From Acidobacteriota bacterium (GTDB lineage: Bacteria; Acidobacteriota; UBA6911), in contig OY761556.1 of NCBI GenBank assembly GCA_963664705.1, forward strand, positions 4,512,001-4,576,000: a stretch of 64,000 nucleotides of DNA. The letters run 5' to 3'. The number at the start of each line of letters is the position of its first letter. The stretch's first letter is position 1. The position numbers and the translations under genes were made by a program. This document shows positions 1 to 64,000 of this stretch, one piece after another. The notes beneath the pieces are model-generated. The model searched no databases. It saw nothing but the letters and a program-made list of their open reading frames with translations, and was not told the DNA's origin.

Positions 1-1664
1 TCCGGTCTGCGCAACAAAAATCTCGGTCTTCTTGTGAAGGCATCAATGACGGTCAGATCGTTATCATTGGCATACGTATGCATGGCCAACATCTTTTTAC
101 CCCAATGCGGACGAACCGATTCCACGGTTGTTTCCTGATATTCAGTCTCGGTGAGGATTTTCACTTCATTCATATCAAATCCATATCCGTACATCGTCGT
201 ACAGTCTTGTGACGGGCGATAAATCCTGCCGTTATCCATAAAAATCCTGCCTGCCGGCCGGGCCTTTCTGGCATCCGATACAATCGGGTTCTGATGATGG
301 GGATGCCACTGAGCCGTACGAAAATCATCAGCGTAGTAAAGGAATAATTCCACTTGCGGATGTGCCGCGGCGGGATCAGCCATGGCCGTAAACAACCACC
401 ACCTGTTCGCGTAGTGAAACAGCGTCGTATCGACTGCTTTTACATGGTTCATCAAATGCATTTTAAAATGCCAAACGAAAGGGAAGCTTTCGCATTCATA
501 AAGATCGATGGCATTGGCGTTTTGAGATTCAGGGATCATGTAATATGTGTCCTCCCATTGGAAAACCAATGGGTAGGACAGATGATTTTTCGTGCGCAAT
601 ATCGGGACCGGACTCTTCCAGTTGCCCTCGCAATCCATCTCTATTACGGATATATGGCCCTTTTTGTCTTTATACAAAAGCTCCTCAATGAAGATGAAGT
701 ATTTGTCTCCTGACCGAATAACCATCGGATCCGCCCAAAACCTGTCTTCTGGAGGCATCATCACGCGAAAATTCCCATAGTCACGCCTTGAACCGCTGCC
801 AACGTCGAACAGGAGATACCATGTATCTTTGTAAACCATGCGCTGCGCCACCGCGCCGAAAGACCGGGCAAATATTTTCGCGAATAGCAGCAGCGACCGC
901 AGATTGGAAGGAACACCGTAGTTGTGCGAGGTGCCCGCATGACAATTGGCATTGCTCTTGCGGACCTCCTGAAGATACCGACATTCGCCGATCTGATGCA
1001 GCATTTCAATCTGTCGCGGCAAAAGAGAGGCGGCAGCCCAGAAATAATAGCTTCTGTTCCGGCTGGGTGAAAGCGGGTAGGTAGAATACCAGGAGCGACA
1101 AAGCGCTCCAGAAAAATTTAACGATCCTCCGGCCGCTCGGAGGGAAGTACCCGTTTCCGGATGGTTATTAATCACCTCCCAAAAGCCCGGCAAATAATTC
1201 GGCGCCAGGGTGTCATCTGAGTGCCTGTAATACCATGTGCCATATCGTGAGGCAGCCAAGCCGGCAATATTCAAACAGGAAAAACCTATCTGCACCAATA
1301 CATCCAGATCGTACTTGCGAATTTTGCAAATCGTCGAGCCGTCCAATGCACAGAAGAAGCGGCTGCGTATCGGCATTACCTCCATGGAGGGAATCTGCGC
1401 CGGGAAAGAGGTGATTTCTCTCGGCAAAAAGGGATCCATTTCTCTTCGAAATACCCTCCCGTCAACCCGGCTCAAGAGGCGGTATGCAAGCGGACTCGAG
1501 GGACACCCCTCATGACGATGTCGATTCCCAGCGTTGACAATAAGCAGCTTAATCTCCGCACATCCGGATTGGACACAACGCTCAATAGCGTAATGCGCCC
1601 ATGCGGGGATGGTATAGGAATCAACCATCAAACCCAGTTTGAGCTTGCGCTGAAAGGTATCCAT
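1..1664 (-). CDS. GINT1-N-like / five-bladed beta-propeller protein of the EPS cluster; 3' end runs off the window
   Basis: Absent from the ORF track because no stop lies in the window. Manual translation from ATG at 1664: MDTFQRKLKLGLMVDSYTIPAW...FWADPMVI...HLSYPLVF...YMIPES...ARPAG...YRPSQDC...YG; the frame stays open to base 3. Confidence 0.8.
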   Translation of the reverse strand, partial: MDTFQRKLKLGLMVDSYTIPAWAHYAIERCVQSGCAEIKLLIVNAGNRHRHEGCPSSPLAYRLLSRVDGRVFRREMDPFLPREITSFPAQIPSMEVMPIRSRFFCALDGSTICKIRKYDLDVLVQIGFSCLNIAGLAASRYGTWYYRHSDDTLAPNYLPGFWEVINNHPETGTSLRAAGGSLNFSGALCRSWYSTYPLSPSRNRSYYFWAAASLLPRQIEMLHQIGECRYLQEVRKSNANCHAGTSHNYGVPSNLRSLLLFAKIFARSFGAVAQRMVYKDTWYLLFDVGSGSRRDYGNFRVMMPPEDRFWADPMVIRSGDKYFIFIEELLYKDKKGHISVIEMDCEGNWKSPVPILRTKNHLSYPLVFQWEDTYYMIPESQNANAIDLYECESFPFVWHFKMHLMNHVKAVDTTLFHYANRWWLFTAMADPAAAHPQVELFLYYADDFRTAQWHPHHQNPIVSDARKARPAGRIFMDNGRIYRPSQDCTTMYGYGFDMNEVKILTETEYQETTVESVRPHWGKKMLAMHTYANDNDLTVIDAFTRRPRFLLRRP

Positions 1665-1695
1665 TGAAATATTTCCAGCGTCCTCTGAGTGGAAA

Positions 1696-2922
1696 TCAAG
1701 CTATTGTCAAATCAGGCTTGAACCTGTCGCTTCGCAAAGGAAGAGGGTGTGAGCCCGGGGCCGGGAGTGGAGACCGTTTGTCGACCACATTCGCACTGAT
1801 GACAATCAGGCTCAGGAAAAGCCAGGTGGGTTTGGCAAACTCCCAGGTCAAAGTGCAACATCCAATGAGCCAAATCGCGAAAATCGTCATCCAGAGCCGG
1901 GACAGCCCCTTTGGCTGAGAAACAGCTTCCCGCATAACAACAACCAGCAAGTATCCATATATAAAAATGCCTACAAGCCCCAACTCCGCCGCAATGGAAA
2001 GGAAAGAGTTGTGCGCAGCGGCCCCGAGGATTGAAGAGTCCCGGAGCGCGCCACTGCCAATGCCGAGGAATGGATGCTCGACAAACAAATGCATGGCATC
2101 CATCCACACCTGCCGGCGCCCTCCGAAATCCAGGGCCGCAATTGATTTGGAGATGGTAGCCAGGCGTTCTATCTCGGCCTGAGGCGCATAGTAAAGAACA
2201 AGACCGGAGGCTCCCAGAAGAACAGCTATGATAAAAATGCGGGCGGACAGCTTTATCCTGGCGCTGGTACAAAGGACAAACAACACAAAAGGAATGACGG
2301 CCACGAGAAAGGTTCTGCTGGCCGTCAGGGTAATTGCAAAGAGAGACACCGGTATATAGGCATAGTTCAGCATCCACAAAATGCGACTGCCTCGCGCGTC
2401 GCCCAACGAGGTGACAAAATGCCACGCAATGGGCAGACCTATCGTCAGAATAATGGCGACCTCTACAGCATTGAGACCAACACCGGAGTATCGGTCGGTG
2501 GAATAGGGATCAATCTGCATGCCATTGATGTAATTGTAGATTGTTCCCCCGATGGTCAGATAAGCGCCCAGAATATATGCCTGCAATGCAGCCATCAAAG
2601 CCTTGCGCGTGGTATACAGGTCCCACAATATCCATGCCAGGAAGGCGAGTTGAACATAGGTCTTTATATGCAATAAGGTCCGGTCATCCGCCTGACTCCA
2701 GTACAGGCTGGCCGCATTCCAAAGCACGAATACGAACATGGCCAGATGAAAAGGATGTGCGCGGCAGATACGCGGCTTTACCACAAATGAGCCCAGCCAT
2801 GCCACTGCGGTAAGGATTCCAAGAAATCTGGACAGCGTCCCCAGATCCCCTATCGTGACCGCATTTTCCCAGGGGATGGTGAAGACAACCGCCAATGACA
2901 ACCAGAAGGCTATCGTTTTCAT
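1696..2922 (-). CDS. O-antigen ligase / Wzy-type polysaccharide polymerase
   Basis: Multi-TM protein with TxSRT, R..W...P.LG.G and AHNSFL motifs; EPS context. Confidence 0.8.
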   Translation of the reverse strand: MKTIAFWLSLAVVFTIPWENAVTIGDLGTLSRFLGILTAVAWLGSFVVKPRICRAHPFHLAMFVFVLWNAASLYWSQADDRTLLHIKTYVQLAFLAWILWDLYTTRKALMAALQAYILGAYLTIGGTIYNYINGMQIDPYSTDRYSGVGLNAVEVAIILTIGLPIAWHFVTSLGDARGSRILWMLNYAYIPVSLFAITLTASRTFLVAVIPFVLFVLCTSARIKLSARIFIIAVLLGASGLVLYYAPQAEIERLATISKSIAALDFGGRRQVWMDAMHLFVEHPFLGIGSGALRDSSILGAAAHNSFLSIAAELGLVGIFIYGYLLVVVMREAVSQPKGLSRLWMTIFAIWLIGCCTLTWEFAKPTWLFLSLIVISANVVDKRSPLPAPGSHPLPLRSDRFKPDLTIA

Positions 2923-4061
2923 CGCGGAGTTTGGAATTGGGTGGTACCCAACAGCGCGCTCTGATACTGATCGATCACTTTTTCCGACGCATAGGGTTGC
3001 CAGCTTTCAGGCGGCGGCAGGGATGCTTTTCCCGAAAGCGCATCCCTCATCGCCCTGGCCAAAGTGGCTTCATCGCCGACGGGCACCAATTGACCATATT
3101 CATGTTTTTGTAAAATTTCACGCGGACCACTGGGACAGTCCGTCGACACAATCGGAATGCCGCAATAAAGAGCCTCAATCAGCACTGTGGGCAGGCCTTC
3201 CGATCGGGAGGAGCATACAAGCAAAGCGGACCTGGCCATATACGGGTATGGATTCGAGACAAACCCCGGGAGCATCACCTTGTGCTCCAGATGAAGGTCT
3301 TTCAGGAGTTCCTCCAGGCGGGGCCTCTCCTCGCCTTCACCCAGGATTATCAGCCGGGCGGATTGATCCCCGGCAATGCGGGCAAATGCCCGTATAAGCA
3401 TGCCAAAATCCTTTTCGGCTGTCAGACGTCCCACGGCCAGGATCACAGGAGGACTTCCCGGCGCGAACCATGGATGCTGCAGCGGTTCCCTGGTTCTCAA
3501 TGCCAGGTCCCGCGTCACAACAGGATTGTAAATCACCCGGATACGCGTGCGGGGGATTCGAGCCGTGCAGGCCAGGTCCTCGGCAACACCCTTGGAAACC
3601 GCAACGATCTCATCTGCTCTGGGATAGAAATTGCGGACAAGCAAAAGTATCAGTTGGCGATACCATACCGGCAGGTTCCTGTAATGATGTGAGAATGTAT
3701 TGTGTTGGCTGATCACAACACGCCGCGGAATGCCGGTGATGCGCCGGGCTTCCAGCGCAACAAAATTGGCATTCAGTGCCGAAAGAAGGTAGTCCGGCCG
3801 CTCGCGTCGGAGATAGGCGATCATAGCGGGCAGACTTCTGCAGGCCCTCCACATCCTGATAGGTCGGCGGTTGAGCTCAACAATGCGCACGGTATCCGGA
3901 ATTTGGTCCAGATAGGGACCCTCTGCCTGGGCTAGAACCAAATCCACCGACAATCCGCGATCAGCAAAGCCCGCAGCAAGGTTGAGCATGATCCGTTCTG
4001 CTCCGCCTTCATACAACCCGGGAATAAACACGGCCAATCGCTGTTTTGAAATCATCGCCAA
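2919..4061 (-). CDS. Glycosyltransferase family 4
   Basis: GGAER N-terminal motif, VGRL..EK, EGLPTVLIEAL. Confidence 0.9.
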   Translation of the reverse strand: MAMISKQRLAVFIPGLYEGGAERIMLNLAAGFADRGLSVDLVLAQAEGPYLDQIPDTVRIVELNRRPIRMWRACRSLPAMIAYLRRERPDYLLSALNANFVALEARRITGIPRRVVISQHNTFSHHYRNLPVWYRQLILLLVRNFYPRADEIVAVSKGVAEDLACTARIPRTRIRVIYNPVVTRDLALRTREPLQHPWFAPGSPPVILAVGRLTAEKDFGMLIRAFARIAGDQSARLIILGEGEERPRLEELLKDLHLEHKVMLPGFVSNPYPYMARSALLVCSSRSEGLPTVLIEALYCGIPIVSTDCPSGPREILQKHEYGQLVPVGDEATLARAMRDALSGKASLPPPESWQPYASEKVIDQYQSALLGTTQFQTPR

Positions 4062-4067
4062 AACTGC

Positions 4068-5654
4068 TTACTCGATGGAAGTGACCAGCGCCATTTGAAC
4101 ACGTCGCCACACTTGCCTGCGCTGTTTCCGGGACAGACCCAGATAAAAGCCAAATATCAAGACAAGCCCAAATGTAGCTCCGACGCAGAAGCCAAGGCGG
4201 ATCCAACTGCCGATAATGCCGACAGGCCAATTTCGCAATACGAAAAGCGCGAGTCCAAAAATGATGCCTGTTGTCAAAGCAGGCCTTAATACCTCTTTAA
4301 GCTGCGCGGTCCATGAGATATTCAGCAATCGACTGATCAAAGCAGGGTAGCCCAGGCTGAGAATAAGTCGCCCGAAACAGAGCCCTAAACACAATCCCAT
4401 GATTCCCGCCTTGAAATATCCGACAAGCACGCCCGCGGCAAAGGCTGACAGAGCAGCCGAACACATTCCCATCAAAACCTTCCGTCGAAGGCAGAGCGTG
4501 AGGTCGATGATACTGGCGTCATTTCGGATCAAGACAAATTGAAAGGCCAATAAAGTGACCAGCAGAGTAGCCATGGGACCGACATAATGCTCCTTGCCGA
4601 CCCAAAACTGAATAAAGGGCCCATTCCATATCAGGACGGTGGTACCCAAAGAAGTTGCAAGAAGCCAGGTAAGCAGCATGATTTCTCCCCGAACTTGGAC
4701 GGCCTTCTCAAGCTTGCGCGAACCGATGATGCCTCCAAGTCCAGGGGTGATTCCAAATACCATAATCGCCACAAGCGTAATCAGCGTTTCCGGCGCATAT
4801 TTGGACAATGAATATTTCGTCACCGATTCAACCGAATCAAACATGCCAAGCACAATAACATCCGTTGCCAGCATGATATTCGTGAGCACATTCCAGCCCA
4901 TAAACCATCCGCCCAAACCCAGGAAACTTCTCACTTCCTTGAGCGATGGCATCGCCCATCCAAACCAGGGAGCCCATCTGCGCGCAACGTATAGAAAACC
5001 AAGCCCCGTCAATAAAACAGTACCCAGGGAAGCACCAGCCACGCCCAGGATTCCTATTTTGAAATATAGCGCCAGACAGGTGAGCCCGCCTCCGACAAGA
5101 ACAAATGCGGAGGACAGACACATACACTTGTAGCCAAGATTTTCTCCTTCCAGGGCCAGTTGGGGAATCATGGCAATATTGGAGGTGATCAATTGAATGA
5201 CCAGAATGGCGGAAGCCAGGCGCACATGCATGGCGAGCTTTGCCGGGGCATCTATCCAATCAGGCATATACCATGACAGAATGGCCCCGACGGCAGCAAT
5301 TATGGGCAAAAAAATGCCACAGACTGCCAGCGCACTACCGACGTGACGGCGTTTGACTTCAAAATCGGAGCAGGTTTGTTCGTGTGCAAGCGTGTACTTC
5401 AGGGCCTGGGTTGCGCCACCGCTTGCCGATGCAATTCCCGCGGTCCGCTGCAAAACCTGCCACGTACCGAAAAAGAAACTGCCCAAGCCAGCGACGAGCA
5501 GTGGGGTAATCACAAATCCGACAAAAAGCCGTGCCCCATAATCCACACCGGCCGCCAAGGTGCTGAGCGACGCCTTTTTGGTTAGCGTGTTATCCGCAAG
5601 GAATCTTGAAAACAGGCCATCCGTGCTTGTGCCCGAGTAACTCATCGGTATCAT
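4068..5654 (-). CDS. Wzx-type oligosaccharide flippase
   Basis: About 14 hydrophobic segments, MATE/Wzx-like layout, EPS context. Confidence 0.75.
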   Translation of the reverse strand: MIPMSYSGTSTDGLFSRFLADNTLTKKASLSTLAAGVDYGARLFVGFVITPLLVAGLGSFFFGTWQVLQRTAGIASASGGATQALKYTLAHEQTCSDFEVKRRHVGSALAVCGIFLPIIAAVGAILSWYMPDWIDAPAKLAMHVRLASAILVIQLITSNIAMIPQLALEGENLGYKCMCLSSAFVLVGGGLTCLALYFKIGILGVAGASLGTVLLTGLGFLYVARRWAPWFGWAMPSLKEVRSFLGLGGWFMGWNVLTNIMLATDVIVLGMFDSVESVTKYSLSKYAPETLITLVAIMVFGITPGLGGIIGSRKLEKAVQVRGEIMLLTWLLATSLGTTVLIWNGPFIQFWVGKEHYVGPMATLLVTLLAFQFVLIRNDASIIDLTLCLRRKVLMGMCSAALSAFAAGVLVGYFKAGIMGLCLGLCFGRLILSLGYPALISRLLNISWTAQLKEVLRPALTTGIIFGLALFVLRNWPVGIIGSWIRLGFCVGATFGLVLIFGFYLGLSRKQRRQVWRRVQMALVTSIE

Positions 5655-5700
5655 TCAGACCCAGTGAAAGCTCCCATCGATAATAGCGGGTACCGTGGCG

Positions 5701-6786
5701 TCAGGCGACGCTATGCTGGTCTCTCCACGCCATGCCGGCCGTGGCGGCCCCCGCTTCTGAGGCAGCCAGTTCCAAATCACTGTCTACCATGTTCCGAATC
5801 AGTTCGTGAAAACCAACCCGGGGCCTCCAGCCAAGGCTCCCCCTGATTTTGCGGGAGTCTCCCAGCAGGGAATCAACTTCAGTAGGGCGGAAATAATTCG
5901 GATCAATCTGGACGAGAGTTCGGCCATCGGGTCCGACAGCGTGTTCGGCGGCCCCGATTCCCGACCATGCAAGACGGATCCCGGCGCAGTCAAAAGCAAA
6001 TTCGCAAAATTCCCTCACGGAGTGGTTCTGTCCGGTGGCCACGATATAGTCATCCGGCTCGTCGGCCTGCAGCATCCGCCACATGGCTTCGACATAATCG
6101 CCCGCAAATCCCCAATCCCGCCTGGCATCCAGATTTCCAAGATACAGTCGATCCTGGAGTCCCAATTTGATCCGGCCAACGGCCCGCGTGATTTTGCGTG
6201 TAACAAAAGTCTCGCCTCTGCGGGGAGACTCGTGATTGAAGAGAATCCCGTTAACGGCAAACATTCCATAGGCCTCGCGGTAGTTGCGAGTGATATGAAA
6301 CGCGTATGCCTTTGCAGCGGCATACGGACTGCGCGGATAGAATGGAGTCGTTTCGGACTGCGGCGATTCCGGGCTCATGCCAAAAAGTTCCGAAGAGGAC
6401 GCCTGATAAAAGCGCGCATCAATCGCGGTCTCGCGCATGGCTTCGAGGATTCGGATGGTGCCAACACCGGTTATCTCCGCCGTATATTCGGGGATCTCAA
6501 ACGACACTTTTACATGGGATTGAGCCCCCAGGTTGTATACCTCATCCGGCTGCACATCCCTCAGAATCCGGTTGAGTGAAGAGGCATCATTGAGATCTCC
6601 ATAGACCAGATGCAACCTGCGCCCCTTCTCATGTGGATCCTGATAGAGATGATCGATGCGACCTGTGTTGAAAGAAGAAGACCTTCGAATCACTCCCCAA
6701 ACCTGATAGCCCTTATCCAACAGCAACTCTGCGAGATAGGACCCATCCTGTCCGGTGATGCCGGTGATCAGTGCCTTTGCGCTCAT
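5701..6786 (-). CDS. gmd: GDP-mannose 4,6-dehydratase
   Basis: [43 protein letters not shown]. Start set at ATG 6786, which overlaps the fcl stop (ATGA). Confidence 0.97.
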
Positions 6787-7763
6787 GTTTGCACTCCAGA
6801 GTGGAACAGGTTTCCATTCGTTGTCCGTCCCTTTTGCTGCGCGCGATACCAATCAATCGTTTTCTCCAGTCCTTCCAGCATTCCAACCTTGGCCCGAAAA
6901 CCAAACCAATGCTGAGCCCTGGTTGTATCGAGACTCCTTCTGGGCTGACCATTGGGTTGCTTCGCATCCCATACGATGCAACCGTCAAATTCCGTAAGCT
7001 CCGCAATCAGGTCGGCAAGATCGGCTATGCTGATTTCCATACCCGTCCCAATATTGACAGGCTCCGCACCATCATAGTGTTCAGTTGCGCGAAGAATTGC
7101 CTCGGCACAGTCTTCCACATACAAAAACTCCCTGGTTGGTGTTCCGTCGCCCCACAGGACAATTTCATGAATCCCGCGCTCCCTGGCCTCAATGCATTTC
7201 CTGATGATTGCAGGAACCACATGGGAGGTACCGGGATCGAAGTTGTCTCCAGGGCCATAGAGGTTGGCAGGAAGGAGATATATGGCATTGAAATTGTATT
7301 GAAGGCGGTAGCTTTGGGCCAAAACAAGGAGCATTTTCTTTGCCAATCCGTATGGCGCGTTCGTTTCCTCAGGGTATCCATCCCAAAGCGTTTGCTCCTT
7401 GAACGGCACCGGCACGAGTTTCGGGTAAGCACAAACAGTCCCCAGCGTCACAAACTTCCGGACTCCCGCCAGGCGGGCATGCTCCATCAGCAGCGCCCCC
7501 ATCACCAGATTGCTGTAGGCAAATCTGCCCGGGTTGGTTTGATTGGCGCCGATGCCTCCCACTTCCGCAGCCAAATGGATTAGAACATCGGCCTGAAAGT
7601 CATTGAACAGCCTCTTGACTGATTCCTCATGCGTCAGATCATAGTCATCGATAGTCGGCGCAAAGACATCCCTGCAACCCATATCCTGAAGGGCTCGGAC
7701 CACGTGTGTCCCCAGAAATCCGGCCCCACCCGTCAATGCTATGCGACTGTTTTGAAGTTCCAT
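6783..7763 (-). CDS. fcl: GDP-L-fucose synthase
   Basis: [48 protein letters not shown]; adjacent to gmd. Confidence 0.95.
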
Positions 7764-7764
7764 G

Positions 7765-8319
7765 TTACCCCTCACCACCATTCAGTTTTTCCAGCCATTC
7801 CTCACGCCAGAAGAAATAGCAATTGCGGTCGCAGCGTCCATAGTGGGTTGTACCTCTGCAATTCAATCCTTCGAGCAGGAAGACGCCGTTGCATCTTTTG
7901 ACCTGATAGTCCCGTTCATCAACAAACCGCTCCATCCGCTTCAACACTCGCTGCGTAGTGCCGCAATAGGGTGACATTTCAATCGGCATGAACATGCATC
8001 CTTTGAGTATTCCCCACTCGTTGAGTGTGGCGCCAATTTCTTCCTTTGATTTCACGCGGACAAGGTCGCCGGCCTGCAGGGATGTTGATTCCCCAGGATG
8101 CGAGGCGACGACATCGTAGGGCCTTTCCCGAAGCACCCCGCGAAGTCTTTCGAACAGCATACTGCTGGAGGTTTTAAGTTTTCTGACCTGATCCGCCTTC
8201 ATGCTGCGCCGGATCAGGAGCCGCAATCGCCGGATAAAACCTTCTGGCGGTATCATGGCAAGCCCCTCGGAAATCTCCGGGATACTGGGCAACTGACAGT
8301 CTCCAGACGTAGTGGGCAT
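7765..8319 (-). CDS. Cys-rich hypothetical protein of EPS clusters (SH3-like [12 protein letters not shown] motif)
   Basis: ORF sits in the operon with tight spacing; C-terminus NC.G...[16 protein letters not shown]. Confidence 0.7.
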
Positions 8320-8368
8320 CACGGTTCGCCTCAATTAAAACGGTATGGCCTGGCACCGTCATTCATTA

Positions 8369-9535
8369 TCAGGAGCGCCAACACCTGGCGGCCTGACAGA
8401 TTTGCCGTGCCTGGTCTTCAGTCAAGGAAGGGTATGTCGGCAGCCCAACCACACTCTCGGCCGCCTGGTGCGAATTTGGAAAATTGCGAAGTCCATAGCT
8501 TTCCGGGCAGGAATAGCGATAAGACCAGCTTAAATCAATTCCACGGGACTGCATGTGTTTATAGAAGCCCCATTTGTTTTCAGCCCATACAGGATATTGG
8601 ATCCATGCAGGCGCTGATGCCGGCAGCGGTTCAATCAAGGTCAGATCACATCGATTTGAAAGCTCTTTCTGATAGATCCGCGCCAGGGACTGGCGCCGCT
8701 TCAGGTTTGAACTGAGTCGATCCAGTTGTCGCAGTACAAGAAGCGCCGAGGTATCAGGGCATAAACGGAATGACGTCCGGGCTCGTTTGCCATCGGAAGG
8801 CGCAACCTCAAACATCTTTTCGTGCTTCAGCATTCGGTAGCCGAGGTGCGTGATGGGATAAATGCGTCTCAGGCTAAGTGTCTTCCTCGCAAGAGCACGT
8901 ACGGCCGGCATCCCTGCGGTTTGATTCGTTCCCGATGTCTCGAGAACGAGCCGAATCTTCCCGGCCAAACCATCGTCGTTTGTTAAAAGGGCGCCGCCGC
9001 CCTCCCCGGAAATTACTTTTGTGGAATGAAAGCTCAGGATTGTTGCGTCGCTCCGCTGGCCGAGGATTTGGCCTTCAAACTCGGCTCCGAGCGCCGGCGC
9101 CGCATCCTCGACCATCAAAACATCTTTATTCCCAAAGACATTCTTGAAGTCGGCGACGCTGCAGGGAATGCCAAACAGGTGGGTGGCCAATGCTACCGTT
9201 ACTCTCTCGGACGACGACTCTCTGATTGTATCGATAGAGACATTGAGGGTACGTCTGTTTATGTCGGCAAATACGGGATAATACCCTGCCCTGTATACCG
9301 CCTGCGGAACAACAATGCAGGTATAGGCGGACATCAGGACGCCTCCAGGCCTGTTATAAGCCATCAATAGGAGACGTAATGCCTCCCTGGCACTCTCGAG
9401 CAGGAAAACGTTGCTTACGCCATATAGTGCCCGGATACGCGAGCAAAGCTGGTTGCGTGCGCTATCCTTTGCAGAGGAATGGAGCGCATAGACAAGATCT
9501 TCATAGGAATACGTCGGAGCATTGCGTGCGAGCAT
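8369..9535 (-). CDS. DegT/DnrJ/EryC1/StrS sugar aminotransferase family protein
   Basis: THLFG, VEDAA, SFHSTK (PLP lysine), LPTYP. Start set at ATG 9535 (TGATG overlap with the upstream GT). Confidence 0.85.
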   Translation of the reverse strand: MLARNAPTYSYEDLVYALHSSAKDSARNQLCSRIRALYGVSNVFLLESAREALRLLLMAYNRPGGVLMSAYTCIVVPQAVYRAGYYPVFADINRRTLNVSIDTIRESSSERVTVALATHLFGIPCSVADFKNVFGNKDVLMVEDAAPALGAEFEGQILGQRSDATILSFHSTKVISGEGGGALLTNDDGLAGKIRLVLETSGTNQTAGMPAVRALARKTLSLRRIYPITHLGYRMLKHEKMFEVAPSDGKRARTSFRLCPDTSALLVLRQLDRLSSNLKRRQSLARIYQKELSNRCDLTLIEPLPASAPAWIQYPVWAENKWGFYKHMQSRGIDLSWSYRYSCPESYGLRNFPNSHQAAESVVGLPTYPSLTEDQARQICQAARCWRS

Positions 9536-10794
9536 CACTTCAAACCGGCGGAACTCTGAATAGCCTGGTAGTATTGATCGGCGGCTTTCTTTCGCGAATA
9601 ATTTGCCGTCACATGATCGCGGCCGCGCATTCCCATCGACTCGCAGCCTCGCGGATCCCTGAATAGTGAAAGGATGGCTTCCGCCAATGCGGCAGGTTCC
9701 TCCGGAGCAACACACAATCCGCACCGCACGGCATCAAGGAGAGACGCCACATCCGTCTGTGGATGAACAGTAGCCACAATAGGGCGCCCGCTCGCCATAA
9801 TGCTGTAGGTTTTGGACGGGATGGACTCCATCACGATATCGCGTCTGAGGGAGATGAGGCCGACATCCGCCAGGGAATATACAAGAGGCACATGTTCCCG
9901 CGACAGGAATGGAAAGAAGAGAACATTCTTCAGCCCGGCCTCTTCTGCCCTGCGCTGAAGCCCGGCCTTGGCGGCACCCTCGCCAACCAATACAAACACG
10001 ATCTCCTCTTGCTTCGCTAAAAGCCCGGCCGAGGTCAGAACTGTCTCCAAACTCTGAGACAAGCCCAGATTCCCTGCATAAAGCACCACAAATTTGCCAG
10101 ACAACCCCCATCGGCGACGCAATTCATTGTCACGCGGCAGCGGTCGGATAAAACCGGTGTCCACGCACACAGGGATCACTGAAATTTTTTCGGGAGCAAC
10201 TCCCTTCTGAACCAGGTTCATTTTGAAGCCGTCGGTGAGAACCGATATGTGCGCGGACCGATGATAATAAAAACGCTCAATTTCCCCCATTGCCTGCAGG
10301 ATGCGCTTGTTTCTTATGATCGAAAGCCTGGCTAGAACATCGGGATAAATGTCGTGAATGATGTATATAAATGGTATACGCGCTATCATCGCGGTAAGGA
10401 GCAGCGGAAATCCGGTCCAGAAGCAGGGCGCATCAGCCAGCACAATATCGGGCCGGGAGATCCTGAATGCGGAAAGCGTGGCGGAGAGACCAAAGGATGC
10501 GCAATGAAGAAGTCTGCGGGACAAAGACTCCTTTGAAGCCGAAGCAACCCGGGTCCGGACAATATGGACACCGTTGATATCCTCACGCTTGAGAGGCTTC
10601 GGAGATACTTTATCCATGTCCGGACCTGGCAGTGGGCGCGTCGGCAGCGATGTTATGACTGAAACATTACAGCCAAGCTGAATCAGGTCCTCGCACAATG
10701 CGGTAAATATCGGAACACTCGCCGCAAGATCGGGCGCGTAGAAAGGGGTGATCATGAGAACATTGATCGAGCGCATCTGCAAAACTCCTGCCAT
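9535..10794 (-). CDS. Glycosyltransferase family 4 (WbuB/WcaI-like)
   Basis: HDIYPD, YAGNLG..Q, PSK.Y.IMA.GRP. Confidence 0.88.
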   Translation of the reverse strand: MAGVLQMRSINVLMITPFYAPDLAASVPIFTALCEDLIQLGCNVSVITSLPTRPLPGPDMDKVSPKPLKREDINGVHIVRTRVASASKESLSRRLLHCASFGLSATLSAFRISRPDIVLADAPCFWTGFPLLLTAMIARIPFIYIIHDIYPDVLARLSIIRNKRILQAMGEIERFYYHRSAHISVLTDGFKMNLVQKGVAPEKISVIPVCVDTGFIRPLPRDNELRRRWGLSGKFVVLYAGNLGLSQSLETVLTSAGLLAKQEEIVFVLVGEGAAKAGLQRRAEEAGLKNVLFFPFLSREHVPLVYSLADVGLISLRRDIVMESIPSKTYSIMASGRPIVATVHPQTDVASLLDAVRCGLCVAPEEPAALAEAILSLFRDPRGCESMGMRGRDHVTANYSRKKAADQYYQAIQSSAGLK

Positions 10795-10836
10795 GCGGAA
10801 AACATCGAAGCAGAACTTTTGAATCCTACCTATGTG

Positions 10837-11787
10837 TTAATTTTTGGCAGTCAACACCTGCCCAGGCGGATGAAGGCAAACGGGCCAGGCCTGCTGATCC
10901 AGCGGACGCTGTCCCTCCAGATAAAACCGAAGCATGCCAACCAGTTTGGGCAGGAACGAGTGTACAGACATACGGATTGAGAGCTTTTTGAGAACGCCCA
11001 CCAGGGCCGGCTGGACCATGGGCGCCAGCCAGGGATGCAACACAACGCGCTGACGCACCGGTCTGGCCACGTACCCCATCCTGAACTTGAACTCATCCAC
11101 ACTGGGAGAAGCATCCAGCGACTGAAAAGCGTAAAACAGCAAAGAGATCCCGGGCCGGTTCACCATTGTTTGCGTTACCACGAATGTAAGCGCGTTATTC
11201 ACACGTTTTCCCAGGTATTCGTGATGGCATTGCTGCGACAGAAACTCGCAGCAGTCCCCCATTTGAAAGGTCAATAACGATGCCACCAGCCTTTCTTCCG
11301 CTATTGCTCCCCAGGCCTCAAATCCCGGGAGCCTGGCTGCCAGATTGCACCTCCGGTGCCACCTGGATTCGTCGAGATCGAGCTTTCGGCTCTGCCGATC
11401 CACAGTGTCTTTCTCAAGTGCCCAGCCCTCTTCCGCCAATCGTCGAAGGCTGATCGGCTCTACCCTGCAGTTATTCAAACCGGTTCGCACATTTTGGCGG
11501 CTGCGCCGGTCAAGAATCTCCAGGCTATATTTGGCCGCCTGATAAACGGCATGGTAGCTGATGCAACCCAGCGGGCTCTCGAGAGGTGCGGAATAGCGCA
11601 ACGCGAGCGCGCGGCTTTTCACGAGGATCTTTCCCAGTTCCTGCTCGGAGGGCTGTACAAGCCAGTGATAGGGAAAGGCCTGGTAAGCCCCGAACCCGGC
11701 GTCAAACCAGAAACTGCTGTGAGTCCGCAGTACCCGGTGGCCCTGGCATCTCAGCCATTCGGCAAAGACTTCAGCGTCCATATGCAC
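10837..11787 (-). CDS. GNAT/FemAB-like acyltransferase-fold protein
   Basis: R.NVR.G, NNAL, ..FK.RMG patterns typical of FemAB/GNAT-like EPS modifiers. Confidence 0.55.
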   Translation of the reverse strand: MHMDAEVFAEWLRCQGHRVLRTHSSFWFDAGFGAYQAFPYHWLVQPSEQELGKILVKSRALALRYSAPLESPLGCISYHAVYQAAKYSLEILDRRSRQNVRTGLNNCRVEPISLRRLAEEGWALEKDTVDRQSRKLDLDESRWHRRCNLAARLPGFEAWGAIAEERLVASLLTFQMGDCCEFLSQQCHHEYLGKRVNNALTFVVTQTMVNRPGISLLFYAFQSLDASPSVDEFKFRMGYVARPVRQRVVLHPWLAPMVQPALVGVLKKLSIRMSVHSFLPKLVGMLRFYLEGQRPLDQQAWPVCLHPPGQVLTAKN

Positions 11788-11856
11788 ACCGCTCGGGAAT
11801 AAAGGCCACCGGATTCATGGGAATGGCAATCATTGGGAAAATCGCCCAATTGCACG

Positions 11857-13962
11857 TCATTGGCTATTCCGCAGAGAAGAACCTGCGAGTTTTAGGGACC
11901 TTGGCTGGCCATACGCCATCTGCAGATCATGGAGATGTCCGGAGTTTCCTGAATACGTCAATAAGTCACAGCGAGTCACCTCTTGGGTGTGAATCCGGCT
12001 ATCTTCAGGCACATACAGGTGCACTTGACTGGGGACGGGCCATTGGTATCCCTTGATCTGGAATGGCTGGGCCATAAGCGTCCGGGCGCGCCGGAGCACG
12101 GTCTCAGCCGCCAGATCGTCCCCCAAGTCGTCGAAAAGCAAAGCAAACTCGCAGTTGCCGGTATAGGACAAAGTGTCGCTTTCTCTCGTGCAGCCTGCCA
12201 GCCGCCTGGCCACCTGTCCCAATAATTCCTGTGAGGCATGAATCCGGTTCCCGTCCACCAGGCGGCTGGAGTCCTCCAGATCGATGGTCAGCAGCGCCGG
12301 CGTTGTGTGATAGCGCCTGGCGCAGGCCAATGAATGCTGCAACCGCTCTCGAAGAAGCGTCCCGTTGGGCAACCCTGTCAGCAGATCGTGCTGCGGCAGT
12401 GAATCCACACGATGCTGCGACCACTCGAGATACTGAATGGACTCCGTGGGACGATTTTCATTCCCATAGGCCAAAAGGTCGTCCAGAAAGACAGCCTTGA
12501 TTCCGGCTCTGTCCATGAGCTCAAAGATTGCCTCTTCAAGGCCCTTCAGTACATTGGGAACCGTGTATACGATCAGTCGGACATCATGTTCCTTGATAAG
12601 CAAAGGAAGATCTCCAATCCCGCCCAACACCCGGCTGCCATGCAACTGCATGCCTTGATTGGTCGGGTCTTCCGTTGCAACGATTCCCACAATAGAAAAG
12701 GCATGACGGAAGATGTCGCGCCGGAGGAGCCAGTTGGCGACCTGAGAGGCTTCGCCATCGCCCACAATCAGGACACGCTCTCCCATCCCTCGCCTTTTTC
12801 CCGACGCCGTCATCCGACCCTGCGTAATCCATGTCAGAAGCCGGAATCGATAACGCACAAAAATAAACCCGCTCTGCGCCAACAGGCCGGTACAGAGAAT
12901 CATCCCAAATGGAAGAGGCGGGAATGCAAACCACTGGAAACTGGATTGCGCCTCATTGAGAGACAGGGCGATCAGAGTCCCTGCCCCCGCGGTAAAAAAC
13001 AAGCCAACCGCGTCTTCGGCATTGGCTCTGGACCAGATAATGCGATGCAATCCGGCCAGGTAATTGAATGCGCTGAAAATGAAAGCCAGGCAGAAGGCGA
13101 AGAGGACCACATACTTCTCCCCCCAGTTCAGAGGCCCCTGGATGCGCCAGATAAGCGTGGAAGCGGATACGGCGGCAAAAGAGCAGCAAAAATCGCATAC
13201 CAGCCAGGAAGCATAACGGTGGACGATGCGAGACAACGGCCCCGCAAACAGGTAACCCTCCGGAATTCTCACCGGGCAAAGGCGCGGAGTGAGAATCGAC
13301 AGTGTCCACAGAATGGTATCCAGGTCCGAGGTAAAAGACCGGTTGCGAACATAAAGCTGGTCCAGGCGCAGCTTGTCGGGAAGGATGTCTTTGATATATT
13401 TCCCGGTTAGATTATCGCTGGTCAGTAAATCCTCTTCACTGTGATAGAGAACGCTTGCCGGACTGGTGATCCCCGGCCTCATCGAAAGGATCTCGCGGCG
13501 AATGGAGGAAGGATAGGAATCGATGAAAACAGGGTCTTCCGGGCGAGGCCCGACAAGGCTCATGTCGCCCACAAGCACATTCCATAACTGCGGCAGTTCA
13601 TTTATTTTCGTATCTCGCAACCAGCGTCCCAGCCGGGTGATGCGCGGATCGTCCTTCGCAGTAAGCCTTGGACCGCTGTGAGTTTCGGGACGTTCATACA
13701 TGGTCCGGAACTTGAGAATCTGGAAAAGCTGCCCTCCTTTGCCCACACGAGGGCCGCGGTAAAAAACCGGACCGGGAGATTCCCGCACCACCAGCAGGCC
13801 AATGATCAACAGGAACGGGCTAAGCAAAATAAGGCCTGCCAATGAAAGCAATACGTCAAAAACCCTTTTTACCGCCTCACTCAGAGTTGAGCGAAGGGAG
13901 CAGGTATCACCCTCCTTTTGAAAACAGCCTGCCGCGAATTCGACCTGTCGCAAATCAATCAC
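11857..13962 (-). CDS. Priming sugar transferase (Bac_transf) + TM/CoA-binding-like region + C-terminal degenerate GGDEF domain
   Basis: KRVFD, KFRTM, DPRIT..GR.LR..KINELPQL.NVL.GDMSLVGPRPE, then 4 TMs, VLIVG.GEA, then HDLLTGLPN...RESD.....GNCEF. Likely GTG start at 13962. Confidence 0.88.
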   Translation of the reverse strand: MIDLRQVEFAAGCFQKEGDTCSLRSTLSEAVKRVFDVLLSLAGLILLSPFLLIIGLLVVRESPGPVFYRGPRVGKGGQLFQILKFRTMYERPETHSGPRLTAKDDPRITRLGRWLRDTKINELPQLWNVLVGDMSLVGPRPEDPVFIDSYPSSIRREILSMRPGITSPASVLYHSEEDLLTSDNLTGKYIKDILPDKLRLDQLYVRNRSFTSDLDTILWTLSILTPRLCPVRIPEGYLFAGPLSRIVHRYASWLVCDFCCSFAAVSASTLIWRIQGPLNWGEKYVVLFAFCLAFIFSAFNYLAGLHRIIWSRANAEDAVGLFFTAGAGTLIALSLNEAQSSFQWFAFPPLPFGMILCTGLLAQSGFIFVRYRFRLLTWITQGRMTASGKRRGMGERVLIVGDGEASQVANWLLRRDIFRHAFSIVGIVATEDPTNQGMQLHGSRVLGGIGDLPLLIKEHDVRLIVYTVPNVLKGLEEAIFELMDRAGIKAVFLDDLLAYGNENRPTESIQYLEWSQHRVDSLPQHDLLTGLPNGTLLRERLQHSLACARRYHTTPALLTIDLEDSSRLVDGNRIHASQELLGQVARRLAGCTRESDTLSYTGNCEFALLFDDLGDDLAAETVLRRARTLMAQPFQIKGYQWPVPSQVHLYVPEDSRIHTQEVTRCDLLTYSGNSGHLHDLQMAYGQPRSLKLAGSSLRNSQ

Positions 13963-13963
13963 T

Positions 13964-15127
13964 TTATTTGCCTTCAGCTCCCAATGCCTGGCGGATGATG
14001 GAACAGATGCCTTCAACAGCCTCTCGCGTCAGACCGGGGAACAAAGGAAGGGTGATCGCGCGCTGAGAAAAGGCAACACTCTTGGGCAGATCCTCGCCCC
14101 GAAAGGCTTCGAAGGCTTTAAACCAGGGGATATAAGGGTAATGCAGGCTGGTTTGAATCCTTGCGTCCCTGAGCGCGTGAACAACGCTATTCCGGCAGGT
14201 TGCATCAGGCGCCACCAGAACCGCAAGATGGCAGGCGCTGTCGCCCGAATAGTCGGAGAAAGCAAACCGGCAGCCGGCGATCTGATCCAATTCGTTCCTG
14301 TAGATCAGGGAGAGATCGCTGCGGCGGCGGTTGTTCCCATCAAGCTTTTCCAACTGCGCCCGACCCAGCGCAGCGTGTATCTCATCCAACCGATAGTTGT
14401 AACCGTTGGCAGTCACATCATAGCTGTACGCGTGCCCTCGATGTCGATCCCAGGAGAGAGAGGTCATGCCGTGAGAGCGAAGCTTGCGAACGGAATCTGC
14501 CAGATCCTCACGATCAGTTGTGATCATCCCTCCCTCTCCAACCGCGAGGTTCTTATTGCTGAAGAAGGAAAAACAGCCAATGTCACCAATCCGGCCAGCC
14601 ATTCTGCCGTTCGCCTTTCCTGCCGTGCACGCATAATGCGCTCCCACGGCATGGCAGGAGTCTTCCACCAGTGCAAGCTTATGCTCGCTGCAAATATCCA
14701 GGATCTCGCCCATTCTCGTCAGATAGCCGCCATAGTGCATGACAATGACGGCCCTGGTTCGCGGCGTTATCCGCAGCCGGATCTGTTCCGGATCGATCGT
14801 CGGTTCCGCAATCCCAACAATATCTCCAAACACCGGCACACACCCCGCCGCGAGGGTCATATTCGCAGCCGCTACAAAGTTGATTGCCGGTTGAATCACC
14901 TCATCCTGTCGGTTGAGACCCAGCGCAACCAGGGCAAGGTGCAGAGCGGCCGTCCCGTTTGCAACAGCAATGGCATATTTCGCACCGATCCGTGATGCAA
15001 ATTCATGCTCAAATGCCTCTACCTCCGATCCCATGGAAAGCCATCTGCTGTCGAGGACACGAAGCACCGCATCTCTTTCAGCATCGCCGTAGTCCAGATC
15101 ACTTAGTGGTATGCGCCATTCAGACAA
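13964..15127 (-). CDS. DegT/DnrJ/EryC1/StrS sugar aminotransferase
   Basis: NGTAALHLAL, MHYGG, EDSCHA, SFFSNKNL..GEGG. Probable TTG start at 15127. Confidence 0.93.
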   Translation of the reverse strand: MSEWRIPLSDLDYGDAERDAVLRVLDSRWLSMGSEVEAFEHEFASRIGAKYAIAVANGTAALHLALVALGLNRQDEVIQPAINFVAAANMTLAAGCVPVFGDIVGIAEPTIDPEQIRLRITPRTRAVIVMHYGGYLTRMGEILDICSEHKLALVEDSCHAVGAHYACTAGKANGRMAGRIGDIGCFSFFSNKNLAVGEGGMITTDREDLADSVRKLRSHGMTSLSWDRHRGHAYSYDVTANGYNYRLDEIHAALGRAQLEKLDGNNRRRSDLSLIYRNELDQIAGCRFAFSDYSGDSACHLAVLVAPDATCRNSVVHALRDARIQTSLHYPYIPWFKAFEAFRGEDLPKSVAFSQRAITLPLFPGLTREAVEGICSIIRQALGAEGK

Positions 15128-15905
15128 GTATGAAATCCTCCTTTTTCTCCGCATAGATCTCCTGGGCACGCGCATAATCGTCAGGACGGCCGATATCGAG
15201 CCAGAGGCAATCGCTCGGATAGGCGCAGACGCGTTCCCCGTGTTTGAGCAGCTTTATCACAAGGTCGGGAAAGTCCAGATAGCAGCCGGGCTCGATATAA
15301 CGAATCACTTCGGGCTCATAGACATAAATGCCCATACTGACGTTATAGCTGCTCTTCGGTTTTTCCAGATACCGTGCCACGGTAAAACCACCGTCGAACT
15401 CCAATACGCCAAGATCGATTTTTACTTCCCGCTTCTGCACGCCGATCGTTAACATTGCGCGTTGGTCCCGGTGAAAACTGACCAATTCGTGGATATTCAT
15501 GTTTGTCAGAAGATCGCCATTGAGCGCGAGGAATGTTTCATGCAGCGCAGGGATGGAAGCAAGCGATCCGGCGGTACCGGTCGGTTCATGTTCTTCAACA
15601 TAGTGCAAGGTACACCGTTCGGTCAGCGATCGACGGTGTTGCATGTAGGCCTTTATCAGCTCAGCCAAATGGCCAAGAGTGAGCGTAATATCGGTGATGC
15701 CATGCTGAACCAGGCGATAAATCAGCACTTCCAGAACGGGAATGTCGCCCAGCGGAACAAGAGGCTTGGGGAAACTGGCAGTGTACGGAGCCAGGCGGGT
15801 GCCTTTGCCGCCGGCAAGAATCACCGCACGCATTCCAGTCGCCGCACCGGAGGGCGATACTTTGCCATTCCCGGGGATTGTACTTTGTAGCGCGGTTGCA
15901 TTCAT
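15120..15905 (-). CDS. Sugar-phosphate nucleotidyltransferase
   Basis: ILAGGKGTRL.P.T...PKPL, GTAG, NGD, WLDIG; GGAGG RBS before ATG 15905. Confidence 0.93.
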   Translation of the reverse strand: MNATALQSTIPGNGKVSPSGAATGMRAVILAGGKGTRLAPYTASFPKPLVPLGDIPVLEVLIYRLVQHGITDITLTLGHLAELIKAYMQHRRSLTERCTLHYVEEHEPTGTAGSLASIPALHETFLALNGDLLTNMNIHELVSFHRDQRAMLTIGVQKREVKIDLGVLEFDGGFTVARYLEKPKSSYNVSMGIYVYEPEVIRYIEPGCYLDFPDLVIKLLKHGERVCAYPSDCLWLDIGRPDDYARAQEIYAEKKEDFILV

Positions 15906-15969
15906 GCGGTCCTCCCCTACGGTCTTATCAATTTGGGTCACAATCGCTTTCGTCAAACAGACTGCCGCC

Positions 15970-16713
15970 TCACAACCGGCGATAGAGCGCTTCGGGAATC
16001 GGGTATGCCCGCTGAGTGAGAACGGCTCCGAGAATTCGTATATTCAGGGCATCCAGATCCTGCCGCGCTTTTAGCGCGGCCGCGCGGCGCGTGGAGTTTG
16101 CGGCAATGACCAGGACAACACCATCCGCAATCCGGCCAAGCACCAGGGCTTCCGCCAGCTCATTCACCGGGGGAGCATTGAAGAGAACGTATTTGAATTG
16201 TGCGGTCAATTCCGAAAGGCGTTCTTTCAGGTGCACCGGGCTGGCGGGCACCGAATCCGAAACCGGCGGCCTTAAATCGCCGGATAGAAGCCACAGGTTG
16301 TTGCCGCGAATCAAATGGGCACCGTTTTTTGCGCCGCAGTGAGTTGTTGCAGGATTTTCGTGGCTGTCCGCGAAACTCTCTCCGAAATAATGGTCGAGTG
16401 CGGGAGAAACAGGATCCCCATTGATAAGGCAGATTTTGTCTTCGACCTGGCCGGCCAGCAACTCTCCCACCTGTGCGCATATCACGCTGCTGCAGGCATT
16501 GTGATCGACCGGGCAGAAAACAACGACATGAGGAGCGGACGAGCCTCCAAGCAGAAACAGGCGGGCTATCAATTTCAGTATTTCCGGTTGTCCGTGCCCG
16601 TTTCCATTGTGGTGCTCCGGAGCATATCCGGCCGAGCACTCCGCTGGCGATTCATGCCGGAACAGTTCAACATCTCTCCTGACCGCACGCAAAAGCTCAT
16701 AGTTTTTGCTCAT
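15970..16713 (-). CDS. CpsD/CapB-like BY-kinase domain, degenerate
   Basis: C-terminal ADGVVLV...TRR...ILGAVL..R..PIP..LY recognisable; Walker motifs altered. Confidence 0.7.
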   Translation of the reverse strand: MSKNYELLRAVRRDVELFRHESPAECSAGYAPEHHNGNGHGQPEILKLIARLFLLGGSSAPHVVVFCPVDHNACSSVICAQVGELLAGQVEDKICLINGDPVSPALDHYFGESFADSHENPATTHCGAKNGAHLIRGNNLWLLSGDLRPPVSDSVPASPVHLKERLSELTAQFKYVLFNAPPVNELAEALVLGRIADGVVLVIAANSTRRAAALKARQDLDALNIRILGAVLTQRAYPIPEALYRRL

Positions 16714-18119
16714 TGTTTACTCCCGGGTTGAGCTTGTTTCTGGAGATAGACCCCTGATCCCGAGACCGGGATGCTCAATGCAGAGGTTGATTCGCCTTGC
16801 CGCAAAGGCAGACGGAGTTCCTGACCCTCCCAGATTTCGTCCGGTGTGACGATCTGGGGATTCAGAACCAGGATTTCCTTTAAAAGATTTGGGTCCAGCC
16901 TGCGCCCCAGGTATTTTTTTGCGATTGAACCCAAAGCCTCTCCCTTCTGCACAGTCACCGAAAAGTCAGGGGCAGGACTGGAAGCCGTAGCGCTCACGGC
17001 TACCGGTACAGGCTGGGGAGCAGTCTTTGGCTCGAACAGGAAGTAGCCCGCGCTCACCAACGCCAAGGCCATGGCCAAGCCGATGCCGGCTCGATAAGGA
17101 TGACGCAGCAGGCGGGGCTTTGCGCAAAACAGGTTAATCCGCAGTCTGTCAAAGGAACAATCTGTGCCTGTTTCCTCGAGGTTGGTCCGGAGCGCCTCAC
17201 CGCAAGCCTGTTTTTCTGAAGCAAAAACCGGCTGTCTCTCGGAAAGAATCGGCTTTGAAGCCACCGGCTCCTCCGGGCTCAAAGCATCGGCGCTCCGGTG
17301 GTGAGGGAAGGGCAAGCTGAGGCGCATATCGGAAATGGTTTCCTGCATCATCGAGGCATCCACCCTTTTCGCCTGTCGGGCACAAGCCAGCGAAAGCGAA
17401 TTGAAGCATAAGCAGTTGATGAGGCGCGGAATCCCTTCCGAAGCTTCGGTGAGTTGCTCCAGGGCACCGGACCTGAACAGGAATGGGCCGCGATACCCGG
17501 ATATGCAAAGCCTGTGTTCAATGTACTCTCTGATTTCGGCCGGGTTCAGAGGAGACAACCTCGCCGCTGCGGATATCCGTTGTCGAAACTGTGCCAGATT
17601 GGATCGCTTCAGTTTCTCCTCGAGCTGGCTCTGGCCGGAAAGCAGGATCTGAATGATTTTGTGGTCCGGTCTTTCGAAATTGGAAAGGAGCCGCAATGTT
17701 TCCAGCGTTGCAGGGGTCAGATTCTGCGCCTCATCTATAACTAACACGAGCTGCTTTCCGGTCTGCGCAAACCCGGTCAGAATCTCGTTGACCTTTAAAT
17801 GCAATTCGGCCAGGTCGTGGGTATCTGTTCTATAGCCAAGATCCGCCAATAAAAAGCGAAGCAGTTCCCCCGGACCATAGCGGGTCTGAAACAGAAAAGC
17901 CGTCTGATAATCGGGCCGGAGGTTTTCCAGCAACTGAAACGCGAGGGTCGTTTTGCCGAAACCCGGCGGAGCAATCAGCGCAATGAATCCCCTTTCCGTT
18001 TTGATGCCATAGTAGAGAGTGGCCAGGGCCTCCCGGTGGGAACGGCTCCAATAAAGGTATTTCGGATCCGGGGTCGTTCCAAACGGTTGCTCTCTGAAAC
18101 CAAAAAAGCTCAAGAACAT
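16710..18119 (-). CDS. ExeA/GspA-like AAA ATPase with TM and C-terminal LysM domain
   Basis: FFGF.E.PF..TPDP, PGFGKTT, VIDEAQ, GIPRLIN; VQKGEAL.SIA..Y...NP.I..PD.I..GQ.L.LP. Confidence 0.88.
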   Translation of the reverse strand: MFLSFFGFREQPFGTTPDPKYLYWSRSHREALATLYYGIKTERGFIALIAPPGFGKTTLAFQLLENLRPDYQTAFLFQTRYGPGELLRFLLADLGYRTDTHDLAELHLKVNEILTGFAQTGKQLVLVIDEAQNLTPATLETLRLLSNFERPDHKIIQILLSGQSQLEEKLKRSNLAQFRQRISAAARLSPLNPAEIREYIEHRLCISGYRGPFLFRSGALEQLTEASEGIPRLINCLCFNSLSLACARQAKRVDASMMQETISDMRLSLPFPHHRSADALSPEEPVASKPILSERQPVFASEKQACGEALRTNLEETGTDCSFDRLRINLFCAKPRLLRHPYRAGIGLAMALALVSAGYFLFEPKTAPQPVPVAVSATASSPAPDFSVTVQKGEALGSIAKKYLGRRLDPNLLKEILVLNPQIVTPDEIWEGQELRLPLRQGESTSALSIPVSGSGVYLQKQAQPGSKQ

Positions 18120-18145
18120 AGGCGCACAATAGGTGGCAAAAACTG

Positions 18146-19735
18146 CTATCTGGGAAGGGAGGCAAGTACGGGAACGCCCAGAAGAGCTTCGACTTCATCG
18201 GCCGTTCTGAGCGAAGGATCGATATGGTCGGCGGCAAAAGCCAGACCAATGCTGCCGGCAAACGCCAGCAGCACTCCCAGAACCAAGAACAGGAAGCGGC
18301 TGGGACCGGACGGAAAAGCCGGAAGAGTTGCAGCCTCCGCAATGGTTGCGTTGACAATTCGCTTGTGGTCCAGGGCATCCGAGATTCTCGCCTCTTCCTC
18401 TTTCCTGGAATATAGAAGGTAGTTTTCCTCTGCGCTTTTTGACGCCCGGACCAGATCCTGGTATTCGATGCCTTTCCGGCCGATCTGTTGGGCATTCTGT
18501 CTGCCGGCGTTGATGCTGCCCGCAAGAGATTCCATTTTGGCCCTCAGGGTAGCCCGTTCAGCCTGAGCTTTGGCCAGCTCTTCATCCAGCCATAATCGGG
18601 TCCTGTCAAGATCGGTTGTCTCATCAACCAGTGATTTTGTTTCCGCATTGCGGATCGCTTCGCGCGTCAGTGTAATCTGATCATCCGCCTCCACGACCAG
18701 CCGGTAGCCCGGTTCAAATTTTGTGAGCAGTTCGGTTCGCTTCATTTCAAGGGTCAACAGCGTTGTCCGGAGTTGTTGTACCAGAGATGAGTTAGGAGAG
18801 GTCCTTACCTGAGTAGTGACGCGCAACGGAGTAGCCGCTGCCTGCGTTTGAAGCGCCTTTATTCGCTTATCCAGTGACGCTTCAGCAGCCCGCGCCTCCT
18901 GCAATTCGGTTTCAAGGCTATTCAACGCGCGCAATGCGTTATCCTTTTCCAAATCCAGCGAAACGATTCCCTCCTTTTTTCCAAAAGCCGCCAGCTGCGC
19001 CTCTGCTATTTCCAACTCGCTCCGGTATTGCTTTGCCTGCTGCTGGAAAAACTCCAAAGCACCCGGAGGTCGGTGCACGGAGAGATGCTTCTCAAGATAC
19101 AAGCCGGCCAGGGTTCTCAAAACAAACATGGATCGCCGCGGGTCGGTTGCCCGGTAGCGCACGTCAATCAAGTGTGACTTGCTGATCGGCTCGACGGTGA
19201 GATTCTGTGCCAGGTCGCGCACGGCCTCGGGGACGCGCATATCTCGCGAATCTCCGTCATTTTCTCCGGGCATCCATCTCGTCAAGCCGGCAGGGAGAGA
19301 AAACCCGCCTGGAAGCCTGTGCAGCCCGCATGTAATGACGACCTTCTCAAGAAGATCGCTGCTTTTAAGCAACTCAACTTCTGAATTGAGATCCTCCTGC
19401 GTAACATCCGAAAGGCTGAGGTCGCGCACATTCGCGCCAGGGGCGAGCACCATATTTGCCCGTTCATGCTTCACCAGGATCTTCATGTCGGACTCGTACT
19501 GTCTTGGCATAAGGAACGTCACGAGGCAAATAATGGCCAATATGAAAGAAAACGACAGGACAACCAGCCGCAGATGGCGAAACAAAACAGCGAGCAAGTC
19601 GCGCATCGTGACCGGTCGCGTTCTGAAATCCGACGGAATGCCCGGAATGCGCCCGCCAGGCAATGGCATCCCCTCATATTGATTGGCTTGAACAGCCGTA
19701 CCGTGAATCGATGGCCGAGAGATCGATTCTTCCAT
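18146..19735 (-). CDS. Wzz/GumC polysaccharide co-polymerase (chain-length determinant)
   Basis: Two TMs flanking a coiled coil; C-terminal D....T..EVE..LG.PVL..LP. Confidence 0.88.
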   Translation of the reverse strand: MEESISRPSIHGTAVQANQYEGMPLPGGRIPGIPSDFRTRPVTMRDLLAVLFRHLRLVVLSFSFILAIICLVTFLMPRQYESDMKILVKHERANMVLAPGANVRDLSLSDVTQEDLNSEVELLKSSDLLEKVVITCGLHRLPGGFSLPAGLTRWMPGENDGDSRDMRVPEAVRDLAQNLTVEPISKSHLIDVRYRATDPRRSMFVLRTLAGLYLEKHLSVHRPPGALEFFQQQAKQYRSELEIAEAQLAAFGKKEGIVSLDLEKDNALRALNSLETELQEARAAEASLDKRIKALQTQAAATPLRVTTQVRTSPNSSLVQQLRTTLLTLEMKRTELLTKFEPGYRLVVEADDQITLTREAIRNAETKSLVDETTDLDRTRLWLDEELAKAQAERATLRAKMESLAGSINAGRQNAQQIGRKGIEYQDLVRASKSAEENYLLYSRKEEEARISDALDHKRIVNATIAEAATLPAFPSGPSRFLFLVLGVLLAFAGSIGLAFAADHIDPSLRTADEVEALLGVPVLASLPR

Positions 19736-19805
19736 AAGTTTCTCCTTGGGTGTTATCCGTTAGGCAATGAAGGCGGCTGGAGGAGACAATAGCCGGGCAG
19801 CCAAC

Positions 19806-20498
19806 TCAACGAGGCAAATAGGAGCCAATGGACATCGACGGAATAAATCGCTGTATCTTGGAGATGGTGTTTTGCGGTATGTAAATCATATCGCCGGGAC
19901 GAAGGTGCACATCTTCCTTTAAATTCCCTGAAGTCAGCATAGCTTTCACATCCAACAGTTTCTGTTCAGTCCATTCATCCGAAATCCGGTGCCAAAGAAG
20001 AACCTGGGAGTGCCGGGAGCTTTCCTTGAAACCGCCGGCTATCTGGACTGCCTGAGTCACGGTTGTATCGCCGCGAAGATCATACTTTCCCGGACGGCCC
20101 ACTTCCCCGCCGGCAATGAAGTAGGGCTTCTCAAAATCCTTGAGCTGAACAGTTACAACAGGATCATGAAGAATACCGGAATAGAGCTTTTTTAGCGCTT
20201 CCGTCAATTCCGGCGTGGTCTTCCCTGCAGCGCGCAAATCCGGCAACTCACGAAGATTTATAAAGCCATCCGGCTGGATTGTTACGGCCTGATTGAACTC
20301 CGGCGTAAGCCGGAAGGTAATCTCGATGGCATCCCCGATCTGCAGCCTATATCGCATATCATGCGGCCAGAGGACGGGCTCAGCAGCTTTTGAGGATTGC
20401 TCCTGTGCCAGGCTCCTTCCCGTCGGCAGAGAACAAGCCAGGAGGAAAAGAAACACAAGCCCGACGGTTGTTGGAACTTTTTTGAGTTTCATGAGCAA
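19806..20498 (-). CDS. Polysaccharide export protein (Poly_export + SLBB, Wza-like)
   Basis: YRL..GD, V.IQPDG.I, GEV.RPG.Y, A...AGGF, L.PGD.I.IP. Confidence 0.9.
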   Translation of the reverse strand: MLMKLKKVPTTVGLVFLFLLACSLPTGRSLAQEQSSKAAEPVLWPHDMRYRLQIGDAIEITFRLTPEFNQAVTIQPDGFINLRELPDLRAAGKTTPELTEALKKLYSGILHDPVVTVQLKDFEKPYFIAGGEVGRPGKYDLRGDTTVTQAVQIAGGFKESSRHSQVLLWHRISDEWTEQKLLDVKAMLTSGNLKEDVHLRPGDMIYIPQNTISKIQRFIPSMSIGSYLPR

Positions 20499-20936
20499 CT
20501 CCAGTCTGAGGATTCAACGGGGCATAGCTTCGCACTTTGACTTACATGTCGCGAGTCTTCAGGAGAAAGGAGAGAGCTTTCGCGACAATGATGCCTACGA
20601 CCATGGTGCGAAAACCAAAGACTGCTGTAGCTAGACGTCAGAGGAGGGAGTGCAAAAGCATACCGACAATGAGAGCAATACTATTATTCGGCGACAGCTC
20701 CAGCACAAGCAATTCAAGTTACATGGTTGCTTATGAGAATTAGCATTACTGAATTCCTATTGCGTATAATAAATTGCCGCCATATGGCAATACGCAAAAC
20801 TACTCATTCTTGAATACGTAAAAATACTTACATTTATCAGCGGGATTCTGATAGCGTCGATGCCACAGGAACGTGGTATTCTCCGTCTGCTCGGCGGTGC
20901 GTATCTTGGGAATGACCCTTATCGGTAAAGAAATGC

Positions 20937-21239
20937 ATGGAGAAGAAAATGATTAGAATATCCGTCATGTATAGCAAAGGTGGGAAATTTGATTACGATT
21001 ACTACGTAAACAAGCACATGGCCCTGGTTCATAAGCTCCTTGATTCCTATGGACTTGTGAAGGCGGAAGTGGATAAGGGAGTCGGGGACTCGCCCTACAT
21101 GGCTATCGGGCACCTGATATTCAATTCGATGGAAGAAATGCAAAAGGGGCTGCAGGAGCACGATCCCAAGCTGGCCGCGGATCTGGTCAATTTCTCAGAC
21201 GTAAAGCCGCAGTTTCAGGTCAGCGAAATCATCGGATAG
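20937..21239 (+). CDS. EthD family reductase
   Basis: ISVMY, FD.DYY...H, D..NF.D..P..Q.SE. Confidence 0.8.
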   Translation: MEKKMIRISVMYSKGGKFDYDYYVNKHMALVHKLLDSYGLVKAEVDKGVGDSPYMAIGHLIFNSMEEMQKGLQEHDPKLAADLVNFSDVKPQFQVSEIIG

Positions 21240-21273
21240 CCGGGGATCAATCCCTAAAGCTCAGATAAATGGT

Positions 21274-21304
21274 GGGCCACAGTGGGGGCTTCCCCCACTG
21301 GCCC
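21274..21304. terminator. Hairpin between convergent genes, probable bidirectional terminator
   Basis: CAGTGGGGG-CTT-CCCCCACTG with outer GGGCC/GGCCC pairing. Confidence 0.6.
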
Positions 21305-21906
21305 TATTGTTCGCCTTTGTATTCAAAGAGATACTCGATAACCCCATTCCTGAGCCTGAACGATTCCCTGGCCTGGAAACCTGCCATCATGCCTGAAAGA
21401 ACGCGAGGCTGATGTCTCGGACAGGATCGGGTCTGCGGATTGAGGATTCCATACCGAAGATGCGACTCGTCGGCAATGTCATACAGGCTGATCGCATCCG
21501 GCATCATCTTCTGATCAAAAATGAGGGCAAACAAAATGGTACCGCGATGGCAGTAGCCGACCAGGTATTGGACAAGACTGGATATCGCCGGAAGTTCCAG
21601 GTAATTGAAGAGATCCCACGCCAGGATGACATCGCAGGTCTGGTGCGGAGGCAATTCCAGCAGCTTGCCCCAGTCAGGACCCACCCACTCCTCATCTTCT
21701 GAAGGCGACGACGGCAGCGGCAGGCTGGAACGCAAATCAGCAATGTGCATCCGGGGATTGAAGCGGGACCAGAACTTCAGGTTTTCATTTCGTGCCGGTC
21801 CCAGTTCAAGGATATGACAGGCAGGCGAATCGCCAAGCGCCTGGCACAACGATTGAAGTCCGAGAGAACTATGGACAGCGTATTCCGGTTGAGATCCCCG
21901 TAGCAT
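21304..21906 (-). CDS. Class I SAM methyltransferase-like protein downstream of bactofilin
   Basis: ILELG, DVILAWDLFNYL. Confidence 0.6.
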   Translation of the reverse strand: MLRGSQPEYAVHSSLGLQSLCQALGDSPACHILELGPARNENLKFWSRFNPRMHIADLRSSLPLPSSPSEDEEWVGPDWGKLLELPPHQTCDVILAWDLFNYLELPAISSLVQYLVGYCHRGTILFALIFDQKMMPDAISLYDIADESHLRYGILNPQTRSCPRHQPRVLSGMMAGFQARESFRLRNGVIEYLFEYKGEQ

Positions 21907-21918
21907 ACCGGCCTAAAT

Positions 21919-22395
21919 TTAGTTTGCCTTTGCGGCGCCCGGCTTTTCCGTTGCCTGAGCGGCAGCGGGTTTCTCTTTGGGGCTCATATCAATGCTCCCC
22001 TTGAAATTCGACCCGTCTTCCAGCGCCACGCGCGGCGCAATGATGTTGCCGCGTACAGAACCGGACTGACGCACGACGAGCTGCTCTTCTCCGTAAAGAT
22101 TTCCTTCTACGGAGCCCTCAATCGTGATTATTCTCGCGTAGATATCCCCCTTGATGCGCCCATTCTTGCCGATCGTAACACTATGGCGCCGCGATTCGAT
22201 TTTCCCCTCCAAATGCCCTTCAATATGCAGATCCTCTTCGCTGGTCATATCGCCTTTGATCGAAACCGTGGTTCCGATTACCGCGTGCGGCTCTTTGATA
22301 CTGGAGGCGGGCGCTTTGGGTGATGCTGCCGGCTGTGCCGCCGGTGCAGGGGCTGGCTGAGGATGGGATTCCTCCGGCTCTGATTTTTTCCACAT
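21919..22395 (-). CDS. Bactofilin (polymer-forming cytoskeletal protein)
   Basis: IKGD....EDL.I.G..EG.I, G.I.G.I.A..I.I.G.VEGN, F.GSIDM; start MWKK at 22395. Confidence 0.92.
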   Translation of the reverse strand: MWKKSEPEESHPQPAPAPAAQPAASPKAPASSIKEPHAVIGTTVSIKGDMTSEEDLHIEGHLEGKIESRRHSVTIGKNGRIKGDIYARIITIEGSVEGNLYGEEQLVVRQSGSVRGNIIAPRVALEDGSNFKGSIDMSPKEKPAAAQATEKPGAAKAN

Positions 22396-22491
22396 GATCC
22401 GTACTCCTTTTGCTCGATTATCCATCAACACTTTGTTTCAGGCCAACTGCGGGAGTCCGAAAACCGTCTCCACCATTGCAGGCTAGGACAT

Positions 22492-22524
22492 TTGGAGGTG
22501 CAGCGGCAGCCGCTCCACCTCCAA
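22492..22524. terminator. GC-rich hairpin downstream of the UroD-family gene
   Basis: TTGGAGGTG-CAGCGGCAGCCGCTC-CACCTCCAA inverted repeat. Confidence 0.5.
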
Positions 22525-22537
22525 GAAAAGACAATGA

Positions 22538-23899
22538 TTAACGATAGCGGCCGTATTCCTTTACCGCGGCCACCATGGCACGCAGATTTTCCAGTTTTGG
22601 ATTATCCGCGACGCATCCGGCTCCGAGAATATACCCTCCACCCTTGCCGCAGGATTCGATGAGTTTGCGGCAATTTTCTTTTACCGCCGAGAATTCTCCG
22701 GTAACGATAAGCGAGGAAGGAACATTCCCCTGGATGCAGCAGTTATCGCCGAGCACTTCTTTGGCTTTTGCCATGTTAGTCTGGTCGAACCACCACACCA
22801 CACTGCCTTTGGGGAAATCAGATTTCACCGTTTCCAGACGGCTCTCGTAGCCCCCTTCCGCAAACATGACGCAGATGATTCCCTCCTGGATCAAGGCGTC
22901 CATGACCTTCTTCAAAGACGGCCAGTAGATTGTGTCGTATTGCTTGGAGGACATCCAACCATCGGCTCCTTTGTGGAGCGGGAAGACCACCGTGAGGGCT
23001 TTGGAAGCCATCGGGTTGCTGAGGATGGCGTGGATGATGATCGGCGTCAGCACATCCAGCGCTTTCAGAATTTTGTCCGGACGCCGGAACAAATCCAATG
23101 TGATCGCCTTGGTACCGCGGAGCGTGTCCCCCAAAGCATCAAAGGGCGCCACGTTGAGAAGGCCCATTGTCTGCGGGAATCCGTGCGCGGGGCCTGATTT
23201 CATATATTGGGCGGTTATTGCCATTCTCTTCTGAATCGCTTTGCCGGCATCGATCAGTTTCTGAAGCCCTTCCTGCACCTGGGGAAGTGCCAAAGGCATG
23301 AGTTGCCCCATGGGAATTTCCAGGATATCGGTCAGCGGCGTCAGCATGCGAAAGGGCTCAAAAGAACCGAAAACACGCGGAAGATAAGTCCGAAGCCAGT
23401 AATCGGAGGGATCGCGGAATAAATCCTCGTATTCATCCGCCTTCATATACTCCCCTTCGACATACTGGTATCCCGGAGCTTCCCTGGAGAGGCCATGGCC
23501 CGGCCAGGAATAGAGCTTGTAGTCGAGTATTTCGAATGCGTCTCCCGGAGCAGCCATTGGTGCGGCAAAATAACCCAGTTCTTCCGAATATTTTTCGTTG
23601 AACTTATTGCATGCCTCGAAGCCTTTTTCGGGTTGGTACATGGCTTCATACATGCTGACTCCGGCTAGAATCAAAGGAAGATTGCCCACGGGCAGCATGA
23701 TGGGCACCTGATCGGGCTCCTTTACATTGTATGCATCTACCACGCGTTGCGCTCTTACCTTGTATTGTTGCGCTGCTTCCGGGCTCACAAACTGAATGTC
23801 TGGATTAAGAAATCTGTTAATGCGCCATTCCCGCTTCTGCGCAGGAGTCATCGCAGACCATTCGGCTGGATATCCCAGTTGTGTCGGATTCATCGTCAT
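22538..23899 (-). CDS. Uroporphyrinogen decarboxylase family protein (MtaA/CmuA-like)
   Basis: EPDQVP, PFD.L.D.LRG, YWP.LK, CI.GNVP, GGGYILG.GC. Confidence 0.85.
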   Translation of the reverse strand: MTMNPTQLGYPAEWSAMTPAQKREWRINRFLNPDIQFVSPEAAQQYKVRAQRVVDAYNVKEPDQVPIMLPVGNLPLILAGVSMYEAMYQPEKGFEACNKFNEKYSEELGYFAAPMAAPGDAFEILDYKLYSWPGHGLSREAPGYQYVEGEYMKADEYEDLFRDPSDYWLRTYLPRVFGSFEPFRMLTPLTDILEIPMGQLMPLALPQVQEGLQKLIDAGKAIQKRMAITAQYMKSGPAHGFPQTMGLLNVAPFDALGDTLRGTKAITLDLFRRPDKILKALDVLTPIIIHAILSNPMASKALTVVFPLHKGADGWMSSKQYDTIYWPSLKKVMDALIQEGIICVMFAEGGYESRLETVKSDFPKGSVVWWFDQTNMAKAKEVLGDNCCIQGNVPSSLIVTGEFSAVKENCRKLIESCGKGGGYILGAGCVADNPKLENLRAMVAAVKEYGRYR

Positions 23900-24167
23900 G
23901 GATGTCCACTCCCAATTGAAAGGAGCCAGAGGCCGGCCCCTGTGTCCCTGCACCAGACCTGATTTATGTTGATTGGAAATATGAAACCTAGTGCTTATAG
24001 CAGGTTGGAGAATCGGATTACAATCACAATCTAAGGGAACAGCGAACGGGAGCGGGGAACCGGAAAGGAGATGCCATTATCGATTTATCGGATTATGGCG
24101 AGGGAATGAGCTACTCTATTGACGGCCGGAAGCCATCCCGACTTCCCGGCTTCGCTCTTGATATTTT

Positions 24168-24950
24168 ATGATCAGTGTACCGGAAATTGAGCAATGGCTG
24201 GACCGGCTGTACATTGCAGCCGAAGGGGCAGGTCTGCGCATAGAGGACCGGCGGAAGGCGATCGAGGTCGCGGCGATCCTCCAGGAGCTTGAAAGGGAGC
24301 TTCGACGCTTTTCCCGTCGCTCTCCATTGGTTCTGGTAGATGCGGCCGCCGGGAAATCCTATGTCGGCCTGCTGGCGGCGAAGCTTCTGCTCGATCCCTT
24401 GGGACGTCGTGCCAGCGTGGTTGCCATTGAACAGGATCCCGGGCGTGTCCAGGCAAGTCTGCTGGCCGTTCAACGCCTCCAATCGGCAACCCCGATCGAG
24501 TGCCGCCGGGCGGATGTGGAATCAGAGGCGGCATGGCCGCGCGATGCTTCGATTATTGCGGCGCTGCACGCCTGCGGTCCGGCCGCGGACTCTATCATTG
24601 AAAAAACTATCTCTACGCGGGCCCGGCAGCTCCTCCTGGTCCCTTGCTGCACAAGTAATGCCATGTCATCCGCTGCAAGTGCCCGTGCACAGGCGGATTA
24701 CCTGGGCATTCCACGTCACGCCCCCATTCGCCGCCGCTTCATCCAGACAATTGTGGACACCCATCGAACCTGGCGGCTCGAGGCTGCCGGGTTCCAGACA
24801 GAGGTTGTCGAATTTGTGCCGCCTACGGTTACTCCCCATAATCTGCTGTGGCGCGCACGGTTTGTAGGCGAACCGCAGCGCATGCAAACGGCTCAGCGAA
24901 AGCTGGAAGCGCTTTCGACCGGCTTTACCGACAGCGAACAAGCACAATGA
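24168..24950 (+). CDS. SAM-dependent methyltransferase domain protein
   Basis: VDAAAGKSY, ALHACG, LLVPCC, TPHN.L. Confidence 0.8.
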   Translation: MISVPEIEQWLDRLYIAAEGAGLRIEDRRKAIEVAAILQELERELRRFSRRSPLVLVDAAAGKSYVGLLAAKLLLDPLGRRASVVAIEQDPGRVQASLLAVQRLQSATPIECRRADVESEAAWPRDASIIAALHACGPAADSIIEKTISTRARQLLLVPCCTSNAMSSAASARAQADYLGIPRHAPIRRRFIQTIVDTHRTWRLEAAGFQTEVVEFVPPTVTPHNLLWRARFVGEPQRMQTAQRKLEALSTGFTDSEQAQ

Positions 24951-26494
24951 CGGACCTTATCCTCTGGAACGCCCATGTCATCACGATGGATCCGGCAAGT
25001 CCTTCAGCGGAGCTTCTGGCGATTGCGAACGGAACCATCACCCACGTAGGTCCGAATGAGCTGCTGTCAAAGCTGAAGGGGCGGCAGACAGAGATCATTG
25101 ACTGCAATGGGAAAACGCTGCTCCCCGGCTTTATCGATGCACACTGCCATGTCCATGGATACGCTGAGGCTCTCGTTTCCCTGAATCTAGCCCCAAAAGC
25201 AAAGATTCACTCCATCGCGGATATTCAAGATAGAGTTCGCGAAGCCTGCAGCCAGAATCCTGAAGGAAGTTGGATACGGGGAAAGGGGTATAACGAATTC
25301 TACCTGGCCGAAAAGCGTCATCCGACGCGATGGGACCTGGATGTGGCCGCACCGCGGCATCCGGTGAAACTGACCCACAGATCCGGACACGCACATGTTC
25401 TGAACAGTCTCGCTCTCGAGATTGTTGGAATAGGCGAAGAGACCGGCGATCCACCGGATGGTTTCATCGACCGTGACATCGATACCGGCCTGCCTAACGG
25501 AATCCTGTATGGCCTCGGCGGATTTCTGGCGGACATAATACCGTCTTTGGATGAGGCTGAACTGGACAAAGGCATACGGCTGGTCAACGACAGGCTGATT
25601 TCCCTCGGCATTACCTCCATCCAGGATGCCTCCCCCGTCAATGGCCCCGATCAATGGAAACGTTTTGAGGACTGGAAGAACCGGGGAGCTTTGCATCCGC
25701 GGGTTACGATGATGAGCGGGCTGACTACTTTCCTGGAAGCGAGGCGAAGTCATTGCAAGTCAAGGCACATCCAGGAAAAGGACCTCAAACTTGGGGGAGT
25801 AAAAATCATTGCGGATGAGGTAACCGGTCGATTGAACCCGAGCCAGAAAGAGTTAAACGAGGTCATGGCGCGGATTCACTCTGCGGGATGTCAGGCAGCC
25901 ATTCATGCCATAGAGCAGACAGTGGTCGAGGCCGCAGGAAATGCAATTGCATCGGCAACAGAAAAGGGGCCGGTCAGGGACCATCGTCACCGCATAGAGC
26001 ATTGTTCCGTCTGTCCTCCGGCTCTCCTGCGGCGTCTGGCTGGTTTGGGAATCGTTATCGTAACCCAGCCATCATTCCTCTACTACAGCGGGGACCGCTA
26101 TCTCCAAGCAGTGTCGTTCGATGATATGAAGCACCTTTATGCGCTCCAGCCGATGCTTCAACAGGGCTTGCGCGTCGGCGCCGGTTCCGATTTCCCAATT
26201 GCGGACCCGAATCCCTGGATCAGCATATATGCGGCAGTGACGCGTCGGACCGAAAGCAATGCGGCCATCCCACAATCAGGCGTTGCCGTGCTTGAGGCCA
26301 TTCGATTACACACTCTGGGTGGTGCGGAAGCCAATTTTGAGGAGCACATCAAAGGATCGCTTGCGCCAGGCAAACTGGCGGATGTAATCATGCTGAACCA
26401 AGACCCGCTTACGATCGAGGAAGACCAACTGAAGGAAATTCAGGTGGTGATGACCCTACTCGGGGGACGGGTCGTATCCGATCTCAGGAACTGA
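24947..26494 (+). CDS. Amidohydrolase (YtcJ-like, amidohydro_3)
   Basis: PGFIDAHCH, IHAI, RIEH, GSDFP, GSL.PGKLAD; ATGA overlap with the upstream gene. Confidence 0.92.
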   Translation: MTDLILWNAHVITMDPASPSAELLAIANGTITHVGPNELLSKLKGRQTEIIDCNGKTLLPGFIDAHCHVHGYAEALVSLNLAPKAKIHSIADIQDRVREACSQNPEGSWIRGKGYNEFYLAEKRHPTRWDLDVAAPRHPVKLTHRSGHAHVLNSLALEIVGIGEETGDPPDGFIDRDIDTGLPNGILYGLGGFLADIIPSLDEAELDKGIRLVNDRLISLGITSIQDASPVNGPDQWKRFEDWKNRGALHPRVTMMSGLTTFLEARRSHCKSRHIQEKDLKLGGVKIIADEVTGRLNPSQKELNEVMARIHSAGCQAAIHAIEQTVVEAAGNAIASATEKGPVRDHRHRIEHCSVCPPALLRRLAGLGIVIVTQPSFLYYSGDRYLQAVSFDDMKHLYALQPMLQQGLRVGAGSDFPIADPNPWISIYAAVTRRTESNAAIPQSGVAVLEAIRLHTLGGAEANFEEHIKGSLAPGKLADVIMLNQDPLTIEEDQLKEIQVVMTLLGGRVVSDLRN

Positions 26495-28435
26495 AATATG
26501 GCCATCATCGGCCCCGAGGAGGGGCGATGCGTTCCATTTGGGTTTTCGCCGCCGATCCCACAAGGGGGTTCGGGAAGAGAGCACTTTTCCAAGCACCGGG
26601 TGTTTGAGCCAAACCAAGAAGCGACGCGCCAGCAGGCAGGGATCATTGAGAAGATCGGGTATGCGAACCGCGGTTTGAGATTCGCTGAACCGTGCATCGA
26701 GAGTGCAGATAGCCTCCAGAGCGGAGAGATCAACATGCTGGCCCCGGCCCGTCTCAGCTCTGAACTCAAGTGCCGACAGGGCTCCAAGGGCAGCATACAG
26801 GCCGGCAATCAAGTCCGCATAAGGATAGCCCAAATCGGGAGGCGGTAGCTGTTGGGCGCCGCAGGCAGCAGCCTGGATACCTGAAAAGGCGTGGAAGTTG
26901 GAAGCAAAGCCAACGAAGTTGCTCCAGGGTCCGGTGTGTCCCATTGCAGAGATACTAACCATAATAAGGCCAGGCTTGACTAGCCGCAGGTGCTCATAAT
27001 CCAGTCCCCAGTTAGCCATGACTCTGGGAGAGAAGTTCTCCACAACCACATCGCTGGTTGCGACCAGTTTGAGGAAGTTCGCGCGCGCTTCGGGGCGGTT
27101 GAGATCGAGACTAACGCTTCGCTTGTTCCGATTCCAGATGGCAAAGGGCAGAGAATCATTCCGTTCCGCTCCAGTGGCAGCCTTTCCCGATTGAATTTTA
27201 AGAACTTCTGCGCCGAAATCGGCAAGGATCCTGGTGGCATAGGGACCGGAGATCATGCGTGTGAGGTCAATCACGCGCATTCCTGAGAGTATCATTCCAT
27301 CAGAACAGTCCTTTGGGGTTCCCGGAGATCCAAGCGTTTCTGCAGGAGTGGCACGACTGATGCGGGCAGTAGCAATACCATCCTGGGCGTCCGGGTCGGA
27401 GGCGGGTGGTGTTTGCAGGAGCGCTGGGGCAAATGCGCTGAACTTGTAGGGCAGACCGGGAAAAGGCGAAGTCAATTTCCCATTGGGAAGCAGGACTCGC
27501 GAAAAAAAACGTCTGGCTTCGAGTTGCGGATTTTGAAGCGTTTCGTCAATGGAATCGACCGATGCCCAAGGGAAACCCATGGCTTGGCCTAGCTCTACCA
27601 GTGCACTCCGGGTGAAGTTTAGGGTCCATCTCTCGACGGCGTCTTCGAAAATCTCAAGACTTTGAGGCAGAGGCGGCTCTTCATGCAGGTCTTTTATATC
27701 GGGGGCAAGACCGATAAGCTCCGCCAGAGTATCGCAGCACTGCAGGATAGGAATTTGGATGTATCCATCGAGGCATCGGAGCAGCGAAAAAACCCGACGG
27801 TCAGGGGGCGTAGCGATACCTGGCAGATCCGGGTCAAAACGTCGGGTGAACTCTCCTTCCAGCATGGAAGCCACTGCTTCATGGATGGAGATATCGGCAT
27901 GACTCCCCTTCCGGGTAATCCTGCGCTTGGTCAGCCGTATTAATGCGGCAACAGCCGCGAACAGGGAAGCTGTGCGGAATGGCTGGCAACCGGGCAGCGA
28001 CAGGCAATTCCCCGCGGGGCCTGTTCTGCCATAGGGAGTGATGGAGATGCGAACGAGTCTTGGATTGAGGCGCCGAAGGTTTCGGGATTTGAAACAGACC
28101 GGTTCTGAATTGCCGAAGTCGAAGGTTTCGATAAGCACATCCGCCTGTTTCAGCAAGGATTTGAGGGCACCCATCCCTTCGGAAGTTGTGAGATCTACGA
28201 AGACATCGGACTTTTTGGAGTTGTCATACAGGAAGGATTCCTCATCGGATATCCCCGAAAAGTCGGCCTCGGCAGCTTTCACTTTCAGAACAGTGGCGCC
28301 CAAGTCGGCCAGAAGCTTGGAGCAAAAGCTCCCTCTTTCATCGGCAAGATCCAGAATCAACAAATGGCTGAGCGGACCGGAGGCATGAGAGCGGGTTTGG
28401 AACATTTTCAAATGACGGAGCATTCCTGACCTCAA
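26456..28435 (-). CDS. CaiB/BaiF class III CoA-transferase, tandem two-domain protein
   Basis: Two copies of the ..DL.....GP......LAD.GA.V.K motif; NRNKRS, ENF.P and YAD in the second copy. Confidence 0.8.
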   Translation of the reverse strand: MRSGMLRHLKMFQTRSHASGPLSHLLILDLADERGSFCSKLLADLGATVLKVKAAEADFSGISDEESFLYDNSKKSDVFVDLTTSEGMGALKSLLKQADVLIETFDFGNSEPVCFKSRNLRRLNPRLVRISITPYGRTGPAGNCLSLPGCQPFRTASLFAAVAALIRLTKRRITRKGSHADISIHEAVASMLEGEFTRRFDPDLPGIATPPDRRVFSLLRCLDGYIQIPILQCCDTLAELIGLAPDIKDLHEEPPLPQSLEIFEDAVERWTLNFTRSALVELGQAMGFPWASVDSIDETLQNPQLEARRFFSRVLLPNGKLTSPFPGLPYKFSAFAPALLQTPPASDPDAQDGIATARISRATPAETLGSPGTPKDCSDGMILSGMRVIDLTRMISGPYATRILADFGAEVLKIQSGKAATGAERNDSLPFAIWNRNKRSVSLDLNRPEARANFLKLVATSDVVVENFSPRVMANWGLDYEHLRLVKPGLIMVSISAMGHTGPWSNFVGFASNFHAFSGIQAAACGAQQLPPPDLGYPYADLIAGLYAALGALSALEFRAETGRGQHVDLSALEAICTLDARFSESQTAVRIPDLLNDPCLLARRFLVWLKHPVLGKVLSSRTPLWDRRRKPKWNASPLLGADDGHISVPEIGYDPSPE

Positions 28436-28777
28436 TCCTGATCGCTACTGGCGCTCGGCTGATACACACGATTATATTCGCATAGCTGGAGCCGCCGGAA
28501 GCCGAGGAAACCCTCAGAACCTGAAGATTTTCTTTGAACTAAATTCAGACGGTCTGCATCTAATATCGTATACCTAGCTTTACAGTACGGAAACCGGGGT
28601 GCAGAAAACAATGTCGATCCATCAATGGTTTTTTCTGTTCTTCTTTTGCGTGCCTCTTGCACTGCTGATCCTGATTCTCAGCATAGAATAGCGGCCTTCC
28701 CGCGATTGATGACTTTGCACCAGCAAGGAACGAATCGAAAAGATGTGACACCTGTTATTACCTGCAGGGATTGGTGG

Positions 28778-29239
28778 TCATACATCCAGCGGGATGACTT
28801 CAGCGGAAATTCGGCTGTCTTCAATCGTAAGGATTCCCACCGTAACGGGGAGATGGAATCGACGAGGCCCTGCGCTGCCTGGATTGAAGTAAAAAACGCC
28901 ATCGTGGGTTTCCTGCCTGGCACTGTGGGAATGGCCGTAGATTACAGCTGCGAAGCCTGCAGCCCGTGGATCCAAATCCAGGTTCTTGATATCGTGAACG
29001 ATGTAGAAGAACAGGCCATGTAGCTCTAATACAGCAGTCGATGGGTAAGGGCGAACCCAGTCCCCCACGTCAACATTACCGCGGACGGCGGTAACAGGCG
29101 CGATTTGGCCTAATTCATCGACGATGGAAGGCCAGCCGATATCGCCGGCATGAATAATATGCTCTACGCCCTGCAAGGCCTGTAGTGCTTCTGGCCTCAG
29201 CAATCGGTGAGTGTCCGAAATCACCCCAATTCGATGCAT
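28778..29239 (-). CDS. YfcE-family metallophosphoesterase
   Basis: ISDTH, HAGD, RGN.D, GHSH, NPGS.G. Confidence 0.92.
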   Translation of the reverse strand: MHRIGVISDTHRLLRPEALQALQGVEHIIHAGDIGWPSIVDELGQIAPVTAVRGNVDVGDWVRPYPSTAVLELHGLFFYIVHDIKNLDLDPRAAGFAAVIYGHSHSARQETHDGVFYFNPGSAGPRRFHLPVTVGILTIEDSRISAEVIPLDV

Positions 29240-29433
29240 CCAATTCCCTCGGATGTATCATACCGGCAAGACCCATTTGTGGACACCCACTTTCTTCCCC
29301 CATTTCTTCCGGAATCGCCTCACCCCTCGCAGTTGGATTTCGTGATCCGGATATTTTTTCAATGATGGTCCAAAGAGGATTTGGCGGTACATTAGACAGC
29401 AATCAAACAACCTGGAAAAGGAGGATGATCGCG

Positions 29434-30417
29434 ATGCGAAGATTCTTCATTGGAATAATGATGGAGTTTTTGCTGGTTGGCACAATGTTCGGGCAAAACA
29501 GCGTCTCGTGCAATCGGCAATGTCTGGAAGGTTTGGTGAATCAATATCTAGGTGCCATGATTGCCCACGATGCCTCCAAAGCGCCGTTTTCACCAGGCGC
29601 AAAATATACGGAAAATGCCAAGCAAGTTTCTATCACAAAGCCGACTGAAGGACTATGGGCTGCCAATACGATTCTCAGCGACTACAAGTTCTATGTTGCG
29701 GATCCCCAGGCGGGCCAGATCGCGTTTGTGGGAATGGTGAAAGAAGGGGGCAAGCCCTGTATTTTGTCAATGCGTCTTAAGATTGCAGATCGGAAGATAG
29801 CGGAGGTTGAATCTGTTGTTGTCAGAAACATGAATGAAGAGAACCTTTGGACTCTAAAGACTCCTCCAGCTGAGTTTAGTCGGGCTGTTGCGCCTAATGA
29901 GAGAGTTTCTCGAGAGGATCTGATTAGAATCAGCAACGCCTATTTTGATTCAATCGAGAAATCAAATAGCAAGCTGGTCCCGTGGCACCAGGAATGCTAT
30001 CGCCTTGAAAACGGGATGTGGACTGCCGGGCCTAAGCTGCCTCCGGAACTCGCCGCAAACGAACCTAAGCAAGCGCCTAAGCAACCTGCGGCTAAGGTCT
30101 CCGCCGCATTTGCCCGAGGCATATGCAGCGAGGCAATCGATTCTGGGGTTTTTGCACTAATTGAGAATATTCGTCCTCGTCGGACTCCCGTTGTGGACGA
30201 AGAGAGAGGCGTTACCTGGGGCGTTTACATGTTCAACCACCCTGGTGTCAAAACTGTCAAAATGCCTGATGGAAGCATCAAACCGGCCGCCTACTTTGTG
30301 AATCAGCCAAACAGCATGCCCATGTCAGAGCTTTTCAAGATTAGGGGCGGCAAGATACGCGATATTATGGCAGTTGGGGTCATCAACAAATACAAAAGCG
30401 GCAGCGGTTGGGAATAA
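29434..30417 (+). CDS. Secreted hypothetical protein (two SnoaL/NTF2-like halves)
   Basis: AGGAGG RBS, signal peptide, C.R.CL, YL.AM..HD, C.RLENG, VDEERG. Confidence 0.7.
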   Translation: MRRFFIGIMMEFLLVGTMFGQNSVSCNRQCLEGLVNQYLGAMIAHDASKAPFSPGAKYTENAKQVSITKPTEGLWAANTILSDYKFYVADPQAGQIAFVGMVKEGGKPCILSMRLKIADRKIAEVESVVVRNMNEENLWTLKTPPAEFSRAVAPNERVSREDLIRISNAYFDSIEKSNSKLVPWHQECYRLENGMWTAGPKLPPELAANEPKQAPKQPAAKVSAAFARGICSEAIDSGVFALIENIRPRRTPVVDEERGVTWGVYMFNHPGVKTVKMPDGSIKPAAYFVNQPNSMPMSELFKIRGGKIRDIMAVGVINKYKSGSGWE

Positions 30418-30668
30418 GCCCGTCATGCCTCGGCTATGAATGTAATAAGGATGAACTGGTGAAATAGGGACACCCACCAATTTTCTTGGCTGTCCGAAAA
30501 TCGTGGGTGTCCACAAATTATAAATTCCACAAATTCTCCTTCCCAGCGGTGGCTCCGGTTGTTTGGACAGCTTCCCAAAGGAATTAAGTGTAATCTTGCG
30601 CAGTTAAAATGTCGGGCGCGTACCCGGAAGCCGAAGGCTGGAGGCACAGCGCCCGACTCAGCCATGAC

Positions 30669-31498
30669 TTACGCCGCCTGCTTTTCTTCGCGGACGGTTT
30701 CAAAATAAACCGCATCAGGAGTCTTGCCGTCAAGTGATTGATGCGGTCGTTTGCCGTTGTAAAACTCCAGATACACTTTCAAACGTTCTTTGGCTTCATT
30801 CATCGAGCCATAAGCATAAAGATATATGTGTTCATATTTGACAGTGCGCCAGAGCCGTTCGACAAAAACGTTATCGCGCCAGCAGCCTTTGCCAGCCATG
30901 CTGATTTGAATTCCATTCGCTTTGAGAATGCCTGTGAACTCGGCACTGGTGAACTGGCAGCCCTGGTCCGTGTTGAAGATATCAGGACAGCCATAAAGAG
31001 CTATAGCCTCCTCCAGTGCTTCTATACAGAAGTCCGTCGTAAGCGTGTTGGAAAGTCGCCAGGAAAGAACGCGGCGGGAGTACCGGTCCTGGACGACAAA
31101 CAGATAAACAAAGCCTCGACGCATCGGAATATACGTGATGTCTGCCGACCAAGCTTGATCGGGTCGAACAACCTTCAAATCCCGCAGGAGATAGGGATAG
31201 ATATGGTGCCCGGCCTGCCTACGGCTGTATTGGGTTTTCGATACAAAACATCGATCCCCATTTTTCTCATCAACGTTCGGACATGCCGACGGCCGACCTT
31301 GTAGCTGTCCTGCCTCAATAAATCTCGCATCATCTGGCTCCCGGCAAAAGGCCATTGAAGATGCAGCTCGTCGATTCGCTTCATCAGCTCAAGGTCTGAC
31401 TGGGGAACCTCCACGGGTCTGTAATAGGCCGTCGATCGCGGCAGTTTCAGCAACGTGCATTGTCGTTTTATGGAGATCTTGGCCTTGCGGTCGATCAT
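30669..31498 (-). pseudogene. IS3 transposase OrfB (DDE), split by a 1-bp frameshift near 31227
   Basis: YRKPN(T) continues as SRRQAGHHIYPYLL in another frame; W.ADITY, NTDQG.QF, DN.FVERLWR present. Confidence 0.85.
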
Positions 31499-31797
31499 CT
31501 TTTTGCGCTCAGCAGTCCCGCCTTGATAAGCGCATTCTCTAAAAAATCATTTTCGAGACTGAGCTGCCCGATCTTGGCTTGCATGCGCTGGATATCCGGC
31601 CCTTTTTCTTTTTCGGGCTTTTCCCCGAACGCGATGGCAGCATTTTCCTGGAGCTGCCGTTTCCAGTCGGTGATCTGGTTGGGATGTACTTCAAACTGCT
31701 CGGCGAGTTCGGCAATTGTCTTGTCGCCCTTCAGGGCCGCCAGGGCGACTTTTGCTTTGAATACTGAACTATGATTCCTGCGTTGTCTTCTTGCCAT
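31495..31797 (-). CDS. IS3 transposase OrfA (HTH)
   Basis: [28 protein letters not shown]. Confidence 0.93.
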
Positions 31798-32105
31798 CTG
31801 ATGCTCCTTCTTTCGGCTGTTTCCAGCCCCTCAGTTAGGCAAGATTACCACTTATCCCCTTGTCCAGTTTCCCGAATCCGGCTCTTCCCGCATCCCCGCA
31901 CAATCTGCCATTGCAAAGACCGGTTCAAACACACGGGCCGGGGCCGCGAGGCTAAGAGTTGATGGGTGTCCACAAAAACCGTGGGTGTCCACAAATTCCC
32001 ACAAAGGAAAAAAGAAAGCGATACATCGATTTATACAACTGAGGAATACCATAGCCTGGCGAAAAGAATTGGACCATAATAGCAGCCCGTGAGGAAAGCT
32101 TTGTT

Positions 32106-32816
32106 ATGGCTTCAGCCTATACAGAAACTGGTTACTGCCGGATAATCGATCTGGGAGCCGTCTCGAGCACATCAACGGATTTGGACGAATTGTGCGAGAT
32201 GGTCTCTTGGGACGAAGAGGCAAGGGTGGTGCTTCTTTGTTTGAACCCTGACGTGAATACGCTCCTAAAAGACAAGACTCCCCTTGAGGGGCTTGCTTTT
32301 GTTAACTCGTTGGCAAAAATCAAGCTGCCGGTAATAGCCGCCATTCAGGGTAACGCAATTGGGCTGGCACTTGAATTGGCCCTGGCTTGCGACATTCGAA
32401 TTGGATCGGCAAGCGCATGCTTTGGACTGGATCAGATTCAGAAGGGGCAGATCCCTTCCAATGGCGGAACGCAGCGTCTGCCTCGACTGATCGGCAAGGC
32501 AAAGGCGATGCATATGATCCTTACGGGAGATTTGATCGACTCGGCAGAAGCTTGTCGCATAGGACTGATTCATAAAGCGGTTGAACCTGAATCGGTTGTT
32601 GGTGTTGCCGCTCAAATGGCTCAGGATATGGCAACAAAATCGCCATTATCTCTTAGCTACGTAAAAGAGGCGCTATACTCCGGCGCGGATTTGACGCTCG
32701 ATCAAGGATTGAAGCTGGAATTGGATCTATATCTTCATCTGTTTACTACTTTTGATCGAACGGAGGGCATTAATGCCTTCCGTGAGAAAAGAAAACCTCA
32801 GTTTAAGGGTAACTGA
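32106..32816 (+). CDS. Enoyl-CoA hydratase/isomerase family
   Basis: PVIAAI.G.A.G..LELALACDIRI, GGTQRLPRLIG. Confidence 0.9.
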   Translation: MASAYTETGYCRIIDLGAVSSTSTDLDELCEMVSWDEEARVVLLCLNPDVNTLLKDKTPLEGLAFVNSLAKIKLPVIAAIQGNAIGLALELALACDIRIGSASACFGLDQIQKGQIPSNGGTQRLPRLIGKAKAMHMILTGDLIDSAEACRIGLIHKAVEPESVVGVAAQMAQDMATKSPLSLSYVKEALYSGADLTLDQGLKLELDLYLHLFTTFDRTEGINAFREKRKPQFKGN

Positions 32817-32829
32817 ACCGAGTATAGAG

Positions 32830-33564
32830 ATGGGCGGATTTAGCACTGTAATCTATGAAAAAACCGACCAAGCGATTGCCCATGTGACGCTGCATCGGCC
32901 TGAAGCGCTGAATGCCTTCAGCACACAAATGCGTGACGATCTCTATGAGATCCTGTCTGCCATTAAACAGGACGATGAAATCAAGGCCGTGATTCTTAGC
33001 GGCGCTGGAGATAAGGCGTTCTGTGCCGGGGCAGACCTAAAGGAATTTCTCTCTGCTCCCTCCGTTGTGAAAGCGAGGAAAATTCGCATAATACGTGACC
33101 TTTGGAGGCTGTTTCTTAGCATCCCCCAGCCTATGATTGCAGCGCTTCACGGCTATGTTCTCGGTTCCGGCATAGAAATGGCTCTGTTTTGCGATCTCCG
33201 GGTGGCATCCACAGATGTCATTTTGGGTCTGCCCGAAGTTGGTTTGGGAATATTGCCGGGTGCCGGCGGAACGCAAACTCTTTCAAGAATTATAGGAATG
33301 GCCGGAGCGCTTGACATGCTTCTGACTGGGCGGCGTCTCAACGCGCAAGAAGCAGTACAGATGGGGCTAGTCAACCGCATTGTCCCTCGAAGCGAGCTTC
33401 TCAAGACAGCGGAAACCCTGGCGCATACAATTGCCTCATTGGATCCTTTGGTCGTGCAAAGCGCCAAACAGGCTGTGATTCAGGGATTGGATATGTCGCT
33501 TTCGCAGGGATTAGATTTAGAATGGCGGCTTGCAACCAAGATAAAGCGTGATCAGCGCGGGTGA
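32830..33564 (+). CDS. Enoyl-CoA hydratase/isomerase family
   Basis: AFCAGADL, P.IAA.HG..LG.G.E, PE..LG..PGAGGTQ. Confidence 0.92.
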   Translation: MGGFSTVIYEKTDQAIAHVTLHRPEALNAFSTQMRDDLYEILSAIKQDDEIKAVILSGAGDKAFCAGADLKEFLSAPSVVKARKIRIIRDLWRLFLSIPQPMIAALHGYVLGSGIEMALFCDLRVASTDVILGLPEVGLGILPGAGGTQTLSRIIGMAGALDMLLTGRRLNAQEAVQMGLVNRIVPRSELLKTAETLAHTIASLDPLVVQSAKQAVIQGLDMSLSQGLDLEWRLATKIKRDQRG

Positions 33565-33628
33565 TTGAACGCCAAACGCAGAAAGCCTGGCAACACCATT
33601 TTTCATTGGAACTAACTGGGATTCATTT

Positions 33629-34369
33629 ATGAACAAAACCGTCAAGGACATTGAGGAAGCTCTTTCAGGCATAGAAAATGGAGCGACTGTAGCAATTGGA
33701 GGTTTTTTTGCAGCGGGCGTCCCGCGAATACTGCTGAGAGCCCTTATAGAAAAGGGTACAAAGGATCTTACCCTGGCATGCGGGTCTGGGCCTTTGCTGG
33801 GCGCAAAAGATGAACTCGATGCACTATTGAGGAATAACCAAATCAAGAAGGTGATTGACTCTTACGCGCTCTTCCGTTCAGCAACCAAAGGCGCACAACA
33901 CCCTTTTGAGCAGCAGGTTCGTTCCGGCCAGATCGAGTTGGAAATTTTCCCCATGGGGACACTGTGCGAAAAGTATCGAATGGCGGGAGCAGGCATTGCT
34001 GCCTCCTATATTCCCGTTGGAGCTGGCTCCATGGTGGAAGAGACTATCATTACGAACATTGAGGAAAAGCGCACCAAACGTGAAACGCGGGCTTTTGGTG
34101 GACAGACATGTATTTTGGAATATGCGCTCAAGCCTGATTTTGCCATCGTTCACGCAAATGTCGGAGATGAGGAGGGCAATCTCTGCTATCGGAAAACGTC
34201 ATGGAACTTTAATCACGTAATGGCGATGGCCGCCGGCATAACTATTGCCGAAGTTGAAAGCCTGGTTGCTCCGGGGGAATTGAAGCCAGAATCGATCCAT
34301 ACGCCGGGCATTTTTGTAAAAAGAATTGTGGAAGTCCCAAGAATTAGTTTTGCTATCACCTCCCTTTAG
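33629..34369 (+). CDS. 3-oxoacid CoA-transferase subunit A
   Basis: GATVAIGGF...G.P, P.GTL.E..R..GAGI, GNL.Y, HTPGIFV. Confidence 0.9.
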   Translation: MNKTVKDIEEALSGIENGATVAIGGFFAAGVPRILLRALIEKGTKDLTLACGSGPLLGAKDELDALLRNNQIKKVIDSYALFRSATKGAQHPFEQQVRSGQIELEIFPMGTLCEKYRMAGAGIAASYIPVGAGSMVEETIITNIEEKRTKRETRAFGGQTCILEYALKPDFAIVHANVGDEEGNLCYRKTSWNFNHVMAMAAGITIAEVESLVAPGELKPESIHTPGIFVKRIVEVPRISFAITSL

Positions 34370-34453
34370 GGAAAAATCGGGACACTCATTATTCGCTCAT
34401 AGCTGGCGTTGTTGTGAAGCAGGACGGATTTCGTCATTCCGGGAGGGAAGAAA

Positions 34454-35128
34454 TTGAAAAAATTTGAAGGACTTCCTCGTGAAATTATCGCCTTAAGGGT
34501 AAGCCAGGAAATCGAGGACAATTCCTATGTCAATCTGGGCATTGGCATTCCTACATTAGTAAGCAACTGGCTGGAGGGCCGCGATGTTATCCTGCAATCA
34601 GAAATCGGCATGCTGAAAACCGGCAGCCTGGCTGAAGGTGAGTCCATCGATCAAGACCTGATCAATGCAAGTTGCCAACCGGTTCTGGAAATGCCTGGAA
34701 CGGTGTATTTCGATATTTGCGAATCCTTTGCGATGATTAGGGGCGGGCATATCGACGTCACGGTAATGGGGGCGTTCCAGGTTAACCAGTCAGGAGATTT
34801 CGCGTCGTGGATGAATCCCTCGCGTGGTTTGAATGGTGTAGGAAACATTGGGGGATCCATGGACTTGGCGACCGGAGCCAAGAAGTTGTTTATCGCCATG
34901 GAGCACACAACAACCGACGGCAGTCCCAAAATTGTCCGGGAACTGACCTACCCGGCGACAGCCCGGAAAAAGGTTAACAAAATCTTCACGGACTTGGCGG
35001 TAATTGAGATTACCCCGGAGGGTTTGCTGCTCAAAGAGCTTTACCCGGGATTGTCTGTGGAGGATATTCAGTCGGTCACGGAACCAAAACTTCTTATTGC
35101 CCAGGATCTAAAAGAAATCGAGCTTTAA
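34454..35128 (+). CDS. 3-oxoacid CoA-transferase subunit B
   Basis: VNLGIGIPT, QSE.G, SF.MIRGGHID, GG.MDL; TTG start. Confidence 0.92.
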   Translation: MKKFEGLPREIIALRVSQEIEDNSYVNLGIGIPTLVSNWLEGRDVILQSEIGMLKTGSLAEGESIDQDLINASCQPVLEMPGTVYFDICESFAMIRGGHIDVTVMGAFQVNQSGDFASWMNPSRGLNGVGNIGGSMDLATGAKKLFIAMEHTTTDGSPKIVRELTYPATARKKVNKIFTDLAVIEITPEGLLLKELYPGLSVEDIQSVTEPKLLIAQDLKEIEL

Positions 35129-35143
35129 AGGGAGATATCTATA

Positions 35144-35263
35144 ATGGCAAACCAGGTAGGCAAACGGTATAAATGCGCAAAATGCGGTGCGGAAATAATT
35201 GTAACGCGCGGCGGCAACGGCACGGTGAAATGCTGCGGGCAACCAATGGAACAAAAAAAGTAA
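35144..35263 (+). CDS. Desulforedoxin-like microprotein (39 aa)
   Basis: Below the ORF-track cutoff. MANQVGKRYKCAKCGAEIIVTRGGNGTVKCCGQPMEQKK; GGAG RBS. Confidence 0.85.
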   Translation: MANQVGKRYKCAKCGAEIIVTRGGNGTVKCCGQPMEQKK

Positions 35264-35278
35264 AAGGAAGAGGCAATC

Positions 35279-35419
35279 ATGAGTCAGCTTGGTAAGCGCT
35301 ATAAATGCGAGGTTTGCGGAACAGAGATTCTCTGCACAAAAGCAGGCGAAGGGAAGCTTGAGTGCTGCGATCAGGAAATGAAGGTTCAAGAGCCAAAGCC
35401 GCTTCCTTCATCCGATTAG
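35279..35419 (+). CDS. Desulforedoxin-like microprotein (46 aa)
   Basis: MSQLGKRYKCEVCGTEILCTKAGEGKLECCDQEMKVQEPKPLPSSD; AGAGG RBS. Confidence 0.85.
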   Translation: MSQLGKRYKCEVCGTEILCTKAGEGKLECCDQEMKVQEPKPLPSSD

Positions 35420-35466
35420 AACCAACCCGGAAATGCACAAGTTCCCGGGGCGCGCCTTCCTTGACC

Positions 35467-36402
35467 ATGGATAAACAGAGTATTTGCAGACGGCTTGGGA
35501 TCCGCTATCCAATTCTTCAGGGGGGTATGTTGTGGATTGCCGATGCGTCACTCGCATCGGCAATCTCCAACGCAGGAGCCCTTGGCACGATCAGCCCCTA
35601 TGCCGCTATGGCAGAGTCTGGAAATCCCGTTGAGAATCTTCGGTTTCAGATCTCGCGAACCAGACTGCTGACGAACAAACCCTTCGCGGTCAATATCCCT
35701 CTCGATTTGCCTGATAGCGGCCTTCTCATTAATTTAGCCATTGAGGAGAAGGTAAAGATCGTTGTTACCGCAGCGGGGAATCCGGGACTTTACACCGAAT
35801 TACTGCATTCATCAGGCATTCAAGTTCTTCATGTCATAAGTTCGGTATCTCAAGCAATAGCCGCACAATCCTGTGGAGTTGACCTTCTGATAGTAGAAGG
35901 AGCCGAGGCGGGGGGACGCATCGGTCGGGCAGAAATCCCTCTTTTCTCTTTGATTCCGCAGGTAGTTGCCGCCGTTTCCCTGCCGGTCATCGCAGCCGGC
36001 GGAATTGTGGACACCCATCAAATGAAGGCTGCGATGATTCTTGGGGCCGATGGAGTGCAATTAGGAACTCGCTTTATTGCAGTGAACGAGTGCATTGCCC
36101 ATCAAAACTACAAGCAGGCAATCATTGAGGCACAGGATGGAGATACCATCGTTGCCGGGCGGTCTCTGGGACCGGCAAGAAGACTTAAATCCAGCTTTTC
36201 CCTTAAGCTCTCTGACATGGAGAAATCCGGAAAAGAGATTGCATTGCAGCTCAGCTTCATAGGCCGCAGGCGTTCAAGAAAGGCACAAATTGATGGAAAT
36301 TTGGAGGAAGGCGATTTCCTTGCAGGTGCATCCGTAGGACTTATCAAACAGGTCATTCCGGCCGCTCAGGTCATTCAAACCCTTATTACCGGCAGGCTCT
36401 AG
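35467..36402 (+). CDS. Nitronate monooxygenase / FabK-like FMN enoyl reductase
   Basis: YPILQGGM, EG.EAGG, PVIAAGGI, GA.GVQ.GTRF. Confidence 0.88.
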   Translation: MDKQSICRRLGIRYPILQGGMLWIADASLASAISNAGALGTISPYAAMAESGNPVENLRFQISRTRLLTNKPFAVNIPLDLPDSGLLINLAIEEKVKIVVTAAGNPGLYTELLHSSGIQVLHVISSVSQAIAAQSCGVDLLIVEGAEAGGRIGRAEIPLFSLIPQVVAAVSLPVIAAGGIVDTHQMKAAMILGADGVQLGTRFIAVNECIAHQNYKQAIIEAQDGDTIVAGRSLGPARRLKSSFSLKLSDMEKSGKEIALQLSFIGRRRSRKAQIDGNLEEGDFLAGASVGLIKQVIPAAQVIQTLITGRL

Positions 36403-36613
36403 GTCGCAAACTCTTGTCTCTTTAATCCGATCCTGGCAGGAATGGAATACGAGCGGATATCAAACCTTTAGGCCCCTTCCCCCCGATAATTCTCCAATAC
36501 ACAGTCATCAGGAAAGCAGGAAATGGGAGGCTAGAAGATGTGTGTCCCATTTTCTACTTTGCGGTTGTGTGATTTGAGGTTACTCTCGAAGAAAAAGAAA
36601 AGAGCAGGGATAC

Positions 36614-38224
36614 ATGGCACAATTTCAGCCTATAGCGTCCTCGGCGGATAATAAAAAACCGGTCGCGCTTGGCCTGGCCGCAATATTCATAACCTATTTT
36701 TCGTCCGCCTACTTCTTCCGCGGATCCGGTATCACACTACCCAAAATTGCGGCCGACCTGAACGGCATGCACCTCTATTCCTGGGCAATATCTCTCCCCG
36801 CACTTGCCTCCGCATTTGTAACGCTAACCTTCGGCAAGCTCTCCGATATCTATGGACGCCGGGTAATGTTATTGACCGCTCTCGGGCTCTACATGGGAGG
36901 CGCAATTCTGGCGGCTATCAGCCGGGATTTCGTCTCTTTCATCACAGCAAGAATGATCATTTCCCTGGGGCAGGGCGCTTTGGCACCGCTGTGCTTTTCG
37001 GTTATTGGTGATTTATATTCGCCGGCCGAACGAAGCAGATGGAGCGGCCTGTTGCAGATTCCTGCCGGCGTGGCAGCCATGATTGTTCCCGCTTCCGTCG
37101 GGATGCTGACCGACACGTTGAGCTGGCGCTATTTTTTGTGGATTGCGGTGTTGCTGGTTCTGATATCCGGAGTGCTGATAATCATAGGCATTCCCGCAAT
37201 TTCCAAAAGGACGGAGCACAAGATTGACTTTGCCGGCACCTGTCTTCTCGCGATAGCTTCCTCCACCATGATTCTCGCCTTTTCCTGGGCGGGGAGTGAT
37301 TATGCATGGACATCTATCACAATCCTGGGTTTGCTGGCGATCTCCATCCTATCCTGGTGCATTTTCCTGTGGATTGAATCAAAAGCCGCTGAACCCATGC
37401 TGGATCCGCAAGTCCTAAAAAGCCGTACATTTATAACAGCAGCAGCCGCGGCTCTCATTTCCTACTTTGCGTGCCTTGCGATGATTATGTATTTCCCCCT
37501 TTTCCTGCAGGGCGTGCAAGGCACCAGCGCGACCCTCAGCGGCTACAGGACCACACCATTCAGCGCTTTTATGTCTTTTACCGGCGTTCCCGTTGGAATA
37601 CTTCTGGCTCGAACAAAACGTTACAAAGCTATGTACATTGTCGGATATGGCATTTTGACGCTGGCCATGTTTGCTTCTATTACCTTTGATGTTGGAACGC
37701 CGGCATGGCTGGAATATCTTGTTGTTTCCATAGCCGGAATTGGCCTGGGTGCCATTCCAACAATGAATACTCTCATCGCACAATTTGCCCTGCCTAAAAG
37801 GCTCTTGGGCGTTGCGGTGGGCGCCATGTTCTTTTTCGTGTTTATGGGAAATGCGCTTGCCCCGGCAATTCTGGGTTCAGCCATGAACCTGGAGTACTCC
37901 AAGACGCTTAAGAAATCTTTGCCTGAAGAACTGAATCAAAGCGCTAACAAACATATTCTGTCTTCGCTCTCGAACCCACGCATATTGCTATCCGAACCTG
38001 CCATGACCGATCTTAAGATGAGCCTCCGCAAATCGGGAAACGACGGGTCTGAGCTATTTGCTCGAACCATTCAAGCAATACGAACCGCGCTGGAAGCAAG
38101 CCTGCGCTATGTATTCATCATTGGGGCAATAACCTCGCTGATTGCATTTCTGCTTATCATCACTATTCCAGAGGTTTCGATCGAGGCAGAGGTACAGGAC
38201 AAACGAAACGTGACCGAACGGTAA
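36614..38224 (+). CDS. MFS transporter, DHA2/EmrB-like
   Basis: GKLSD.YGRR motif A; about 14 TMs; SWR..F. Confidence 0.9.
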   Translation: MAQFQPIASSADNKKPVALGLAAIFITYFSSAYFFRGSGITLPKIAADLNGMHLYSWAISLPALASAFVTLTFGKLSDIYGRRVMLLTALGLYMGGAILAAISRDFVSFITARMIISLGQGALAPLCFSVIGDLYSPAERSRWSGLLQIPAGVAAMIVPASVGMLTDTLSWRYFLWIAVLLVLISGVLIIIGIPAISKRTEHKIDFAGTCLLAIASSTMILAFSWAGSDYAWTSITILGLLAISILSWCIFLWIESKAAEPMLDPQVLKSRTFITAAAAALISYFACLAMIMYFPLFLQGVQGTSATLSGYRTTPFSAFMSFTGVPVGILLARTKRYKAMYIVGYGILTLAMFASITFDVGTPAWLEYLVVSIAGIGLGAIPTMNTLIAQFALPKRLLGVAVGAMFFFVFMGNALAPAILGSAMNLEYSKTLKKSLPEELNQSANKHILSSLSNPRILLSEPAMTDLKMSLRKSGNDGSELFARTIQAIRTALEASLRYVFIIGAITSLIAFLLIITIPEVSIEAEVQDKRNVTER

Positions 38225-38270
38225 CGGTCTTGGGGTTCGACCGCAACTCTGGGCATTAGCTTTCCATAGG

Positions 38271-39587
38271 TTAACTCACAGTCTCCGTCTCCAGCCGGGC
38301 TGGCTTCGTATTGTCCTTGAGTGATGGATGTACGGGCGGCTTTGCAAAAATTATACAGAGGAAACCCAGCACGAGCATGATCAGACAAACCTGGAAAGCC
38401 GGGAGATAGCTGCCCGTAGAATCTCGAATGTACCCCGCAATAGGAGCCCCGAGACTCGACCCAATGGTGGTTACAGGCGTTGTATACCCCATAATTTTGG
38501 GGAACTCTTTTCTGCCAAAATAGTCGGGAAAAAGATTGCCCATGGCAATCCCCTGAATCCCGAACCCGATGCCCAAAATAATGCAGTATGCAATAACGGC
38601 CGGCAGAGATTGTGCAATTAGAGTCGTCCCAAATCCCAGCATTCCAACCACTATCGAGACAGTGGCCAATGAACGCATCTTAAATTTGAGTCCGAGAAAA
38701 CCAATTCCCAAGCTGCTGATCGACATCACCGCCGTAAGAAGACCGGAAGCCATTGCCGCCGTATTCGGGGCGATACCCAGATCAAATAAAAACGCCACTT
38801 GATGAGGCATCAAAGCATTGATGCAGAAGAATTGCACAGTTCCATATATTGTTAACAGCCACAAAGAACGGGTTTTCAGCGCTTCTCTGGCAGAAAAATC
38901 CACCTTGGTCTTATCGAGATTCTGATAAAGCACATTCTCGTGTGTCTGAAGGCTTTCTCTTTTTGAAGCCGGCCCATCCGGAACCTGCCCTATATCCTCC
39001 GGTCTGTTGCGTACCAGGATGCCGGGAACAACAACACAAAACACGAATATAAGAATGGCAATCCCCCTGTAAGATTGTCGCCATCCGAATTGATTGATCA
39101 TGGACATAAGAAATGGACCAATCAGGATATTCAATCCCATGGCTCCCATCGATATGGCCATTGCAAGGGATCTCTTCATGATAAACCAGTTGTTTGTAAC
39201 CGTCATCATGGCCAACATCCCGCCCATGCTCATTCCGATTCCCATTACAACGCCAGACCAAAGATATAGCTCCCAGATACTGGTTTGAAAGGACACCAGC
39301 AACAAGGAAGCAGCCGTCAATATGTTCCCGATGACAATGGCTTTTCTTGCTCCCTGCCTCATTAGGAATATGCCTACCACTGGAGCGGCAAGTCCCGTTA
39401 GAACAAGAGATACGGTTTGAGCTCCTGAAATGGATCCTCTGGACCACCCAAACTCTTTAACCCAATAAGGAAGGCAGAACCCAAACGCATTCAAGACAAA
39501 ACAGAAAACAACGATATTGAAGACAAACATTACCGCCAGATTGACCCAACCGTAAAATCCATCCTTGCCCGATATCTTCAGAGCCAT
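38271..39587 (-). CDS. MFS transporter (MCT/OFA-like)
   Basis: FYGW, WF...R.LA, GWR, YFGR..F; about 12 TMs. Confidence 0.88.
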   Translation of the reverse strand: MALKISGKDGFYGWVNLAVMFVFNIVVFCFVLNAFGFCLPYWVKEFGWSRGSISGAQTVSLVLTGLAAPVVGIFLMRQGARKAIVIGNILTAASLLLVSFQTSIWELYLWSGVVMGIGMSMGGMLAMMTVTNNWFIMKRSLAMAISMGAMGLNILIGPFLMSMINQFGWRQSYRGIAILIFVFCVVVPGILVRNRPEDIGQVPDGPASKRESLQTHENVLYQNLDKTKVDFSAREALKTRSLWLLTIYGTVQFFCINALMPHQVAFLFDLGIAPNTAAMASGLLTAVMSISSLGIGFLGLKFKMRSLATVSIVVGMLGFGTTLIAQSLPAVIAYCIILGIGFGIQGIAMGNLFPDYFGRKEFPKIMGYTTPVTTIGSSLGAPIAGYIRDSTGSYLPAFQVCLIMLVLGFLCIIFAKPPVHPSLKDNTKPARLETETVS

Positions 39588-40071
39588 GATTCTCTCTCCC
39601 TTGAAATCGATATCCAAGAATCGAAATGCCAAGCCATGAATTTGAAAATTTGGGGAAATGCGTGTGTCTATCGGAAAGAAAATAGCATGAGATGGAGATA
39701 ATATTATATTGAATTTCATATCTTGGATCCCGGCAAAAAGGAAATGGGGAAATGTGGACACCCATCATTCCCCCTTGCTACCTCTTGTCTTCCCCGGTGC
39801 GGCTTCACGGAAATGTTACAGACTCAAATCGGGCAGGCGAGAGGCTGAAGAACAGGGAGCAAGGAAAGATGGGTGTCCACAAAGTTGAGGAAAGATGGGT
39901 GTCCACAAAGTTGAGAACAGAGGATCAAGGGTGAAAGAGGAGGAAGGGAAAACAGCCTGGGGAGAAGTAGGGTAAAAAAGCGAAAGAAAGGTGAGTGTCC
40001 CCAAAGTACCAAAAGCAAAAAACAAGAACGGGGTTTGCCACTCATCCGAGCGCAAACCCCGCAACTCTTAC

Positions 40072-40476
40072 CTAAAAGAGCGGAATGTTCTTTGGACCTT
40101 CCCTGAATGAATACAGGGTTGCGGTCGCCTGGGTAAAGTAGAACGTGACATAGATTTCATCGTCCGCCCCCTTGGGGTATATCTGTAAAAGGGTGGGCGA
40201 AACCTCAAAAGCCTGGGCTTTTGCTTCACGACTATCGTCCATGGCAACTGTTCCGCAAACTCTGAGCCAGGTTCCATCTGTCCCCATCGCCGAAATCTCA
40301 ACCTTGGGACATTTTTCCATCTGTTTGTAGACATCTTTCGTCTTGTTCGTGCACATGTACAGCTTGTCGTTTCGGATCATCGTAAATCCAAAGGGACGAA
40401 CCCTCGCCTGATCGCCGTCGATTGTCGCGAGATGAAACACAGGATTGGCTTTTAAGAACTCAAAGGCTGTAGTCAT
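40072..40476 (-). CDS. Pyridoxamine 5'-phosphate oxidase family protein
   Basis: F.LAT.DGDQ.RVRPF, T...K.VYKQ...P.VEI. Confidence 0.82.
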   Translation of the reverse strand: MTTAFEFLKANPVFHLATIDGDQARVRPFGFTMIRNDKLYMCTNKTKDVYKQMEKCPKVEISAMGTDGTWLRVCGTVAMDDSREAKAQAFEVSPTLLQIYPKGADDEIYVTFYFTQATATLYSFREGPKNIPLF

Positions 40477-40688
40477 TGGGACCTCCTGGAAAATGGTAAA
40501 TTACGATCAAATCAAAGAATCAGTGCACAAATCTGGCCATATGGATGAAAACGGTGGCATTATAGCCTACTTGCGAATTTTAGTAATGGTAAAGTGCCGG
40601 ACAGGGCGCGCGCAAAACCGGACGATCGGCCCCAAGCCTCCATCTCGCGGCTTTGCGCCCGCGTACTGGCAGACAAATACATGAAGTC

Positions 40689-41513
40689 ATGAAATCGAGA
40701 GCAATTGTTTTTCTGATTACAACGGCTCTGTTATGGAGTTCGGGCGGCATCCTGATCAAGATGGTGCCATGGAACTCCATAGCCATTGCAGGCGCTCGCA
40801 GCGCTATTGCCGCTCTGGTCATTCTTGCATTCCGACGCAAGATGCACTTCAACTGGGGATTTGCCCAACTTGGCGGCACAGTCTGCTATTCGGGCACGGT
40901 CATCCTGTTTGTATCCGCGACCAAACTCACCACGGCCGCAAATGCCATTCTGCTTCAATACACGGCTCCAATCTATGTTGCCCTGCTCAGCTATTGGCTC
41001 CTGAAAGAACGGATCACCCGCTCCGACCTTTTCACCATCATCGCAGCGTTTGGAGGAATGCTTCTGTTCTTTCTGGATGATCTCTCCAAGGGAGGGCTTT
41101 GGGGCAACATCATCGCCATCCTGAGTGGCGTCGCCTTTGCAGGCACGGCCATCTTCCTTCGGATGCAGAAGGACCATTCTCCTCTTGAATCGGTTTTCCT
41201 GGGCAACATCCTCACATTTCTCATCGGTATCCCCTTTATGACCGGATCCCTGCCGAACGCAAAGGGCTGGCTGGGTCTGGTTTTACTAGGAGTATTCCAA
41301 CTCGGCTGCTCCTACATTCTTTATTCCGAGGCCATTAAGCACGTAACCGCCCTCGAGGGCATTTTGATCCCCATATTGGAACCCATACTCAATCCGATCT
41401 GGGTCTTTCTGATAATTGGAGAAGCCCCAGGCTTTTGGGCTATTATCGGAGGGGTTATCGTCTTGATTTCGGTCACTCTCAGATGTATGGCATCACTGAG
41501 GCAGGCTCGTTAG
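40689..41513 (+). CDS. DMT/EamA family transporter
   Basis: LWS.GG, ANAI.LQYT.P, LEP.LNPIW; 10 TMs. Confidence 0.9.
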   Translation: MKSRAIVFLITTALLWSSGGILIKMVPWNSIAIAGARSAIAALVILAFRRKMHFNWGFAQLGGTVCYSGTVILFVSATKLTTAANAILLQYTAPIYVALLSYWLLKERITRSDLFTIIAAFGGMLLFFLDDLSKGGLWGNIIAILSGVAFAGTAIFLRMQKDHSPLESVFLGNILTFLIGIPFMTGSLPNAKGWLGLVLLGVFQLGCSYILYSEAIKHVTALEGILIPILEPILNPIWVFLIIGEAPGFWAIIGGVIVLISVTLRCMASLRQAR

Positions 41514-41563
41514 CTGAACATCCGGGAATGCTCCCGGGCAAACTCTGCAGGAGTCGATAAACT

Positions 41564-42796
41564 ATGGATCTCAATCGCCGTGACCTACTCATAACCAGTG
41601 CCGGCCTGGCCGCAGGCTTGGCCGCAACATCCCAAGGATCCGCGCAGAACAATTCGCAACCGCCAATTCCCGGACCCGATGCCGCTCCCACGCCCGGTCT
41701 CGGAACCACGGATGTCGAAGCCTATCAGGCGTTAAAAAATGAGAAGACGATTAATGTCATCAACCTTCGCGATCTGGAAGCGGAGGCCAAAAAGATACTC
41801 CCTCCCTATAGCTTTGCCTATATCTCCGGCGGCGCCGGAGATGAATGGACCATGCGAAAGAATGAGGAAGCATTCAATCAGTGGATAATCGAACCGCGCT
41901 TCCTGGCCGGCATCAAGAAACCGGACACGACCACCACCATCCTGGGATCCACGCTGTCTCTCCCGGTGATTACCGCGCCCATGGGTGGTCAGGGACTCGC
42001 GCACGCCCTTAGGGAAATCCCCAATGTAAAGGGAACCAGCCATGCCGGAACCATATACGTCGACAGCTCCGTATCCAATGTGAGCCTGGAAGAGGTCGCA
42101 CAAGCCGCCTCAGGCCCCAAGTGGTTTCAGATTTACTTCCCGGCTAACCGGGAATACGCACGCGAGCTTCTTCACCGCGCAAAAGAATCGGACTACACCG
42201 CTATTGTCCTGACTGTCGACGGCACAACTTTCAGTAACCGCGAACGTACGGTTCGACTCGGCATTTCTCCGCCCAACCTGGGTCCGGGCAACGGAGTGCG
42301 AACTCCGGGAATTGACCCGCGCACCACATCCGAACACAAAATGGACCTCAACTGGAATGATGTAGCCTTCTGCCAGAAAGAAGCCGGACTCCCGGTGATT
42401 ATTAAAGGGATTCTCACGCCTTCCATGGCGTTGGAAGCGGTGCGGCAGGGCTGCGCAGGTATCTGGGTTTCCAATCACGGCGGACGTGCCATCGACAATA
42501 CTGCCCCGGCAATAGCAGCTCTCCCACGCATTGTCGAGGCGGTGGGCGGCAAAACGCTCATCATCATGGATGGAGGAATCCGTCGCGGCCAGGACGTTTT
42601 TCGAGCTCTCGCTCTCGGAGCAAACGTGACCGCACTGGGCAGACCTCTCCTGTATGGCATGGCACTGGGAGGCGCCCAGGGCATACAGGCAGTTTACGCT
42701 CGCCTCAAATCAGAGCTGCAAATGGTCATGCAGCTGGCTGGAACTGCCGGCATTAAGGAAATTACGCGCAATTTCGTGTCAAAATCGGGAATGTAG
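41564..42796 (+). CDS. FMN-dependent alpha-hydroxy acid oxidase with Tat signal peptide
   Basis: NRRDLL Tat motif; Y..GG.GDE.T, KWFQ.Y, LTVD, SNHGGR, DGGIRRG.D. Confidence 0.9.
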   Translation: MDLNRRDLLITSAGLAAGLAATSQGSAQNNSQPPIPGPDAAPTPGLGTTDVEAYQALKNEKTINVINLRDLEAEAKKILPPYSFAYISGGAGDEWTMRKNEEAFNQWIIEPRFLAGIKKPDTTTTILGSTLSLPVITAPMGGQGLAHALREIPNVKGTSHAGTIYVDSSVSNVSLEEVAQAASGPKWFQIYFPANREYARELLHRAKESDYTAIVLTVDGTTFSNRERTVRLGISPPNLGPGNGVRTPGIDPRTTSEHKMDLNWNDVAFCQKEAGLPVIIKGILTPSMALEAVRQGCAGIWVSNHGGRAIDNTAPAIAALPRIVEAVGGKTLIIMDGGIRRGQDVFRALALGANVTALGRPLLYGMALGGAQGIQAVYARLKSELQMVMQLAGTAGIKEITRNFVSKSGM

Positions 42797-42847
42797 GCAG
42801 TTTTTTGGCATATCAAACAGGCGTGATCTGTCGATAATGATGGGGAC

Positions 42848-43984
42848 ATGTTAGCCGAAAATATTCCAGCCGAAAAATCAAAACCGAATGCGTTTGAGCG
42901 ATTCAATAATGTCCTGAAAATGATGGTCGAAGAGTCGGCCAGCGATCTGCATATCTCCGTTGGAAGCGGTTTCCGCATCCGCGTCCGGGGATCGCTGATC
43001 CCTTCACCGGATTCCGCGCCGCTGACTCCCAGCGAGATTGCATCCATTGCCGGCGGAATTTTGCTCGCAGGACGCAAATGCACAAAGGAAAATCTGGTTC
43101 AGTTTGTCGAGGGCATTACCGATTATGACTGCTCCTACTCTGTCCCGGGACTTGGGCGTTATCGGGTGAATATCTGCAGCCAGAGGCGCTCCCTTGCCTT
43201 GGTTCTCAGGCATATCCCCTACGTGTTGCCCACGATCGAGAGCCTGAACCTGCCCCCTGTGATTGGAAACATCGCATTATCTGAACGCGGATTGGTGCTG
43301 GTCACCGGCATTACAGGCAGCGGCAAATCCACGACGCTCGCCTCCATGATCAACCTGATCAATCGAACACGGCACTGCAAGATAATAACCATTGAGGACC
43401 CGATCGAGTTTTTGTATCGCGACGACAAGTGCAGCATCGCGCAACGTGAATGCGGATCCGACACGGAGAACTTTGCCAAGGCGCTGCGAGCCGCCTTGCG
43501 ACAAGATCCGGACATTATTCTGGTCGGCGAGATGCGCGACAAGGAAACCATCGACATCGCCATCAAAGCGGCCGAAACCGGACACATGGTTTTATCCACG
43601 GTCCACACAACGGATGCCCCGCGGACGATTTCCCGAATTCTCAGCGTATTCGACCCCTCGGAACAGTCTGCCGCACGTTTACGGCTCAGCGAAACGCTTC
43701 TGGCCGTCGTCTCTCAGCGCCTGTTGCCGCGATCGGATGGCATGGGACGCGTCGTCGCCTGCGAAATCATGCGCCAGACCAAAACGATCCAGGAATGCAT
43801 CGCTGATCCCGGCAAGATATTCATGCTGAAGGAATATATCGAAAAGGGACGAGAGCACTATCAAATGCAGACCTTCGATCAGCACCTCAGCGACCTGTAT
43901 CGCCTGGGAACCATCAACCTGGAAACCGCCAAGTCCGCAGCAACCTCTGCCGCCGACTTCGAGCGCAACCTCACATTCCAGTAA
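42848..43984 (+). CDS. pilT: PilT/PilU family type IV pilus ATPase
   Basis: ASDLH, GLVLVTG.TGSGKSTT, TIEDPIE, LRQDPD, GEMRD, AAETGH, MQTFDQ. Confidence 0.88.
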   Translation: MLAENIPAEKSKPNAFERFNNVLKMMVEESASDLHISVGSGFRIRVRGSLIPSPDSAPLTPSEIASIAGGILLAGRKCTKENLVQFVEGITDYDCSYSVPGLGRYRVNICSQRRSLALVLRHIPYVLPTIESLNLPPVIGNIALSERGLVLVTGITGSGKSTTLASMINLINRTRHCKIITIEDPIEFLYRDDKCSIAQRECGSDTENFAKALRAALRQDPDIILVGEMRDKETIDIAIKAAETGHMVLSTVHTTDAPRTISRILSVFDPSEQSAARLRLSETLLAVVSQRLLPRSDGMGRVVACEIMRQTKTIQECIADPGKIFMLKEYIEKGREHYQMQTFDQHLSDLYRLGTINLETAKSAATSAADFERNLTFQ

Positions 43985-43993
43985 ATCACTTTC

Positions 43994-44024
43994 GCCCGGA
44001 TGCAACGCTCTGATGCGTCCGGGC
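43994..44024. terminator. Hairpin between convergent pilT and CoA-ligase genes
   Basis: GCCCGGATGCA...TGCGTCCGGGC. Confidence 0.45.
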
Positions 44025-44044
44025 AATTCCTGCCGCCGAAAATT

Positions 44045-45559
44045 TCAGGAGAGTGCCACACCGGTTTTGCCGTACATCTTTCTCACTTCTTTCCTGAGGA
44101 TTTTTCCCTGAGGGCTTTTGGGCAATTCTGGGACGAGGATATATTCCTTGGGTATTTTGAAGGACGACAGCTTTGTATCCAGGAAAGCCTTCAGTTCTTT
44201 CCTTTCGAGGTGCTGCCCTTTTCGCAGAATGAGAAACGCCACCACCTTCTCCCCCCATTCCCGGTCGGGCACACCGATCACGGCACAGTCTTCAATTTCC
44301 GCCCTGGTATAGAGAGCCTCCTCCACTTCGCGCGGATAAACATTCTCTCCGCCCGTGATAACCAGGTCTTTCAATCGATCAACGATATAAACAAAGCTCC
44401 TGGAATCGACAATACCGACATCTCCCGTACGCAGCCATCCATCGCCCCAGAAAGCCTGCCGTGTACCTTCCGGATTATGCAGGTATCCCTTCATCAGGCT
44501 TGTACCCCTGACGGAGATTTCTCCCTTCTCCCCTTGCGGAACCTGGCGTCCCTCGCCATCCCGTATTTGCAGTTCGACTCCAAATACAGCCTGTCCAACG
44601 GATCCAGAAACATGATGGTCCAGGTGAAAATGGTTATACGTAACCGGCATCATCTCGGTAAGGCCATAGCCATCCGCGATCGTGATTCCGGTAAGATCTT
44701 TCCACTGCTTGAGAATGCCGGCAGCCATCGGTGCTCCGCCTGAAAAGCAGTATCGAACTTTTTGAAATTTCCTGCCCACATCGGGAATATCGATCAGCCG
44801 TGTATATACCGTCGGCACGGCATAAAAGCGGGTAAGCCGGTCGTTATCGAGCAGCCACAGCACGCGATCCATATCGAATGCCGGCATGAGCTCGAGACAG
44901 CCCCCACTAAGCACCGTCGAATTCATGATATATATCTGCCCATACACATGATTGAAGGGCAGGAAACAAAGTGTGTAGTCCGAGTGTGCATATCGCTCAT
45001 ACAGAGTTGTGGACTGGGCGGAAAAGTCGATCCCCTCGTGGGTCAGCATTACGCCCTTGGGATCACCCGTTGTGCCCCCGGTATAAAGAACGGCAACCGG
45101 GTCTCTTCGCTCCCGTTCCACGGTCCTGAAAGCGGCATCTCCGGTTTTCATCACGGCCGCGAAATCCAGATCTCCATCCTCGCAGATGATCTTTTCCAGG
45201 CCGCCGGAGTCTTTGAAAGGCTGCAGCGTTCCAAGCCTGGATCCATCGGTGTAGATTATTCGCGGCTTTGCATGCGCAACCAGGTTGAAGACTTCCGCAT
45301 TTTTCAGAAGCCCTGAGAGCGTGACGGCAACAGCTCCCGTTTTGAGAACTCCAAAATAAAACGCCAGCCATTCAACAGAATTTGGGGCACAGAGTGCCAC
45401 CAGGTCTCCGGGAACAATCCCCAGTTTTACAAGAGTCGATGCTACCCTGTTGGCCATCTCATTGAGTACGCCATAGCTGGTTTCCCTGTCCGCTTCGCGG
45501 ACCGCAGGGTGATCGGGGAAAAATTGAGCCGATGATTCAAGATTATGTGCAAGATTCAT
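44045..45559 (-). CDS. Long-chain fatty acid-CoA ligase (AMP-binding)
   Basis: YTGGTTGDPKG, GYGLTE, TGD, DR.KD..I.GGENVYP.E, GKILR. Confidence 0.92.
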   Translation of the reverse strand: MNLAHNLESSAQFFPDHPAVREADRETSYGVLNEMANRVASTLVKLGIVPGDLVALCAPNSVEWLAFYFGVLKTGAVAVTLSGLLKNAEVFNLVAHAKPRIIYTDGSRLGTLQPFKDSGGLEKIICEDGDLDFAAVMKTGDAAFRTVERERRDPVAVLYTGGTTGDPKGVMLTHEGIDFSAQSTTLYERYAHSDYTLCFLPFNHVYGQIYIMNSTVLSGGCLELMPAFDMDRVLWLLDNDRLTRFYAVPTVYTRLIDIPDVGRKFQKVRYCFSGGAPMAAGILKQWKDLTGITIADGYGLTEMMPVTYNHFHLDHHVSGSVGQAVFGVELQIRDGEGRQVPQGEKGEISVRGTSLMKGYLHNPEGTRQAFWGDGWLRTGDVGIVDSRSFVYIVDRLKDLVITGGENVYPREVEEALYTRAEIEDCAVIGVPDREWGEKVVAFLILRKGQHLERKELKAFLDTKLSSFKIPKEYILVPELPKSPQGKILRKEVRKMYGKTGVALS

Positions 45560-45591
45560 AAAGGCAGCAGGCAATCAGGGTAGCGGGATAG

Positions 45592-45632
45592 GCGGAGAGC
45601 TCCCGACAATTTATTGTCGCGAGCCTCTCCGC
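45592..45632. terminator. Intergenic hairpin between the CaiB and CoA-ligase genes
   Basis: GCGGAGAG-CTC-CCGACAAT-TT-ATTGTCGC-GAG-C-CTCTCCGC imperfect stem. Confidence 0.45.
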
Positions 45633-45642
45633 ATTGGGAACT

Positions 45643-46854
45643 TTATTGAACAGCTCCTTCTTCGCGAAGTCGGGCCAAATCTTCCCTGGTGTAACCAAGT
45701 CCCCGGAGCACTTCATCCGTATGCTCGCCGAGCTTGGGCGCGCCGCGCCTCCAGGAGGCCGGAGTATCGCTCAAATCCCACGGAAATCCTATGGTTTTAG
45801 TGGGTCCGTATTCCGGATGCTCGATCTCAATCATATAGCGATTGGCCATGATTTGCGGATCATCAACTACCTCTATGATGTCTTGAACCGGAGTAAAAAT
45901 GCAGCCGTGCTCGCCAAGAATCTGCATCCATTCGTCTCTCGTTTTGCCGGCAAAGACTTCATCGAATATGGCTACCAGCTCCCGCCCATGCTCCGCCCGC
46001 GCTTTGATGCTGTTAAATCGTGCATCATCGATCAACGCCTCCAGGCCAAGAGCGCCGCAGACCTTCGGCCACCATCGGTCCGGATCCAGATGGGCAATGG
46101 CCAACCATTTATCATCCTTGCAACGGTAGTGACTGTATAGGGGATTCCCCGATGCGGCCCTCACAAAGCGCGGAAATACCTGCCGCAGCATTGCCGTCCC
46201 AGACATCAGATGACCCATCAGCGCAACCACGCTCCCCATCAGCGAGGTATCTACCACTTGCCCTTTCCCGGTTCTTTCCCGGGCAAACAGCGCCAGGGTT
46301 ACGCCCCAGGCAGACATCAGCCCGCCCATCTCATCTCCAAGTCCCGGAAGAATCATGCTTGGCGGTGTGCCATTCTCACCCGCAGCCATCATGAGCCCAG
46401 ATCGGGCAATGCCGGTATAGTCAAAGGAAAGGCTGTTGGCAATCGGGCCCTGGCGCCCCCATCCGGATGCATGCGCATACACGAGTCGCGGATTGCGGGC
46501 AAGCAGCTCATCCGGGCCAATACCCAGGCGCATGGGGGCTCCAATGCTCATGTTGTTCAGGAAAACATCAGCGGAATCGATGAGCTTGAGAAAGATCTCC
46601 ATGCCCTTTTCCTTTTTCATGTCCAGAACAATGCCTCTCTTGTTGCGATTGGCATGCTCGAAATAATAGTTGTATCCATGGACACGAAAATCGGCCTCGA
46701 TCGTTTTCATATGACGCCGGGCAGGATCGCCCTCCTTCGGTTCAATCTTGATAACATCGGCGCCAAGATCACCCAGCCTCATCCCGGCAACCGGGCCCTG
46801 CTGAAAAGTGGAAATTTCGATCACCTTGATCCCTGTTAGCGGCCCTTGCGACAT
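45643..46854 (-). CDS. CaiB/BaiF class III CoA-transferase
   Basis: GPL.GI.V, GP....LGD.GADVIKIE, NRNKR, GD..GG, AP.LGEHT. Confidence 0.93.
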   Translation of the reverse strand: MSQGPLTGIKVIEISTFQQGPVAGMRLGDLGADVIKIEPKEGDPARRHMKTIEADFRVHGYNYYFEHANRNKRGIVLDMKKEKGMEIFLKLIDSADVFLNNMSIGAPMRLGIGPDELLARNPRLVYAHASGWGRQGPIANSLSFDYTGIARSGLMMAAGENGTPPSMILPGLGDEMGGLMSAWGVTLALFARERTGKGQVVDTSLMGSVVALMGHLMSGTAMLRQVFPRFVRAASGNPLYSHYRCKDDKWLAIAHLDPDRWWPKVCGALGLEALIDDARFNSIKARAEHGRELVAIFDEVFAGKTRDEWMQILGEHGCIFTPVQDIIEVVDDPQIMANRYMIEIEHPEYGPTKTIGFPWDLSDTPASWRRGAPKLGEHTDEVLRGLGYTREDLARLREEGAVQ

Positions 46855-47063
46855 GTTCTTCCTCCTGAGGGACAATTCCATTTCTGGCTTAGGTGTTTGA
46901 GTTTAAACCTCAATGACCTGAGGCTCAAAAGAAAACCGGCGTTAATCTTGCACAAGGCACTTCGCAGCCCGACAACTTATCTCCTATAATGAGTCTCCAT
47001 GAGAAACATACGTCCGGAATTCATGCCTCGGCACAGAACGGGTCCCATGGCGGGCCATATTTT

Positions 47064-47693
47064 ATGATTTCGGGTTTCATCGCAGGCCTAATTCTGAGCT
47101 TCGTCGGATCCATGACGCCGACCGGCCCGATTGCGCTGCTTGTTCTGAAATACGGGATGCGCCGTCAGAACCGGAATGCTCTTTTCGTGGCAGCCGGAGC
47201 CGCTCTGGCCGAGTCAGGATATGCGCTGCTCGCATATCTTGGCATCACCTTCGCCTTGTCTCGCTACCGCCTCGAAGCCCCGCAGCTCCGCCTGATATCC
47301 GGCATCATCCTGGCTGCATTTGCTGCGGCCTGGATTATCAGAGGCCACGATTCCAAATCCAAAAGCAGAGATCGGGAATATGTGGGCCGGAGCTTTCTGC
47401 TGGGACTGAGTATTGCCGGGCTCAACCCGACTTTTCTGGTGACCTGGGCTGGTGCCGTTGCCATTGCACGAGGCGCCGGGCTGATTAACGGGTTTCAAGA
47501 CGCTCCCGCTTTTGCGGTCGGAGTGCTGGCGGGACCGATCTTGTGGTTCTCGATCCTCTTGATCGTGCTAACACATCCCGTTAAATCCATCAGTCCGGAA
47601 AGACTTGAAAAAATTGAACGGGCGCTGCCATACATACTGCTGGTATTGGCGGGGATCATGTTGGCTCAGACGCTGATCCCCATGTTCAAATAG
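47064..47693 (+). CDS. LysE family translocator
   Basis: P.GP, G.AL.E..Y, F..G.....NP; 6 TMs. Confidence 0.8.
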   Translation: MISGFIAGLILSFVGSMTPTGPIALLVLKYGMRRQNRNALFVAAGAALAESGYALLAYLGITFALSRYRLEAPQLRLISGIILAAFAAAWIIRGHDSKSKSRDREYVGRSFLLGLSIAGLNPTFLVTWAGAVAIARGAGLINGFQDAPAFAVGVLAGPILWFSILLIVLTHPVKSISPERLEKIERALPYILLVLAGIMLAQTLIPMFK

Positions 47694-47717
47694 CGGCCGT
47701 CAAAACTTCAAACCGCG

Positions 47718-48560
47718 CTACCACAGGTTCGCAGCCGCCGGAACCTTTCCCCGGTCCGTCAACCGAATCGCATCCTTCCGGCAAACCGCTCGGCAGATCC
47801 CGCATCCGTAACACTTCCTCGCATCTATCTCCGATTTCTTGCGGCCGGCGGAATAGCCGATAGCTCCGAACTGGCAGACGCGCATGCACTGCCGACATCC
47901 GTCGCATGCCTCTGCATTCATCTCGGCCACATACTCGGCCCGAAACATCGTCGCCGTGCCATGGGTCACCGTCATTTGCATAGCCAGGCAGTCGGGACGA
48001 TCACAATTGCAGATGCCGCCGATGAATGGCGTAAGGAAAGTCCAGACGCTGTGACAAAGCCCTTCCTTTTCATATTCCCTGAAATTTGCCAGAGCTTCCT
48101 CTTTCGTCAGCACCTCGTTCCCTTTGGAATCAGGCCCGCCCAGGAAGCCATGCGTCAGATCGCCAAACACATCCCCAAACTTTCCATCCGGTCCCAGGCT
48201 GATTCCGTAACAATAGCGCTTCTCTTCCCCTGTATTCATGCGTCGGCATAAACAGGATGTGCGGATAATCGAATTGACGAATCCGAAGATGCGTTCGACA
48301 TCTTCGATCGGTACGATCTGTCCGTAATGCAAATCTTTCATTGTACGAACAGTTCTTCTTTTGATCATGCGCTTCAGAATAGCCGGCGCTTTTTCGAGTT
48401 TTTCCATCTGCTCCTGGATATTCCCTGCAGCGGCTGATTTGTCCAGGAATTTGTGGAATGCCTTCTGCCGCTTCGTATCATTCAGCAGATCCATCCCGTA
48501 ATTTTTGGCTTCAAGATACCATTTCCGTCCTTCCCCATGTTCCAGGCAGAATTCACACAT
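47718..48560 (-). CDS. 4Fe-4S binding protein
   Basis: MCEFC..HG.G.KWY, C.CR, ICNC...C, two CxxCxxCxxxC motifs. Confidence 0.85.
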   Translation of the reverse strand: MCEFCLEHGEGRKWYLEAKNYGMDLLNDTKRQKAFHKFLDKSAAAGNIQEQMEKLEKAPAILKRMIKRRTVRTMKDLHYGQIVPIEDVERIFGFVNSIIRTSCLCRRMNTGEEKRYCYGISLGPDGKFGDVFGDLTHGFLGGPDSKGNEVLTKEEALANFREYEKEGLCHSVWTFLTPFIGGICNCDRPDCLAMQMTVTHGTATMFRAEYVAEMNAEACDGCRQCMRVCQFGAIGYSAGRKKSEIDARKCYGCGICRAVCRKDAIRLTDRGKVPAAANLW

Positions 48561-48741
48561 ATGGCAGTCTCCTTTGTCGCTAACCAAAGCCGGGCGATAG
48601 ATTGCAATATTGTATCAGAAAATGGGGGAGGTTCGGCTCATTAACCCTTTGTCATGCAGACCATAACAATTTCAACATCGGGTCAGACCTCGACACTGCA
48701 AAAACGGGGGACAAGCAGCCGGACATTCCAGATTGAGCCGG

Positions 48742-49089
48742 CTATTGATTGCCGATCTCGCCGGCACGATAGTCAATCACTCGAATCTTCTCCAATGTGA
48801 CCAGGCCTCCGGTCATAACCTGGTCAAGGAAGGGCAGGAATTCGTTGATCTTCTCCTCCGTATCCACGATTTCGATGACGATGGGCAGATCCAGTGAAAG
48901 CCGGAGAATCTTGTTCGTATGAAGACGGCTGGATTTGCCAAAACCCATCGGCCCGCGAAGCACGGTGGCGCCGGCCATGTGCATTTCACGAGCCTTCAGC
49001 ACGATGGCTTCATAAAGAGGTTGGTGTTTCCATCGATCGCTTTCGCCGATGAAGACGCGTAACAGCATTGCCTCGCTGGGAAGATGCAC
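48742..49089 (-). CDS. DUF190 domain protein
   Basis: LLR.FIGE.D, AGATV.RG..GFG, DLP..IEIVD; typical crcB neighbour. Confidence 0.92.
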   Translation of the reverse strand: MHLPSEAMLLRVFIGESDRWKHQPLYEAIVLKAREMHMAGATVLRGPMGFGKSSRLHTNKILRLSLDLPIVIEIVDTEEKINEFLPFLDQVMTGGLVTLEKIRVIDYRAGEIGNQ

Positions 49090-49090
49090 G

Positions 49091-49489
49091 TCAGACTCCT
49101 TTAGTTGGATTCACCCACTGCGCCAGGGCGTAACCGAGCCAAACGGAAATCATGCATAAAACAACGCTCAGAATCATATTGCCGCAGGCATACAGCCATT
49201 CCCTGTCCTGCAGCAGATTCAGCGTCTGCAGACTGAAGGATGAAAATGTTGTATACCCGCCGCAAAAGCCGATCATAAAAAGACTGCGAGCGGAAGGTCC
49301 CAGCAGCAAGCGTCCCTCCGGCGCACTCAGAGTGGCCAGGAAGCCTATCAGGAACGATCCTGTCACATTGATGAATAATGTGTTCCATGGGAAACTGTGG
49401 CCAACACGCTCGGCAATAACACCAGAAGCCCAATAGCGCATTATGCCTCCGGCCGCGCTTCCCAATGCAACCAACAGATAATTCAACAT
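49091..49489 (-). CDS. crcB: Fluoride efflux channel Fluc/CrcB
   Basis: G...RY, FPW.TL.IN..GSF, GFCGGYTTFSSF. Confidence 0.95.
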   Translation of the reverse strand: MLNYLLVALGSAAGGIMRYWASGVIAERVGHSFPWNTLFINVTGSFLIGFLATLSAPEGRLLLGPSARSLFMIGFCGGYTTFSSFSLQTLNLLQDREWLYACGNMILSVVLCMISVWLGYALAQWVNPTKGV

Positions 49490-49743
49490 GTTCAGCCCGC
49501 CTGCTTCAGGTTTAGCTTCCAGTATAAAACAATACCAGGAGTCTCAGCCATGGAGTTCGTCGGACGAAGAGGATACTGCGCAGCTTTTGTGCTTTCACCC
49601 GGGACGGAAGCCTGTCCAGGAGGCAGCGGATTTGGTGATAAGGATCACTGCATTTTGAAGTAGTTGGCATTTAACCTAAGACTCACTGAAAACATTGCCG
49701 CCGCATCCGATCATATAGGATAGATAATCGGCAGGGAGGAAAG

Positions 49744-50193
49744 ATGAAACGCACTGTAAAGAAAACCATTCCATGGATGCTGTGTCTGCTTCTGTCCGCT
49801 TCCATCGCATTTGCCAAAAATCATGGAAAGGGGAAGCATGAAGGCAGAGACGAAGAGGCCAAATCGGTTGGGGCCCACATTCAGGTTGATGTCTTCCTGG
49901 GAAGGCAGCGGGATATGATTCGGCAGCACTATATCGGAAATGAGGGGCACGAATCGCTTCCTCCCGGTTTGGCAAAGCGCGGAGGAGATTTACCTCCGGG
50001 GCTGCAAAAGCAGCTGCGGCGAAACGGACACCTCCCTCCGGGGCTGGAGAAAAAACTCCGTCCGTTTCCTGTCGATCTGGAACGTCGTCTGCCTCCACTC
50101 CGACCAGGCTTGATCCGTGGAATGATCGGAGGGAGCGCAATCATCATGGATAAAAAAACATCCGTGATTCTGGATATTTTTGCGGTTCTATAG
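49744..50193 (+). CDS. Secreted protein with three LPPGL repeats
   Basis: Signal peptide; LPPGLAKR, LPPGLQKQ, LPPGLEKK. Confidence 0.7.
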   Translation: MKRTVKKTIPWMLCLLLSASIAFAKNHGKGKHEGRDEEAKSVGAHIQVDVFLGRQRDMIRQHYIGNEGHESLPPGLAKRGGDLPPGLQKQLRRNGHLPPGLEKKLRPFPVDLERRLPPLRPGLIRGMIGGSAIIMDKKTSVILDIFAVL

Positions 50194-50210
50194 CGCGGAT
50201 TTCAGGTTTT

Positions 50211-50777
50211 ATGATGAGATGTAGCCCCACATTCGGGAGAAGCAGATTCATAGCATGGGTGCCCTTGATTCTGCTTCTCTATACCAATCCAGCCTTCAAC
50301 GCTCCAGCCGTAAAAAGCCGGACATCGAAAGCCCGACCTCGCATCAAAGCCGTCAGCACTATTACCGCAGAAATGCTGAGCGAACTACTGAAGGTCCATA
50401 ATTCCATCCGGTCCGGGGTAAACCTGCCGCCGCTTCAATGGTCCGCGGAACTGGCGGCCTTCTCTCAAAAGTGGGCAGATACTCTCATTTTGCGAAATGG
50501 CTCCGGCCATAACCCCAACACTCCATACGGAGAGAACATCTTTGTCACGGGGCCCGGATCCACTCCGGCCAGGGTTGTCCGGGAATGGGAATCCGAATCC
50601 CGTGACTACAGCTACCGCACCAATGCCTGCGCCAGTGATGATTGCGGACACTATACTCAGATTATATGGCGCAGCTCTCGAAGGGTAGGATGCGGCGTTG
50701 CACGCACCCCTCGGCGCGAAGTCTGGGTCTGCAGCTACGATCCCCCTGGCAACTACCGCAACGAGTGGCCTTATTAG
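50211..50777 (+). CDS. CAP/SCP (PR-1-like) domain protein
   Basis: HN..R, L.W...LA, GEN, GHYTQ..W, VGC, C.Y.PPGN. Confidence 0.9.
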   Translation: MMRCSPTFGRSRFIAWVPLILLLYTNPAFNAPAVKSRTSKARPRIKAVSTITAEMLSELLKVHNSIRSGVNLPPLQWSAELAAFSQKWADTLILRNGSGHNPNTPYGENIFVTGPGSTPARVVREWESESRDYSYRTNACASDDCGHYTQIIWRSSRRVGCGVARTPRREVWVCSYDPPGNYRNEWPY

Positions 50778-50800
50778 CCTATCGGAGTCCGGCGGGATTG

Positions 50801-50968
50801 CTATTTGTGTATTTCCTCTTCCTTTTCGGTATCTTTCAAAGCAGATTTGAAATTCCGTATCCCCTCTCCAAGCCCCTTGCCCAACTGTGGGATTTTGTTT
50901 ACTCCAAAGATAAGAACAACGATTGCCAGAATGACGAGCAATTCGCCCATACCCAATGATCCAAACAT
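50801..50968 (-). CDS. tatA: Twin-arginine translocase TatA/E subunit (55 aa)
   Basis: Not in the ORF track. [41 protein letters not shown]...; GGAGG RBS. Confidence 0.92.
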
Positions 50969-51003
50969 AAAACCTCCATCCCTTCGTTCAATGCCAGCGA
51001 AAG

Positions 51004-51234
51004 TTACTTTGCTATTTCAGTTGCGGTCGGCGTTTTCTCGGCTGCGGCCACTGCAGCCGTTTTCTCTGCACTCACCTCTTCTTCCCAGGTCTTGACCAGG
51101 TCGCTGGAGGCCTTTTTGAATTCGGCAATACCCTTTCCAAGGGACTTGCCAATTTCGGGAAGCTTTTTGGGACCGAAAACAATCAAGGCAATGACAAAGA
51201 TGACAATCATCTCCTGAATACCAAGATTACCCAT
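51004..51234 (-). CDS. tatA: Twin-arginine translocase TatA/E subunit
   Basis: G..E...[25 protein letters not shown]. Confidence 0.95.
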
Positions 51235-51342
51235 GATTACCTCTCTTTTTCGTATTACTGGTACGGTGGTTCGGAACTGCCCGGATAGAGCTATTCGAGA
51301 GGTGTCCTCCAGAAGGCCCCATGCAGCAGTAAAATGAAACTT

Positions 51343-52062
51343 TCAGATCGCAGAAATGATGGGTGGGCCGCGAGGTATGAGGCGGAAAAGTCGACCCGGA
51401 AGGCTGTCAGCAACCGGACGCTCAGCAAGGATCTCACGCAGGTCCGGGTCGGCAAACAGAGCCGCTGCCTCCGGTTTCTCACAAGCTATCTGGGGAGGAT
51501 TCAGCAGTAATTCTCCATCCAATCCCAGGCGAATATCCTGAACGGTTTCCGACGCGGCGAAGCCGGATTCATCACGGAAGAGGTTTTGATCGGCAGGCTC
51601 GAATTTGCCGTTTCCCCTGCCCAGCCATACGGCTACGGGAGTCGAGCCGATAGGGCTGCGCACAAGAATGTCGCTGATCGCATCGTTATTGACGTCACAG
51701 ACATGGACCGTGACTACATCCACGTGCGTGGGAGGGCGCAGAGTGGTTAGCTCCGAACGAGTGCTGAGTGCGATGACAATCCTGTATCCATTGCCCGCAA
51801 TCCGCGCGGCGATAAAGTCGGGCCGTTGATCGCCGTCAATGTCTTCCGCCACTGCAAGGGTACCGGGCATGAGGCCCGCACCGGCGGCGGCCCGCAGTCG
51901 CAAAAGGTTGGGAGCCTCTGTATCTGTTGCGGATGCTTTCCAGGCGATGGAACAGACAACCAGAAGTGAGAGAACTGCGATTCTCAAAAAAATGGATGTG
52001 CATTTTTTTGAAGTACCTTTGGCAAGGTTAACCAATCGCATTGCTTTTGATACCTGGATCAC
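51343..52062 (-). CDS. Secreted FG-GAP/VCBS-repeat protein ending in RGPP (candidate arrest-peptide leader)
   Basis: Hydrophobic signal ending in ASA; DIDGDQRPD and DVNNDAISD loops; WLG.G.G.F; C-terminus LIPRGPPIISAI. Start uncertain (52062 or 52041). Confidence 0.7.
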   Translation of the reverse strand: MIQVSKAMRLVNLAKGTSKKCTSIFLRIAVLSLLVVCSIAWKASATDTEAPNLLRLRAAAGAGLMPGTLAVAEDIDGDQRPDFIAARIAGNGYRIVIALSTRSELTTLRPPTHVDVVTVHVCDVNNDAISDILVRSPIGSTPVAVWLGRGNGKFEPADQNLFRDESGFAASETVQDIRLGLDGELLLNPPQIACEKPEAAALFADPDLREILAERPVADSLPGRLFRLIPRGPPIISAI

Positions 52063-52207
52063 ACTCAGATGATAGCTGCCCTATCACCGGCAATCAATCA
52101 GGGCCGACAATTCTGTGGGAATTTTAATACATGTGCCCTTGGGGATATTTCATCCGGAGGTCATTGTGTTTCATCCCAGACGCGGATCCCTGTGATATGA
52201 TCCGGAG

Positions 52208-53005
52208 ATGCAAAACATCGTTCTCATTCGTGGATGCGGCGATGTGGGTTCTGCCGTAGCCTGCGTCCTTTTTAGGGCCGGATATGCCGTTTTCATTCAC
52301 GATTCAGCGCAGCCCACCGCCACTCGTCGCGGGATGGCTTTTGCGGATGCGGTTTTTGAAGGGAGCGTTGAAATGGAAGGCATCCAGGGAATCAGAATGG
52401 ATGACCCCGCCATGATCTCCGCTTCGCTGAGAACCAGAGACATCATCCCAGTGACCTCTCAGGATCTGACAAGCCTTCTTGAAAAACTGAAGCCGGATAT
52501 CCTGGTGGATGCCCGCATGAGAAAACACGATCAGCCGGAAACACAGATCGCTCTGGCATCCTTCACCATTGGGCTAGGGCCCAACTTCACTGCAGGAAAG
52601 ACAGTCCACGCTGCTGTAGAAACAGGGTGGAACGAGGAACTCGGAAAGGTAATCTGGCAGGGCACGACTCGTCCGCTGGAAGGCGAGCCGCAAACCATTG
52701 GAGGCCACGCCCGGGACCGTTATGTCTACGCCCCCGTTGGAGGCATTTTCCGAACTGCTCTGCGCATAGGAGACGAGGTCACTGCAGGCCAGGAGATTGC
52801 AAGAATCGGAGACGCCGTCCTCTCCGCTCCGATAGACGGAATGCTGCGCGGCCTGACGCACGATGGTGTGCCGGTTAAGATAAAAACAAAGGTGATCGAG
52901 GTCGATCCGCGAGGCCGCGAGGCTCCGATTACCGGAATTGCAAAGCGTCCCGGAAAAATAGCCGCGGGTGTCCTGGAAGCCCTGAACGAACGACACAGAA
53001 GGTGA
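52208..53005 (+). CDS. YqeB / selenium-dependent molybdenum hydroxylase system protein-like
   Basis: IRG.GD..S.VA..L, RR..AF..AV, VDARMRK, IGLGP.F.AG, G.LRGL, VDPR. Confidence 0.8.
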   Translation: MQNIVLIRGCGDVGSAVACVLFRAGYAVFIHDSAQPTATRRGMAFADAVFEGSVEMEGIQGIRMDDPAMISASLRTRDIIPVTSQDLTSLLEKLKPDILVDARMRKHDQPETQIALASFTIGLGPNFTAGKTVHAAVETGWNEELGKVIWQGTTRPLEGEPQTIGGHARDRYVYAPVGGIFRTALRIGDEVTAGQEIARIGDAVLSAPIDGMLRGLTHDGVPVKIKTKVIEVDPRGREAPITGIAKRPGKIAAGVLEALNERHRR

Positions 53006-53041
53006 TTTCCGCACTTTTCAGAATGAAGGAGAATCGCATCG

Positions 53042-53929
53042 ATGAAGCAACGAGCCGGATTCATTTGCGTCATTGTGTTGGCAGCCAGCGTCATCGCGGT
53101 TGCTATTGCCCAGGATAAAGAAGCATCCAAGCCTGATGGCCCACAAGACTGTATTGCCTGTCATCAGTCGGGAGGCAATTTCGTACGGAATTATCAGATG
53201 TGGCAAAAGTCCGGACACAGCAAAGCGCTAAGCCTGCTCGCCAAAGCACCGCAGGCATCTCCCGACTGCTATAGCTGCCACTCGGATGAAGGGTTCAAGG
53301 CCAAGAGACTCGGCAAGAAAGTGGATGTTGCTCAGAAGGACAGCTTCAACACAATTACTTGTGTGACCTGCCATCATCTCCCTCACGACAGCAAGTATCC
53401 CCGACAACTGGTGGATGATCCGGAAACGCTCTGTACATCCTGCCATACGCAGAGGGCGGTGTTGCAGGGAAAAGGCGGCAAGGGGATGGACGAGTTTCGC
53501 AGTTTTCATTCAGCGGTCGATTGCATCAGCTGCCACATGAGTGAAACGAATCACCTGATGAAGGTTATCCGCCCCGACGACCCCGATGTATCCGACAAAC
53601 GAAATGACACCTGTACAACGTGTCACAAGGACAACAACCGCAAGGCGCGCCTCGCGCAGCTGCAGGGATGGCAGAAATCCTATAAGGAAGGCATGGATCC
53701 TCTCCAGGCAGACCTGACGGCAATAAGCGCGGCACTCAAGACGAACCCGTCTCTTCTTGACGAGGCGGCAAAGGCGAAGCTGAGTGATGTGCGCTTCAAC
53801 CTGTCGATCCTGGTGAGAGACGGCTCTCAGGGTGCCCACAATATTGATTTGACGGCGGAGATTCTGTCGCGGTCAGCCAAGGATTTGAAGGAAATCAAAG
53901 CAGCAGCGGGATTGGACAAAGGCAAATAG
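53042..53929 (+). CDS. Periplasmic hexaheme cytochrome c
   Basis: Signal peptide and six CxxCH motifs (CIACH, CYSCH, CVTCH, CTSCH, CISCH, CTTCH); DGS.G.HN near the C-terminus. Confidence 0.9.
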   Translation: MKQRAGFICVIVLAASVIAVAIAQDKEASKPDGPQDCIACHQSGGNFVRNYQMWQKSGHSKALSLLAKAPQASPDCYSCHSDEGFKAKRLGKKVDVAQKDSFNTITCVTCHHLPHDSKYPRQLVDDPETLCTSCHTQRAVLQGKGGKGMDEFRSFHSAVDCISCHMSETNHLMKVIRPDDPDVSDKRNDTCTTCHKDNNRKARLAQLQGWQKSYKEGMDPLQADLTAISAALKTNPSLLDEAAKAKLSDVRFNLSILVRDGSQGAHNIDLTAEILSRSAKDLKEIKAAAGLDKGK

Positions 53930-53991
53930 TCTCCGTGTAGCGGCTGCAAGGTGCAGATGACCTTGCGGCCGCTACTGCGGAAAAGCCTGGG

Positions 53992-54222
53992 CTATGCCGA
54001 CTTCACCCACGAGGCAATCACAAACAGCAGCACAATAACCACCAGTGCCCAGATCAAGACTCGGACAAGCCAGCGGTCCGCCTGAGCTGCAACCTGCTTG
54101 AAACCTTCTTTTGCGGGTTGGCCCGGAGGTATCGCGCCGGCCCCCTGCAAAATATCCTTCGTACCATCGAGGCATCCCACTCCCGGATCATGATATCGGC
54201 CACAGATAGCGCAAAATGCCAT
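53992..54222 (-). CDS. Small hypothetical membrane protein with N-terminal CxxCxxxH
   Basis: MAFCAICGRYHDPGVGC, one C-terminal TM. Confidence 0.5.
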   Translation of the reverse strand: MAFCAICGRYHDPGVGCLDGTKDILQGAGAIPPGQPAKEGFKQVAAQADRWLVRVLIWALVVIVLLFVIASWVKSA

Positions 54223-54353
54223 AGTCGCCTTTCCCCGCGTACCCATGCAGAAGCAGTTCGAAAGAAATTGTAAAATTCAAAGCCGGCCATCAAGGAATCT
54301 GATACCGTGTATACTACACCTTCGCGGGCTCAACAGGGAGCATACAAAAGGCC

Positions 54354-55610
54354 ATGGATTCGAGGATAAGGGAGATTGATTCCGGCGACGGATACATAGG
54401 ATTTCAGGATGCCTTCAACATGGTTTGTGCCAGCATCCAGCCGCTTGGCAGTGAGGAAATTCCGTTGGAATCGAGCCTGCATCGCGTGGCCGCCGAGGAT
54501 AGTATCGCCTTGGTGGATTGTCCATTGACGGATATATCGCTCAAAGACGGTTTCGCCGTCATTTCAGCGGATATAGCAAGGGCTTCCAGCGAAAAGCCGG
54601 TACTGCTCCAGGTGATCGGGGCTGCATACGCAGGGACCGAATTCACGGGCAATGTGAAACCGGGACAAGCCGTAAAAGTCTGTTCGGGAGCTCCAATTCC
54701 GGCGGGAGCCGATGCCGTCATCGCCTCTGAGTTTTGCGAGGAAATATCCGGGCAAGGGCTGCATGTCTGCGCGGATTCATCCGAAGGCAGGAATATTCTT
54801 CGGTCAGGCGAAGAGGTAGAAAAGGGAAGCGTCATTTTCCACACCGGAGACTACATTTCCCCGGGACTGACAGGGCTTGGAGCCGCGGGAGGAATTACTG
54901 CAGTCCGGATCTGCCGTCGCCCCAAGGTTGCAATCATTGCCATTGGCGATGAAATAGCCGCACCGGGAGCGGCTCTTGCCCGCGGACAGGTATATGCCAG
55001 CAATCTCGTGATGCTGAAGTCCTGGCTCCGCTCATTTGGAATTGAGTGCGAAACCTCCCTCGTACGGGACAATGCGCGCGCCATCAGGACAGAACTCGAG
55101 AGAAAGCGCACCAGCGCCGATGTCATCCTCACAAGCGGAGGCGCATGGGGAAGCGAACGAGATCTCATCGTCGGTATACTCGCCGAACTGGATTGGAATG
55201 AAATTTTTCATCACGTTCGTATGGGACCGGGAAAAGGAGTCTCCTTCGGACTATGGGATCGCAGGCCCATCTTCTGCCTGCCGGGAGGGCCTGCCAGCAA
55301 TGAGATGGCCTTTCTTCAGCTGGCACTGCCGGGAATTTTGCGGATGGCTGGAATCGCCCGGCATCCGCTTCCCTCGGTCCCAGCCGTCCTTGCGGAGGAT
55401 ATCAGAGGCAGAAATATTCGCTGGACGGAATTCAAAGGGGCCATGGTATCGAGAAGCCCTGGCGAAGGCTATGTGGTTGGCGTCTTCAAAGGCCGCAGCC
55501 GGCTTCATTCCATCGCGGGCCTCAACGCACTGCTCTGCATCCCGGAAGGCAAAAACGTTCTGCTGCGCGGGGAGCGCGTCTCCGCCCAGATTCTTACGCC
55601 GCTGCCGTGA
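54354..55610 (+). CDS. moeA: Molybdopterin molybdotransferase MoeA
   Basis: S..DG.A, GAP.P.GADAV, GDE, SN, T.GG...G..D, PGK, LPG.P. Confidence 0.9.
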   Translation: MDSRIREIDSGDGYIGFQDAFNMVCASIQPLGSEEIPLESSLHRVAAEDSIALVDCPLTDISLKDGFAVISADIARASSEKPVLLQVIGAAYAGTEFTGNVKPGQAVKVCSGAPIPAGADAVIASEFCEEISGQGLHVCADSSEGRNILRSGEEVEKGSVIFHTGDYISPGLTGLGAAGGITAVRICRRPKVAIIAIGDEIAAPGAALARGQVYASNLVMLKSWLRSFGIECETSLVRDNARAIRTELERKRTSADVILTSGGAWGSERDLIVGILAELDWNEIFHHVRMGPGKGVSFGLWDRRPIFCLPGGPASNEMAFLQLALPGILRMAGIARHPLPSVPAVLAEDIRGRNIRWTEFKGAMVSRSPGEGYVVGVFKGRSRLHSIAGLNALLCIPEGKNVLLRGERVSAQILTPLP

Positions 55611-55677
55611 GCCGGTCCCCGATTCAAGTGTGCTATCATTCCTCCATTCGACAAAGCGATCCTTCTTGAGGAACCTG

Positions 55678-56610
55678 ATGAAAAATATCCTGTGTTTCTG
55701 TCTTCTGTGGTCCATTTTCCTTTCAGGCTGCGCCAAAACCAAAACCGAACCTCCGGCGAGCCCGATGCAACTGGACAAAGGTGCGGCGGAGCGGGTGAAT
55801 AAGGAAATTGAAAAAGACCGCGCTGAGACGCAGGAATGGCTGAAGAGCAACATCCATTCTTACCTGGCAGCCATAGATCGCGTGAATTTTGGGGAAAAGA
55901 CCACGCTGACAGTTGGACGTGCCGATGATAACGATCTGCAGTTGCGCTCCTCCGATATTATGCCGCACCACCTCCGAATCACCGTGGTGGGAGATCAATT
56001 CAGGGTTGAGTGTGTCGATGGCAAGGCAACATTCAAGGTTAAGGATGAGGCAAAGCATGAGGCGATTCTTCCTCCCTCCTACATTGAAGCAGGTCGCTTT
56101 TCACTTCGGCTTTCACATCAAAACTACCCGGCGCTGATCGCCTTTGATCCACAAAGCCCGGGATTTCGGACATTCAAAGGCATTGCCTATTTCCCAATAG
56201 ACCTGTCCCGCCGTTACGAAGTGCAGTTGCACCGCTATCCAAAGCCGGAGCAGACCATCATCTTGTCTACTCGTGGAAATGAACGGAAAGCCGAACGTGT
56301 GGGCTGGATTGAATTTATGGTGGACAATACTCCCTGCCGGCTGGAGGCAACCCATCTGATCGAACCGGGATCGACTGAAGGTACCGTGGATATCTTCTTC
56401 CGGGACATCACTACCGGAAAGGAAAGCTACCCGGTCGGCCGGTATGTGGATCTGAAAAAACTGGATAACGGGAAATATCTGCTGGATTTCAATATGGCCT
56501 ACAATCCCGCCTGCGCATTTTCCGAATACTACAACTGCCCGATACCGCCAAAAACAAACACATTGAAAGTAGCGATTCGCGCAGGCGAGATGGATAGCCA
56601 TTATCATTAG
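55678..56610 (+). CDS. DUF1684 domain lipoprotein
   Basis: Lipobox LSGC; F.D.T.G.E.Y..GRY, LDFN.AYNP.CA......CP.PP..N. Confidence 0.88.
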   Translation: MKNILCFCLLWSIFLSGCAKTKTEPPASPMQLDKGAAERVNKEIEKDRAETQEWLKSNIHSYLAAIDRVNFGEKTTLTVGRADDNDLQLRSSDIMPHHLRITVVGDQFRVECVDGKATFKVKDEAKHEAILPPSYIEAGRFSLRLSHQNYPALIAFDPQSPGFRTFKGIAYFPIDLSRRYEVQLHRYPKPEQTIILSTRGNERKAERVGWIEFMVDNTPCRLEATHLIEPGSTEGTVDIFFRDITTGKESYPVGRYVDLKKLDNGKYLLDFNMAYNPACAFSEYYNCPIPPKTNTLKVAIRAGEMDSHYH

Positions 56611-56637
56611 TGTGGAAAACGAGTGCTGCCCGCGCTC

Positions 56638-57222
56638 CTAGCCATGAAATGCCGCGGTCGATAGCCGGCGGGCATAGTCACGAACATCCGAAGGCCATGC
56701 GTCTGTGCACCTTTCAAAGCCTTCCGCACTGCCGGCAAATAGCGCTCTTGTTGCTTCTTCAAATCCGGGCAGGTTGCCGGCAAGGGCAGACATAACCCGG
56801 TAGGCAACCTCCTGAGCGCGACGAATCTTGTCCCGTCCCCGATACAGTCGACGCGCCTCTTCCACGAGCCTACGAAGAGCCACGGACGCACCTCCCGGTT
56901 GAGCATTGAGCCAATCCCAATGGCGAGGCAATAGAGAGACTTCCCTTGAAACAACGCCCAGTTTCGGCCGCCCGGGTCCCCGTGGCGGTTCCTCGCTCCG
57001 GACCTCGGCATCAATCGATTCCGATCCCAACCTTTGCAGCACATCTCTGGCCGTTCCACGAAAATCAATCTCAACCAGTTCTCCGGTGAAATCGTCAAAG
57101 ATCAGGACCGTTTCGCTGGCCCCTCCATCCATTGCCTTTTTTACTTTCCTGGCTACGTCGGCAAGATTGCCCGATGCAACGCAGTGTATGCCTTCAAATG
57201 CCGTACAAGTCTTTGCGTTCAT
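56638..57222 (-). CDS. DUF2239 family protein
   Basis: IFDD.TG....D.RG, GRPKLGV..REV.LLPRHW.WL..QPGGAS..LR, GFEEA.RALF. Confidence 0.9.
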   Translation of the reverse strand: MNAKTCTAFEGIHCVASGNLADVARKVKKAMDGGASETVLIFDDFTGELVEIDFRGTARDVLQRLGSESIDAEVRSEEPPRGPGRPKLGVVSREVSLLPRHWDWLNAQPGGASVALRRLVEEARRLYRGRDKIRRAQEVAYRVMSALAGNLPGFEEATRALFAGSAEGFERCTDAWPSDVRDYARRLSTAAFHG

Positions 57223-57241
57223 GCGTCCCCTTTCGCCCTCC

Positions 57242-57288
57242 ATTTTACCCGGGTATTATTATATTGTCAATAATACCCGGGTATTATT
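57242..57288 (-). promoter_or_regulatory. Sigma70 promoter of the DUF2239 gene overlapped by two TACCCGGGTA palindromes
   Basis: Minus strand TTGACA-17 nt-TAAAAT; palindromes at 57246-57255 and 57269-57288. Confidence 0.8.
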
Positions 57289-57491
57289 ATTGCCAGACGG
57301 GCGCGGCCTGTTCTTTTTGTTTACGGGTATTTTTTGCTTGTATCCGCTTCAGCGGGGAATCATATTGGTCCCACAGTTGATTCCTCATTTGTTTTTCATT
57401 GTCTTATCCGGTGGTGGCTTCTGCTCCGATGAGCAGCCCACTCCAGTGCACAACATGCAAGTTTCTATTCGCAGGAACGGGGAGTAATCCA

Positions 57492-57935
57492 ATGGAAACA
57501 ACACAGGCATCGAGGTTCACAAAGTATGTCAGAAAGGGCGTTGTAACAACGCCGACCCCGCACCCGGAGGTAAGCGCTCCGCGTCTCGGGTTAAAGAGCG
57601 GGGGTGATTTTGGCAATCCACAGTTTTCAATGAGCTGGTGGGCCATAACGGAACCATTTGTAATGGTGGAGGATTGCCATAAGCATGACTTCGATCAATT
57701 CATCATCTTCGCGGGGGGTGATATCACCAACATGCCCGATATCGGCGGAGTTGTTGAATTCGGTTTGAGCGAAGATGGGGTGAACATTGAGACGCAGGTG
57801 ATCACGGAAGCGACCATGATATTTATTCCGGCAGGTCTATATCATGGTCCGCTGAATTTTAAACAAATCAATGATCCTAATAAGCCGATCCTATTTCACG
57901 ATCTGTTCTTCTCTCCGGAGTATAAGCGGACATAA
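57492..57935 (+). CDS. Hypothetical cupin-fold protein
   Basis: H.HDFDQ...F.G, IP.G..H.PL.F. Confidence 0.65.
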   Translation: METTQASRFTKYVRKGVVTTPTPHPEVSAPRLGLKSGGDFGNPQFSMSWWAITEPFVMVEDCHKHDFDQFIIFAGGDITNMPDIGGVVEFGLSEDGVNIETQVITEATMIFIPAGLYHGPLNFKQINDPNKPILFHDLFFSPEYKRT

Positions 57936-57941
57936 GGTATG

Positions 57942-57976
57942 CGGAGAACACGGGAACATCCGTGTTCTCCGTTTTT
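57942..57976 (+). terminator. Rho-independent terminator between convergent genes
   Basis: CGGAGAACACGG-GAACAT-CCGTGTTCTCCG followed by TTTTT. Confidence 0.7.
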
Positions 57977-57983
57977 CGGCGGA

Positions 57984-59054
57984 TCAATATTTCTCGAACA
58001 GTTCAACAAAAGCCCCTACATCCGGGTCGCGGACCACGAGGGCACGCGCGCCATCCTTCTTCCGCACGATACCTTCGGCCGGCCATATATTTGCGCCTTC
58101 GGCTTTCAAACGCGCATACAGTGCATCGATTCCCTTCACTTCCAGCCCTATGCTGCTGACGGCAATATCGGAAATACGATAGTCCTCCACATCCGGCCGC
58201 GTCGGTTTCTGATACTCCACCAGCTCAAACCTCATTTCAGCCGCCGGAGCCGCCGCTTCCGGATAATCTCCATTGATCAGGCGAATGAAGAATCCATGTC
58301 CGCCCACAGCCGCGTCATACAAGTCGCCGCCAACCCAGTCCGGCAGCTTGGCCGGGAACTTGGCGCCAAGCAGCCCGCTATAAAACCCCATCGATTTGGC
58401 CGAATTCAGCACGGCCAGCCCGACATGATGGAAGCTTGGCTTATCCGGAGGAGATTTCTGTTCGCCGGCCGCCTGAGGCAATTTGATCCCGATGATCTCA
58501 ATGTTAAATCCGTCGGGATCCATCACGTACGCAATACCACCCGAGGATTGCCCCGGCATGCGAACCAGTTTTGACTCCCATGAGAGCGCCCGCAACAAGC
58601 CCGAGGATTTCATCTGAGCCCAGAGCGCATCGGCATCAGGTACAACCATTCCGAAATGAGCGGACGAAGGGTTCCGGGCCGGGAAATCGGCCCGGCTGTG
58701 CCGGTCGAAGTCTTTGTACTCCCGCAGCAGAAGCATGAACGGCTTTCCAGACGACCCGCTGGGCAGACTTAGCGCAGCAGTACGGCACATCGCGCCCGGA
58801 GTTTTATAGAGCCGGTTGGCAGCATCATCCTTAACCCAAGGTGGATTGGCCTCTCCAACTACGGAAAATCCAAGCGCCTTATAATAATTGATGGATCTTT
58901 CGAGGTTCGCAACACTGACGCTCTGAAATGCGATGCCGACAATCTTCCCCGGCTGCTCCGATTGGGCAAAAGCAATTCCCAGACACGCGCCGCAAAAGGA
59001 AATCAGGGCCGTTGCCGCAAATAGTCCTGCTGGGTTCGATAGAATATTTTTCAT
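57984..59054 (-). CDS. Secreted two-domain VOC/glyoxalase family protein
   Basis: Signal peptide; V..LE.S..YY..LG, DPDG..IE, HH.G..V, DPD.G..VEL. Confidence 0.8.
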   Translation of the reverse strand: MKNILSNPAGLFAATALISFCGACLGIAFAQSEQPGKIVGIAFQSVSVANLERSINYYKALGFSVVGEANPPWVKDDAANRLYKTPGAMCRTAALSLPSGSSGKPFMLLLREYKDFDRHSRADFPARNPSSAHFGMVVPDADALWAQMKSSGLLRALSWESKLVRMPGQSSGGIAYVMDPDGFNIEIIGIKLPQAAGEQKSPPDKPSFHHVGLAVLNSAKSMGFYSGLLGAKFPAKLPDWVGGDLYDAAVGGHGFFIRLINGDYPEAAAPAAEMRFELVEYQKPTRPDVEDYRISDIAVSSIGLEVKGIDALYARLKAEGANIWPAEGIVRKKDGARALVVRDPDVGAFVELFEKY

Positions 59055-59228
59055 CCAAGCCTCCCCCCCGCTGATCCAAAGAGATGATTTGCGCTGGGAC
59101 TAGACTTGCGCAATCACTTCTGTTTATCAACTCAATTCTGGGACAGCCTTGAGCATTCAATTCACTCGGTTTGGGCAAAATTATCCGATCTGCAGACAGA
59201 TTGGAATTTCCGCGAAGTCCTCGACTGC

Positions 59229-59696
59229 CTACCTCTGCGCAAACAAAGCCGCAAGATTGTGAAGAGTCTTCTCAACAGCCGGAGAAAGAGGAGCCATTTC
59301 CGTGTTGTTGCGGATAGAGATGCCGAGGAAATCGACCCGGAGGCCCGGCACTTCCTGTCGCCAGTAAGCGATCAACAGGGAAAGTGGGATGGAATGCGTG
59401 GAGTGGCACATGGAATCCAGTTGATCGGACGGGTACAATGCCCAATCCCCTTCGGGCAGGAATTCATCAAAAACGGCATCTACCAGGAGAACTCTCCCGC
59501 CGGCGGATTCCCGGACCCAGCTCATAGCATTCTCGACGGCAACGCCAACGGCATGGGCCTGGAAGCCGTCGCCATTGAGTGGCTCAAGAGCCGCCGCCAA
59601 CAGGTGCCCGATGGCATCATCGCCTCGCAACGGATTTCCCATGCCGAGCACCAATAAGGGACGCGTTTGAACGATTGCGGAGAGGTCTTGTTGCAT
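59229..59696 (-). CDS. Hydrogenase maturation protease (HycI-like)
   Basis: VLG.GN.LRGDD..G, ..VDA, STH..PL. Confidence 0.9.
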   Translation of the reverse strand: MQQDLSAIVQTRPLLVLGMGNPLRGDDAIGHLLAAALEPLNGDGFQAHAVGVAVENAMSWVRESAGGRVLLVDAVFDEFLPEGDWALYPSDQLDSMCHSTHSIPLSLLIAYWRQEVPGLRVDFLGISIRNNTEMAPLSPAVEKTLHNLAALFAQR

Positions 59697-59712
59697 CTTG
59701 AGGAGAGAGATT

Positions 59713-59767
59713 GGGGTCTTTGAGCTTTCGAGGCCGGTTACAAGGGACCTCGAAGACTCAAAGACCC
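59713..59767. other. Long intra-operon hairpin between the Fe-S subunit and the protease gene
   Basis: GGGTCTTTGAG..TTCGAGG / CCTCGAA..CTCAAAGACCC. Confidence 0.6.
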
Positions 59768-59774
59768 GGAGGTT

Positions 59775-60167
59775 TTATTCGGAAACCAGCCGAAGAGCAT
59801 CGCGTGTGAAATTCGCGACTTCGAATTCCTCGTCGAGGTAGATGGCATCCTTGGGACATACCTCGGCACAGCGTGCACAATGAATACAGCGATCCAGATA
59901 GAGAATCATCTGGAACTTTTTCACAGGCTTCTTTCCTTCTTCCGGAGGGGGGTCGGAAGGACTTGGCGGTTTCAGGACAATTTCGATCGCTTCCGAGGTA
60001 CAGTCACGCACGCAGGCCTTGCAGCCAAGGCAGATACCCGGCCTCAGTTGCGGGGTACCGCGGAATCCCTTCGGGACTTTGATCTTTGAGAAAGGATAGT
60101 CGCGTGTCGCCGGTGTATGGCCCAAGTTGCCTAGAAGCTCCGGAATAAATACGCCTGTCCTGGACAT
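59775..60167 (-). CDS. Group 4 hydrogenase 2[4Fe-4S] subunit (NuoI/EchF/MbhN-like)
   Basis: T..YP, FRG, CLGCKACVRDC, CIHCARCAEVCP. Confidence 0.9.
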   Translation of the reverse strand: MSRTGVFIPELLGNLGHTPATRDYPFSKIKVPKGFRGTPQLRPGICLGCKACVRDCTSEAIEIVLKPPSPSDPPPEEGKKPVKKFQMILYLDRCIHCARCAEVCPKDAIYLDEEFEVANFTRDALRLVSE

Positions 60168-61136
60168 TTAGAAAACTCCATTTCCTTTGAGAATAAGAAC
60201 AATCAACAGCTGAACCAGGCTGACGGGAGCCAGGTATTTCCAACTGAAACTAACGATCTGGTCGATGCGGATTCGAGCGAATGCAGCACGGACAACGCTG
60301 AGCAGGAACACGATGAACGCGGTTTTGATCAATAGCTGTAAACCACCCAGCAAGATCCCCCCGGGAAAGCCGCCGAGAAATAAAGCGGCGATGAAGGCGG
60401 ATCCGACCAGCATCAGAATGTCTTTCTGGATTCGGAACATCGCCAGCTTCTTTCCGCTGTATTCGGTCAAAGGTCCGCCGACAACTTCCGTCTCGGCTTC
60501 CGGGATATCAAAGGGAACGCGCTCCAGTTTTGCCTGCAGGGTCAGCAGCGCAACCACGAAGGCAAGCACCTGAAGCAGAATGACCCACCAGGCTCCGCTC
60601 GTCCACGGGTATACCGCAATTGCCTGTATCTTCCAGCTGCCGGCCACCACCGCCGGCGTCAGCAAGGCCAGGAAAAATGGCACTTCATAGGCAAAGAGCT
60701 GTGTGAGCACGCGGGTCGCCCCGATCAGGCTGAAAGGGCTGACAGAAAACCAGCCCGCCAGGAAAAGCACCAGGGTCGGGATGGAAAGCAAGTACAGTAC
60801 GACGACCAGATCGCCCTCGAATGAGTTATAGGGAGTAAACATCCAGACGGGGATGTACAACCCGGCCGTAATCACCGCCGCAAGCCCCAGAATCGGCATG
60901 AAGCTGAACATGAACCGGTCAGCGCTCGCCGGGACAATATCTTCCTTGAAGAAAAGCTTGAAAATATCGGCCACCGGCTGCAGGACGCCATTGGGGCCCG
61001 TGTAGAGCGGCCCACGCCGGTTCTGCATGCGCGCATAGAACTTCCGGTCCATCCATTCCAGGTATGTCGAAAAGACGCACTGGAAGAGAAAACCGGGAAA
61101 TACCAGGATATACAGTAGCGGTTTAATGACTTCCAT
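60168..61136 (-). CDS. Membrane subunit (NuoH/EchB/MbhM-like)
   Basis: RK..AR.Q.R.GP, QP.AD..KL..KE, R.PFD.PEAE.E...G...EYSG. Confidence 0.92.
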   Translation of the reverse strand: MEVIKPLLYILVFPGFLFQCVFSTYLEWMDRKFYARMQNRRGPLYTGPNGVLQPVADIFKLFFKEDIVPASADRFMFSFMPILGLAAVITAGLYIPVWMFTPYNSFEGDLVVVLYLLSIPTLVLFLAGWFSVSPFSLIGATRVLTQLFAYEVPFFLALLTPAVVAGSWKIQAIAVYPWTSGAWWVILLQVLAFVVALLTLQAKLERVPFDIPEAETEVVGGPLTEYSGKKLAMFRIQKDILMLVGSAFIAALFLGGFPGGILLGGLQLLIKTAFIVFLLSVVRAAFARIRIDQIVSFSWKYLAPVSLVQLLIVLILKGNGVF

Positions 61137-61151
61137 TGATTTCCCCCAGGA

Positions 61152-62351
61152 TCAGAAACGGATCCCCTTGTTCTTGCCGTACCAATCGATCCCGTAGCGG
61201 CGCAGTTCTTCCCAGGTCGATATCCGGGTGCCCCTCTTACGGTCGTGAAGCACGATCGCCATCCGGTCGGTGCATGAGAAGCACGGATCGATGGAAGCGA
61301 TCGCGATCGGGATGTCTGCCACATACGCCCCAATAACCGACTCGGTCGCCGCTTCCAGATTCGCCATCGTGGGGGCGCGCACGCGGACGCGCTCCGGCTT
61401 GTCCGTGCCGTTGCCGCGCACGAAATGGACATCTTCGCCTCGCGGCGCCTCATAGCGGCTGACGGCCACGCCGGCGGGAGCTTTGCGCGGCACTTTCGCC
61501 GCCACGATATCCCCTTCCGGAAGATTCGTCAGCATCTGTTCAATCATCTTGCAGGATTCCACGATCTCGAGAACGCGCACAATCACGCGGCCATAAATGT
61601 CGCATGAATCGGCCGTGATCACCTTGAACTCCAGATCCTTGTATGCCCCATAAGGGTCATCGCGGCGGACATCGGTATCGACGCCGCTGGCGCGGGCAAA
61701 GGGACCCACCGCACACATTTCCGCAGCTCTTTTGGCCGGCAGCATTCCGACGCCTTTGATGCGGCCGACAAAGCTGGACTCGGTCGTGCCGATCTGCGCA
61801 TAGTAATCAAGCCGTTTTTTCAATACATCGAGCAGATTCAGGATCTTCTTCCGCTGCTCATCCGTCAGATCGCGACGCACGCCGCCGATCGTATTGATCG
61901 CATAGTTAACGCGATTTCCGCTGATCTCTTCCAGGATATCCATTACAAGCTCACGATCGCGCCATACGAGCATGAACATGGAATCGAAGCCAACTTCATG
62001 GGCCGCAACGCCGAGCCAGAGCAGGTGACTGTGCAGCCGCTCCAGTTCGCATACCAGTGTTCGCAGGTAGAGCCCGCGCTTCGGCACTTCCAGGCTCATG
62101 ACTTCTTCTACTGCCTGAACAAATGCCGTCGTATGCGAATGCGAGCAAATTCCGCAAATGCGCTCCAGGAGGTAAAGGCATTGGTAGTAGTTCCGGTTCT
62201 CACAAGCCTTCTCAATTCCGCGATGGTTGTACCCGATGTTCATCTGGGCACCAACGATCTCCTCGCCGTTGATATCGAAATTAAACATTGCCGGTTCTTT
62301 CAGCAACGGGTGCTGGGGACCTATCGGAATGCGGAAAGTCGAATCATCCAT
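61152..62351 (-). CDS. Group 4 [NiFe]-hydrogenase large subunit
   Basis: GPQHP, HRG.E, L1 motif ERICGICSHSH, EAPRGE, L2 motif DPCFSCTDR plus a C-terminal extension. Confidence 0.95.
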   Translation of the reverse strand: MDDSTFRIPIGPQHPLLKEPAMFNFDINGEEIVGAQMNIGYNHRGIEKACENRNYYQCLYLLERICGICSHSHTTAFVQAVEEVMSLEVPKRGLYLRTLVCELERLHSHLLWLGVAAHEVGFDSMFMLVWRDRELVMDILEEISGNRVNYAINTIGGVRRDLTDEQRKKILNLLDVLKKRLDYYAQIGTTESSFVGRIKGVGMLPAKRAAEMCAVGPFARASGVDTDVRRDDPYGAYKDLEFKVITADSCDIYGRVIVRVLEIVESCKMIEQMLTNLPEGDIVAAKVPRKAPAGVAVSRYEAPRGEDVHFVRGNGTDKPERVRVRAPTMANLEAATESVIGAYVADIPIAIASIDPCFSCTDRMAIVLHDRKRGTRISTWEELRRYGIDWYGKNKGIRF

Positions 62352-62352
62352 A

Positions 62353-62814
62353 TTACTTTGCCTCCTGTGTGATCACTTCGCCTTGCCGGTCAAATTGCAC
62401 ATCTTTGCGCAGGGGATAAACGCCCACCGGCCAGTCTTCGGGAACGGCCTGCCGCCTGAGATCAGGATGTCCCACAGGAATGATGCCGAACAGGTCTTTC
62501 AGTTCGCGTTCATATACCATGGCTCCGGGAATCATTGTGGCAAGCGAGGGAACTTCGGGGTTTTCCCTGTTGATCCGAACCTGCAGCACTACCACTTTGG
62601 GACCTGTAAAAACATAGTTGCCCAGGAAGGCATCGCGCACATCCTCGCCGACAATGACCGCCAACTGGATAATGGAAAGCTTATCGCGCAGCGTATCGAC
62701 GGCCGGTATCAGTTCTTCCGGAGTCAGCGCAACCCACAGGCGGCCGTTGGACCCGAGCGTCACCTGCGAATTCGGAAACGCTTCTCTCAGCCTTGCTTCA
62801 AAATCCTCTGTCAT
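62353..62814 (-). CDS. NuoC/MbhK-like subunit
   Basis: PS.......A..YERE..DLFGI...GHP..R, YPLRKD. Confidence 0.9.
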   Translation of the reverse strand: MTEDFEARLREAFPNSQVTLGSNGRLWVALTPEELIPAVDTLRDKLSIIQLAVIVGEDVRDAFLGNYVFTGPKVVVLQVRINRENPEVPSLATMIPGAMVYERELKDLFGIIPVGHPDLRRQAVPEDWPVGVYPLRKDVQFDRQGEVITQEAK

Positions 62815-62828
62815 GGACAAACCTCCCT

Positions 62829-63263
62829 CTAGGCGCTTTTCTTCTGCAGGCTGCCAAGCAGCTTGGCAACGCCGTCGATAATCGCTTCCGGCTTCACCGG
62901 GCATCCGGGAATGTACGCAGAAACCGGAACAACCTGGTCAATTCCTTCCAGGACATTATAGCAGCCGCGGAATGCTCCCCCACTGGAGGCACAAGCACCG
63001 ACCGCAACCACAAATTTCGGTTCCGGCATCTGGTCGTAAATGCGACGGAGGCGCTGGGCCATCTGTTTTGTCACCGGCCCGCTGCAGACAAGAACGTCGG
63101 CATGTCGCGGAGAGGCCTTCAACAGAACTCCGAACCGCTCCAGATCATAATGGGGCATCAATGCCGCGAGAATTTCGATATCGCAGGCATTACAGGCGCC
63201 CGAATTGAAGTGCAGAATCCAGGGGGATTTTACCCTGGCCCAAGTCTTTAGTTTATCCAGCAT
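62829..63263 (-). CDS. Group 4 hydrogenase small subunit (NuoB/EchC/MbhJ-like)
   Basis: GACNACDIE, PRHAD, PK.V.A.G.C, PGCP. Confidence 0.93.
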   Translation of the reverse strand: MLDKLKTWARVKSPWILHFNSGACNACDIEILAALMPHYDLERFGVLLKASPRHADVLVCSGPVTKQMAQRLRRIYDQMPEPKFVVAVGACASSGGAFRGCYNVLEGIDQVVPVSAYIPGCPVKPEAIIDGVAKLLGSLQKKSA

Positions 63264-63303
63264 ATGGCACCCTGACGGGTCTGGAGACCCGTCCCGCAAT
63301 TTG

Positions 63304-63636
63304 TTAGTCAAAATCCACGTACAGACAGGAAATGGAAGCCGCGATCACCACAAGGTACAGCATGGCCCGATACGCGCTTGCACCGCCCGGCACGGTGGCA
63401 ACGGTAAGCACCGCCACGTGCATGATGGTAAAGAAAATGGCCGCAATATAGAATTTTCGATATCCGAACTCGGATTTCTCAGCCTCGTAATTTTCGCCGC
63501 ACGCATACGGCTCATACTTTCCCTTTACCGGAGTGGCTTTCTCTTCCACCAGGCGACCGAAACCATACACAGCCGCACTAATGGCGAGACAGATCAGGAA
63601 AGCAACCGGAGGCGCCAATAATATAGATAAGTTCAT
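63304..63636 (-). CDS. NuoA-like membrane subunit
   Basis: 3 TMs; K.EPYACGE loop; FY..A.FF. Confidence 0.78.
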   Translation of the reverse strand: MNLSILLAPPVAFLICLAISAAVYGFGRLVEEKATPVKGKYEPYACGENYEAEKSEFGYRKFYIAAIFFTIMHVAVLTVATVPGGASAYRAMLYLVVIAASISCLYVDFD

Positions 63637-63638
63637 GG

Positions 63639-63947
63639 TTAACCCCTTAGCTTCGAAAGGTTCCGAATGTCCAGCGACCCGTAGATCTTATGAGCGCGGA
63701 CCGCCAGTGCAAGCATTATGGCCGCCAGCACGGTTTCGACAATAATGAACGTCACGAGCAGCGATTGGATGAACCCAATATCCTGCCGATGGATCCCGGC
63801 TGCGAGAAACAGGAGCGTCACTCCCTTGGCAACAACTTCGACGGCAATGATCAAGCGCAACAGGTTCCGGTACAGGATGAGCATGTACACGCCTATCATC
63901 ATGATCAGCAGCCCGCAACTCATAAGAAGAAAGACTTCATTACTCAT
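63639..63947 (-). CDS. NuoK/MnhC-like membrane subunit
   Basis: G.Y......NL..LII..E, I..E......LA......YG..D...L. Confidence 0.8.
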   Translation of the reverse strand: MSNEVFLLMSCGLLIMMIGVYMLILYRNLLRLIIAVEVVAKGVTLLFLAAGIHRQDIGFIQSLLVTFIIVETVLAAIMLALAVRAHKIYGSLDIRNLSKLRG

Positions 63948-64000
63948 GTTTCTTCTCCTTTCCCGGGACTCGGGACTGGGCCATCATGGCAATGGATTTG
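63940..64000 (-). CDS. 3' end of the upstream operon gene (partial)
   Basis: Frame ...KSIAMMAQSRVPGKEKKHE* overlaps the NuoK-like start. Confidence 0.4.
   Translation of the reverse strand, partial: KSIAMMAQSRVPGKEKKHE

Follow-up and report, generated by a model that had tools for sequence, protein, structure and literature searches.

How could a stalling nascent chain govern the Tat pathway? The export-monitoring leaders known so far act on Sec and YidC, both of which pull on nascent chains. Tat transports folded proteins after their release, on the basis of a twin-arginine signal consensus, and because it moves folded, released proteins it cannot pull; stall-based control of tat genes therefore needs a different input. 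The question is raised by a locus in the window analysed here (the whole stretch of 64,000 nucleotides of Acidobacteriota DNA), in which a small secreted-looking protein of 232 residues, ending in LIPRGPPIISAI before its stop codon, is encoded directly upstream of two tatA-family genes. An earlier note on this DNA had proposed that the protein is a ribosome-arrest leader that controls the tat pair through a switch at the Shine-Dalgarno sequence (SD), and every feature that it described was found where it had been placed. The comparisons below suggest that the protein is probably an arrest leader of the RAPP class that has been recruited to Tat. As a mechanism we tentatively propose, with confidence that falls a little short of even, that the leader is exported by Sec, stalls the ribosome at R[G/S]PP, is released by export and folding, and keeps the tat pair expressed for as long as it is stalled.

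The two tat genes lie 108 nt 3' of the leader on the same strand, as had been described, and the second begins 35 nt after the first (Table 1). A sequencing run that may be the source of this DNA covers the region in a single contig free of differences, and another run yielded short pieces only. The leader more likely starts at the ATG at 52041, as on record, than at the GTG at 52062, whose position is approximately that of the predicted transcription start of the leader. One promoter-like match was found in 50600-52400, at 52069..52097 upstream of the leader, against 1.2 expected by chance. In six of six aligned upstream regions, that of the efflux-linked locus L036 included, a TTG...17...TAnnAT element is kept 5' of the leader, and GATTG and three -10 positions are invariant. 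An independent promoter in the spacer would have spoken against leader control, and none of the sigma70-like type was present; the spacer was scanned for intrinsic terminators and, among promoters, for sigma70-like ones, and neither was found.

Table 1. Features of the leader-tat locus, in window positions.
Feature	Positions	Strand	Remarks
Sigma70-like promoter element TTGATT-17-TATCAT	52069..52097	-	upstream of leader; putative function
Leader ORF	51343..52041	-	232 aa; alternative GTG start at 52062 gives 239 aa
Signal peptide, predicted Sec-type	51928..52041	-	residues ~1-38, ending KASA; by inspection
Two-blade FG-GAP/VCBS-type beta domain	51577..51864	-	residues ~60-155; two Asp-rich loops, D67-D75 and D116-D124
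Tether F147-R224	51373..51600	-	length conserved, sequence poorly conserved
RGPP arrest-type motif	51361..51372	-	R, P, P invariant
Spacer between leader and tat genes	51235..51342	-	108 nt; C>G-rich stretch begins over motif
Local hairpin, ACCTCTC (proposed anti-SD) with CTGGAGG	51297..51312	-	pairing P=0.98
SD of first tat gene, GAGAGGT	51239..51245	-	from sequence
TatA-family gene 1	51004..51234	-	76 aa; tatAE 65.7 bits against cut-off of 53.9
TatA-family gene 2	50801..50968	-	55 aa; tatAE 66.6 bits against cut-off of 53.9

Both downstream genes match Pfam TatA_B_E and score above the tatAE cut-off (NCBIfam TIGR01411). Gene 1 is below the tatB cut-off (TIGR01410; 46.7 against 56.5 bits), as is the tatC-linked core copy elsewhere in the genome (44.7 bits), to which it is 65% identical. 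By phylogeny gene 1 is a paralogue of the tatC-linked subunit and gene 2 of the stand-alone tatA type; the two are thus different subtypes, and the cassette therefore supplies both small subunit types and no TatC. Gene 1 may fill a TatB-type role. The 6.89 Mb genome has four TatA-family genes, namely the pair described here, one beside tatC and one alone. The first Tat partners of the leaders split from the core and other accessory copies on a branch with a support of 99, in an alignment of only 62 columns.

The leader begins with a basic n-region, a hydrophobic helix at residues 13-36 in the AlphaFold model and an AxA site, and was assigned a signal peptide by inspection. The earlier observation that this signal carries KK rather than RR holds: the leader lacks a twin-arginine motif, RRx[FLM][LIMV] is absent from the first 45 residues of all 40 homologues (query included), and the KK pair is neither conserved nor spaced as in the Tat consensus. 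The two FG-GAP-like loops read from the sequence were borne out by a match to Pfam FG-GAP_3 that comprises two stretches and scores 40.9 bits (cut-off 26.9). In the AlphaFold model residues 61-150 form eight strands at pLDDT 86-93, and tether residues 163-212 are below 50. The domain therefore shows both marks of an FG-GAP/VCBS blade: it matches the profile, and its blades have four strands and an Asp-rich AB loop. Structurally it comes closest to integrin propellers (Z 8.7, rmsd 4.0, 120 residues aligned); in Foldseek these matches are weak, and none reached E<=0.001. Two-blade-sized lectin chains occur among the weak structural matches, at ranks 45 and 48. From the conserved Asp at loop positions 1, 3, 5 and 9 we infer that the Asp-rich loops would bind Ca2+. 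By analogy with ApdA and ApdP (PMC12992588), the Pro codons at 51364-51366 and 51361-51363 are predicted to occupy the P site and the A site respectively, and between the end of the confident beta domain and the P-site Pro there are about 71-76 residues.

This architecture of signal peptide, two FG-GAP blades, tether and C-terminal R[S/G/A]PP defines a family to which the leader belongs, and whose range is Acidobacteriota, as judged from the source name of a P0174 cluster member and from Atlas clusters. In the Atlas, 22 top matches carry FG-GAP families, with scores up to 0.97, and the best three are clusters of 223-234 aa; where the source is known it is mostly Acidobacteriota. At least one member of the family is annotated as a VCBS-repeat protein. 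The earlier note had looked to conservation of a C-terminal R[AG]PP, and the motif is present as R[S/G/A]PP in the last 40 residues of all 40 short homologues, query included (RSPP in 20, RGPP in 14 and RAPP in 6), in profile searches that included the motif and thus favoured motif-bearing matches. Long multi-repeat FG-GAP proteins had been left out before these counts (137 of 150, 4 of 18 and 3 of 20 listed in the respective searches). In a single-sequence search, which is less exposed to this bias, all 12 non-self short matches have RSPP. RGPP as such stands only in part: its R and both P are kept, but the form is a minority in the leader's own clade, in which 12 of 13 members have RSPP. This conservation supports the reading of the protein as an arrest-type leader, as far as sequence can. 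The leader also has what places a protein in the RAPP class, that is a C-terminal R[AGS]PP, small size with an N-terminal signal, and a linked downstream gene on the same strand.

The pattern of conservation along the protein was followed in the homologues together with nine translations from loci, 49 sequences that were filtered to 31 at <60% identity. R224, P226 and P227 are 100% conserved in these 31 sequences, as are D116, D120, D124, G145 and F147, and D67, D69, D71 and D75 are conserved at 90-97%. Tether residues 156-222 have a mean identity to the query of 16% and a mean top-residue frequency of 0.28. The earlier note had also pointed to the distance from motif to stop, which proved not to be fixed, varying from 2 to 21 aa among the 49 sequences and reaching 33 in the broken copy at L051. 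What is constant is instead the distance from the FG-GAP domain to the motif: from the Phe that closes the second blade to the Arg there are 77 residues in 28 sequences, 76 in 7, 75 in 2 and 74 in 2, in the 39 measured by residue pattern, with four further sequences not measurable by that pattern. A tether conserved in length and unconserved in sequence fits the role of a ruler. Of 5,333 long ORFs in the genome, 4 contain RGPP and 15 contain AGPP; the motif is near the C-terminus in two of the former and in none of the latter. The protein motif exceeds chance; the RNA complementarities discussed below do not.

The expected synteny with tatA is found in the leader's clade, where in all five loci with downstream DNA (the window, L006, L049, L050 and L051) the leader lies directly 5' of a tatA-family gene; the contig of L048 ends inside the leader. 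L006, from the same genus, has a single tat gene, behind which, close to the end of the contig, lies a repeat-like stretch, and the other three are metagenome contigs with tandem tat pairs. L050 and L051 are near-copies, and both have the divergent yqeB-like and cytochrome c genes that are also present in the window; the L051 leader is broken, with an in-frame stop, a frameshift and loss of its own stop codon, beside an intact tat pair. A leader tree built without the motif places the five tat-linked leaders on one side of a branch (support 92/91; 90% of bootstrap trees), and in a larger tree they fall in three sub-branches of an 18-row group (SH-aLRT 93), 14 rows of which have no gene context. 

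A leader specific to Tat is not what the family as a whole indicates, because the sister branch heads an efflux adaptor, and other branches head TolC-like and Crp/Fnr genes. CusB/HlyD-type adaptors follow family members in L036, L038 and L135, a TolC-like gene with profile scores below cut-offs follows in L008, and in the leader's own genome a Crp/Fnr gene follows a paralogue (L031). The gene behind the leader encodes an Ig-domain protein in L007, and unannotated secreted-looking ORFs stand there in L117, L118 and L124; the neighbour in L013 is a fragment of 61 aa, and its 'TolC' tree label is assumed from the relative L008. Family members with context are first in their unit, usually with a long spacer before export-related genes. 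Efflux adaptors, TolC and Crp/Fnr are likewise enriched behind RAPP leaders in the source data of Fig. 4B of PMC12992588.

The leader-tat cassette is rare. Within the genus two genomes out of 30 have it, and within the class two out of 137; the close subfamily is present in 3 of the 137, two of them with the tat link. In the genus a further four tandem tat pairs are without this leader, two of them following an ORF that by inspection is response-regulator-like. A survey of the genus, in which 54 of 86 tat matches were examined, found the leader only in the window and L006/L065, and a search of the 137 genomes of the class gave no further tat-linked loci. A contig search for more such loci with the single leader protein returned one unrelated locus. 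A profile search of 401 genomes of the phylum, insensitive in that it scored 7 candidates per genome, returned distant members only and no new tat link. A DNA pattern of motif, gap and tatA matched in 26 of 401 genomes, and its five non-window loci with tatA had no in-frame leader; one RAPP from this search lies in a shadow frame of a cytochrome c gene.

The architecture, the conserved motif, the fixed spacing, the leader-tat order in five loci and the upstream promoter-like element are observed, and from them we build the following mechanism. The ribosome would very probably stall when one Pro codon is in the P site and the next in the A site. RGPP gives the strongest and RSPP a partial arrest in mutagenesis of ApdA and ApdP, though a RAPP-like motif by itself is insufficient for arrest (PMC12992588). 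It is rather likely that the chain would then pass through SecY, with a tether of ~70-77 residues that, at the stall, has let the last part of the FG-GAP domain barely enter the periplasm, where folding, probably cation-dependent, would supply the pull that releases the stall. The distance is one at which force is known to be transmitted: LepB, when it folds in the periplasm, pulls at a distance of ~70 residues from the peptidyl transferase centre (PTC), and about 50 extended residues span to the periplasmic end of SecYEG (bioRxiv 2021.02.06.430026), and folding forces of PhoA are also transmitted to the PTC (PMC7513700). Asp-rich AB loops bind Ca2+ in integrins and DxDxDG loops can take other cations (PMC8023676), so that folding of the domain may be cation-dependent. 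The suggestion of the earlier note that the pulling force would come from Sec or from folding, and not from Tat, agrees with a leader family that has no twin-arginine signal. The stall would then, quite probably, act in cis on the tat pair. The leader is therefore best seen as tied to Tat indirectly, through an envelope or cation signal by which the supply of Tat subunits is topped up, and not through feedback from Tat activity. Most likely the family serves as a general sensor of the envelope or of cations, placed by different lineages ahead of different export genes and by one clade ahead of extra Tat subunits. The most specific version is a widespread Acidobacteriota family of natural force sensors, in which a two-blade Ca2+-binding domain on a 77-residue ruler would signal its periplasmic, cation-dependent folding through SecY to the ribosome, and by which one clade would adjust how much of the extra Tat subunits is made; it is rather improbable.

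The weakest step is the output. Granted the rest, it is a possibility just under the balance that the stalled ribosome would cover a C-rich Rho loading site, so that transcription continues into the tat genes. A stretch with C in excess of G is centred on the motif in all five tat loci (C/G of 35/17, 37/26, 35/19, 37/22 and 37/26 per cent), and when 4,739 control gene tails are ranked by this bias, 12 of 14 leaders reach their 90th percentile or exceed it. Part of the bias comes from Pro codons: in a comparison restricted to 452 control tails rich in Pro, it is in the top 5% in only 6 of 14 leaders and in one of the five that are tat-linked, with the window at 12%. The C-rich stretch is only modestly unpaired (0.37-0.47), and the genome has two Rho genes.

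The output that the earlier note had envisaged is a SecM-like translational switch, in which the leader stalls and the ribosome's footprint unmasks the SD or the start codon of the first tat gene. It has precedents in SecM and CutF, and we consider it unlikely here. Both proposed complements, ACCTCTC in the spacer and TACCTC in the codons that enter the motif, are present along with the SD GAGAGGT, each in its place, but they do not pair as supposed: ACCTCTC pairs with the SD at P=0.013, against 0.98 with the local CTGGAGG, and TACCTC at P=0.010. ACCTCTC is a rare word, with an expectation of 0.0045 per 130 nt that is a post-hoc figure, and its local hairpin was not seen in four homologous spacers. 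The best duplex of footprint and ribosome-binding site (RBS), at -9.8 kcal/mol, is equalled in 25% of other windows of the ORF and in 13% of 600 control gene tails, and such duplexes are ordinary in all five tat loci. A region of 221 nt gave a structure no better than shuffles (z +1.29); the window's spacer is not more structured than shuffles either (z -0.48), and the spacers of the loci range from z -0.96 to +0.83. Rfam gave no match in four loci, neither alignment nor shuffles revealed a conserved spacer structure, and among tat loci the distance from P site to ATG varies over 100-174 nt with unconserved spacer sequences. More favourable to a switch is that blocking the footprint lowers the RBS opening energy by 1.1 kcal/mol on average over 18 settings, all of them positive (0.09-4.21), and that 6.7 footprint-RBS pairs are expected in the window. 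The Pro-Ile codons (ACCCAU) can also pair with the tat start AUGGGU, at P~0.5 in the window ensemble and ~0.36 in a shifted register, and a Met-Gly start that permits this pairing is found in all five loci, but also in core copies that have no leader. When the footprint-constrained check was set against controls (194 of 263 control gene pairs computed, at one setting), the window's ddG of 0.68 was within their range (0.22 +/- 1.87, 29% as high), and the mean values for four homologues, +1.25, -0.12, -0.43 and +0.40, are mixed in sign. As first drawn, the SD/anti-SD switch was rejected by ensemble folding and controls. Because of these results and those on the C>G stretch, Rho attenuation of the CruR type is ranked slightly above SD masking, as a weak favourite for the output.

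Other readings concern the leader itself. It could be a functional periplasmic cation-binding protein, perhaps a two-blade oligomer, with a motif that pauses its own synthesis for folding or turnover and tat genes that are merely co-transcribed. The loop Asp residues and propeller glycines are conserved as strongly as the motif, lectin chains of two-blade size figure among the weak structural matches, tat pairs are intact where the leader is broken or absent, and no conserved RNA element emerged from alignment, shuffles or Rfam, all of which would suit such a protein. However, family members with context open their unit, with a conserved promoter-like element before them (6 of 6 aligned) and, usually, long spacers and export-related genes after them; this is the pattern described for regulatory RAPP leaders, and a pause that times the protein's own folding needs none of it, so that we regard this reading, too, as improbable. 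That the leader is a Tat substrate monitoring Tat directly, as SecM monitors SecA, would accord with its place upstream of tat genes in five loci and with the Lys-Lys pair of its n-region. It is very improbable, because no twin-arginine signal was found in any of the 40 homologues and the KK pair is not that of the consensus; Tat moreover carries proteins that are folded and released, and the same family heads non-tat genes. The polarity of the sensor might also be reversed, as in CutF, where binding prolongs the stall (PMC9973294), so that binding of a periplasmic cation, Ca2+ or another metal, would induce the downstream genes, in place of induction by lack of the ion or by slow export. Induction by metal would make sense for the four contexts with efflux adaptors or a TolC-like gene, and the range of cations that DxDxDG loops can bind (PMC8023676) would allow it. 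The spacing, however, suits a domain that pulls as it folds after complete export better than a motif retained in the SecY vestibule, and no metal link is evident for the tat, Crp/Fnr and Ig-domain neighbours, which makes this polarity decidedly unlikely.

The preferred reading, an arrest leader released by export and folding that keeps the tat pair expressed while stalled, has its own difficulties. The tat link consists of five loci, of which two are near-copies, and the same sensor heads unrelated genes besides tat. RSPP, the majority form, is only partly permissive (PMC12992588), the L051 leader is broken beside an intact tat pair, and the genus has four leaderless tandem pairs. 

The locus nonetheless offers a concrete candidate for the input that stall-based control of tat would need, an exported metal-binding domain that would fold at a distance known from engineered force profiles. 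The source of the pulling force for RAPP leaders outside Sec and YidC is posed as a question in PMC12992588, and a defined folded domain with invariant ligand-type residues and a near-invariant tether makes this question directly testable. The published screen took only RAPP and RGPP, and only ORFs annotated as hypothetical or unknown (PMC12992588). It would tend to miss the present class, of which most members have RSPP and at least one is named as a VCBS-repeat protein. If the proposal is true, it would describe a calcium-gated arrest peptide and a stall-based control of Tat, with Sec-side folding cross-wired to Tat capacity.

The earlier note knew of no arrest sensor for tat genes, and our literature search, which was thin on subscription papers, agrees in that it found no tat-linked or FG-GAP arrest leader described. 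The main texts of PMC7897499, PMC10987492 and PMC12992588 have no occurrence of 'tat', the top-30 list of RAPP neighbours in PMC12992588 has no tat gene among it, and 'twin-arginine', 'Sec-independent', 'FG-GAP' and 'VCBS' have no match in the part of its supplements that the search covered. The leader resembles the ApdA, ApdP and RQH leaders treated in these three papers in being small, in having an N-terminal export signal and R[AGS]PP near its C-terminus, and in preceding an export gene on the same strand. Unlike these, its downstream genes are of the tatA family rather than secA, secDF or yidC, the pulling would be done by a pathway other than the regulated one, there is a folded domain of two FG-GAP blades at a fixed distance of 74-77 residues, and RSPP predominates. 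The absence of a twin-arginine motif in 40 of 40 homologues, although the downstream genes are Tat subunits, likewise sets it apart from leaders of the SecM type.

Also comparable is CruR, a DUF2946 leader of Bordetella (PMC9426467), which has a C-terminal RxPP, a long spacer (162 nt), a C>G bubble over the motif and a putative metal-binding module at a set distance from it. The present leader lacks DUF2946, its Pfam matches being to FG-GAP families only, and it lacks a conserved CXXC, having Asp-rich loops and a longer tether; moreover, CruR can be released without its signal peptide and senses copper in the cytoplasm (PMC9426467), in contrast to what is proposed here. CutF of Rhodobacter is a Sec-exported leader that senses a periplasmic ion co-translationally (PMC9973294), as is predicted for ours. 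CutF differs in using an SD-masking stem-loop, which is not conserved here, in that binding prolongs its stall, with its motif proposed to be held in the SecY vestibule, and in regulating a Tat substrate, CutO, rather than Tat itself (PMC9973294). The sensor domain is most like the blades of integrin and bacterial VCBS propellers (PMC8023676), four-stranded with Asp-rich AB loops, but it has two blades and no closed propeller, the Gly at position 6 of the canonical DxDxDG is replaced in the query, and the domain is fused to a tether and an arrest-type motif. What is new in this leader of the RAPP class is thus probably the build of its sensor and the pathway that it targets.

A second member of the leader family is encoded in the genome of the window, ahead of a Crp/Fnr gene that lies 156 nt downstream, and the first of its Asp loops is degenerate. 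At this locus (L031) the predicted pairing between the footprint of a putatively stalled ribosome and the ribosome-binding site of the downstream gene has an energy of -14.8 kcal/mol, within the top 2-3% of controls, and an SD-masking switch may therefore operate here. Two small secretory-looking ORFs of the same genome, ending in RGPP and RAPP followed by a few residues, are candidates for additional arrest leaders from other families. Two full-length Rho genes are also present.

Features of the window's genome (contig G000:C1) and of the compared locus L051
Feature	Position	Strand	Details
Second leader-family member	L031:1465-2097 = G000:C1 709594-710226	(-)	210 aa, RSPP
Small secretory-looking ORF	G000:C1 2826460-2826810	(+)	C-terminus RGPPLLLS*; 461-aa ORF 28 nt downstream
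Small secretory-looking ORF	G000:C1 4943371-4943790	(-)	C-terminus RAPPVFLLS*; 952-aa ORF 117 nt downstream
Disrupted leader	L051:2095-2820		in-frame stop, frameshifting deletion, lost stop codon
yqeB-like selenium-dependent molybdenum cofactor gene and multiheme cytochrome c, divergent	window 52208-53929	(+)
Rho gene, full-length	G000:C1 643143-644378		exceeds TIGR00767 cut-off
Rho gene, full-length	G000:C1 3893937-3895178		exceeds TIGR00767 cut-off

Among the motif codons of 14 loci, the Ser of RSPP is encoded by AGC/AGT in all nine RSPP cases and by TCN in none. These codons are one base from the Gly codons GGC/GGT, so that a single transition can interchange RSPP and RGPP. The leader of the tat-linked locus L051 is broken, and with loss of its stop codon the RSPP frame continues into the tat start; this may reflect decay or an assembly error. 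In run X5, a low-depth contig spans the first tat gene and the spacer and diverges at window position 51349, shortly before the leader stop; this contig may be a chimera.

Adjacency of the leader to the yqeB-like and cytochrome genes is kept in L050 and L051. A word resembling AGATTAGAGTTT, located approximately 35 nt 5' to the -35 element, is common to the upstream regions of L048, L050 and L051, as is a TGTGA at about +1; both are possible regulator sites.

The stand-alone tatA is preceded in many genomes of the genus (L090-L093, L103-L105, L107-L109) by a translation-factor-like gene of ~630 aa, which by inspection resembles selB. At L095, L096 and L097, accessory tat pairs are preceded by apparent two-component genes, without a leader; these look like the same tat-pair cassette as in the leader loci under a different controller.
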